Assembly (NCBI RefSeq): GCF_009914755.1
Contig: NC_060947.1
From: the human T2T-CHM13v2.0 reference genome, Homo sapiens
Direction: 5' to 3' (one strand)
DNA: 64,000 nucleotides
Shown here: positions 1 to 64,000 of the stretch, in pieces
Position numbering within the stretch: the stretch's first letter is position 1
Layout of the letters: the number at the start of each line of letters is the position of its first letter
Notes under the pieces: model-generated
What the model saw: only the letters and a program-made list of their open reading frames with translations
Told to the model about the DNA's origin: nothing
The model's database searches: none
Position numbers and translations under genes: made by a program

Positions 1-539
1 GAAAATTACTTTCAGAAACATTATTTTACATGAAAGCATCCTATTCTATTGTACTAGCTAGCTACGCTGTATTTTATTTGTCTAATCCTTTGTTGTTGGT
101 CATTCAGGATGTTCCTAACTTCCATCCTTAAAATATTGAAATGAGCATCTTTATGCATTTTTTTTAACTGGGGCTTTCTGTTCATGTAGTTTTTATGGTT
201 TTTCTTGACCACTTGTGTGGACTCAACATACTAAAAATGACCCTGTGTCTGTAATGCTTATAGCAAAGTGTTTTCCAGTTGTTTGCTTGAGCATAAATTC
301 TTTATTTTAGCATTCTAGCACAAGTATAAAATCATATACCTTATGTAAGTTTCAATTCATTCAACAAACATTTAAAGCAATAAAGACACAAATAAAGGCA
401 TTCCCATTACACTCCTATGAAAACACAACTCATCCTCCCACCCCATCCCATAGCAACCCCTTTCTTCTTTGCTTAGGGCCCACTTTCCTCCTGATCTTTT
501 CATTGATTCGTCTTGTAATACTTACCACATGTTTTGCTA

Positions 540-636
540 TGAAGATGAGTGGCTCCCAGACCTTTCAGTTATCAATCTGTCACAAGTGCACACTGGTATC
601 TCGTGACATGATGATCCCCGAGATGTCTGAGATCTG
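540..636 (-). ncRNA. MIR542: pre-miR-542 hairpin (5p at 599-621, 3p at 563-584)
   Basis: Reverse complement contains UCGGGGAUCAUCAUGUCACGAGA and UGUGACAGAUUGAUAACUGAAA, recognised as miR-542-5p and -3p, in a fold-back. Confidence 0.97.
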
Positions 637-733
637 TGCATCCTTGACCGATCCCAAATTTCTGTATCACCCATGACCCCTAAAGACTTTTTAGAGAATT
701 ATATTTTGACAACATAACAAGAAAACGTGGCAT

Positions 734-735
<2 letters not shown>

Positions 736-771
<36 letters not shown>
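736..771. repeat. (CA)n microsatellite, ~18 units
   Basis: Direct reading. Confidence 0.97.
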
Positions 772-772
<1 letters not shown>

Positions 773-3700
773 CCATGAAAAAGTAGAGAAAGAAGAAACT
801 TCAGCTCTAATCCCACCACCCTTAAGTAACAAGTATGTCTGTTTTGCAGGTTTCCTCCAGGTTCTGCTCCTATTTTTCAATCATGGTGTCCATGTGATTT
901 TGTGGCCCTGATTTTTTTTAAGTTGATATCATAAGCATTTTCCAGGTTTCTGTATATTCTCTATCATTATTATTTGCAATGGCTGAAAAAGGTTCCATTG
1001 AGTGAGTGACTAGATTAAGTCAACCCCTATAGCTTGACACTTCATTTGTTTCCTTAAGATAATTTGATTGAATCTACAGAAAATAACAAACATGGGACAG
1101 AGGTTTAAAATGAATTTAAATCATGCTTTTTTGGTTTGTGCAGATTGACTTGTACACGGCTGGGTAACTTATAGTCACTATTTAGTAATCCTGGGGCCAA
1201 TCTTGGGCCTCACCCAGGAAGTGTCCAATGTATAGGCCAAAGCTCATCATAAGACTAGCCAGTTTCACCGGGAATTTTTGTAACCAAACACATTCACCTC
1301 CATTTCCTGCTCTGGTCACTACTGCATAGTCGGTTCTGATGAACAGGTAATGACATAAGGAACACAGTATGAGGCCTGGAGGAAGAGCCCCCAGAGAGTA
1401 GCCTCAGACAAATCCTTAACCTCCAGAGGCCCCAGTTTTCTTGTCTGTAATTATTTTTTGGACTGCCTTAACTCTGTTTGTCTTTCAAGGTTGTCACAAA
1501 TTAAAAAAAGAAAAAAAAGAAAAAACAAAGTATTTGGAAAAGTATGTAAACACACGATACAAAGGCAAGATGTTGGGATACTGATGATTCTGTGGCCACG
1601 CCTTTAGAAGGTCTGGTCTTAGGGTAATAGTCTTGTCTGGATGGCAGGTGGGGGTGGACATGGGGGAACAGGTGAGGGAGCTGCCTTGGGAGACTCAGGC
1701 TTCAAAGCAACCCAGACTCTCACTGGCAGGTTGCTGCAGTGTTCTGAGCTCCCTGACTCCAGCAGTGGAGCCAAGGCCATGTTTCCAAACACCCACCAAC
1801 TGCTCAGATTATAGAGCTCAGTAGTGGAAGGGGGAGTGCTCAAAGGCCCAAGCAACCACAGGAAGTGGAAGTCTTTCGGGGCTCCTCCCTCTTGGCTCAA
1901 TTTACTATCCCCACAGGGGTTTTAAGCCTGGCTGAACTTGCCAAAGAGATCAGCTGTGGAGCTGGGGAGGAGGGAAAAGGTGGCAGATAGGTGAAATATT
2001 ATGAAAGAGCTAGCCGATCCTTGTTTATTCACTGAGGAGTAACTAATGGGTGGGCCTGAGTGGGATGTAGGGGGGCAGGGAGATACACGTTTGCTACACT
2101 TGATGTATATATACTCTTTTTTGCTTAAGAGTCATGTAATAACTCTAAATACAAATGCATATATAAAATTCTAGGGTTATGAGATTAAGTCATACTGCAG
2201 GCCAATGGGAAAAAAGATCTCTAAAAACATATGCCAACTTGCATATAGCCAGACTCAAGTCTTTTAACTTCTATCGATAAACTCATTGATCTTCCCCAAA
2301 CATATTTTTTGAACCTAGTTTTATTTTCATCTTACACAGCCTCAGGAAAGCTGCCTATAACTCCCATCTCATAGGCTCAGGTTTTCTGCAAATGTTGCCC
2401 TGAGCTCTATAGCAGTCCAGGATTCAGGGAACGAACCCAGTCCCCCGCTGCCCCATTTGCCTTGATGAGTTGATAGGTATGGTGTTTTAAAACAATCAGC
2501 AAAACAATTTGCACTGCAGAGTCCTTAGGAGTTTTTTTTTTAATTGGACAGTTGCCCATATTAACGGAAATCAAAAGCAGCATACAGTCATTCAATGTCC
2601 CAGCACTGGAGTACAGCCCACTGTTTTCCTGTGTGGGGTTCCACTTTAGTTCTTGTCTGTGTGCATGCATACATTTTTACAGAGTTGTGACCACTGCCTT
2701 TTTCTGTGACCCTGGTTATTGACATCTAGTTTTCCAAGTAACATTGACACACATCTGTTCAAATCAGTTGAGGTTCCCATCATGACTGACTCATTTGGCG
2801 GGAAAACCAAATTTACATGCCAATTGGAACAAAGAAGTGTGGGTATGGGGGAACAGCGGGGGGAAAGAAATGGTGGGAGAGGATTCCTTGGACTTACAGA
2901 TCATAAAACATTTCCCAATAACATTTTTAAAGGATGTATAATATTACACTGAGTGATTGATTATATATTACCCTTCTATTTGGGACACTTGGGTGGTTTT
3001 CAATGCCTAGAGTTTTAAAATGCATATAAATTACAGCCTTTGAGAGATGATTGTATTTTCTTGAAACAGGAGTCTTCTGTGTCCAGGTCCCCGCCAACAG
3101 TGTTGATGTAGTGTTCCTTTGTTGGGGGGAAAAAAAATCAGTACTGCTAACTGGAGATGCTGGATGCCTTCAAGAAAAACATTCCTGTGATTTAAATTTT
3201 TAAAAAATTATGTTCAATTCTGGTTTATCAAACAACCTGGGTATCTTGTCTCACAACTTACCGAAATGTCGAATTTTAGATTTAGAGTTAGACTAAGCTC
3301 TTCCTAGTTTAAGGGCCACGTCTGTCTAATAAACTTTATACAATGCCACGTGCACGCAGCTTCCTCACTAACAAATAACATGTGTTGGGGAAAAAATGAG
3401 AAAATAGTGGAAAGGTGCCTCCTTGGAGGTGGTAACATCGGGTCAATTAATCAGCTGAGTATAAATTGATTCACTTTATACAAGTCTCCCACACATTATG
3501 ATGCACATTTAGCAACGCTGAAAAACAATTTAAAAGAATACCTTAGGGAGTTGTTAAAGAGAATTTATAGTCTGGAACGAATTGCAATCTTCTTAATTGA
3601 CACAGAAATGTTTGGCTAAAATATTGCTTTATTCACATTTTTGTCCTTGGAGGAAAATCTAGGCACACTGCAACTTGGATCGTGTAAATAAAGGTACAAG

Positions 3701-3823
3701 GAATGTTTTAAGTCAGAAAAGGGCATCACGCAGTCAGGGGGCTGTGTGGACGAGCTCAATTTCGATGCATCTCGGGAGACCCGGGCAAAAGGCCGCTTGG
3801 ATTCCGGGAGGCAACGCCCCCAA

Positions 3824-3884
3824 GTCAGGATCCCTTGCTCGCCGCCCCCAACCGGTCAGGATCCCTGGCTCGCGTCCCCAACCG
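3824..3884. repeat. Tandem duplication of a ~30-bp unit (GTCAGGATCCCT.GCTCGC...CCCCAACCG x2)
   Basis: Two adjacent near-identical copies at 3824-3854 and 3855-3884. Confidence 0.85.
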
Positions 3885-5515
3885 GTTCCGTGTCTCACCT
3901 GGGTCCTGCAGGCGTCCACTGGAGGAAGCCGGATGGCGCGGGCTTGGTCTTTCAGGAAGGCTGGCTGGCACCGGGCTTCCTTCTGGCTCCAGGGGGAACC
4001 GTACAGAACGGGGAGAAAGGGGGAAGCTGGTGAGAGGCAGAAGGGGCGTCACAAGGTGGCTCTCCCACCCCCAAGTGCAAAGGCAGGCGGATGCGGGGAC
4101 CTGTTCGCCGTTTGAGCCTGGAGATTGCGGGCCTGAGGGGCCCTGCGCTGGCCGGCCGGGGCGAGGCGGGAGCAGAATGGGGATTTCTAGGCCGCCGGGT
4201 CGGGCTGGTGGGCGGCGCCCCGGGAGCCTGAGGGTCCCCGCCGGCCCGGGAGGGACCCGAGCCGCCCCCGCGCACTGCCCCGGCGCAAGGGAGTCTGGGA
4301 GAGCCAGCGTCTCGGGCCGCTGAACCCGACTCCCAGCTCTAGACTTCGGAACCCCGGCCCCACCCCAAACTGGGAAACTTCTAGGGGCCCACTCCTGGCC
4401 CCGGGAAGCCCAGTTCCAGGCAGCCCATTCAGACCAGAGGAGTTTGGGTGTCTTTTTTTTTTTTTCTTTAAGGTGACAAAAAGTGTGGGAAAGATTCCAC
4501 ACCTCCCTCCCCACGCCCGCCAATGGTCCTTTACCTGTCCATGTTTCAGATTAAATAATTAGCTCAAGAGATTTGCACAGAAAGCGAATTAGCCCTTTTC
4601 TAGTCAGACTGTTAAGCTCTCAGGCGGGCAACTCGGAACCCCGTTTCCTCACCGAAGGCTCAGGAGGCCAGCCCAGTGAGGGATGGAGGTGGCTTTAGAG
4701 GGCGACAGTTGTGCAGCACTCATGAGCAACAGTGCCCAGGACTTTTGAAGTCACGAAGGGCTCCTGAAACCGACAGCTCAGGTCCCGCCCCTGGGGCGAC
4801 AAAGGAGTCTTGGGGGCGTGCCGCCGGGGTGGAATTGTGGTAGCAGATTTTTGGGGGAGGAGGGCGCAAAGCAGCTAGAAACGCACATCCTCATTCTGGA
4901 ACTATCCCAAGGCCCCCATGCTTCTCAGCAGGCCTCGGGCTCAGATTGGGCGGGTTGGAGCCTTCCACCCCACCTTGGGTTCACCCGCCCGCAAGGCCTC
5001 GCGCCTCACCCGATCCTTCTAGAGTGCTGGAGCTCCACGGAGCCTCCCTAACCCCCCAGCAGCGGGGAAGGGAGGGCGAGGGAGTGGGGAAGAGGCCCGT
5101 TATTTTGATCTTTCCTGAATTCTTAAGTCCCTTCCATACCCAGGACATGAGCGCGTTTACCAGGAACCGCAGAGAGGTGTAAAGACTTCTTGCAGCTGCT
5201 CACCCTTCCTCTCCCCTTACTCCTTTTCCAGTCCTCCCCACCCCCCAGCATTTCGTGGGTGGGGACTGAAGATAGGTTTTCTTCGTTGTCCTGTGGGTGG
5301 TATTCTGATTGGGAAGGGATTTTTTTCAATTGTTTACATTCTACCTGAGCAGGGAAAGGGGGTGCCAAAATGAAGCATCATTCACGTCCAGTCACATATG
5401 CAGAGACGGGGCAAACGTTTGATGCAATCTTGGGTCTCGCTGCTCCCGGGGCCGACACCGCAGGCGATGGCCTAAGACTTACCTGCTGGGTAGGCCCGAA
5501 CGGCAGTCCCAGACT

Positions 5516-5586
5516 TACCCTGGCAGCGGAAACAATACCCCAGAGCACCGATCGCTCACTGCAGAACTGTTCCCGCTGCTAGGGCA
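5516..5586 (-). ncRNA. MIR503: pre-miR-503 hairpin (5p at 5559-5581)
   Basis: Reverse complement UGCCCUAGCAGCGGGAACAGUUCUGCAG...CCGCUGCCAGGGUA; miR-15/16-like AGCAGC seed. Confidence 0.98.
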
Positions 5587-5801
5587 CGGCTGAGCGCGGG
5601 CACCGCGTCTCTCCTCGACTCGCACCGCCTATGCGCCCCAGCCTAGCCAGGAATACTGCCCTCCCCGGACTACAGCCCTGCTGCGTGGACAAGGGCGAGG
5701 ACCCACCGGAAACAGAGACGCGAGCCCCCGCCCACCTACCTGCTCCTGAGCCGGCCTCGCGGGGAGCGGGCACCTGGTGGCAGGAACACGCGTCCGGCAG
5801 A

Positions 5802-5899
5802 CCCCACCTTCTACCTTCCCCACGAGGGGGTATAGCAGCGCCTCACGTTTTGAACCATTTAGAACACTTCAAAACATGAATTGCTGCTGTATCCCCTCG
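5802..5899 (-). ncRNA. MIR424: pre-miR-424 hairpin (5p at 5868-5889, 3p at 5832-5852)
   Basis: Reverse complement contains CAGCAGCAAUUCAUGUUUUGAA and CAAAACGUGAGGCGCUGCUAU. Confidence 0.98.
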
Positions 5900-6316
5900 G
5901 AGTCAATGAAGGGGGATCGATCTGGGGGTACCTGCGGGTGAATAAAGACTGGATGACTGAAGGAAGCCCCGCCCCACCCCCTGGCAAGGAATAGGGCAAA
6001 ACTTATGACTAGGCCACTTCACTCCAAGTTAAGGTACTTCTTATAACTTCACCATTTGATTTCCAGGAGCTGCAGGTGGAGCCGAAAGTGTGGCTCTCAA
6101 TTTTTTCCCCTGAGGATGAATCTTGGAACAACGTAGTGGGTGAAAAGCAGAGCGATGGGGGATACGAATTAGTGTGGAAGAGAATCTAATTACTTCTGAA
6201 GGTAGACGAATAAGGTTAAGTAGAGGCAATTGGACATCTGGATCATTCTTGCCAGTTTCAAAGTCTTGGTGAAACTTCTTCCTGCTGCATATTACAAGTC
6301 TCATTCATTGTCCCCA

Positions 6317-6358
6317 TTAAAAAAAAACAAAAAACGAAACAAAAAAACAACCTTTATT
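6317..6358 (-). terminator. Candidate polyadenylation signal with downstream U/GU-rich tract
   Basis: Minus strand AATAAA (6358-6353) followed by GGTTGTTTTTTTGTTTCGTTTTTTGTTTTTTTTT. Confidence 0.45.
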
Positions 6359-8395
6359 GGAAATGGACTCAGATGACTGAAAGAAAATAACCAAAACCTC
6401 ACCGGTAGCTTCAGCTGATTCTTACACTATCGTTGCGACATATACATCTATCTTTAAAAGCATTAGATGTCCTAACTCACTGCTAGTGTTTTTATTCTTA
6501 AACACCCCAGCTGAGTTATTTTAAAGAGCTCCAAACAATGACAGAGAACTTTCTGTAGATGAAATACCAGTTTACATATTAAACTGGTTACTCAAACTTA
6601 TTTATAATTTATACCTATCAATGTCATCTATCAAAACATAAATCAAAAAGTTTAAATACTTGATGTCAAGTCGCTCCTTCCTGTTTCAAGCAGCTCCACA
6701 GAAACTTTCATGTCCTGAAATGGCCGGCACTGCGCATACTCCTTAATGATTAACTCATTAGATACCACTTTTTCCTTTTTAAAATGGACACATATTAGCA
6801 ACAAGTCACATGCATGCCCTCTTTTTGTTTGAATACAATATTCAATTAAGCATTAAAAAAAAAACCCACTCTGAAATCCTCAATCACAAACCTAAAAGTT
6901 AAAACAACAAAATCAGCACTAACTGTAATGGTTTTGAAAGTTAAATACATTTCAGCACAAGTAATAGACATTTAAATTATCCAACTGTAAGTATCTTGTT
7001 ACACTTACAAATTAAGTCGGTTTTTCAAAACCAGTACAATGAATGTTAAGTGTCCTATTTATTAGTTAATAAAATGTGCAGAGTATTTAATAAGATTAAG
7101 TATCGAATTTATAACATCCAGACTGAGATCCAGTGGTAACAAATACACTATGTCATGGTAAAAAAAAAAAGTCATTAGTAACAATAACCCCATTCCCTAA
7201 ATTGCGACAATCAAGTATCTCTACATTCCATCTTGTTTTGGCAATGATATTTACAAACAACTTTTACACTGACTTTGGGATTAATGGAGAAAAATGTCGT
7301 TGACTGCCCTTAAAAAGAAAAAAAAAACATGTTTAGCAAATGTACAATTATCATGTAAAACTCCACAACTTTCTCCCAACATTTTGTTCCACACAAATAT
7401 ACGAGCCATCATGTCAGAAGTTAAAGTCATGCCTAATTTAACATTTCCTTAGTTGACTACTTAGAAAAACAAAAGTTCATTCGAAACAGCATCGGTGTCA
7501 AAGGCGAAGGTCCCTTCCAGATTGCTCTTGGAATCAAATTCATTTATACCTTTCACCCTAACCCCTTTCATCTCTCCCAGTGATAGTACAACGAGTTACA
7601 CCCCTAAAAAGCCACCTCGATCCCCTAGTTTACATATTTCCCCTTAGACTGAAATTTACTTACGAAAAGAGATTACAAAGGGGCGTCTTGTCACTTCAGG
7701 AGAGGGTCATTCACTGATACAATAGACAAAGAATCGATACTTTCGAGTTGCCATAGCCCCACCCCCTTCTGAACTGCAATGTGTTTGGCTAAATGATTTA
7801 AGAGCCAAAGAATACGCCTCTTCCTCTGTTCATACTCTACAACGTTTTGTCTTTTAATTTTGCATATGCCTTCGTCCCCCACACCCCAAACACACGATGT
7901 ACCTTCTCTCGGCGCATTCTAGCCAAACTTCCACAATGTCAAGTCCCTACGGGGAAAACTAAACAACCTTTAAAGTTTTAATTCGGGAGAGACAATGTGA
8001 AATTAATCACACATTTCTTTCCAAGACATAACTAACTTCTTGCAAATAAGAGGAAAAGTTCATTTACATTCTGTCAAAACCAGTCGCTCCCGACCCTAGC
8101 GAGGCTGACAGTCGGTCACTGCCCCTTACTCAGTTTTCTCTCCCCGCCCCTCCATGTTAGTTGTTGTTTTTTTTTTCCCAGTCCGTTTCCTGAGAATTTC
8201 CCGGCCGCACTCATTTGTTAAACACTTTAAATGTCAGATTTGCCCCCATCCCGCCCGCAAAACGTGCTTTACAACCCCCCCAAACGCCACAGCACTTTTT
8301 TCAGAATTATCACCAGATGTTTTTCTGCCTGCCGTAACCCACGTTACAGTCGGGAAAGACGCCAGCCACCAAGTCCCTTTTTAAAAAATCGCATG

Positions 8396-8452
8396 TCACC
8401 TCTGGCTCCACTCGAAAATGGCGCCGAAATCGAAGAACTTCTTAAATTTCAT
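8396..8452 (-). CDS. Candidate 18-aa micropeptide MKFKKFFDFGAIFEWSQR in the 5' part of the miR-424/503 primary transcript
   Basis: ATG at 8452 (GCAATGA, purine at -3) to TGA at 8398-8396. No other minus-strand ATG between 8453 and ~9330. Translation is not shown. Confidence 0.4.
   Translation of the reverse strand: MKFKKFFDFGAIFEWSQR
8415..8426 (+). promoter_or_regulatory. YY1-type motif AAAATGGCGCCG
   Basis: Matches the YY1 consensus AANATGGCG, typically found just downstream of CpG-island TSSs. Confidence 0.55.
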
Positions 8453-9589
8453 TGCAAGCTTTTTGCAAAGGTTTCTGGGATTTGCCTGCGAAGCTGTTTC
8501 GCCGCGTCCGAGAGCGAGCGAACGTGCAAGCCAGCGAGGGAGACAGGGAGGAAGGAAGGGCTGGGGAGGCGGAGAGACAGACCGAGCGAGCGACACACGG
8601 ACAGCGACGGACAGCGACAGAAGCGGGGCCCGGGACTTGGGAGACGGCGAGGTTGCGGGGCGCGAGGTGCTGGGCACGGAGCTACAGGGACGGAGAGCCG
8701 AGAGCCGGGGTCGCAGCGTGGAGGGGGCGCTGGCTGCTGCCGAAGCTGGGAGAGCGGCGTGGCGGAGGCGGAGCGGAGCCGAGCGAGGGGCCAGCACGGA
8801 ACGCTCCCTTGGAGGCGAGCGGCGCAGCCGGCGGAGAGGCTCCCGGAGCCGCCCTAGAAAAAGCCGGCTCGGGGGGCGTGGCCACGCGCTGTGGCGCTCC
8901 CCGCCCCCCGGTGGCCCCGCTCGGCTCCGGGGCCCGGGGGCGGAAGGGGGGAGGGGAGGAGAGGAGCTGTAGGGAAGGGGGTTGTGCAGGCGCTCGACGC
9001 CGCAGCCTTGGCCCGCTGCGGGGGAGGGCCGAGAAGGGCACTGGGCGCCCAGAGTAACCAACACCGAGACGAATAGCGAGGGCTCGGGGAGAAAAAACGG
9101 AGGATGGCAAACGGCAAAGCCAAGGGCACGAGGTAGCGCAGCGCGCACCCAGAGGCTCCTGGGACGGACACCACCCCACGCTCACGGGTCCTCTGGCGGT
9201 GTCCTTTGAGCTGCCGGGACGGCGCAAGGTGGCTGAGCGAAGCTTTTTGCTCGGTGCTTACAGGGAGTACCTGAGATGGTTTGGGAAAGGAAACAGGGGG
9301 TCTCAGACCGCTTGGGTGCAGCGCTCTCCCCATGCGTTTGAGTGCAGATCTGTCGAGACGCCCCAGCCCTCGCCACCCCACCAAGCTCTCAGGTAGAGAG
9401 GCCCCGGGACAGGGTGAGCCCCATAGTCCTTTGGTGGGCATAACACAGAGGGAGGAGCAATTGTTTACACATGTGCCCAGTACAAGAAGGGAAACTGATA
9501 TTTAAGACTGAAGTGGGGAAACGGGAGGGAAAGGAGCCCTTATCCTGGATGTTAGACGCTATTAAGGACCATGCTATTTTGTATTTGTG

Positions 9590-9870
9590 AGAATGATATT
9601 GAAGGTAAGGAGGTCCTTATCCTTGAAGATGCATGCTGAAGTGTACAGAAGTGAAATGTCACGATGTCTGCAGTTTTCAAATGATGCAGCTAACATACGC
9701 ACACATTATGAGAGAGAGAACAGAAAGGAAGCAAGTATTGCAATATGTTAACAGTTGTTGCATCCTGTTGGGGGTGGGGGGTAAACAGACGTTCGTTGTA
9801 CCGTTCTTTCAACTTGCCTAAATATTTGCAAAATGCCATAATGAAAATTTTGGAAGAGTTCCCTTATAAA
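9590..9870 (+). mobile_element. Old L1M (L1MC-like) 3' fragment
   Basis: Resembles ancient L1 3'UTR (aaatgtcacgatgtctgca...gttcgttgtaccgttctttcaact...cataatgaaaattttggaa). Confidence 0.5.
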
Positions 9871-9899
9871 ATAGTGCCTGAATGCTAAGAAAATGAACG

Positions 9900-10650
9900 C
9901 GGCTTCTTTTCCTTTCCCTGTCCCGGGTGGGACAAATCTGCGAGCAAGCAGGGCTCAAGGCCAGCGGGGTCTGGACGGGAAGAGCAATGGGTAGAGCCGG
10001 CCTGCAGCTGCCATAGCCCTGGGCAGGCCAGGAGGGGCCATCGGAGCCTCGGGGCAGATAGGCTGCCGGGCGCAAAACTATGCGGAGGAGCAGCCGAGCG
10101 CGTTGGCCCCGGGGGCGGTGCGGGGTGGGGACTTCCTGGCGGCTCTCAGCAACCCCTGGTCCGACCAGACTCGGTGGGCTCGGCTGCACCACGGATGAGC
10201 AAAGAAACCGGCGGGCCGCGGGAACTGAGCCGCGCGCCTGCAGCCGTCGCCACGGCGGCCCGCGGCCTTCCCCCGCATTCCCCGAGGGAGGCCGTAGTTG
10301 TCGCGGCCTGCAGACAGCGCGCAGGGTAGCCCAGAACCGCGTGCGGGCGCTGGGGGAAAAAAAATTAGGTGCCGAAAGAAAGCAGCAACGCACGCGCGCG
10401 CGCACACACACGAAATCAGTTTACAAAAATAAAACCGCGGAATCTGCCGTGCTCGGCGCCCGAGTTTGAGCTACTTAACTCTCGCATGCATTTTACTGTC
10501 ATATTTCTGTAGAGCTGATGGAAAATCTGAAATGTTTTTGCAAGGGCGATCTCGCAGACCCAAGGCGTTGCAAGCGTTGCGCAGCCTTTCGCTGGCGTCT
10601 GCGGCTCTTTTCCGGGGCGCGAGGAGGGAAAAGAGTAGTGTCTTTCAGGG
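9900..10650. promoter_or_regulatory. CpG island
   Basis: GC and CpG dense; includes an alternating purine-pyrimidine run (GCAC/CG/CA) at 10390-10412. Confidence 0.75.
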
Positions 10651-13316
10651 TCTGCAAAGCTGTTTTGAAAAGTTAACCAAAAAGGTTTTAAATAGCAAGA
10701 TTTTCTTTTCAGGAAAAGTTTTTAAAACGGCTGATACTCGTCCAGTTTTGGTGGGCGCTAAAAAGTCTTATTACTAAGCTACAAGTTTCCCTGTTAAGAT
10801 TTTCAAAACCCCTCGTGGACAGGGCTGAAAGTTTGCCGGGCTGTGAGACGTGACTGAACACGCTTCTAAATCCTCAGATAGATCATTTATAAAGCTCTGG
10901 TGCCCTTGGGATGAAAGGCTTCGCTGAGTTTTTAAGACTTGCCTTCGTGGGTAAATTTGCTTGGGTTGCTACACGTAAGCATTCATTTCCCCACCTAAAT
11001 TAGTAAAAGGGCAGAAGATTCCAACGACGTAAGATAAAAGTTGGGTTTATGGCATGTTCTCTAAAGACAAATTGCAACAGCTTTCTTTATTAAACTCCTT
11101 TTGCTACCTCAGCAAATTGGAGAGCCAGTTGAATATTGATGAATTCTTTGAGGGTGAGTAATATTGCTACAGGCCGGAGAAAGTAAGGGAGGACAAGCTT
11201 AAGCATTTACTCAAGTGAACAACCTTCAAATGTTTTTCAACTATGATGTCTCAAGGATTTTCTTAGGACCTTTGAAGCAAACCCTGATTCTGCAAATGGC
11301 TTCTTATTTGGTAGGCCCTTCCCAACCTGACAAAACTCACAGGATATAAATTGCCCTAAGAAGTGGTGAGAAACTTACCCTAGCATTGGAAACAGGCACA
11401 GCCCACCACCTGGGGTGTTAGGGGGGCCTCCAACTGGTAGTCAGGCAACTTCTCACGGGGCAACTAGGAACCTGAAATGAAAATTGCACACCATCTATTG
11501 TTTTTTTTGGTCCCTTCTGAAATATTGTTTCAAGGCAGCTGTTTTCAGGAAAATAGCACATATTTTCCTTTCTCTTTTTGTTCCGTGAAACGTTCGGAAA
11601 TTATATTGATAAGGAATAATCATAGTCCGCCGAGGGAGCAATAGCTTTGAAGGCTCTGAAGGCACAGCTGAGAAAAATAAATTAGCTCTAGACTAGAGAT
11701 ACTCAGCAAGGAAGTTATGCATAACATGGTATTTGGCATAAATTTTGGAAAATGTTTTCTGGAAAGCAACTGTGAATGAATCTTGGGAAATAGATACTGG
11801 AGAATCAAGTTGCATTAAAACTTATTTTTTTGTAAATTACAAAGAAGATTTCTAGAACTTTCCATTTTTATTTTAACTAGAAATGGTGTTTAAGATTGTG
11901 TTTTTAATGAAGGCCTTGAGTTAGGGAAACAAGATTTTCCTTATGTTGTAAATATCCAGAAGTCTTTAGAGAGATAAAATCAGGATAGAGTTACAAATTT
12001 AACAGAAAGAAAACAACTGGAATTGTGTTATGAAGCTTCTATTGTGTTTTTTTGTAAAGGCTTTTTTTCATGGTTCAAGCAGTGGCTAGCAGTGAGTAGT
12101 AACTGTATACTATAATATATAATGTAAGAATGCTTGTCCTACTCTCAGATTAAACAAAAAAGACAGTGTCCTTTGGTAATTTTTATTTTATGAAATTAGT
12201 TATAAAAATAGTTATTTGCAAAACTCAGAACTTTGGGAGAAAAACTCTAATCTTAACTTCTCCTACCCCCGTGATCCCATCAGGAAAAAGTAGAATGAAT
12301 TAGTAAATTTTTCCTTTCTGCCAAAGAGAAGCTTAGTAAGTCATTAGTAGCTGTTGCTTTTGATTTCTAGATCTCTTTTCCCTCCTCAAAGACGCAGAAT
12401 CACTGCCTTCAGTGCTGCCTGGATTTCTTCTTTAAACCAGGCTTTTTTTTTTTTTTTTCTGGGTGTGTACTATTATTGTCTTAATTATTCCTGGATTTTT
12501 GCCCATTAAATCAAAAATTGTCTCAGATGACGGCAATGATTGGAACTTTTTGCTAAGGAGGGCGAGAATGAAGGGGTGTAGGACAGTCTCAGCGTCTCTT
12601 TACACCGTGCTGGCCCTATAGTGCAACCTGTAAGTGGGCAGGACTTGCTGTCCTTTGCACAGAGCGTGAACTGACAGAGCAAAATGTAATGACAGGAGCA
12701 TGGAGACCAAAAACCCATCTCTTGTAGGTGTGGTGGCCATAATGGCGGTTCAAGTATAGTACTAGGCTAGATTTAGTCACTTGCTTTCACCATAAAATTA
12801 TGGTAATCAGTTTCACCTCACACTTCTAGAACTTTCCTCGAACTTCAGCTAATTACGAAAAAGAGAAAAGAAAAACCCCAATATATCAGTGTCAACCTGT
12901 CAAATGCAATCTTGTTGAGGGAAACTGAAGTGCCTTTGGAAGGCACTTCATTGATATCAAAAAAATTGAAACAAACAAACAAAAACACCAACCAAAAGTG
13001 ATCAGCACCAAGGATATCCTGTAAAAAGCACAGAGCTCTGCTTTGTGATGTCTGAATGACATCGCTTTTGGGATCTTGTTATGTGAAAAGAAAACACTCC
13101 TCGGGGCAAATAATATCTTGCTGGGTAGAAAGAATAGGAGGGAACAACAAATTGAAGAGTGCTAAGGGATGCTATCCTTGTTCAAAACCAAGATGCAGCT
13201 GGAGTGTTTTCCAAAGCATGAAATACATTGTTGAAATAGCAGAGAGAAAGTGAATGTGCATATCTGAAATGTTCACATGAGAGATGGTAACACGGCATCA
13301 TCCAGAACTGAACTCA

Positions 13317-13586
<270 letters not shown>

Positions 13587-13949
13587 TCATTTCTTTTGCT
13601 TCCTGTTTCTTAAAATTATTCTTGGGCTTACGATCGGGTGGGATTTTGCAGTTCATGACCAGAGTAAGTCCCAGCCCTCCGTGTAGAAGAGGAAGTAGAA
13701 ATCCAGATCCTGTTTTTAATTTTAGCATTTCTCCTAAACCCAGGGCTTGACAGCTTCTTTAGTCCAGAGTCCCCAGGAATGCCTACGCCATAGGCAGGGA
13801 AGAGTGAAAATGAGAGTAGGGTGGAGAGCAAGGGCCAGGGCAGAAGACAGAAAGAAAGAAGATGAAAGAAGAGAAAAAAAAAAACAAGTCCTTCTCCTCT
13901 GTCCCTACTATCTGTCCTCAAGTTCAGAGTCTCCACTTGCCACCATGAT

Positions 13950-14460
13950 GTCATCAAGGTGACCTTCTCAGGCCCCCCACTGATCTCTCAGTTGAGTTCT
14001 GCTCCTCTCCCAGTGGTCCACGGAGTTCTGCTGGGAAAACACAATTCTGGTCATATTAATCCTCGGCACAAAAGGCAGATGACTAAAAAGCTTAACTCCT
14101 TAATGTGGCATTCAGGGCATTCTACAATCTGGCTCCAATCTGCGCTTCTGCTTGCATCTCCTACCCTCCAGCCACACCTTCTTTATGTGTTTATGCTGGA
14201 TACCCCTGTTCCTCCCATTTCCGCATCCTTCTTAGGCCCAGCTCAAATGCCACCTCTTCCTTGAAGCCTTCTCAGATGGCCTCAGAGTTGGAGTTAACTG
14301 CCTCTGTCCTGTCCTGTCACGGCACTTTAATTAACTTAGTTGTTCTGAAATTCTCTTCCTAGCAGACAGTAAGCTCCTAGAGGGTAGGGACATGTCTGTC
14401 TATAGGTATCTTCTCAGCGCTTTGCACAATAATTTGCATCCGTTGATGTCCAATACATAT
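13950..14460 (+). mobile_element. L2 3' fragment
   Basis: L2-like motifs (ccagctcaaatgccacctcttcc, gtaagctcctagagggtaggga). Confidence 0.55.
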
Positions 14461-14461
14461 T

Positions 14462-14771
14462 TGTTTTTTTGTTTTGTTTTTTTTGTTTGTTTTTTGAGAT
14501 AGAATCTCACTCTGTCGCCCAGCCTGGAGTACAGTGGTGCCATCTCGGCTCACTACAAACTCCGCCTCCCAGGTTCAAGCAATTATCATGCCTCCCAAAT
14601 AGCTGTGATTACAGGCACGCACCATCACACTCGGCTAATTTTTGTATTTTTAGTAGAAACGGGGTTTCACCATGTTGACCAGGCTGGTCTCAAACTCCTG
14701 ACCTCAAGTGATTCACCTGCCTTGGCCTCCCAAAGTGCTGGAATTACAGGCATGAGCCACTGTGCCCAGCC
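14462..14771 (-). mobile_element. Alu (S-type)
   Basis: Full-length antisense Alu consensus. Confidence 0.95.
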
Positions 14772-15289
14772 AAGTTAGAAAGAAATCCAATACATATTTG
14801 TTAACTGAACGTATACCTGAGAAGGGAAAAAAGGAACCGGAAGAAGTGAGAACAAGGTGCTGTGCTGGCGGTAAAGATGATGGCTAACATCCTCAAGAGT
14901 TGGCTTAGGCACCATTTGGTGTTCTTGGTGCTGACCAAGGGTTGTTGAGCTCATATCTAACATGTTGGCTTCACAAACATCCATCTGGGACTGACACTTG
15001 GAACACATCCTCTGGAATAATATAGAATTAATTTGCTTTTAAATTAGCTGCTCAGTACTATAAACTCTCTCCTGAAAATCTATCACCATCATTTTATACT
15101 TTTAAGCTTCAAGCTGATCCTTGAAGGGAAGGTGGAATTTGGATGGAATGGGCAAAACAGCATTTTCAGAGGCCAGGAGGCAGAGAAGAACTGAAAGGAG
15201 ATGGACCTAGTTGGACAGAGCCTTTCTACTGGGGAATTAGAGACTGGGCTGGACAAGTAGGGTGATGTCAGATTATTGGGGGGTGGGGA

Positions 15290-15571
15290 GGCAGGCGCGG
15301 TGGCTCACGCCTGTAATCCCAGCACTTTGGGAGGCCGAGACGGGTGGATTGCTTGAGGCCAAGAGTTCAAGACCAGCCTGGCCAACATGGTGAAAACCCA
15401 TCTCTACTAAAAAATACAAAAACTAGCCGGGCATGGTGGCGTGTGCCTGTAATCCCAGCTACTCGGGAGGCTGAGGCAGGAGAATGGAGAGTAGCTTAAA
15501 CCCAGGGGGCAGAGGTTGCAGTGAGTGGAGATCGTGCCACTGCACTCCAGCCTGGGTGACTGAGACTGTCT

Positions 15572-15613
<42 letters not shown>

Positions 15614-15908
15614 CTGGGCATGGTGACTCACGCCTGTAATCCCAGCACTTTGGGAGGCCAAGGCAGGTGGATCACGAGGTCAGGAGTTCAAGACCATCCT
15701 GACCAAGATGATGAAACCCCGTCTGTACTAAAAATACAAAAATTAGCCGAGTATGGTGGCAGGCGCCTGTAATCCCAGCTACTCAGGAGGCTGAGACAGG
15801 AGAACTGTTTGAACCCGGGTAGCAGAGGTTGCAGTGAGCCGAGATTGCATCACTGCGCTCTAGCCTGGGCGACAGACTGAGACTCTGTCTCAAAAAAAAA
15901 ACAAAAAA
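15290..15908 (+). mobile_element. Two tandem Alus (15290-15609, 15612-15908)
   Basis: Two Alu consensus copies joined by a long A-tail; ATTAT(T)GGGGGGT flanks the pair. Confidence 0.95.
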
Positions 15909-18365
15909 CATTATGGGGGGTCTGGAAGTAGGCAGAGGAGTTGTGACTTTAGTTGCAGGATGGTATAGAACCTTTTTTTTTTTTTTTTTTTTTTTGGTGT
16001 GATGCTTTTAAAGGGGCAGGGGCGTGATGTAATGAAAGCCGTGTTTTTTAACAGATTCACCTGGCTTATATGGTATAACCCTATGAACTACAAACTATGG
16101 TAAACCTAGGACTATTTGAATAATTAGAATATCCCATTCTCCATGCCACACTGGAGTGAACTTTCTTATTTGAGAAGATAAAGAGTGGAAAAATACTATT
16201 TATCATATACCTATTATGTATCAGGAGATGTACTGGATTCTTCCCCCACCCCAGGTATTCCCTCCCTCTCTCCCCCTTCCCTCCCTCCCTCTCTCACACA
16301 CTTGCACTTGCACACACCAGAAATCCCAACTAGGACTTGATTTTAATTGACCTTTAAAGTAATCAATTTTTTGTTAAATTACTCATACAAAGCATGCTAT
16401 GAAATACCAGTAAATATCGGGTTAAAAATTAACTGAAAGACAGAAACTTACTATTGTGTGCTGATTTGATGGAACAGAGGAGTGAAAATATAGTACGCAC
16501 CTTCTGGATTGAGACTGTGGTTTTCGTTTTTGTTTTTGTTTTTTGGTAGTGGCAGAGCTTCAAACTGGAGAATGTTCTTTTTCATGCGCAGTTTTTAAAA
16601 ATTGTCATTAAATATTTTCACAAAGTTAAAACAACATTGAAAGTAACTTGGGCAACTTAGATATTCCCTGTACTTGCTGTAACTCAAATACCAAAACATA
16701 TTTAGAGTTTAGGTGCATCTATCATTCGAGGCATGTGATTTCTTTACCTGGGTGAAGCGAAAGAAAGTTAAATCGATGAAATATGAAATGAAAATGAGAA
16801 TCAATTTGTAGAATGAACCATAAAAGAACGAGATTTTTGAAGAGATTATTTTATTTTGATTGCAGACTGTAAATTATCACAGGGAGTTGCTGTAGGAATG
16901 ACATTGAGGCTTACTTTTGGGTCAATTTGTTCCTGTCCTGACCCACCCTTGGCAGTGGAGACAGCTAGAATTTCTCTAACTCCATAGAAACCAGTCTCAC
17001 TGTTGCTTTAGGACTCGATTCTCTCCCTACACTGGGCTTCCTTTAGTGCTTTGTTATGTAAATACAGCTTCAAAAATAGAATAAATATTCTGTAGGCATT
17101 ACTTGGAAAACGAGCTTTTATTTTAAAGATGTGTGCTTATTTAAGTCGCAGACAGAGCTTTAAAGAGCTCTTGATAGAAAGAAATATATTTGGCGAAGAG
17201 TCAAAACTTTTAAAGTAACTTTAAAAGGTGAATAATTTACATTCGTATAGTGTTTACATAATAGGGTGTGTACGACAAAGCCAAAACAACATTGAAAATA
17301 ACCTGAGCAATTTAAATATTCTTCCTAGTAACTGTAAAATAAAAGTGCCTTCGAATGGTACATTTGCTGGCAGGAAATTTTTTTCATGTTCCCAGGTGGC
17401 AAGGATTCTTTCATGTTCCCTTATATTTGAAAACTGGTATTAGCGTTTACTTCTCGGACTCAGACCAATTCCCCCTTACCTGTCAGAGAACATCTAGCAA
17501 TAAATGCTGACAAAGCTACATAGCAAAGGGCAAACCTGTCACTTCCCTTTCAGAAACCTGTTTATGCACCCTCCTGCAATCCCACCACCTGCCCAGGCCA
17601 AGTGAGCCCCTCTCCGCTACTGGTGTTTCATAATGCTGGGAGCTACTTTGATTTCATGCATTGCCCTTCAGGTAAGCCACAGGAACCTCACCACTGGCCA
17701 TGCCAGATGGTTGTGAATTGGATAAGAACAAAGAAAAATGGAAGTAGCAAGTGGTGGGGAGTTTAGTGTACTATATGACTTACTCATATGCAAGTCAATA
17801 AGCAAAGTCCCCTGCCTCTTGTCCTTGGATGCTGGATAATAATAAATATAAATATACATAATATATATGCGTACATATATACATGCATGCACACACACAC
17901 AGACACACATTACCTGGATCCCCCACCTCCTCACCCCACTTTGAAAAACTTTAGAGTATCGTTGGCCTCATCAGAATTACATTACATTAGAGGATTGTTG
18001 AAAGATTTCATATTACTGCTAATGTGGGGAACATAATTAGAACCAACGTTAGCGCCTCTACTCAGTATCATCATTGCTATTATTTTATTTACATCTTATG
18101 CTTTTTTCCTTTGGCTTTAACTGTCTTCATCAATCTCCTGTTATAAAAATAAATAAAAGCTTCCTATGGAATTATTTTCACCAGTCAAGTCCTGTAACTT
18201 GTTTTCCTTGAAGAGGGAAAATATAACTGATGGACACAAGGAAACAGCAGTGGCATAGCATGTCCTTTTCCACCCAGTCTGTGTTTTGACATCAGTTGTA
18301 TTTACACACATAAACTGAAGAACGTTGCATTTGTGGAGTTTGCCAGTGTGGTAAGATTGAAGGGG

Positions 18366-18840
18366 TGGTAGGCAGCCTCTATGCTGGTCCCCACTGATCC
18401 CTGCCTTCTGGTGTTCCCACTGTTCTGTAATCCCTCCTAGTACGTGCGCTGGACCTAGAGACTCTTCTAACAAGTAGAATATGGCAGAAGCCATGGGATG
18501 TCACTTCTGTGGCTTCTAACTTGGGCCTTTTGTCATCCCCTTCCCCTTCTCTCTATCAGCTGCCATGTTATGAGGACACTTGGAGAAAGCTACAGGAGAG
18601 GAACTGAGGTCTCCTGCCATCAGCCACTTGAGTGAGCATGGGAGTGGATTCTCCAAACTCCAGTTAAGACTTGAGATGTCCACAGTGGCAGCCACTAGCT
18701 TGACTGCAACTTACGAGAGACCCTGAGCCAGAGGCACTCAGTTAAGTCATACACAGTTTCCTGACCCGTAAAACCTGTGACACAATGAAGGTTTGTTGTT
18801 TTGGGGGTAATCCGTTATTCAGCAATAGATAACGAATACA
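18366..18840 (+). mobile_element. MaLR LTR (MLT1F-like)
   Basis: Start gtggtaggcagcctct..., end gcaatagataacgaataca, typical of MLT1. Confidence 0.7.
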
Positions 18841-19164
18841 GAAGGCTTGTAATTGTATAACCAACGTGAGTTTATAAGCGGATATCTGACCTCATTTGTT
18901 TTCTCCTGAAAAAGTTATAGAAAAATCACAAGACTGCAAGTCACTCTCTCTCTTTCTTTTGTGGGGAATAAACAAGTATAATTACAATTTCTAAACCTAT
19001 TGTTTTATTCTCAAATATAATTACAATTTAAACAGGATATTGTAGAGCTCCATCATAGGGATTAACACTAATTAGAATTAAAGAACGTTTTTGTGAAAGT
19101 CAGCTTTTTTTTTTTAAATAAACACTCGTCCCTTGATAATGTATTTCTTTTTCATAAAATTAAA

Positions 19165-19647
19165 AAAAAAATGTGGGTTGTAGTAGGTGTATATATTTAT
19201 GTGGTACATGAGATGTTTTGATACAGGCATGACGTGTAATAATCACATCATGGAAGATGGCGTATCCATCCCCTCAAGCATTTATCCTTTGTGTTACAAA
19301 CAATCCAGTTACACTCTTTTTGTTATTTAAAAATGTACAATTAAATTATTATTGGCTATAGTCACCCTGTTGTGCTATCAAATATTAGGTCTTATTCATT
19401 CATTTAACTATTTTTTTGTACCTATTTATCATCCCCATCCCCGGTTCCCTCCCACCACCCACCCCACTACCCTTCCCGGCCTCTGGTAACCATCCTTCTA
19501 CTCTCTAGCTCCATGAGCTCCATTGTTTTGATTTTTAGCTCCCACAAATAAATGAGAACATGTAATGTTTGCCTTTCTGTGCCTGACTTATTTCACTTAA
19601 CATAATGACCTCTAGTTCCCTCTATGTTGTTGCAAATGACAGGATCT
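19165..19647 (-). mobile_element. L1 (L1MA-like) 3' end
   Basis: Antisense L1 3'UTR motifs (tgtttgcctttctgtgcctgacttatttcacttaacataatg). Confidence 0.85.
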
Positions 19648-20356
19648 GATAATGTATTTCTTATAAACGTGTGTGTGTGTGTGTGTGCTTAATTTAATGC
19701 TTGACTAAGCCTTCGTTACTGGTGAAGGAGGGACGGGTGTCTTTCTGTGCATCTCCAAAGTGGGCTATAGGTTCAAAGTAGTGAGAAAAGACTTTTTGCC
19801 CTTAACATTTACATATAGTTTACACAGTTTTCTAAAAAACCTGGTTGGCTACTTTCAGGCTACAAGAATAAAAATTTAAACGTTACTTTGAGTTTCCTTT
19901 TATGGGTCAAAAATCTCGCTATGGCCCTAAGTTTTAAATATTTGACAAGCAATTATCATAACAAACGGTTTCAGACATTTTTGGCTTTCCCAGAGATTGA
20001 AAGGTGAAAATGTTCATTTCTTTTGTTCGCAATGAAGCATTTCATCTTATTATCACAAATATGACTAACACTGTTATGGATTTTTATAAATCATGTCATC
20101 TTAAAAATTAAAGAACATTACCACAATAAAGGAGAAAAACACTCTTTTGAAGTGGCATTTCAAAAGGCAAATGAATTAGTCAATTTGAAATGCAGTTTTT
20201 TCACAAGGTGTTATCTTCCCATCTTTAGAATGGTTCCTTTAGCTTATGGACTCCCACGCCCTTTCTCATTACCAGTCAGTCAGTCAGTCACCTGGATTGA
20301 CCATCTATTGGGTACCTTCACCAAGTAATGGAAAAGCAAGGCAAAGCAAACAAACA

Positions 20357-20684
<328 letters not shown>

Positions 20685-20833
20685 TCAAGACATACACAAT
20701 CGAATTGAGAAGATCAAACATGCACCTGAAATGTTTGAAGAACACTTTTTTCTGAGTAATGATATGCCAAGCCAACAAGTGCAGATTACTATTGAATTTT
20801 GAAAAATTATGCCTAATTATCCTGAGACATTAA

Positions 20834-21180
<347 letters not shown>

Positions 21181-21189
21181 TGCATCTTT

Positions 21190-22975
21190 GTTCTTACTGC
21201 TTCCTTTGCCTAGGATGCCCTCCTCCTACATCTTCACCTGATTCAATTCTACCTCTCACTTCAGGTCCAATTCAAAGGCTCCCAATTCTGTGAAGCCTGT
21301 GCTTACTCCCTCTTGGCTTATCTGTTGTACTAGAGGCTATAGTCTACCCAACTTTCCTCCCTAGAATTTCATGAGTCATATTTCTTCCGTATCTCTGATC
21401 ACTTCTCTTCTATCTATTTTGATGACTGTTCTTCTCCTGTCCTTTTCCTAACAATGCCATGAGGATTGACTATGAAAAAATTCTCTTTCCTGCACTCATG
21501 TAATTTCCCCCAAGGCTTTATCTCCCAGTAATTACATTTCTCGAGCTGATTCCTGGATATATCTACTTGGATGTCACTGTCATCTCAAACTCAACATGTC
21601 CAACCTAGATTCATCTTCCCGCCATCCTCTACCATCACCCCAATTTCCTTACTTAAATCCAGGGCTTACCATGTCTTCTGAGCTTCTAGGGCTCTTGATG
21701 GTGACATCTTCTTTGAGTCAACATCTTCTTTTTCACATATATCCAGTCAGACAAATCAGAGCATAGCTTAAGTCTTGTCCTCCATGAAATCTGTCTCTCT
21801 GCTCTAAGGCCAGGAGCTTTCTACGCTCCAAATTCAATTTCTCTCTTAATCGTGAATGAGGCTTATATAGACATTTAACTGTTTCCTGTAGGCTAGAATG
21901 AATGAAGTCCTGTTGTTCTTCACTTGAAATGGGTCTCATTTTCTTCTCTTCCTATCCTTCAACTCCTCCCATCTGCTGTCCTTATCTCCTCTCACCTAGG
22001 TTAGAGCAATAGCCCCCTAAGCGGCCTCCCTCCAACACAGTGCCCTTGTCCACCCTGTTCCAGGGGTTATGCCCACAAAGAATACTCTTCATCCTCTTCT
22101 CTGCTTAGCCAGGTCCTCCTCATCTTCTAACAGTGGGGTCATTGCCTACCTCTACCAAGAAACCTTCCTGGATCTTCTAGTCCACATGGAAGTCTCTCTT
22201 CTCTGGGAGTGAGTGTTGAGCATAGAGGGGAAAGTGGACTTTGGCGCTAGACAAACCTGGGTTTGAGTTCCAGTGATGTCATTTCCTAATGGTACAATCT
22301 CCACTTCTCTGAGCCTCAGTTTCCTCATCTATAAAACAGAGAAAATAATTTTCATTTTGTAGAGCTGTTGTGAGGATTAAATGAGATCATATATAATGTG
22401 TCTGAAACATAGTAACTCCTGTTATTACCATGGAGGTCTTGAGTCTTTTCTAAGGCTGATACATTATGCAACTTCAGGGCAAGGCTCTGTGAATATCACC
22501 CTTGCAGTTGTGAAATGCTCAACTTGCACCTCGTAGCCCAAGTCTAATGTATCTAGATCTAGTATTGGTTGTTTGCAAAGTTGCTTGCCTGTGTTTTGGT
22601 ATTAAACAATTTGTTAGCTTCAGAAGAGAGGATGGGGGAGGGATGTGCTAGCTTTCTTGTACACAGTCTCATATACCACTCATGCTCTAGCCCCATCACT
22701 CACCACCATCACTGCCCCGCTACACTGCCTCCATTGTATTGGACCAGACCACTTGCACTTTCTCTGATGACCTCAGCCCAGGTCCTCACGTCTATGCACA
22801 GGCACATTCTCTGGACTGGAGTAGCCTCTATAGCCTCTATCTCTGTAGGCCTCTTTACTTGTCTCCCTCACCCAAATTAGATTGTGTCAGTCTTGTTCCC
22901 CATTGCATCCCCAGCATCTAACATAGTGCTTGGCACATAAGACAGGCCCAATAAACATTTGTTGCATGAATACAC
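21190..22975 (+). mobile_element. Degraded L2 fragments with a MIR at ~22210-22420
   Basis: L2 motifs (tctcaaactcaacatgtccaa; catagtgcttggcacata...caataaacatttgttg); MIR core ctctgagcctcagtttcctcatctataaaa. Confidence 0.6.
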
Positions 22976-23149
22976 TGTTTTCAGGGATTATTACTTAGTT
23001 TTCCTCAAGAAGAGGCAAGGGATTTTTAAATCTAACCGCTCTGTTTCTTCAACTACCATGACTGAATTTCTAAATCTACTCACCTACTGAAGCACTTTGC
23101 CTATATTAAATGTGCAAACATTGTGTCAACATTGTGTAATTTTAATTAA

Positions 23150-23437
<288 letters not shown>

Positions 23438-23817
23438 AAATTAATTTATTTTTAATGACAAATAAAAATTATATATATATGTATATATGGTGTACAATAT
23501 GATGTTTTGAAATAGTCTACTTCTTAATAGGTATGTGGCCTTGGGCAAGTATCTTAATCACTCTGTGCTTCAGTTTCCTTATTTATAAAATAGATATGAG
23601 AAGAGTAGTTCTCTCACAGGTTGTAGTGAAGATTAAATGAGATGCTTTTACTATCTGGAATGTGTTCTCTCCAGATCATCCCAGGACTGGCTCCTTCTTC
23701 ACATTCAAGACTTAGTTGAAATGACAAGTCTTCAGAGGCCTTTCCTACTCTGGTCCCTTCTCCAGTTTATCTCATATCACTTTATTTTAGTTCTCCATAG
23801 CATTTGTTGCAGTCTGA

Positions 23818-24457
<640 letters not shown>

Positions 24458-25029
24458 TAATAAATTTCTGTTGAACAATTCACTTACTCTTACTCCTCCC
24501 TTTCTCTCTTACTCCTCCACTTTCTCTCTTACCCCTTTGAGAAAGCTAATAGACAGCCAAACTTTAGCAAACATTTTCTGATCATAGATGTTGGGGGAGA
24601 AAAACTCCTTTCAAAGCACTATCAGTCTGTGGCTAAAGCATAAGCTCTGGCTCTCGGCATCAGGAATTTGCTGTCTAGCTGGTGGGTAGTGACGTGAGTG
24701 CTTCTTAGAACCATTGATGGTTTATAAATCACCAGTGCAACCTATGCTTTTTGTGGATAAAAAGTGACACAGTTGTAGATTGAACTAAGAAACGATGTGG
24801 CTGAGTACTAAGTTAGTGGTGCAGAGTGTAAGGGAAATGGGGATATAGACAGAGGGTCAATTGCAGAAGGCTTTCTTAGAGGAACTTGACAGAGAGGGAA
24901 GTCATCCTAGAGAGAAGGGACCAGGCACCAATGTTTGCAAACCACTTAGAACAATGTCTGGCCCATACTAAAAATGAGGTATGTGTCTATTAAATAAAAA
25001 TGCCCAACATATTTTTATGCGATCAGAAT

Positions 25030-25040
25030 TTTATTTTATT
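25030..25040 (-). terminator. PLAC1: PLAC1 polyadenylation signal (overlapping AATAAAATAAA)
   Basis: TTTATTTTATT on the + strand, ~180 nt past the stop codon. Confidence 0.75.
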
Positions 25041-25217
25041 TTTTGTTTACACATGAATATAAAAATATAGAAAAAGGCTTAATTCATGAAGTTGCTATAG
25101 GTTTCTCTTTCTCAAAAGTGCTCACATGAGGGTCACAAGAGCACTTATTTGTCAGACATTTGTACACTATATACTAATTCTAGAAATAGCATCTTCAGGA
25201 GACCCCAAACCTGAGGA

Positions 25218-25856
25218 TCACATGGACCCAATCATATCATCTGTGTGAAGAGACCAATCCTCAGAAATATCAAGAAAGTGAGATGGCTGCAGAGGTTGAG
25301 CCTCCTGAGCCCCTGCTTGGTGACAAGGGACCTGGGTATGCTCTTCTTCACTGAAGACACAAGGTGGACAATCGCAGTTGGGCCTTTGACTGGACTGTGA
25401 CAAGCTGAACACCTCGTAGCATTTCTCATCCTTCTGGGCTGTGGCCCTGCTCTTGCTGGCTACTCTCATGGAGCAGGGCTTGGTGAGCCATGGGGACTTT
25501 TGGGGGGCAGCACATGACACTGGGATCACAAACTTAGATGGCGTGCCCTTAGAAGAGTAGTGTATCTCAGTGCTGTAGATAACCATGTCCTGAGAGACAG
25601 CTTTGGCCCTGATGCCACATTCAGTAACACGGTAGGTGAACTGGTAGGCGTGTGGCTGAACATGGTTTGGGGGGCAACCCAGGCCCAAGTGTAGTTCATG
25701 AAAGTGTACACACACATCGTTGTTTAGCATGAAGGGGTGCACTGTGACCATGAACCAGTCTATGGAGCACAGCACAGTCATTGGACTTTGTCCTGAACCG
25801 GCTGAAAACGCAGAGGTGAGGAGGATCATCAGTCCTATGAACTTAAAAACTTTCAT
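25218..25856 (-). CDS. PLAC1: Placenta-specific protein 1 (212 aa; N-terminal hydrophobic signal/anchor, ZP-N domain)
   Basis: Translation MKVFKFIGLMILLTSAFSAGSGQSPMTVLCSIDWFMV...DDMIGSM recognised as PLAC1. ATG at 25856 with an in-frame upstream TGA. Acceptor TTTTTTTGTGCTCTAG| at 25915 gives 58 nt of 5'UTR in this exon. Confidence 0.98.
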   Translation of the reverse strand: MKVFKFIGLMILLTSAFSAGSGQSPMTVLCSIDWFMVTVHPFMLNNDVCVHFHELHLGLGCPPNHVQPHAYQFTYRVTECGIRAKAVSQDMVIYSTEIHYSSKGTPSKFVIPVSCAAPQKSPWLTKPCSMRVASKSRATAQKDEKCYEVFSLSQSSQRPNCDCPPCVFSEEEHTQVPCHQAGAQEAQPLQPSHFLDISEDWSLHTDDMIGSM

Positions 25857-26656
25857 CCCTGCAGCCAATCAGATAATGAACCACAGGAAACAGGAAGCCG
25901 TCCAGTGAGGATTTCTAGAGCACAAAAAAACACAAGAGGCAAGTCATCTTATTTTCTATTGAAAGTTCAAACATGATATATTTTTTAAGCAAAGGGCTGT
26001 TCCTAAAGCATTAAGAAGAGGAAAACACTCATTTGAGAGAGAACTGAACTTTAATTTCATTGTTGGAACTCACGTGTTTATGGACGATTACAATGGCTTT
26101 TTAAAGTGACTTTCCCATGCTGTTCTAGCATAAAACACATATCCCTAATATGTAGAACAACAGTTTACACTGATCAGGAGTGGCATCCTTTTGTGTTTAA
26201 CCTCAAGATGAACCCAAAACAGAACAGTTTTTGTGTCAAACGTTGAATAAAGAGATAGGAGATAGAGTTTAATTCAAGATGGCAATACTTCCCTCTTTAG
26301 GGGCCTCCATGTCCTCTCATAGGCCATACTAATGAACCCTTCCCTATCGCTTTTTTGTTGTTGTTACAACAGATTTGATCAAATAAAAACCTATGAAGGA
26401 ATTGTGGTTTATTCTTAACAACCAGATATTGAAATTTTGCCGAGTGGCTTACTTAAAATGATCAAACGAATGCTTCATAAACTCTGGCAGCAGCATCATA
26501 AGTCATTATGACCAATAGAGTCCCTGATAAATTCTTTAGGACACCTTGTAAAATACTAAAATTGTGGAAACATAAAAACATGCTGGTTTTTAATTTTACA
26601 TTTTTCAATGCATATTACACATGAAAACTACCGTAAAAGTCTTATATTAAAGAAAG

Positions 26657-27020
<364 letters not shown>

Positions 27021-28909
27021 GATTGAGTTTGTACTTTACACATTGATTGACAAGATATCTCCTAAAATCTTTGCATTACGTCTTTTATTTTCTCTAGCTT
27101 TTTATTGTTTTCTTTTTCCATAGGAAGCTCTGTGGCCACTTCCTAGTCCTATTGCTTCTAGCTCTCAAAGAGTGACAGGCAGACCAGTGAGGAGAAAAAG
27201 CAGTGCTAGGAATAAGTATCTAAAACATGCTATCAGAAGGAGGTAACAGATGAAGAAAGAAGAAAGCAAGAGCAACATCATCCAATGTTTTCCAACTCAA
27301 CTTTCATTTTACAAGTGAAAATGACATAAATCACATAGTAAAGTACCTAAAGTTTGGAAGGAAATGTACATGCATATAGGGATTCACTTTTGTTCCCTGC
27401 TGAGATAAGTAACCCCTGCACAAATTCATTCTTTGACTAATATTTGTTGAATGCCTACTATGTGCACGGCAATGGGCCAAAAAACGTCCCAAGACATTTC
27501 TCTCTTCTCTTTTTCCCCAGTTGCAAAAATACAGCTCTTTCTCTTCCCTTGATAGTGACGAATTTGCTGCATTGTTTAATGGAAACCATGGCACAGGAGC
27601 CCGCTAGAAAAACGCACTGGCCTGGATGAAATGTTTTGTTTCTGATTGGTACGGATTGGTCTCACTGTCTTTCACTCTGCCGTTAATGATTCCTCATTCT
27701 CTCAGGGGTGTTGTGGGTGTAAAAGAGAAGCCCCACAGGTCTGCCAGGCTCCTTCCTCTTTGTTCCTTCTGAAATGTCTCTTCTGGGACAACTTTTTTGG
27801 GTTTTTTTCACAAAGCAAAAGTAGAAGCAGCAGCAACAAACAAAAACCTACTCCCTTTCTCTCCCCCGCACCAAAAATCCCCAAAACAAACAAAAAGGAA
27901 ACAATAATAACAACACAAATAAGTAAATTCTGATGTGAGCTGGTCCTGGATGACTCAACAGTTAAGTAAAGAAACCACCTGCTCTGGAATACTGCATAAC
28001 ATTTGCTGAGGTGCCTTTTGGAAGCTGAGATAATCACCCCATCACTACTGCACTATTGTCTTGATCTATAGAAGACCACCTTGTCTTAAATGTGCTTTAG
28101 GTGGGTTTTCTTTCCCTTCCTGCCTCTCTCTTTTTCTCTCTCTCCTTCTTTCCTTCTTTCTTTAACATCATCCCACAACCTGGGCCTAATTGCCCTGAAT
28201 GAAAACCTCCTCCTTAAGTAGTTCTGGACTAGGCCAAGGAAACAACTGTTTTTGTTCAAACCCCAAAATTAACACCCAAGTTTAAGGCTACTCTTTTCCA
28301 GAGAGCTAAGCCATCCATTTCCTCCCCCTCCCTCAAGCATCTTTCCTGTACTCCTTCTCCTCCTTCCCCAAAGATAATCCAAATATAATTATAAAATGTC
28401 TAGAATTTCTGAGAAATGAGACTGTTGTCCCTCAAGCAATCATTTTAGACTACCTCACTTCCCACCCCCACACGTTCACTTCTTGTATTATGTTGCACTG
28501 AGTCAGTCTCAAAGGAAGGGGCTCAATAATGTCATTGAGTTTAGGGGTTCATTTAGTACAACTCTCCAAATTTGAACACGGCAGAATCTCTTTCCTCTGA
28601 CTTTCATAAAGCCAAGAACAGCTCACCATGTGATAGGAGAAATAAACGAAGATGACTAGGCATGTGACAGCACACCCTTCAGCTCAGATAAAGCTTAAAG
28701 AAGAGGTCACTGAGACCCAGGTTTAAGGTTGCTCATCTCTAAGGGGAGAGAAAGGAGATTAGGGGGAAAGCAGAATGTACTTTCTAATGAGCTTGCGAAT
28801 GCCCAGCTCATTGGCACACTTTGAGACTTACTCCTTCTTGCTGAGAACAGATCCTCAAAGCAGGGCAGCCTCCCTTCTCCTGCTACCTGCAATTCCTAGG
28901 GAAGGGTAG

Positions 28910-29312
<403 letters not shown>

Positions 29313-30409
29313 AGGGGGGATGGTTATAAGTCATTCACAACACAGTGTGAATTCATCAGCTGACTTTTCTAACACCTTGCTGAGATGTGCTGGAAGAATG
29401 GGATCCCGAACAAGGGAGGGAGAAAGTGGGCTCTAGTTATTGGGGGCAGAGGGAAAAGAAGGCTGAGGGGTTAGAGATGGGAAGGAGATGCCAGAAGAGA
29501 GGGCTGTGTGGGGGTGCCCAGCTGAAGGTATTTTTAGCCATCATGCGGGCCATGCACAGTATCCCAGGAGCTGTGGGCAGAATTCTATTTAAAGTCTTTA
29601 GAACTCTTTAGAGCTGACGTGGAGTTGGGGACTGGGGAAGAAATAAATGCAAAGAAGGGAGCACTCATTTTGGGACTACTGTCCAGCTTCTTGGGGAGGC
29701 CTCTGTGCTGAGAAAAAAAGCAGTCTCAGGGTCTGTATCACTGTAGCCCCATTTTGACTCGATTGCAAATTAGCCTTGCAACATGCCCGAAGCAATGAGC
29801 CTAGATGCATTTGTATAGCCAAGTAGGGCTCAGCTGTTGGTACACAGCGTCCTGAACTGAGCTATAGAGAGGTCAGGCAAACCCAGAGCTTCTAATAACA
29901 CCTGGATGCAAAATGTTTGCTTTCCTTGAAGCTACAGAGTACAAGTAGCTTTCTGTTTTTTTGTAAATGGAGTTTATGCATATACATTTCCCACTAGCTC
30001 CTTTAACAGAGTTTTCCTCTTTCCCTTTTTTTCAAGAACTCCCTAATAAGCCTTAATAAATTTTCTACATTAAAAAATCATAAAACATTTCATTTTGGGA
30101 ATATAAACTGTATTTCCTTTCTTCCCTCATAAACACATATGCTCTTTTAATTAAGTTCAGAAAAATGCCAGTGTTTATGTTTAAGAGCTATCTATATCAG
30201 TCACTGACAGTGATACAATCTGATTAGCAAAGCCAGACTGAGATCTCGTAGTACTTGTGAAACCAAGACAGCCCTTTTCTTCTTATAGACAGGAAGAGAA
30301 TGGATTGGCCAAAACAAAAAAAGGAAAGAGGAAGAAGAGCTGCCACTTAACTCCCCCATCGTTAAATTTTTTATGCTGAAAATGCTGCTTATAAAGTTCA
30401 GCAGTTGTT

Positions 30410-30750
30410 TTGTTTTTAAATTGACAAATAAAAATTGTATATATTTATGGGATACAGTGTTCTATGTATACATGTAACAATGATCTATGTTTACATTGTG
30501 GAATGATTATTTTAGATCAAGCTGGTTAACATGACCATTGCCTTACTTTAAGAAGTAGAGAGTAGAATGGTGGTTATTGGGGTGGAGTGGAAGGGGTAAG
30601 GGGAGATACTGGTCAAAAAGTAAAAAGTTGCAGTTAGACAGGAGGAATAAGTTCTAGTGATCTATTGCACAGCATGGTGAGTTCAGCCAATAATAATATA
30701 TTGTATATTTCAAAATGGCTAAGAGGGTAGATTTTAAGTGTTCTTACCAT
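30410..30750. mobile_element. Old L1 3' end in two oppositely oriented pieces
   Basis: 30410-30548 antisense L1 terminus; 30550-30750 sense L1 3'UTR (agagagtagaatggtggtta...). Confidence 0.65.
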
Positions 30751-33231
30751 GAGCTCTATTTCTTAATGTTTTATAATGAAGAGATTGAATATTGGTCTAA
30801 GCACAGAGCATTTTTAATCTCAGGACCCCAAAAAAATCCTTTTAAAAAGAGACAAAAGCTGAAGTCCAAATTAGTTTTGTGACGTTAGAGAGAGAATTGA
30901 GAAGTGTAAGAGAAATCGCTTTGAAAGCAGACAGGATTTTTTGCCTCCCCATCTCCTCTGATGTCGTTAGAGACACGTATGAACTCTTTGCATGAAGAAT
31001 GGGAAGGGGAATTAGCTAAACATTTCCACATCTGGTTTTGGAACGGTTTGGAAAAAGAATTCACTCCATAGGCTCCTGGAAGCTTTTTGGGTCGACAGTT
31101 ATTTATTTTTAAAATTCAGTATACTCGTGACAGCATAGTTATCATTTGTATATTGTTTTCCCAGAAACTTGTTGTCAAAACAAAAGGAAACAGCAGGGAA
31201 AAGGAAACTCCAAAGCAGCATGCAATTATCTCAGGGAAATGTAACTGTCAGGGCTTTGATTTGCAGCAAAGTTTGTTCACTCTCTTGCAGCTGATTTAAA
31301 GAAAAATGAATCTGAGTCAGAATAAAGATTCTTTTACAAGACAAGAACGGAAAAAAAGGAATCCTAACACCTTGTGGGTGCTTTAGTTTAAACATTCAAG
31401 CAGTCACATTCTGACTGTGACCTGCAAACTATCTCAAGGTTTGAGAGCCTTTTAAAATGGAGGTTCTTTTTAAAGCCCAGTTTTAAGGAATTAGTTGGTT
31501 CACTGCTCTCAAAGAAAGTGACAATTGTGATTAATACTAATGATGTTGAAAGTACATTAAAGCGAGTTAGAAAATTAAATAACTGCTTTTGTAGAATTTA
31601 CATTAATTTTAAAGACGCTGAGACCGGTTTAGTTTTCCAACCTCATGAAGCACAGTGTTAAAGTAACCGCACATTATTCATCATTTTGTGTGGAAGAAGA
31701 ATTATGAACTGCTAATGCTTAACAATGTCCATTTTCTCAGCAGAGAAAAACACCTTGACCGAACCCTTAAAAAGGCTTCATTAAAATTAAACTAAAAAGC
31801 AGCCATTAAAAATTTATTTCTGATTCTAAAACTAACTGCAGAAAAATTGGGTGGTGTCGAAAAGAAAAAAGAAGGAAACACCCTTCTCAACCCCCAAATA
31901 ACCATTGTTAAATTTTTTATATATTTCTAATTTGGGGGGAAAGTATATGTCCACATATATGATTCAAAATTATCTCGGGGGAAAAAAGTCAAGGCTTTTT
32001 GAAAGCTGTTTTTAATTTTTGACATTGAATTTTAAAGCAATCAAAGCATTATTTTTGTTTGGGCCATCTGGTTTTGTTCTTATAATCTGTTAAGCTATCA
32101 AGCATAGTTTAAATGTCATGGTTCATCTCATACACAAATAAAGGTTGCAAAATAAATAAGAATCCAAGCTCCTTGTAAGAGAGAAATTTCCGCTGGGTCG
32201 CAAATTTGGTTACTAAAAGGTGAGTAGTCCAATGTGAAATCAAACCATAATAAGGCTACACAACAAGGGTAAACCATGCCCTGACTGAACATAAATATTC
32301 CTAAATAAATACAGAAAGCCATACTTTAGAGGAAATTGCAAAGATCAGGTCATGGGAACTCCTCCCCTTTTGTGCAGAGAAGCTGAGTTGGTTGAATTTT
32401 AAACTTGAACAAAGAGATGTATTTCATAATTTCCATGAAGTGTGAGGGACATCCCAAATGTATGCCCCTAATTCAGTTTATGTTTTAACTTAACAATTTA
32501 TTTGAGTTTGATTTTTTTCAGAAAACTACACCCTTTTCCACAAAGCCCCAGAGTCCCTTCTCATTTTAAAAGACAAGGTAGGTTTGTGTCTGTGCAGACC
32601 TCTCAACTCCACGGCAGCCACGGCCACATTTTTAACCCATTAGTAGTCTCTGGGAGTCTGCCAAAACCAGATAAAGGCCCATTTGCCTGAGGTGATCTGA
32701 AATCATCAGAAGGCAGAGGATTGAATCAGATGTTCCTTCAAGGGCTTCACCACCTCTTTGATACACCTGTGTCAATAAATGAGGGCTCTAGATGGCTTCC
32801 AAAAATGGTCAGGCACATTCCCGTCTCCCTTTCAAAATTGGGATTTTTGAGTACAGGTTTTCTTAAAGTGAGGTGCATGCATATGGCCCCTTAGGTGTGG
32901 CCTAAGTCCAAAATAAACCACAGTTGACTTTATAGGCTACTTGGCTGATTTTTCACTGACTTGACCAGAATGCATCTTTCCAAAACCCAAAGCTACCTTG
33001 TGCATGCCCCACCCAGAATGTGGTCACTTGGTGCATGTGTATAACATCCTGACTGAGGCCATTCACCATCATTTGGCTCCTGAGACGTAGAGAAGGTTTT
33101 AGAAAAGGTTCCTTTGATAGGAAGGCTGTTGGTCATTGTTAGCGAGCCTACAATTTGGGAGGCATGCGTGCATATCGGAGTAGGTAAAGATGCATTGCTT
33201 TGTGATGAGGACATTGTAGGAAGATAAATTT

Positions 33232-33245
33232 TCTCTCTCTCTCTC

Positions 33246-33293
<48 letters not shown>

Positions 33294-33321
33294 TGATGGA
33301 GAGACAGACACACACACACAT
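33232..33321. repeat. (TC)n(CA)n compound microsatellite
   Basis: Direct reading. Confidence 0.93.
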
Positions 33322-34529
33322 ACTGAGGAGAAGAAAATCCCCAAATCTGTTTCTTACTATTGCCCTGATCCCTACTATTTCTCCCCATTCCTTAATTATT
33401 GTACCATAAATTCCTTTAAAAATGGGGTCTTGATCTACTATAGTATCTGGTACACAGTAAGTACTTAGTAAATATTTTTTAAATGAAAGAAGGAAGAAAT
33501 TAATGAATGACCACCAGAAATCACCACCTGCCCCTGTGCCTCCTTGTCCAGCCCCTAAGGGCCTGAATCTGGTTATTGGCTAACCCCTTCCCCCACTCCT
33601 TCTCTAGTCTACCAGTTGAAGGCCTGGGGTAGCAGTAGAGCCTTTCTATAATAGTTAGAGAGTACAGAGTCCTAACAAGCGTCCTGGCCTGTCCACTTGC
33701 ACACCTGCTTATCTTCTAGGATCATTGATGCCAAGGGCTCTATGTCTGTCCCATCCAACGGTACCCAATGTCCTGTCAATTAGCTCTTAGTCAGTGACTC
33801 CAAGTGCAGCCAGCACTCTTTGTACCCCTTTTCCTCCATCCCTGTGATAAGTCGTCCTCTGGAAAGAAGACAAAGTGGAACTCTCCCCTAGTCTGGCCTT
33901 TACATGGGAGGAAAGAAGAAATTATCAAGCCGTATCTAGACCAAGTCCAGGCAATTGAGAGACAGCATAATCAGAAGCAGAAGCCTCAGGTTCACGAGGT
34001 ACTGAAGAATGGTGGGGTGCCTCGAAGGGGCTTGCTAGAGTCCCCAAGTTTACCCAGGCAAATGGACTTAGCCCTGAGGTTGTCCAAGGATTCCCTTAGC
34101 TAGAAAAAGGAACCTAAACCACAGGCTGGATATCTGTTCCTCCTGAGAGCAGACCTACACATCCACTCCCAGTTCCATACACAGATACAGAAATCAGAAA
34201 ATGCTAGAGGTTCTTGGGAAATCAGAGGCAAGATGGGTGAATTCTCCCCTACCCCAACTTGACCCTTGGCTCCCTCTGGGCTGGGCTTTTCACTCTGCCA
34301 ACTCTGGACTAAAAGAGAGATCCAGGCTAACTTCACGTCTGTTTGAGTGTCCCCGAGCCTGAATGTTCCCAAAAGTGCTTTGCAGTTGACCCCATATCCA
34401 CATATGATAGAGTATTGTACTGGTAAATATCACTATACACTTCTCTGATCTGGACTTTCTATATAACGAAGATTTGACTTTGGGTGTGATAGCTCCTTAT
34501 ACTAGCAATATCAAAAAACATAACAATTT

Positions 34530-35004
<475 letters not shown>

Positions 35005-35432
35005 TTACTTGTTTAAAAAAAAGCAATTGGTTAAACTTGTGTTCATCATTTGCATATTATAATACATAATATTTTAAAATACACCATATATAATGTTAAA
35101 AATAAATATAAAAGTCTTATCATATCTAATAATATATACATATATGATATTAATATAATTATTAACAACAAAAAGGAAGTTTCCCCCCACTGGTAATCTA
35201 TCTTCCCTTAACAAAGAATGAAGGACTTTCTTTCTGAAATTTTTCTCCAGGACTGAGACTTGAACTTACATCACTGGACTAAAAATGTTTAGGAATACCT
35301 ATCTATGTATTCTATATCTATGTATCTAATATTCTATATATACATTATATATCTATATCTATTCTATATCTATATATTCTATATAGCTAGATAATTATAT
35401 ATACATATATATGTATAAAATTATGTCCTCCC

Positions 35433-36165
<733 letters not shown>

Positions 36166-36582
36166 ATTATATCTTCCCAACAAATGGAACAGACACACAT
36201 GCCTCCTTTCTGAGATAGGAGCCTGCAATTATTAATGTTCTGACTCTGTGTTTTGTTACAATCTTAAATTCCATTTAGAATTAGAAATATGATGAAGCAA
36301 CAAGGAATAGAGACAAAAACTTAGAAAGAAAGGGGCCAGTTAAAAGTGGTATTGGTGCTGATATTTGATGCCTACAGGAGAAACTGAACTAGAATTGCAG
36401 TGTAATATCAGGGAGACGTTCCCAACTATAAAAGTTGTCCAAAAATGGATGGAGAAACCTAGAGTGAAACTAAGATCTCTTTGTTCCCTGTAGGCATTCA
36501 GTTAGAGGCTGGCTGTCCACTTGTTGGGGTCACTGGAGAGGGAGATCCTGTCCTACGTCAGAGGCTAGAGTAGATGATCCTT

Positions 36583-36877
36583 GGCCGGGTGCAGTGGCTC
36601 ACGCCTGTAATCTCAGCACTTTGGGAGGCCAAGGCGGGCGTATCACCTAAGGTCAGGAGCTCAAGACCAGCCTGGCCAACATGGTGAAGCCCCGTCTCCA
36701 CTAAAAATGCAAAAATTAGCTGGGCGTGGTGGCGCATGCCTGTAGTCCCAGCTACTCTGGAGGCTGAGGCAGGAGAATCGCTTGAACTGGGGGGCAGAGG
36801 TTGCAGTGAGCTGAGGTCGCGCCACTGCACTCCAGCCTGGGCAACAGAGAGAGAGACTCCACCAAAGAAAAAAAAAA
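36583..36877 (+). mobile_element. Alu
   Basis: Full-length Alu. Confidence 0.95.
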
Positions 36878-36923
36878 GATGGTGTTTAAGGTTCTATCAC
36901 AGAATGCCTCATGTGTGCATGCA

Positions 36924-36926
<3 letters not shown>

Positions 36927-36962
<36 letters not shown>
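36927..36962. repeat. (TG)n microsatellite
   Basis: Direct reading. Confidence 0.95.
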
Positions 36963-36964
<2 letters not shown>

Positions 36965-37307
36965 TGGAGGGATAGATTAGCACATGTATTATGAACACAT
37001 GCATGCATGGGAACACACACACATACATACATCATGCACACATACAGAGGTTATTTATGTAGGTCTTCTCTTGAAAGTCTTACAATGTCATTGATGCCTG
37101 AAGCCTCTAATCCTGAGATACGGAAGATTATATAACATTTTCTAACAGGGACTTGACCTCTCAGCCAGGTTTTTGTTGTGACTGGATGTGACTGTGTATT
37201 GGTGGCAATTACAAGGGGAAGGTGGCAGGGGAGAAGGGAGGGCAGGTCATGATATAGAGGAAAATACTCAGAATGATTCTAAGTATTAGTCATTAAGAAA
37301 ACAAACC

Positions 37308-37853
<546 letters not shown>

Positions 37854-40610
37854 GAGGAAATGGTCTTTCTAAGCAGCATGGTCTCTGAAAGCCTGAACTG
37901 GGGGTTCATGTGATGCCTGTCTTTGGGGAATTTACAGGAGAGCTGATCAAGAGAGATAACAGGAGGAAGTTATCTACTGGGGTGGGGCTGGGGAAATCTC
38001 TAGACAAAAGATATCCAAATTAAAGCAAATTTCTTGCACCGAATTTAAAAGGTTGGGGCTCTGATCCTTGGAACTGCAGTCTATGGAGGCCCTGTCACAG
38101 TTATAGGGCAAATGTTCAAAGTAGAAATACTTTCTATTTCACCTAGAAAGTAGTAGTAGTGATGACTTTAAAAATATATATTTATGCTTCTTTGCAATGT
38201 CTTAAGTGATTACAGAAACCAGGGGTTCTAAAAAGCTTGTTTAAATGTGTATGGATTACATATGGCAACAAATCTCAAAATACAGCACTTTTGCTTTAAT
38301 TTGGATATCTTTTGTCTAGAGATTCCCCAGCCCTACCCCAATAGAATGCACTCCCTCCTGTTATCCCTCTTGATCCTTGCAGCTCTCCTGTAAGGGCCCC
38401 AAAGACAGGCATCACATGTTAAAACTGTGGAAACGGGGGTCCCAGAAGGGCAGAGAGCCTTGGCCAAGATCAAGGTTAGATAAGTCAATCGGGGCCTCAG
38501 GCCTTTCCACCAGCCCACCTTGCTTCTCTGCCTTACAACTCAGAGAAAAATGGCCAGACATTACAATAAATTTAATCACCATGAAAGAAAAGGAAAGTCC
38601 TGAGGTGGCTTGGCTTCCGGACTATGGCTCTAAAACACTTGGGTGATTCTGCTTCAGTGTCTGATGGCTGAGTTTTTAGGAGAGGGGACAGAATCAACTT
38701 TAAAACTGAGCAAACCAAAGCATAGAGGGGCTGTGGGAGCAATTTCCCATGCATGACTCGGGGAAGCTGAGAGAAGCTCTAAGATGGTATGTGGCAGTGA
38801 GAGACAGGGACAAATCTTTCCTGAAAACAACAAGAGGAAGAATGGAGTGTTCTCAGGCTTTCACACAAGACTTGTGTCACAAGTTGGAGAGGGGAGACCC
38901 AGATAGACTCCAGCTGAGCAGTGGTTTGTGCTTTCCCGGAAAGCTGAGGCCTCTAGAACTTAGGACAGTGAGGGCAGATGCTCATCCCTAGGAGGACACC
39001 CACATCCAAGAAGAGCAGATAATTCCTGTATTCCAAGAGCTCTGTGCACTTCTTTATGAACCTGCCCTGCTTCCACCAAACATAGCTATTTCTCAGGCCA
39101 AGCCACCAGTTCTAAAATTGATCGCTCTGCATTTACGCTGGGTATAAATAGATATAGATGGGCCGTTTAATTTCCCACGTGGCTACCTTCCGCCAATTGG
39201 AGCACCCTTGGGAGTAGAAGAACAGAAAGAGGTTCAAGGTAGGCAGGCCACTGGGATTTTTGAAACTTGGATATTTTGTCTTATACAAAGAGCAACAACT
39301 TTTCTATATGCCCTCAAAAATAATCCTACTTTTTAAAGCTTTCTTTTTACACCTAAGTGATGAGAACAAAGACAGAAACTGGGTCCACCCACTAGACAAA
39401 ACCTTTCATCATAGGCAGTTGCTTAAACGTAGCGACTGAGATTCCCGCAGAAAGAAGAAAGGAAGGAAAACAGGAAGGAGGGAAATGGATATATATTGAG
39501 ACACTGTATTACTGTGTTTAGGGCTGTACGTGCAGTATCTCACTTAACCCTCATAGCAACTCTGTGTGGTATTATTATTAGCTTCCTTTTATGGAAGAAG
39601 AATTGAGGATCAGAAAGGTTAGGAAATTCATTAAAGACACAAAGGTCATAAGTGGCAAAGCCAGAACGAGAAGCTTCTATAGTTCTCTGTCTAGTCTATG
39701 CCAGTGCCAAGAAAGTAAACACAGTGAAGGTGTTCATAACAGAGGACATAAAAGAGTGGCAACGGTTGTTTATGGGTATCAGAGTCTAGGGTGGTGGAGA
39801 GGTGGGGAAGTTAATAGCTTTTCAAGCAGGGGAAATTGAGAAAAATAGAGGCAATAAATGGGAGACAGAAATTCAAGGGCATTTAGAGTAGATAATTCTG
39901 GACCACTGTTTCTATTTTATCACTCTCTATATTTTGGACTTCTTGTCAGCACACAGTCATTCCTTATTTCAATGTAACACATTTATTCCGTGGGTTGCAT
40001 GCATACCCAGAACACAATGAACCTCGAGACACACTGTATATTCAGGCCTTCTCAATCTGTTTTGACGAGGGAAATGTGTATGGCTTCTGTACAAAGCCAC
40101 CAGATACGGCAACCCCAAACTAAGAAGAATGGCCTGTAGACTCACCCAATAAATCTTCCTGAATGGAAAAAGGGTACCACACATTCTCCAACTCTTGCAT
40201 TTGTTATGGAAGTGGAGAATCACATATTCCTGATTCCACTCTGAGGACAGGGATTGTGTGTCTTTCTGATTTCATCATATCTTTAAAAAGAATGGGCTTC
40301 TCTTGCCAAGCCTGAATGTTTGTGACACTCCAGACCTGGATGTCAGGGCTTGGATGGGAGGGAGGGAAAGAGTACAGACAGTCAAATGACTGAATCAATG
40401 GGCAATGTCTCATTAGTGCCATGTTGGAAACAACCAGAGCTAGGCAGCCCTAGTTCCCTGGCATAAGTTGGGTTTTTACAAACATTTTAATTTGTAAAAA
40501 CTGGAAAAAGGGTGGGGGGCACTTACTGAGTTTGAAGAAAGCAGCAGGGTGAAAGCGCCCTTCATTCCTGATTAAAACCACTAGCTTGGGTTGCTGAAGA
40601 AAGGAACTGA

Positions 40611-40976
<366 letters not shown>

Positions 40977-42049
40977 TGAAGAATCCTATATTGTTCGAGC
41001 TATGAACCAGCTCATAATAAGAGCTGAACAACTGTGGCACCCACCTGTTAGAAATCAAGACTGGGGTATTAAAACCAGAAGTGCTGGCCTATTAGAGGGG
41101 CCTGACCATTTTGTGTGGAAAGCAAACCTCGCCTAAACCCAGGGATTAGCATTTTCACATTGGGACAATAACTGAAGCAGGTGCTCATTCTATGGGTTGT
41201 TCGGAATCATTTTTCTGACTGCATAGAGGTAGAAGCTGAAATAGAATAAGTTCTCAGAGGGCATGACTCCAAACAGGGAATGGGGAGGGAAGTGAGGCAT
41301 TCCTTATTCTTTGCTTCCTTGGAAAATGGAAAAAGAAACTCTGGCACAAAATGGCAGCTGCCCTGGCTCATTGGCAGTTCTGCTAAGAAACTAGGGAGCA
41401 AAGAGCTGATTAAAGAAGGTCATGTTTATCTAGGGATATGGTAATTGGAACACACCCTCACTAGTGATCTAAGTTTAAATCCCCAGCCTCTAAATAAGCA
41501 ATACTTTCAAAAGGGCCACCTTATCATTATTTATAAAATAGTCTGATTTTCAGGGAGGAGTACTTCTCTTTTAAGCCTCTCCTTTAGAGATTTTGTATGT
41601 GGGAGATTACAGACCTCGGGGAGTATTTTTTTAAACTAAGTTTTAAAGTCACCATAGTGTTTGTAAATAAAATAAGATAAAATAAAATAAATACCAAGTT
41701 TTAAGTAGTATTGATTATTTTTAAGTACAAGGGCTTATGGTTTTGCTGACTTCTTAAGATTCTGTGAACCTAGAAGGGTGACTGAAAACTTGGTGTTAGT
41801 AGTATTCTTGTTCTGATTTCCCTATATGGACACATCCTTGGAACTTCCAGATCTGTCTAATTGGATATTGGAGATAAGAAGTGATTTGGGTGAGGAGAAA
41901 AGGCAAGGTTATGGAGAAGACAATGACTTAGCTCACTCATAGGACAGAAATGAGTGCAATGTATTTGGACAGACTTATAAGGACAGAAAAAAAGGTGAGA
42001 AGAAAGTCTAGGGAAAGAAGTTTGGAAGCAATGAGGTCCTGGAGGGTTT

Positions 42050-42860
42050 GAGGCAGGATAGTCTAGTAGTTGAGTGGCTTTGATGTACCAAGAGAGACTT
42101 GGAATAAGACGGCGCTAACTAACTTTGGGAATTACTTTCTAAGCATTGTTTTCATCATTTGTTAATGAGGATAATAATAATAACGATAACACTGCATCGG
42201 GTCGTTATGATTATTAAATGACACCATGAGTGTAAAACTGTTTAGTGTAGCTCCTGTCATGCAAGTGCTCAATAAGTGTTAGTTATTATTAAAATTATTA
42301 TTGTTGAATATAGAAATTAGACTAAACCACACATGGAAACAGAGTTCATAGCACCTTTTAGAAGCTCCTAAGCTCTCTCTTTTTAAAATGTCTGGACTTT
42401 TGATATAATGATAAGGAGGGTTTTCTTGTTTTGTTTTGTTTTGTTTTAATTTTTTTGTAGAGACAGGGTCTTGATATGTTGCCCATGCTAGACTCAAACT
42501 CCTGGCCTCAAGCGATGCTTCTCCTCCGCCTCCCAAAGGATAGGATCACAGGCGTGAGCCACTATGCCTGGCTTTTTTTTTTTTTTTTTTTGGCTTACGT
42601 CTAAACCACATCTGAGTTGTTTTTTTTTTTTTAAATGCCCAGAGAATTGGAGATATACAGACCTAAGTTTGAATTGAGGCTCTGTCACTTCCTAGCTGTG
42701 TGACCTTGGGTAAGTCCCTTCCCTCTCCTGGCCTCAGTTTCCTCATATAAAATAGGGACAGTTATAATAGCAACCTCAATGGGATTGGAGGAGTGAATGA
42801 GGTCTGAAAAACTGCACGTACAGGGCCTGGCACAGAGCAAGTGTCCAATCAATGGGAGCT
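42050..42860. mobile_element. Two MIRs (~42050-42290, ~42640-42860) flanking an Alu monomer/FLAM (42421-42572, -)
   Basis: MIR core tgtgaccttgggtaagtc...gcctcagtttcctcat; Alu left-arm sequence. Confidence 0.75.
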
Positions 42861-44234
42861 ATAGAATAGGCTCAGGCAGACAGCCTGGCTGCAGGGCTCT
42901 TTCCGCCCCCACCTCCCTCCACCCCCTGGTTAGTCCCAACTAGAGTCCCATCAATCTGCCACTCTCCTCAGGGGTTGCTGGAAATTCCTGGCGCAGATGT
43001 CTCCTACAGAGACGAGTTTTGGATATTCCTTCATCCACCCCTGTTACCACTGAATTATGGGGAGAGAGAGAAGGAGAGAAGACCCATTGAGAGGGAGAGG
43101 AGAAAACAAACGACTTCTGTATACTACTGCCCTGGCTAGCCCAGGCCCATGCCTGAAATAGGTGTTTGGTAAATACTTGAGGAATGTATGTACAAGTGAA
43201 TGAAAAAAAAAAAAAAAGAGGTTGCAGGCAGGCATCTGGGCAGGCAGAGAAAGAAATCCGAGTCATGGCAAACTTTTCCTGACTATGCCTCCACGACATC
43301 TGTCTATACAGGGGCCTCCCCTGGCTATCGGTTCACTCAATAACTCCAATTTGCTCCTTCCTTTTGCACAGATCACATGCAACACCCTACACACTTCCTT
43401 CAAGAGATCCAGATAGAAGCTTGGGGGCTCACCACTTTGGGGTCAGAGCACTTGAATTGCTTAGCTGTGGGCAGAAATGCTGATCGCAGGCAGCCCAGCA
43501 AGGGGTATCCAGATATAACCCCATTCATCATTCTGAGATTCCCTTCTTGTCCTGAGACCAAGTAGTAGGGTGCTAGACAACAGGACCCACCAGTCGACTT
43601 CCATTTTCCATTTAACACAGGTAAGCAATATGACTATCAGATTTTGACGTGAAGGATTTGCAAGTGAGTGGACACCTGTGCACACAGGTGGATAAACACG
43701 AGCATTGAACGTGCACGCTGACCATCCAAGGGACTGACACTGAAGATTATGCTTTTTCTGGGCAACATTTTAAAACCTTATGTGTGAGGGTTTCTCGGTG
43801 CCCTTCATAAGCTCAACTTCTGTTCCAACATTTGTTTCAAATAAGATTTCCTTCCATAAAAGTACCACTTAAGGACACACATGCAGAATATGCATTTGGC
43901 TTTTCCTGGGTGTTAAATATTTTATTTGATGTGCTGATTTTGTTACTACATCACTGGAAAATTAATCCACAATGAATTGCCTGTGTGACAAGCTCTCACC
44001 ACAGAAGCAACAGCGATTTTAATCTTGAATCCTGGATTATTTATCTCTTGCTCCCTGTGAGCTCCTAGCCTCAATTTCATACCTGATTTCCTGTTACCCA
44101 CAAATTCTGCAACTGACACATAAACACAGGCAGAACGTCTTTCTCCCTAAATAAATAAAAACAACAAGGAATCAGAAAAACGGGGCAAGGATTCCACCTT
44201 TCATGATGCCACTTAAAATTTAAAAAGTATTTTA

Positions 44235-44536
44235 GGCCGGGCGCGGTGGCTCACGCCTGTAATCCCAGCACTTTGGGAGGCTGAAGCGGGCGGATCACGA
44301 GGTCAGGAGATCGAGACCATCCTGGCTAACATGGTGAAACCCTGTCTCCACTAAAAGTACAAAAAAAAAAAAAAAAAAAAAAAGCCGGGCATGGTGGCAC
44401 GCGCCTGTAGCCCCAGCTACTCGGGAGGCTGAGGCAGGAGAATCGCTTGAACCCCAGGAGGTGGAGGTTGCAGTGAGCTGAGATTGTGCCACTGCACTCC
44501 AGCCTGGGTGACAGAGTGAGACTCTGTCTCAAAAAA
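44235..44536 (+). mobile_element. Alu
   Basis: Full-length Alu with expanded middle A-tract. Confidence 0.95.
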
Positions 44537-45831
44537 CTTTTTTTTTTTAAAAAGAGAACCATTAAGCCAGATCTTTCTAACACGTGTAACTTCTTGATTA
44601 GTTCCACATTCACATCATCTCTGCCTTGAGTTGGTTCTGGGGTCTGACTTAGCAAGCTTTTGTTTTTATCTCATTCCACATGTGCTGAGAGTGAGGGATA
44701 TCTGTGAGTTGCTCTTTATTGTTTAAGTTAAAAAAAATAGTGAAGACCACAGCTGACTTCCAAAGTGGGCAACTCCAGCTCATGGGTTAATGAATGAGCC
44801 CCAGGGAGTGTGTTTATGATGTCCTGAGGTGGGGACCCTGAGGTGGGGGTAATTTTGGCCCAATGGCAGCTGGTTAGGCAGCTGGTAGAGAGCAGCTGCA
44901 GGAATGGGACTATTTCTATGGGGGGTAGAATTTAAAGTTGGACTTCTGGATAGAACTGTTCAAGTTGAGCTGCCCCTGGGTTGAATTCTCCCTCTCGGTA
45001 TAGGTTACCAGCTTATGCTTTGACATCAGATGTACAAGGAGTTGGGGGAGGGAACTAGGGGTGAAAAGAAGGACCCCTGCTGACTTCCTGAGTCACAGCA
45101 TTGCTGGGGAGAAGTTGGGACCCAAAGGTGCCCATTGCCATGTGCCCTTCTTCCCCTCAACATGCTGTTTTGATGGAACTTAGCATTTGAGAATGTACCG
45201 CCAACAGGGCTCTCATTTAAAATGTAAAATGTCCTTTCATAACTGTTGGAAAGGAAGTTTGTATACATAGAGAGCATCTAGGATTTGCCCATTTCTGTGA
45301 AAAAAAAAATTCTTCCTGACTGTAAATCCTGTGCTCTGTAAATAATTGTTGGGTCCAAGAAGACCAACAACTGGCATTTTCCTGCCCCACCGCCTGCCCT
45401 GCTTTTGAAGCCCACAGCGAGGGGAGGAGGAGAGGGCATCTGGAGGGAGGAGAAGGCAAATGGTCCAAACACACATATTTATTTAGTAAACAAGCTCATC
45501 ATCTCCTCAATTTTAAAATTCCCTGTGAGCAAATACAAGCACAGACTTCATTTGAAAAAAAAATGTACAGCATTCCCCTTAAAGCGATTTAGTAATTGCA
45601 GGAAACAGAGAGCAACATTCCACCCAGGTGCTCACTACAGCACACCTGTGAGTCTGGAAACAAAGTCTCAGCTGTTAAACCTGAGGGGCCGTGAAGCCAC
45701 CTTTGGATTAGGCTGTGAAAGGAAGAGTGGTAGGGGAAGGACGCAGAGGGCAGCTAGGCCCCTTCTTTCCAGGGGACTCCAAGGTCATCTTGCCGCCTTC
45801 TCCCTCTCCTCCTCTTCCTTCTCCTCGCTAA

Positions 45832-46263
<432 letters not shown>

Positions 46264-46463
46264 TAGGCTTCACAGTGTTCTGAGGTAGGGACTGTTATTA
46301 TTCCCATGTGAGAGAGGAGGAAACTGAGGCCTAGAGACTTTGGATGACTTGCTCATGCAGGTCACATCCTAGTAAGTGACCAGGAGTCAAGGCCAGGCTG
46401 AGCTCACTCCACAGCTGGTTCTCTCCCCACAGAAGTCAGACATTTCCTTAAGCCTCCCTTTAT

Positions 46464-46825
<362 letters not shown>

Positions 46826-47483
46826 CTAGGGAGGCGTAGCCCTTTAAATCCCTCAGTTCTCCAGAACAATTTCATGAAGAGAGGGCCCAGGTACATCACA
46901 GAAAATGGTAAGTAGGGGAGATGGCACCAGTAAGATGCTTCCCAATTTTCCTTTTTCTCTCACTTCATTCAAGTGCTATTCATGGTGGCCTCTGCCGTGG
47001 CTCGCAGGCATCTTAAGGTTGTTCATAAGACCCACTAGCTTTCAATGAGGCAGGCAGTGCGGGAAGGGGACAGGGATTAAAATCGATGTTGTTCTGTTAC
47101 CTCCCTTCATAACCTCCAAACTGTAAGAAAAAGGGCACGTTTCATGCAGAATAAAACAACTGTCAAGATATTTCTTATTTCTATGAACTGGTACAGTTTT
47201 ACCCCCACTTAAAAATGTGATTGACCCTAGAAAAGCCCAATTTATAAGGTTCTGGTACTTGTTGTATTCTTTCTGAGAGCATTTTGAAGAAGGTTTATAT
47301 ACAAAGAGGATGCATATAGGAAAGTGATATAAAAACACCCTTGAATAGATTTTAACTATGATTTGATTAGCTTACCCCCTCTTTAGGGGGAAAGCTAGCG
47401 ATTTTCTAGCTGTTTTGCTGAAAAATACTCTCATCTTCAAACTCAGTAATATCTGAATCTTGCACCCTTTTTTTCTAGAACTC

Positions 47484-47498
47484 TTTATTTTATTTATT

Positions 47499-47541
<43 letters not shown>

Positions 47542-47620
47542 TTGTGAGACAGAGTCTTGCTCTGTTGCCCAGGCTGGAGTGCAGTGGCACGATCTTGGCT
47601 CACTGCAACCTCTGCCTCCC
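47484..47620 (-). mobile_element. Truncated Alu with (TTTA)n tail, TSD TAGAAC(T/C)CT
   Basis: 3' Alu fragment with flanking repeats. Confidence 0.9.
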
Positions 47621-48658
47621 GTAGAACCCTCTTTTCTGTTATGTGTGTGCTGGAGTTAGACCCTCCTTGTGTAGGGAACCCACAGGAACCTGTGGTTGTT
47701 TGGTGATTGCAAAATGCTGGTGAATAAATGACCGCATCTACAGCTGGGGAGCAGGCCCAGGATGGATGTGGGGTGAGGGTGCTGTGAAGAAAATGATCTC
47801 ACCAGAGCACCATTGGCCAGGAGAGAGAGGAGCCTGGAGAATACTGAAGGATGGAGAAAACACAAGCTGGAGGAAGTGAGAAGGAGACATTTGAGAGAAG
47901 GGATGAATTCAATCAAGAGTAGCAGAGAGCAGAAGAGCAGCTGGGGAAAAATTTGACTGATTTAGGGGCCCAGGGAGAAAAATGAGTTCAAGCAATACAG
48001 GGCATCCGATCAAGGGAGGGGTTGAGCAACAGCTCCGGTGTCAGGTGGCCATGAGGAGAGCACTGGATACTGAACATGGAACTCAGCCAGAAAGGACCCT
48101 GTTTCCCTGAAGGGACTGGGTGGAGGAGATGCGGGGAACCTAGGTGGCCTGGCACTAAATCATGGTATGTTGAGAAGAAAAGGCAAGCTTATGTGTGAGA
48201 GGCTAAACAGGTTGGACTTGTCCCTGAAGTGTTCCGACTTTGAGCATGTTCCCCCAACCCCTCCAGTTTCTCCCACTGGTGGAATCTCTATTTCCTAACT
48301 GGCTGGCAGGGAGGGCTCCAATGTGAGTGACAGGGAACTGGAAACCTGGAGAAGCCTGAGGAAGAATATTGGGGTCCTAAAGTCAAAGTCTAAAGTGCAG
48401 CCTCCTCTCAAATCCTTTGTGCTTGCCTAATTCGCTTGTTCCCTTGGGGAAAATAAGTATGGGGGATGGAAATCGTAATTTTTAGCTTGAGTAGCAAATG
48501 GTTCCATCAACCCCTGGGCTCTACTGGATGATTTCAAGGGATATTTTGTGGGTGGAAAGAAACCCCTCCAGTGATGGATACATGAGTACTGATGTCTGCA
48601 TTTTCATGTGCAGAAGATTCAGGGCTTGGGATTCTGTACCTCAAAGAACATACAATGG

Positions 48659-49049
<391 letters not shown>

Positions 49050-49116
49050 TCAGTCTTATCCAATGTGGGATAGGGATGTTTTTCCTCTTTTGTAAGAGAG
49101 AAAATAAATACAAATG

Positions 49117-49440
<324 letters not shown>

Positions 49441-49822
49441 TGAAAGTTTATTTTTCCTTAACATGATTTTGAGTAACTGTGTTTAAGTCAATCAGGGTCT
49501 TATTACCTGGCTTCATTCATCCAACATATACGTACTGAGCACCTTCTTTGGACCAGTATTGTGTTAGGTGCTGGGAATATCAAAAAGGGAACTAACACAG
49601 GGTTTCTACATTAATGGAGTTTACAGTCCCAAATGGGAGACACGAAGTAAATAGATAAATTCACACATCATTACTTAGTATTAGATAGTTGATCTCAAAA
49701 ATGTGTAATTACATTTGCGATAAATGATACAAGGGTTATATGCAAGTGTTATAATAAAGAATGCATAACAGAGGGATCTAACCTATTCTCGGGATCTGGC
49801 AAGGCCTCCCTGAAGAAGAGAC

Positions 49823-50125
49823 TTTTTTGTTTTTTTGAGACAGAGTCCCACTCTGTCACCCAGGCTGGAGTGTGATCTTGGCTCACAGCAACCTCTGCCT
49901 CCCAGGTTGAAGCGATTTTCCCACCAGCCTCCTGGGTAGCTGGGACTACAGGCTCAAGCCAGGACGCCCAGCTAATTTTTTGTATTTTTAGTAGAGACCG
50001 GGTTTCACCATGTTGGCCAGGCTGGTCTCGAACTCCTGACCTCAAGTGATCCACCCTCCCCCCCCACCCCACCCCTTAGCTTTTCACAGTGCTGGGATTA
50101 CAGGCATGAGCCACCACACCTGGCC
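49823..50125 (-). mobile_element. Alu within an L2 remnant (~49510-50200)
   Basis: Antisense Alu, TSD AGAAGAGAC. Confidence 0.92.
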
Positions 50126-51533
50126 AGAAGAGACATTTTAACATCAGTTGTCAGATACAGAGTTGGGGCTGCAGATGGGGAAGACAGCACATGTCGAGAG
50201 AATGGCCAAGACCAGCACTACAGAGCTGGAGCCCAGGTCAGCACAATCCTCTTCATGCAACTCTGTGTTATCTTCCTTTCTTCCCTGCTATTTTCCTTAT
50301 GCCACTACCAACCATCACCCTTTCCCCTCATTCGAGCACAGCTCAGGTAGGTCTCTATCTTTCATCTTTGAAAATGAATCAATACAGGCAAAAATCTCAT
50401 TGCATGAAAATCTGTCATCTTGGAAATGTGTGTGTGTGTGTGTACACATACACATGTGTGAATATGTGTGTCTTGCAGGTATGGGATAATAATATTTAAG
50501 AAACATTGCCTCAGAGATTGCCACTTCTCATACACTGCTACAAAATTGAAATCACCTGGGTGCTTCTTTTGCCAATTTGTCTTTTGAATCCCAATGAATC
50601 GAAGCTAGCATGTTTGCAATGGCAGAGGAGTGAGGAGTGGAGATCTTTGTGCAAACAATTTTGGCACTCAAGGTAATACCCTTAAGGTCCATCCAAGTTA
50701 TTGTCCATTCTTTTTTATTGTAGCACGGTTTGTTTAACTACTCACTTATTGAAGGACATTTTGGTTGTTGCTAGTTTTTTGCTGTTAACAAATAACGCTG
50801 TTATAAACATTCATGTATGAGAATTTGTGTGGACATAAGTTTTCATTTCTCTGGGATAAATGCCCAGGAGTGTGATTGCTGGGTCCTATGGTAATTGCAT
50901 GTTTAGTTTTATATGAAACTGCCAAAGAGTTTTCCAGAGTGGCTGTAGCATTTCACATTCCCACTAGCAATGTCTGAGAGATCCAGTTTCTCTACATTCT
51001 CACCAACATTTGGTATTGTCACTGTTTTTTTATTTCAGCTGTTCTAATAGGTATGTAGTGACATCTCATTGAAGTATTAATTTGCATTTCCCTAATGATT
51101 AATGATGGTGAACATCTTGTCATGTCTTTACAATCCATGTTTCCTCTTTGGTTAAATGTATCTTTATGTCCTTTGCCCATTTTCTAATTGGATTTTGTTT
51201 TACTGTTGAGTTTTTTAAAGTTCTTAACGTATTCTAGATATGTGTCAGTTGTCAGATGTGTGGTTTGAAAATATTTTCTCCCATTATGTTATATAACTTG
51301 TCTTTTCATCTTCTTTCACAGAGCAAATGTTTTATATTTTGGTCAGGTCCAATTTATTGATTTTTCCTTTCATGGATTGTGCTTTTGATCAAGTCTAAGA
51401 CCTTTTTGCCTAAGCTCTAGATCCCAAACATTTTCTACTGTTTATTTAAACATTTTAAAATAGTTTTTATGTTTAACTCCATCATCCATTTTCAGATACT
51501 TTTTGTATAAAGTATGAGTCTTAGACTGAGCTT

Positions 51534-52317
51534 TGTGATGGTTAATTTTATGTGTCAACTTGGCTAGGCCACAGTACCCAGATATTTGGTGAAACACCTC
51601 TGAATGTTGCTGTGAGGGTATTTTGTTTTTTAGAGGAGATTAACATGTAAATCAGTAGACTTTGAGTAAAGTAGATTACCTTCCATAATGGGGGTGGGCC
51701 TTATCCAATCAGTTGAAGGCCTTAAGGAAAAGACTGACCTCCCCTGAGGAAGAGGGAATTCTGTCAGCTGACTGCCTTTGAACTCAAGTTGCAACATTAA
51801 CTCTTCCCTGAGTCTCCAGCCTGCTGGCCTGCCCTGCAAATTTTGGACTTGCCAACATCCACAGTTCCATGAGCCAATTCCTTAATCAATCAATCAATCA
51901 ATCAATCTCTCTCTCTGTGTCTCTTTTTTTTTTTTTTTTTTTTTGAGACAGAGTCTCGCTCTGTCGCCCAGGCTGGAGTGCAGTGACGCGATCTCGGCTC
52001 ACTGCAAGCTCCACACCTCCCAGGTTCATGCCATTCTCCTGTCTCAGCCTCCAGAGTAGCTGGGACTACAGGTGCCCGCCACCACGCCCGGCTAATTTTT
52101 TGTATTTTTTAGTAGAGACGGGGGTTTCACTGTGTTAGCCAGGATGGTCTCGATCTCCTGACCTTGTGATCCGCCCGCCTCAGCCTCCCAAAATGCTGGG
52201 ATTACAGGCGTGAGCCACCGCGCCCAGCGCTGTGTCTCTTTTTCTCTCTCTAAACAGGCCCCCCAACACACACACATCCTATTGGTTCTGTTTCTCTGGA
52301 GAACCGTGACTACTACA
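51534..52317 (+). mobile_element. ERVL LTR (MLT2) with nested Alu (51924-52229, -)
   Basis: Starts tgtgatggttaattttatgtgtcaacttggctaggcc, ends ctattggttctgtttctctggagaaccgtgactactaca. Confidence 0.9.
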
Positions 52318-55300
52318 AGGTTCTTTTTTCTCTGCCATGGATGTGCAATTTCTCCATCATCATTTGTTTAAAAGGCTATCTTTCCTCCATTGAATTGTGT
52401 GTGTATCTTTTAAAAAGTCAGTTGGCCATATTTATATGGGACTATTTCTGGGTTCTGTTCTGTTCTGTTGATTTATGTGTCTGTCCTTCTACCAATACCA
52501 CACAGTCTTGATTACTGTAGATATATGATAGGGTCAACTGATTCCTCCCACTTTATTCTTCTTTTTCAAACTTGCTTTAGCTATTTGTGTTCCTTTGACT
52601 TTTCTGTATAAATTTGACATAAAATTGTACAAAAATCTTGTTGCTGTTTTGATGGGAATTATGTCAAACATGTATATCAATTTGGAAATAATTGACACCT
52701 TTATGCTTAATCTTCAAAATGGATTTAAAGCATTTAAAGTACATGGTATGCTTCTCCATTGAGTTAGATATTTGATTTCTTTCCTCAGCATTTTGTAGTT
52801 TTCAACATACAAGTCTTATTCATGTTTTGTTAGATATACACCTAAGTCTTTTTTGAGCAATTATAAATGGTGTTGTATTTTTAACTTTGGTGTTTATGTA
52901 TTCATTATTAATATATAGAAATACAATTGTATGCTTATCTTTTGTTTATGCATGTATCTCCTGACCTTGCTGAACTCATTTATTTGTTTTAGGAGTTTAA
53001 AAAAAATAGTTTTCTTGCTATTCTCTATACAGACCATCATGTCATCTGAAAATAAGAAAATGTTCTTTCTTCCTTTCTAATCTGTATGCCTTTTATTTCC
53101 TTTTCTGGACTTTCTGTACTAGCTAGAATGTCCAGCACTATGATGAATAAGAGTAGTGAAAGTGCACATCCTTGCCTTTTTCCTGATCTAAGGGTGAAAA
53201 CAATCAGTTTTTCACCATTAAGTAAAATGTTAGTTGTAGGGGTTTTTTTGCAGATGCTGTTTATCAAGTTGAGGAAATTCCTCTCTATTCCCTGTTTGCT
53301 GAGAGATTTTATCATGAATGGATGCTGAATTTTGTCATTTTTTTGGCATCAAATGATATAATCATGTGATTTTTCTTCTTTAGCTGTTAATATGGTGGTT
53401 CACACTGATTGATTTTTAAATATTGAACCAGACTTGCATACACGGAATAAACCTCTCTTGGTCATGGTGTATAATTCCTTCATATTGCTGAAGTCTGTTT
53501 GCTAATATTTTGTTATTAATTTTTGCATTTACATTCATGAGTGATATTGGTCTGCAGTTTTCTTTTACTGTTTTTGCCTGATTTTAGTATCAGGGTAATA
53601 TGAGCTTAATAAAATGAATTGGGAAATATTTCCTCTACTTCTATTTTCTGGAAGACATTATGTACAATTGGCATTACTTTTTCTTTAAATGTTTATTCTC
53701 CAGTGAAACCATCTGAGCCTAGAGATCTCTGTTTGGGGAGTTTTTAAATTATGAATTTAATTTCCTTAATAGTTATGGAGCTACTACCTGTATTTATATT
53801 GGGTGAATTGTGGTAGTTTGTGTTTTTCAAGGAATTGGTTCATTGTTATATTTGTGTGTATAAAGTTGTTAACCTTTTGATGTCTGCAGGGTTTGTAGTA
53901 GTATCCCCTGTTCTGTTTCTGATGCTGGTAATTTGTTTCTTCTCTCTCTCTCTCTTTTTTTGATCAGTCTTGCTAGAGGTCTGTCAATTTCATTAAATTT
54001 TTTATTTTTTGCAAAGGAACAGGTTTTTGTTTCATTAATTTTCTCTATTGTTTTCCTTTTTTTCAATTTCAACTCTTATCTTTATTATTTCCTTCCTTCT
54101 GCTTGCCTTATGTTTATTTGTTCTTTTTCTAGGTTCTTGAGGTGGAAGCTTAGATTACTGACTTGAGACCTTTCCTCTTTTCTAATGTATAATTTAGTGA
54201 TACAAATTTCCCTTTCAACGTGGCTTTTACTGTGTCCCACAAATTTTGAAATATTATAGTTTTATTTTCAATCCAGTTCAATGTATTTTAAACATTTCTC
54301 CTGAGACTTCCTCTTTGACCTATAGATTATTTAGAAGAATGTTGTTTATTTTCCAAGTGTTTGGATGTTTTCCTGTTATCTGTCTGTTATTAATTTCTAA
54401 TTTGATTCCATTATTGTCAGAGAACACACTATGTACAATTGCAATTCTTCTAAATTTGTTGTGGTTTCTTTTATGGCTCAGAATATGGTCTATCTTGTTC
54501 TATGTTCTACAGAATGTGTATTCTGCTTGTGTTGGATGGAGTATTCTATACATGTTGATTAGATCCTGTTATTGTTGGTATTGTTGAGTTCTATATCTTT
54601 GCTAATTTTCTGTCTAGTTGTTCTATCAATTGTAAGAGAGGAGTGTTGAAATTTCCAACTATTGTGGCTTTGTGGATTTTCTTCTTTCAGTTCTATCAGT
54701 TTTTGCTTCACATATTTTGCTTCACAAACAGCTCTGTTGTTTGGTGCATGAACATTTAGGATGGCTACATCTTTTTGGTGGGTTGAGCCATTTATATATA
54801 TAATATATATATAATGTGTGTATATATATATATATATCTGATAATTTCTTTCTCTGAAGTCTATCTGATATTAATATAGACACTCATGCTTTGTTTTGAC
54901 TAATGCTTGTATGATAAATATGTTTCCTTCCTTTTACTTTCAGTTGTCTTATATCATTATATTTAAGGTGAGTTTCTTGTAGAGTACATACTGTCGGGTC
55001 ATTTTTTCTTATCCACTCTGCCAGTCTCTGTCTTCTAATTGGTGTATTTAGACCTTATATACATTAAATGTAATTGGTGATATGTTAGGATCTAAGTCTG
55101 CCATTTTATTTTTAATTTTGTTTTCTTTTTCCTGCCTTCCTATGAGTATTTGAATATTTTGGGGAATATTGTAACATTTTGATTTATCTGTAGTGGTTTT
55201 GAGTGTATATCTTTGTATAGATTCTGAGTGGCTCTAGGTATTACATTGTATATACATAACTTATCACAGTCTGCTGGTAATGTTATTTTGCCAGTATGAG

Positions 55301-55797
55301 TGAAGTATAAAAACCTTACTTCTGTTAATGTCTCTTTATCTCCCTAGTTTATGATATAACCAACTTAAATATTTCCTCTACATGCAATTAGAACTATATC
55401 AGACAGTATTATTATTTTTGCTTCAACCATCAAACAAAATTTTGAAGACTCAAAGAGGAAGGAAAGTCTATTGTGTTCATCATATTTTTGCTTATTGTAT
55501 TATTTCTTGCTTCTTGATGTTCCAAGATTTATTTTATCATTGCTGTTCTGTTTAGATAACTTCCTTTAGCTATTATTTTAGAGTAGCTCTGATGGAGACA
55601 GGTTCTCTTAATTTTCCTTCATCTGAGAATGTCTTGATTCCCACTTCATTCCTGAAGGATATTTTTGTGGGATATAGGATTTAGTTCTTTTCTTTCAGCA
55701 TTTGAAAAATGTGCCAATTCCTTCTGGTCACATGGTTTCTGATGAGAAATCAACTGCCATTTAAATAATTGTTTATCAGTTTCTCTGTCAAATTATT

Positions 55798-56099
55798 GTT
55801 TTTCTTTTCTTTTTTGAGACAGAGCCTCACTCTGTGACTCAGGCTGAAGTTCAGTGTGGCATGATCATGGCTCACTGCAGCCTCTACCTCCCTGGGCTCA
55901 GTGATCCTCCTACTTGAGCCTCTCGAGTAGCTGGGACTACAGGTGTGCACCACCACACCTGGCTAATTTTTGTACTTTTTGCAGAGATGGGGTTTCACCA
56001 TGTTGTCCAGGCTGGTCTCAAACTCCTGGGCTCAAGCAATCCACCCGCCTTGGCCCCCAAAACTGCTGGGATTATAGGCACGAGCCACTCTGCTTGGCC
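55798..56099 (-). mobile_element. Alu (J-type) within L1
   Basis: Antisense Alu, TSD AAAT(T/C)ATTGTTTTTC. Confidence 0.92.
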
Positions 56100-58437
56100 A
56101 AATCATTGTTTTTCCTCTGTCTGCTTTCAAGATTGTTTTCTTTGTCTTTAGTTTTCAGAAGTTTGACTATGATATGTCTTAGTGTGGATTTCTTTGGGTT
56201 TAGCATGTTTGAGATTCTCTAAGCTTTTTGAATCTGTATGTCTTTTGCCAAATTTGGAAAATTTTCAGCCATTATTCCTTGAAATACTTTTCAGTCCTAG
56301 TCTCCTCCTCTCATCCCAGGACTCCAATGACATGAATGTTATATCTTTTGTAATAATTCTACAGGTCCCTGAGACTGTTATTTTTTTCCAGTCTATTTGC
56401 TCTCTGCATAATTTCTGTTGTTATATACTCAAGTTCACCGATTTTTTTCCTTTGTCCCCTCCATTCTGTTGTTCACCCTATTCACTGAGATTTTCATTTT
56501 GGTTATTGTGTTTTTCAGTTCTAAAGTCTACATTTGGTTCTTTATGTATTCTTATTTGCTTACTGAGACTTTCCGTTTTTATTTGTTCCAAGCATGTTTG
56601 TAATTGCTCATTGAAGCATTTTTATGATAGCTGTTTCAAAATCTTTGTCAGATAATTCTATCTCATCATCTTAGTATTGGCATGAATTGACTGTCTTTTT
56701 CACTCAGTTTGAAATCTTCCTGGTTCTTGGTATGATGAATGATTTTCAACTGAATACTGTTCATTTTGGATATTATGTCATGAGACTCTGGATCTTATTT
56801 AAACCTTAGGTTTTAGTGGTTTTTTTCTGACATTGCTCTAGTAGAAAAAACTGGAAGGGTTGCCTTGTTACTGCCAAATTGGGGTAGAAGTTCAGGCTCA
56901 CCACTCAGCCTTTGCATGGACAGTTGGAGGTGAGGGTTGCAGTTTTTCCTGTGGTGTTTGGCTATAGTAGAGCAGTAATGGTCTAAAAGTTTTCTGTCTT
57001 TCTAGGATGCCCCTTTTCTGGTCCTTTGGCTAGAGAGAGTAGGCTTTTGTTGGGACTTTAGAAAAATCTGTTCCCACTGGTGTTTCTGAATTGCTAGCTT
57101 CTCTAGCAGCCAGTCTGGGATATTTGAGGCAAAAAGAAAGCTCAGGGAACTCACGAACTCATGTCACTCTTTGAGTCTCAAGGTCCTTAGTCAGTCTATC
57201 TTCTCTCCACCTTTCTTGGTTGTCTTATGTTTGTTGTATATATAATAACTAGGGTTTATAGTTGTACTTAGTGAAAGGAATAGGGAAAAGTACATCTACT
57301 CCATCTTTCTAAAAGCAGAAGTTGACTTTTAGGATCCCACGTCTCTGATTAGTTATTAGATCTCATTACTTATCTCTGAAGGTATGGTGTTAAAAACTCA
57401 CATTTTAATACGTTGTCTTTGTTGAATGAGTGGATCATACTCGTGTAGCTTGTGAGATGTTGAAGCAGAACTATAGACTAAAGTGTCCCCTGAGCTGAGC
57501 TCGTCAGCTGCTGAACTGGTGACAGATTCCTTGAGTCTGTACTGCTCTTTAACTAACAGATCTTCAGTATGTGCCCAGAACTGCACTGGGTGTTTAAGAA
57601 ACTATGAAGAAAGATGTGGCCTCGACTCTCAGGGTATTTGATGTCTATATGGGAAAACAAGAAAAGTGAATTCTCCATTTCAGGGTGTAGAATATAGTAG
57701 ACACTCAATACATGCTTGTTGCATGAGTGAATGCTGCTGAGCACATGCTAATTGCCCCTGAATGACAAGTGCTAAACTAAACTGTGTGATGCAGATTAAA
57801 AGTGCTGTATGAAGCCAGAAGAGAGGCAGCAGTATGGCTGAAGTGGTCGAGAAGGGTTGTTTTTTTAAGGAGGTAGAGGTTGAGTTTCCTTGACAATATG
57901 TTAGGACCTGGCGGTAGTTTTTGAAGGAAAAAATTGACAGGACTTGTTAACAGACTGTTTGTGGGGGATGAAATTCAGTAAAAAGCAAAACAGACTTTGG
58001 TTCAGATCCTGGGTGACAGGGAGATGAGGGAAACACCATGAGTTTGACTTTGTACCTGATTAGCTTGAGCTGTTAGCAAAACATCCAAGCACAAGTACAC
58101 AGTAAGTATTTGGAATATTTGGAGCTGAAGGAAAGATTATACTAGAAAAACCCATCTTTTCACTTGAGAGTTTCCAGAAGATATGGGAACTATCACAACT
58201 TAGCAGCCAACAAATGATGTGAGCTAAGATAGTTAATAACCCCTCTCTGGGCTTTAGTTTCCTCATGTATAAAATGAGGTGCGATGGTAGGTGGTTTTTT
58301 ATGAGATAACATTTGGATTAGCATAGTATCTGGTATTTGGAAGGAGCCCTATACTTGCTGGAATATTTTCCTTCCAGATCTAAAGGTCTAGGATTGTGTG
58401 ATTTCTTTGAAATATGAACTGTCCTTAATACATCTGC

Positions 58438-58812
58438 TGATATGGTTTGGCTGTGTCACCACCGAAATCTCATGTTGAATTGTAGTTCTCATAATCTCCA
58501 AGTGTCGTGGGAGGGACCTGGTGGGAGGTAATTGAATCATGGGGGTGCCTACACTCATGCTGTTCTCGTGATAGTGAGTGAGTTCTTACAGGATCTGATG
58601 GTTTTATAAGAGGCTTTTCTCTCTTTTACTCAGCACTTCTCTCTCCTGCCACCACATGAAGAAAGACATGTTTGCTTCCCCTTCCGCCATGAGTGTAAGT
58701 TTCCTGAGGCCTCCCCAGCCATGTGGAACTGTGAGTCAATTAAACCTTTTTCCTTTATAAATTACCCAGGCTTGGGTATTTCTGCAGAGCAGCATGAGAA
58801 CAGACTAATATA
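58438..58812 (+). mobile_element. Solo THE1-type MaLR LTR with 5-bp TSD TCTGC
   Basis: TGATATGGTTTGGCTGTGTC...GAACAGACTAATATA; TCTGC at 58433-58437 and 58813-58817. Confidence 0.93.
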
Positions 58813-59239
58813 TCTGCCTTCTATGATTGGGTTTTTCCCCCAGCAGAGCCCAACAGTTTATATCACGTGAAGCTAAGAATCTAGGGGAGGGAGAGTTGTA
58901 CATGTTATGTCTCAATCTTTTCAGACTTCCTAAGTTTTTCTATCTTTTGAGCATTTGCATTTTTCATGTTTGAATCAGAAAAGCCTCCATTTTGGCTGAC
59001 TCTAGCCCTTCACTCTGGGGAGTAGAATGGGCAGGTAGCCATTAGTACACAGGAAGGGAGGGATTTGTGGTATCTTAAAGCCATTGGATTTTATTTATTT
59101 CCAGTTTGCTCAACATTTGTTCCACAGATCTGGAAAGTTTAAAAAGGGGTGGGGATGGAGAGAAAAGGATGAAAATTAACTAGGCCTAGAGAAAAGGATA
59201 AACATATTTTCCTTTCAATATCAAACTAAGGCTCAGAGC

Positions 59240-60218
59240 ATTATTATTATTATTATTATTGAAATAATAATAGGCTGGAGTGCAGTGGCATGATCACAGC
59301 TCACTGCAGCCTTGAACTCCTGGGCTCAAGCGATCTTCCTGCCTCAGCCTCCTGAGTAGCTCGGACTACAGGCATATACCACCATGTCTGACTTATTTTT
59401 CACATTTTTTTCTTTGTTGAAATGGGGTCTTCCTATGTTGCCCAGGCTGGTCTGGAACTTCTGACCTCAAGCAATCCTCCCACCTCAGCCTCCAGAGTAG
59501 CTGGGACTACATGTGCATGTCACCAGACCTGGCTAATTTTTTAAATTTTTTGTATAATGAGGTTTTGCCACGTTGCCCAGGCTGGTCTTGAACACCTAGG
59601 CTTAAGTGAGCCACCCACCTTGGCCTCCCAAAGTGGTGGGATTACAGGCATGAGCCACTGTACCCCACCCCTCAGAGCATTTAAATCTGAAATGGCTTCT
59701 GGGCTTTATTTAATTTTTCTAAAAACTGACCACTGCCGTAACCATCCACATGTCATCTGAAGAGTTGACACTGAGTTCAAGAGTTTGAGGCTACAGTGAG
59801 CTATGATCAGCCCACCGCACTCTAGCATGGGCAACAGAGTGAGACCCGATCTCATTTTTTTTTTTTTTAAGGATGAAGATTTGACACTAGTTGGAGAAAT
59901 GGTTCTACATCTCATTACTAGGATTTTATGAATGTCAGCCCTCTAGCATAAGTAGTAGTTACTTCTTTCAAATTAAAAAAATTTGGATTTTAAAGTAAGA
60001 TAAGCTCATTACAAAAATAAGAAAATGAAAATGACTCATAATCCCACAACGTAGGGATAATTATAGCTTTGTGGTTTGTTGTTTAGGGACATGGTCACCC
60101 AGGCTGGAGCACGGTGGTGCAATCACAGCTCACTGCAGCCTCAAACTTCAAAGGATCCTCACATCTCAGCCTGCTGAGTAGGTAGGACCACAGGCATGTG
60201 CCACCATGGCTGGCTAAT
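59240..60218. mobile_element. Cluster of old Alu pieces (59240-59668 -, three-arm; 59775-59852 +; 60085-60218 -)
   Basis: AluJ-like consensus fragments. Confidence 0.85.
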
Positions 60219-60261
60219 CATTGTTAATATTTCTATTATTTCTTTCTAGTCATTTTTTTTC

Positions 60262-60263
<2 letters not shown>

Positions 60264-60304
<41 letters not shown>
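60264..60304. repeat. (CA)n microsatellite
   Basis: Direct reading. Confidence 0.95.
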
Positions 60305-60305
<1 letters not shown>

Positions 60306-61255
60306 TGGGATTTCACTGTATGTTTGTGTATCCTCCTTTCCCCCACTTAAGTTAGACCATGAGCATTTACTCATGTCATTAAATATTCTTCTAAACATGA
60401 TTTTAAATAATTACATTGCATTTCATAGTATAAATGTTACTGCATAGGATTTCATAGTATGGACAACTTAAGTTTTTTCCACTTTTTCTCTATTTTAAAT
60501 ATTGCCACAATGAATTTCCATGTATTTGTATTTTTTTGTGCATCTCTATTTCCTTTTAGGATAAATCCTTAGAAGGAGAATTACTGGGTGAAAGGATAAG
60601 AACATTGTTAAGGCTTTCGAGCATTTTGCCAAGTTGCCCTGTGGGAGAGTTGTACCAATTTGCATTCCTATTAGTGTTTGAGAATGCCTGACTCACTGCA
60701 TTAACACAGAATATTTTACCATCATATATACATGACACTCTTTTGGATCATTTCAATTCAAATGGCATTTAGTGAGCACCTACTATATGTAGTGTACTGT
60801 GCTAGGCATTAGACTCTCTCCTGTTATACAGCATAAGTGCTAGAGGCATAACACATGTACAAAGATGGTTAAAAATGCAAATGAAATATAACAACACATA
60901 AATCTCTATGGCCAGGGCTGACATCATTCAGCCTTTAAATGGCTACTCATTGAGTAAAGACACTATGCTAGCTAATTTAAAAATTAATTTAGATCTTGTA
61001 AGCACTTAAAAAACCAGAATGCATTAATATGAATCTTGCAAACAATAGAGGTTCCATTGTGATCACTTACACTCTATTTCCTGGTATAAATTAGAGTAGG
61101 AATGGAGAGGAATATTACAAATCCACATCTTTAAAAAAATCAACAATCACAACTCATTTGGGTAAAAGGACAATTTCTGCTTTTGTCAGTTCCCTTTAGA
61201 AAGTTAACCTGTTGGTTATCAGAGAAGGGGGACACTGAACACACAGAAAACTAAC

Positions 61256-61327
61256 CTTCTTCTGGCAGCTGGGGATAATTTGTCAGTTTCCTTTGAAATG
61301 TGGCTTTGTGCTCACTGGTGAAGGCAG
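61256..61327 (-). other. PLAC1: PLAC1 72-nt non-coding 5'UTR exon
   Basis: Acceptor CTTTTTCTGTTCCAG| and donor AAG|GTTAGT. Joined to 25914 it gives ...CCCCAGCTGCCAGAAGAAG-AAATCCTCACTGG, matching my recall of the PLAC1 mRNA leader. Confidence 0.85.
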
Positions 61328-61739
61328 CTGGAACAGAAAAAGCATGACAGACAAAAGCTGAAATCCACATGAAGAAAGGTCTTTTTCCCAAAAACTACTG
61401 CCTGAGTTAGCAACGGTCAGAACAGAAAGTACATGCGTATCTTCCCAGCAACAAGCATATCTGGTACTAGAGAAGGCCCCCTATGTGACAGGAGGCATTT
61501 AGAATGGCTGTAGCCTTGAATAGGGCTGCTGGACAGCATTTGAGCAAACCTTCCCAACCCCATGAAAAATCACACCCTCAAATTAAATCCGTCTAAAACT
61601 GTGACTAAAGAAATGAAAGTATTATGTTTTTCAATCAGTCCAAAGCATTTACTATTCTGAAAAAGAAGACCTACTTACTATATAGTGGATGATGGTGCAA
61701 GAAGTAGAGGTTTCAGTATATGATTTTCAGTTAAAAAGT

Positions 61740-62840
<1,101 letters not shown>

Positions 62841-64000
62841 GCCTATTTGATATTTTTAAACCATGCTCATGTATTACTTGATTTAAAAATAAATGTAGTG
62901 GAAAATGCACTGGACTGGGAATCCAGAAACCTGATCTCTAACCCTAATTCTGCACTAATTGATCAAATCCCTTCCCCTTTCTGGACCTTGGTTTCTACAT
63001 CTGTATGATAAAGGGGTTGGACTATACGATGTTTAAGGTCCCTTTCATACCTAAAGAAAATTATAAAATTAGATTACTTACATATCCACAATTCTTTGTT
63101 AAATGCCAAGCTATGAAACATGCATTTTTATTTTTAAAGCCGTAAGAGACTAACTCATCAAATTCAACTGTCTCTTTTCAACTGCTGAAGAAACCAAGAC
63201 ACAGATTCACTAAAAGATTCACTTGGAATGACAGTTAATTGGCAACAGAGCTAGGACTAGAGCTCAGGGCTCCTCATGGCTCTTTCTGTTGCACCACACA
63301 GCTTCTCCTAGGCCTAATGGAATCAGTCCTGGGCACCAGGGCTGACAAAAATTCCCTTGGACAACACCAGGGGTGTAATTCACATGCTGAAATGGTTTCA
63401 TTGGCCTGGGAGATGAGTCAGAATTTTGGAAGTGGTCCCTGACATAAGCATGTATGATGCAATACCATAGGCATTCCAAAGTTGATCAAGGCTATGTTAA
63501 AATTCCAATTTTAGGATTCCATTCCCTAATAATTGTCCAATAAGCTGCCCTTGGCAGCTACTGCCAGCCTACTGACTTCCCCTTTTGTGTGACAGGAATC
63601 CCACTACTCAGAAATATCACCATTCACATTCTGATGTAAAACAATGGGCTCATCCGTTTTTTCTCATCAGCCTTTCATCTCTAGGGCCTCTCAGCTTGTG
63701 GCATGATTCACTGAAATACATCAAACATGACAGAAGATGCAAGCATTTGGAAACTTACATCAGCCATCATCAAATTAAAAAGGTATCTTGATATGATTTA
63801 GCAATCATCCTTGGAAGAGAGTTGAAACAGACCCCTGACTTTGACCACACCATCTTCCTAGGGAAGACCTTCCATGTTGACCAGTAAGCAAGCTAAAAGT
63901 ATGTGTTTTGCCAACCATTTCCTCCCCCTTTGCTGGGGCCTGCAGGCTCACTTGCCCCTCATCGCACAAGGTCTGGGGTTTACAGAATAAGGACACCATT

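What the first reader, a model, noticed from the sequence alone, without database searches (positions are those of the whole stretch)
8396..8452. Candidate micropeptide MKFKKFFDFGAIFEWSQR heading the miR-424/503 primary transcript
Seen: ATG AAA TTT AAG AAG TTC TTC GAT TTC GGC GCC ATT TTC GAG TGG AGC CAG AGG TGA. It is the first minus-strand ATG for any transcript starting between 8453 and ~9330. It has a -3 purine and an abrupt composition shift from the GC-rich leader. The peptide is basic then aromatic-rich (5 Phe, 1 Trp). The stop overlaps a weak donor (GAG|GTGACA), so splicing could swap the C-terminus. Established: miR-424/503 belong to the miR-15/16 family, whose paralogous clusters sit in host genes such as DLEU2 and MIR497HG, and some pri-miRNAs encode miPEPs. 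Inference: a possibly ancient micropeptide or translated leader shared by miR-15/16 host genes, linking translation to cluster output.
Basis: partly seen in the sequence, partly recalled or inferred. Interest (0 to 1): 0.8.

Follow-up and report, generated by a model that had tools for sequence, protein, structure and literature searches.

The report
Chance ORF over shared promoter element
The 18-codon reading frame is real but no better than chance; what is conserved beneath it is a 21-base DNA element that three host genes of the miR-15/16 microRNA family share and that occurs nowhere else in the human genome.

Summary
The ORF at 8396-8452 (-) exists as described, but none of its features exceeds chance. 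About 40% of all ATGs in the window open ORFs of 18 or more codons, and 655 of 2000 dinucleotide shuffles of the 880-nt leader also lack an ATG.

The shared-micropeptide idea fails:
- A six-frame search of the genome finds only the ORF itself.
- The likely miPEP497 ORF and the published DLEU2-25aa ORF score no better than shuffles.

The ORF's core (FGAIFE) translates a 21-nt element, window 8409-8429 (-). At up to 2 mismatches this element occurs at only four genomic sites: here, DLEU2 exon 1, the SMC4 5' end, and a DLEU2 retrocopy. In all three loci it lies on the host strand, upstream of a miR-15/16-family cluster.

Identity is 21/21 and 20/21, wobble bases included, against 22-26% further out. 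The X ATG aligns with ACG in both paralogues, SMC4 has no in-frame ATG, and TGA follows the element in the other copies.

Most likely this is an E2F/YY1-type promoter-proximal element. It probably corresponds to the "highly conserved" E2F region of Llobet-Navas 2014. Translation of the ORF was not tested.

The parts
8396..8452 (-).
   Evidence: Its length and isolation are at chance level. No homologue was found in the genome.
8409..8429 (-). 21-nt element TTTCGGCGCCATTTTCGAGTG, shared with DLEU2 exon 1 and the SMC4 5' end. It encodes the FGAIFE core of the ORF.
   Evidence: four genomic sites at up to 2 mismatches, reversed control 0; only 3 more sites at exactly 3 mismatches against 13 control hits; 21/21 and 20/21 identity against 22-26% background, with third codon bases identical.
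8415..8423 (+). YY1-type core AAAATGGCG (GCCATTTT on the minus strand), next to the palindrome GGCGCC (8420-8425), which forms an E2F-like TTCGGCGC
   Evidence: Pattern scan; the consensus sequences are recalled. YY1 and E2F3 sites were predicted for the miR-424 promoter in PMC2797535 (passages).
8444..8454 (-). Block CAATGAAATTT holding the ORF's ATG. It aligns with TAACGAATTT in both DLEU2 and SMC4, so ATG in X corresponds to ACG in the paralogues.
   Evidence: MAFFT alignments.
8465..8481 (-). Upstream block ATCCCAGAAACCTTTGC, shared with the SMC4 side (ATCCCAGAAATCATTGC) at identical spacing. It resembles a ZNF143/Staf site (recalled consensus).
   Evidence: 14 of 19 in the scored window 8466-8484, binomial P about 1e-4. 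I count 15 of 17 for the core from the printed alignment.
8575..8582 (-). Tandem SMAD box GTCTGTCT, the only one in 8200-9300. It is the probable SMAD site of Llobet-Navas 2014 and serves to place the paper's 'E2F region' about 100 b downstream.
   Evidence: for the scan; for the paper passages. The match between this box and the paper's site is inferred, not shown.
8450..9250 (.). CpG-island bidirectional promoter. LINC00629 starts at 9212 (+). The upstream pri-miR-424/503 start sites lie on the minus strand.
   Evidence: Composition profile, the hub annotation, and PMC4015488.
5516..5899 (-). MIR424 (5816-5899 by Rfam mir-322) and MIR503 (5516-5586) hairpins, 2510 nt downstream of the element

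Best explanation
The ORF is an accidental reading frame, specific to the X copy, that lies across a deeply conserved promoter-proximal nucleotide element. It is not a conserved micropeptide.

The element is the 21-mer at 8409-8429 (-), with a weaker upstream block at 8465-8481. It sits in the 5' exon or core promoter of three host genes of miR-15/16-family clusters: pri-miR-424/503 on X, DLEU2 (miR-15a/16-1) and SMC4 (miR-15b/16-2). It is inherited from a common ancestral host 5' end.

It most likely works as DNA. I read it as a composite E2F-like/YY1-type site, TTCGGCGCC followed by CCATTTT, that ties transcription of these anti-proliferative clusters to cell-cycle and TGF-beta/SMAD input. 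[quoted passage not shown]

The Phe-rich core of the peptide is simply this element read in one frame. The X lineage has an ATG where the paralogues have ACG, and TGG where they have TGA.

- **Shown:** the sequence facts, genome-wide uniqueness, conservation at the nucleotide level, lack of a shared frame, and transcription of the element in DLEU2.
- **Inferred:** which factors bind, and that the element acts as DNA rather than RNA.
For: 1. **Uniqueness.** At up to 2 mismatches the 21-mer occurs at 4 sites in 3.1 Gb, and the reversed control gives 0. At up to 3 mismatches only 3 more sites appear, against 13 control hits.
2. **Position.** In all three loci it lies on the strand of the miRNA cluster and upstream of it, at 2510, 32769 and 4934 nt. 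SMC_N exons at C3:163177279 and C3:163207545 place the C3 site at the 5' end of an SMC gene. PMC3675212 Table 1 puts mir-15b/16-2 in an SMC4 intron.
3. **Sharp boundaries.** Identity is 21/21 with DLEU2 and 20/21 with SMC4, against 22-26% identity outside -70..+40.
4. **Constraint on bases, not on a peptide.** Third codon bases are identical in all three copies for the G, A, I, F and E codons. The only difference inside the element changes the residue (TTC to TTA, F to L). X has ATG where both paralogues have ACG. SMC4 has no in-frame ATG, the retrocopy's ATG is out of frame, and TGA follows the element in the 3 other copies.
5. **No peptide homology.** The genome-wide search finds only the ORF itself. 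The likely miPEP497 ORF gives 3167 of 5000 shuffles at or above its score, and DLEU2-25aa gives 533 of 2000.
6. **Chance-level ORF.**
7. **Motifs.** YY1-type and E2F-like cores are present. YY1 and E2F3 were predicted for this promoter. The published conserved E2F region fits the position.
8. **No RNA fold.** The consensus structure is -2.2 kcal/mol with 0 covarying pairs.
Against: - DLEU2 exon 1 also has an ATG-initiated ORF, 12 codons (MRSLSAFGAIFE*), in the same frame over the element. So 2 of 3 paralogues carry a short ORF there. My rough estimate of the chance of this is a few per cent, and I did not compute it.
- The element is transcribed in DLEU2. A spliced retrocopy carries it at least 43 nt from its 5' end. 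An RNA-level or translational role therefore cannot be excluded.
- No orthologues from other species could be examined, so conservation of the X ORF within mammals is untested.
- No ribosome-profiling, CAGE or ChIP data were available here.
- The supplement of Prel 2021 (Table S1, 32 MIRHGs with ribosome marks) could not be opened and might list MIR503HG.
- The factor assignments rest on recalled consensus sequences and one published prediction.
- MIR497HG, the fourth cluster host, lacks the element.
Confidence: 0.78

Rival explanations
1. The ORF is translated as a lineage-specific leader ORF of the TGF-beta-induced, upstream-initiated pri-miR-424/503 transcript. Its effect would be in cis (uORF-like, on stability, export or processing), or it would yield a young mammalian miPEP unrelated to other host-gene peptides.
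For: - It is the first ATG for any start site between 8453 and 9332, with a purine at -3.
- Llobet-Navas 2014 report a TGF-beta-induced TSS 181 nt upstream of the basal one, which would place the ATG inside the transcript.
- First-exon sORFs are translated in other MIRHGs: miPEP497 and miPEP155 and Dleu2-17aa.
- Dozier 2022 propose cis roles for pri-miRNA smORFs (passages).
- DLEU2 exon 1 has an ORF in the same frame.
Against: - The ORF's length and isolation are at chance level.
- The basal TSS in MCF-10A is said to lie downstream of the E2F sites. If those sites include the 21-mer, the basal transcript lacks the ATG.
- The region between the TSS and the cluster was amplified by overlapping PCRs. 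My inference is that the leader belongs to an unspliced, Drosha-cleaved nuclear transcript.
- Two searches (23 and 7 papers holding the terms; the listings read, plus passages of one paper from each) turned up no report of footprints or a peptide for MIR503HG.
- +4 is A, not G.
Confidence: 0.12
2. One reading: an ancient micropeptide, or a leader translated for its peptide, shared by the miR-15/16 host genes (DLEU2, MIR497HG and others).
For: - The six residues FGAIFE are shared in frame by ATG-initiated ORFs in X and in DLEU2 exon 1.
- Both other lncRNA hosts have published first-exon micropeptides.
Against: - The shared residues come from 21/21 base identity that includes every wobble position. 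Further out the flanks have diverged to random identity of 22-26%.
- The two ATGs are at non-homologous positions, and the N-termini are unrelated: MKFKKFFD against MRSLSA.
- SMC4 has no ATG and has L for F. The stop follows FGAIFE at once in the 3 other copies.
- The published peptides are other ORFs. DLEU2-25aa lies 43.5 kb away in the distal first exon. The likely miPEP497 ORF is unrelated.
- MIR497HG lacks the element.
- The genome-wide peptide search finds only the ORF itself.
Confidence: 0.02
3. The 21-mer acts as an RNA element in the 5' exon of the host transcripts, for example a protein-binding site that affects nuclear retention, splicing or Microprocessor access, rather than as a DNA site.
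For: - It is inside the spliced DLEU2 exon 1.
- On the SMC4 side it lies 110 nt upstream of a consensus donor, CAG|GTAAAG.
- In all three loci it is on the transcribed strand.
- 21 nt of perfect identity is longer than a single YY1 or E2F site needs.
Against: - There is no conserved fold and no covariation.
- The sequence matches two well-known DNA motifs.
- In X the published basal TSS may lie downstream of it.
- The second shared block lies further upstream, where a promoter site would be expected.
Confidence: 0.12

Closest known systems
miPEP497 (sORF66, 21 aa) in exon 1 of MIR497HG (Prel et al. 2021, PMC8038077; sections read, supplement not seen)
   Same: A short ATG ORF near the 5' end of a lncRNA that hosts a miR-15/16-family cluster. 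The size is similar (21 against 18 aa) and both are rich in aromatic residues.
   Different: - miPEP497 has ribosome marks and an active start codon, and is reported as conserved in primates and mice. The X ORF has none of these shown.
- There is no sequence similarity beyond composition: 3167 of 5000 shuffles reach the score.
- My identification of the ORF at C17:6920225 as sORF66 rests only on its being the sole 21-codon ORF upstream of MIR497 in the fetched 10 kb.
Dleu2-17aa / DLEU2-25aa (Tang et al. 2024, PMC10933344; passages and Methods read)
   Same: A micropeptide from the first exon of a miR-15/16 host lncRNA. It is linked to Smad3, and pri-miR-424/503 is itself driven by SMAD3/4.
   Different: - These are Arg/Gly-rich peptides.
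- The human ORF lies at C13:49346066 in the distal first exon, 43.5 kb upstream of the shared element.
- It has no similarity to the X peptide (533 of 2000 shuffles).
YY1 downstream core-promoter motif and its translational twin TISU (recalled: Xi et al. 2007; Elfakess and Dikstein 2008)
   Same: AAAATGGCG/GCCATTTT lies in a CpG-island promoter close to the start sites. The motif carries an ATG on one strand.
   Different: - Here 21 nt are fixed, far more than the roughly 12-nt motif.
- In DLEU2 the element lies at least 43 nt into the exon.
- Binding was not tested.
E2F-driven transcription of miR-15/16 clusters, and the conserved E2F region of the miR-424/503 promoter (Llobet-Navas 2014, PMC4015488; passages read)
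   Same: The position fits. The paper places two E2F motifs in a highly conserved region about 100 b downstream of the SMAD boxes, and the shared blocks lie 94-173 nt downstream of GTCTGTCT.
   Different: - In the passages I read, the paper does not mention that the sequence recurs in DLEU2 and SMC4.
- No strict TTTSSCGC site is present, only a 7-of-8 match by my count.
- The equivalence is inferred, because the figures and supplement were not available.
Duplicated conserved non-coding elements kept near paralogous genes (recalled: McEwen et al. 2006)
   Same: A short non-coding block is retained near paralogous loci in the same orientation, with flanks diverged to random identity.
   Different: - It is much shorter than the usual cut-offs for such elements.
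- It lies in a 5' exon or core promoter rather than a distal enhancer.
- The genes it accompanies are miRNA clusters whose hosts (one protein-coding gene, two lncRNAs) are not otherwise recognisably related. No trace of SMC4 exons was found in the other loci.

Membership tests
miPEP / lncRNA-encoded micropeptide | ATG-initiated short ORF present in a transcript that reaches ribosomes | tested here: inconclusive
   The ORF is present. No RefSeq transcript covers it (hub table).
miPEP / lncRNA-encoded micropeptide | Evidence of translation (ribosome footprints, tagged product or mass spectrometry) | not testable with these tools
   Two literature searches (23 and 7 papers holding the terms; listings read, plus passages of one paper from each) gave no report for MIR503HG. 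Table S1 of Prel 2021 was not seen.
miPEP / lncRNA-encoded micropeptide | Conservation of start, frame and residues with a coding substitution pattern | tested here: not met
   This was tested among human paralogues only. The ATG aligns with ACG. The frame is not shared by SMC4 or by the retrocopy. Wobble bases are invariant while the flanks further out are at random identity. Orthologues were not available.
   One search finds only the ORF itself. One search compared 1582 ORFs: the joint top score is the DLEU2 12-mer, which is explained by the DNA element, and the 21-codon MIR497HG ORF ranks 209 of 1582. In one search, 533 of 2000 shuffles reach the DLEU2-25aa score.
YY1 / E2F promoter-proximal binding site | Match to the consensus (recalled: AANATGGCG; TTTSSCGC) inside a CpG-island promoter | tested here: met
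   AAAATGGCG is at 8415-8423 (+). GGCGCC at 8420-8425 gives TTCGGCGC, which by my count is a 7-of-8 match to the E2F consensus. No strict E2F site is present. The CpG island is shown.
YY1 / E2F promoter-proximal binding site | Occupancy by the factor and an effect on transcription | not testable with these tools
   There is only a computational prediction of YY1 and E2F3 for the miR-424 promoter and the description of conserved E2F motifs in PMC4015488.
Paralogous conserved non-coding element | Identity far above neutral flanks between paralogous loci, with the same orientation and relative position | tested here: met
   21/21 and 20/21 identity against 22-26% background. The element is on the host strand and upstream of the cluster in all three loci. 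X and SMC4 share a second block at the same spacing (P about 1e-4).
Paralogous conserved non-coding element | Not a repeat or a generic motif: rare in the genome | tested here: met
   Searches show four sites at 0-1 mismatch, one of which is a processed DLEU2 retrocopy. The 101-nt context matches only itself.
Paralogous conserved non-coding element | Conservation in orthologues of each locus | not tested
   No other vertebrate genome is held. PMC4015488 calls the region highly conserved in a 28-species alignment, but its figure was not seen.

The most novel reading that the evidence does not exclude
The 21-mer, together with the ZNF143-like block at fixed spacing, is the surviving core of one ancestral host-gene 5' end. 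On this reading the proximal DLEU2 promoter and the pri-miR-424/503 promoter descend from the same unit as the SMC4 promoter. The miRNA clusters were copied together with their promoter and first exon. The element has been held base for base since before DLEU2 and SMC4 diverged, because it acts as a dedicated switch that co-regulates the miR-15/16 family. In the searches I could run, this shared element is not in print. The 21-mer string occurs in 0 papers. Four searches combining DLEU2 with SMC4, E2F1 or YY1 were judged from their listings and from passages of four of the papers, and showed nothing on it.
Probability: 0.5. Interest if true: 0.7.

Novelty: new member of a known kind. Interest (0 to 1): 0.45.

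Why it matters
As a micropeptide candidate this is ordinary and should not be taken further without Ribo-seq and comparative data.

The element beneath it is more useful. miR-15a/16-1, miR-15b/16-2 and miR-424/503 are growth-restraining clusters that are lost or silenced in leukaemia and other cancers. A genome-unique 21-nt sequence at the 5' end of all three hosts offers a concrete handle for asking how the family is co-regulated: the same small edit can be made at three loci.

It also bears on the origin of the lncRNA hosts. It suggests that DLEU2 and MIR503HG share a promoter and first exon with the protein-coding host SMC4.

More generally, it is a clear case of a short ORF whose apparent conservation is really conservation of an underlying DNA element.

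Tried and rejected
- **Genome-wide peptide search.** A six-frame search with the 18-aa peptide found only the ORF itself. An 18-residue query has little power, so I followed it with a focused comparison against 1582 ORFs in 100 kb of DLEU2 and MIR497HG sequence, with shuffles.
- **Fourth copy in MIR497HG.** I looked for a degenerate copy of the element in 20 kb around MIR497HG. The best match has 7 mismatches, the same as in 30 block shuffles, which range from 5 to 8.
- **RNA structure.** A consensus fold over the element in three paralogues gives -2.2 kcal/mol with no covariation.
- **Remnants of SMC4 coding exons.** I searched the X, DLEU2 and MIR497HG loci with 63 open frames. The best E-value is 0.006, which is noise. 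blastn found nothing at E <= 0.01.
- **Extended homology.** blastn-short of the X promoter against the paralogue loci finds only the 21-mer and a 17-mer. The second block is visible only in the anchored comparison.
- **Pfam.** A scan of three long GC-rich ORFs over the promoter returned 0 families.
- **Exact TSS.** I tried to get TSS coordinates from PMC4015488 and PMC2797535. Neither main text gives any.
- **My own errors.** One script failed because my element coordinates were off by two.
- **Not used.** Structure and complex prediction were not run, because the peptide is below their size limits and no binding claim is made.

Full report
**Observation**

The minus strand of 8396-8452 reads ATG AAA TTT AAG AAG TTC TTC GAT TTC GGC GCC ATT TTC GAG TGG AGC CAG AGG TGA, giving MKFKKFFDFGAIFEWSQR*. 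It is the only minus-strand ATG between 8395 and 9332. Its context is G at -3 and A at +4. It sits where a 69-82% GC CpG island drops to about 45% GC. The donor-like GAG|GTGACA over the stop is weak: 6 of 9 consensus positions by my count, and below the 7-of-9 cut. The description is therefore correct.

**Is it more than chance?**

No.
- About 40% of all ATGs in the window, on either strand, open ORFs of 18 or more codons (0.417 of 1114 and 0.393 of 1095). Local composition predicts P = 0.35.
- The 880-nt ATG-free leader contains only 99 A. Dinucleotide-preserving shuffles average 0.96 ATG, and 655 of 2000 have none.
- The 101 nt around the ORF are single-copy in the assembly.

**Transcript context**

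RefSeq starts MIR503HG at 5818, inside the MIR424 hairpin (Rfam places mir-322 at 5816-5899). Llobet-Navas et al. 2014 (PMC4015488; passages read) make several relevant points.
- They note that this 5' end matches the product left after pre-miR-424 is excised.
- They place the true promoter on the CpG island about 2 kb upstream.
[quoted passage not shown] The only tandem SMAD box in 8200-9300 is GTCTGTCT at 8575-8582 (-). The conserved E2F region should therefore lie at about 8410-8500, on top of the ORF. The ATG would be in the TGF-beta-induced transcript.

**Test of the shared-micropeptide idea**

Rfam mir-15 located the paralogous clusters:
- MIR16-1 and MIR15A at C13:49269562-49269790 (-)
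- MIR15B and MIR16-2 at C3:163179206-163179441 (+)
- MIR195 at C17:6918216-6918300 (-)

A six-frame search of the genome with the peptide returned only the ORF itself.

Prel et al. 2021 (PMC8038077; sections read) describe miPEP497, a 21-aa sORF in MIR497HG exon 1. The only 21-codon ATG ORF upstream of MIR497 in the 10 kb I fetched is at C17:6920225. Its similarity to the X peptide is a Trp/Phe-Glu-Trp triplet, and 3167 of 5000 shuffles reach that score.

Tang et al. 2024 (PMC10933344; passages and Methods read) describe Dleu2-17aa and human DLEU2-25aa, both Arg/Gly-rich. I located the human ORF at C13:49346066 by its length and composition. It is unrelated to the X peptide, with 533 of 2000 shuffles reaching its score.

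**What turned up instead**

Among 1582 ORFs compared, a joint top hit was a 12-codon ORF on DLEU2's strand, MRSLSAFGAIFE*. At the DNA level the match is an exact 21-mer, TTTCGGCGCCATTTTCGAGTG. It lies at window 8409-8429 (-).

At up to 2 mismatches this string occurs at four places in the 3.1-Gb assembly, and the reversed-pattern control gives 0:
- X, in this window
- C13:49302559-49302579 (-), exact
- C1:63424753-63424773 (+), exact
- C3:163174252-163174272 (+), one mismatch

At up to 3 mismatches only three more sites appear, each with exactly 3 mismatches, against 13 for the control.

The four sites can be identified as follows.
- **C3.** The site lies 4934 nt upstream of MIR15B and 3.0 kb upstream of the first SMC_N-coding exon. 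A CAG|GTAAAG donor follows 110 nt later. This is the 5' end of SMC4, the host of mir-15b/16-2 (PMC3675212 Table 1).
- **C13.** The site lies 32769 nt upstream of MIR15A in a CpG island.
- **C1.** The site is an intronless join of four DLEU2 segments at 95-99% identity, so it is a processed retrocopy. I recall its name as DLEU2L. It shows that C13:49302622-49302402 is a spliced DLEU2 exon 1, and that the element is transcribed there, at least 43 nt from the 5' end.
- **MIR497HG.** It has no copy.

**Nucleotide or peptide constraint?**

Anchored, ungapped comparison gives 21/21 identity (X against DLEU2) and 20/21 (X against SMC4). Identity outside -70..+40 is 22-26%, which is random.

The single difference inside the element changes the residue, TTC to TTA.

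The frame itself is not shared.
- Both MAFFT alignments put the X ATG opposite ACG in DLEU2 and SMC4, within a block TAACGAATTT.
- DLEU2's own ATG lies elsewhere, and its N-terminus is unrelated.
- SMC4 has no in-frame ATG.
- The retrocopy's ATG is out of frame.
- TGA follows the element in the three other copies, where X has TGG.

X and SMC4 share a second block at identical spacing, 14 of 19 positions in the scored window (P about 1e-4). It resembles a ZNF143/Staf site (recalled consensus).

There is no conserved RNA fold. The constraint is on bases, and the peptide's Phe-rich core is a by-product.

**Mechanism**

The element contains a YY1-type core (AAAATGGCG on the plus strand) and an E2F-like TTCGGCGCC around the palindrome GGCGCC (consensus sequences recalled). 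YY1 and E2F3 sites were predicted for the miR-424 promoter (PMC2797535). [quoted passage not shown]

I therefore read the element as a promoter-proximal DNA site that couples these clusters to cell-cycle and SMAD input.
- **Shown:** sequence, uniqueness, position and the pattern of conservation.
- **Inferred:** the binding factors, and action as DNA rather than RNA.

An RNA role stays open, because the element is exonic in DLEU2.

**Age**

Reviews state that miR-15a, 15b and 16 occur in all vertebrates and that miR-424/503 are mammalian (PMC7311568). The DLEU2-SMC4 identity therefore implies very long retention. No trace of SMC4 coding exons remains in the other loci.

**Is it in print?**

- The 21-mer string occurs in 0 papers of the library.
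- Four searches combining DLEU2 with SMC4, E2F1 or YY1 returned nothing on a shared element. This is judged from the listings and from passages of four of the papers (PMC6609241, PMC13434451, PMC3675212, PMC7311568).
- Two searches for MIR503HG with 'micropeptide' or 'ribosome profiling' gave no report of a peptide. This is judged from the listings and from passages of one paper from each.
- Subscription journals and supplements were not searched.

**Verdict**

The ORF is real but ordinary, and very probably not a conserved micropeptide. Its translation as an X-specific leader ORF is untested. The finding worth keeping is the genome-unique 21-nt element shared by three miR-15/16 host 5' ends.

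Noticed in passing
window 5802-5899 / 5818: The RefSeq 5' end of MIR503HG (5818) falls inside the MIR424 hairpin. PMC4015488 states that this cDNA's 5' end matches the cut left after pre-miR-424 is excised. The annotated start is therefore probably a processing product and not a TSS.
   Followed up: partly
window 8418-8972 (+): The ATG inside the YY1-like motif, on the strand opposite the host gene (gaaAATGg: A at -3, G at +4), opens a 184-codon ORF through the CpG island. It has no Pfam family. It is probably a by-product of the scarcity of stop codons in GC-rich sequence.
   Followed up: partly
A non-AUG start could in principle give long N-terminal extensions. This is probably a composition effect.
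   Followed up: no
   Followed up: no
L012 / G000:C13:49302402-49302622 (-): Three short ATG ORFs start in DLEU2 proximal exon 1 (12, 12 and 8 codons). The first overlies the shared element. None of them is the published DLEU2-25aa, which lies at C13:49346066 in the distal first exon.
   Followed up: partly
L023 / G000:C1:63424709-63425171 (+): A processed retrocopy of DLEU2 exons 1-4, at 95-99% identity and without introns. A 1-nt insertion puts the exon-1 ATG out of frame with the element.
   Followed up: yes
L022 (C3, about 95-130 nt upstream of the element) and L012 (C13, about 100-190 nt upstream): The SMC4 and DLEU2 promoters both carry GCGCATGCG-type palindromes (NRF1-like, recalled consensus) upstream of the element. 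SMC4 also has a second, canonical YY1-type AAGATGGCGG on the host strand (sequences). This may be further shared architecture or generic CpG-island content.
   Followed up: no
L008 / G000:C17:6920225 (-): This is the only 21-codon ATG ORF upstream of MIR497 in the fetched 10 kb, in the context agacggATGg. It is probably the published sORF66/miPEP497, identified by length only because the paper's figure was not available.
   Followed up: partly
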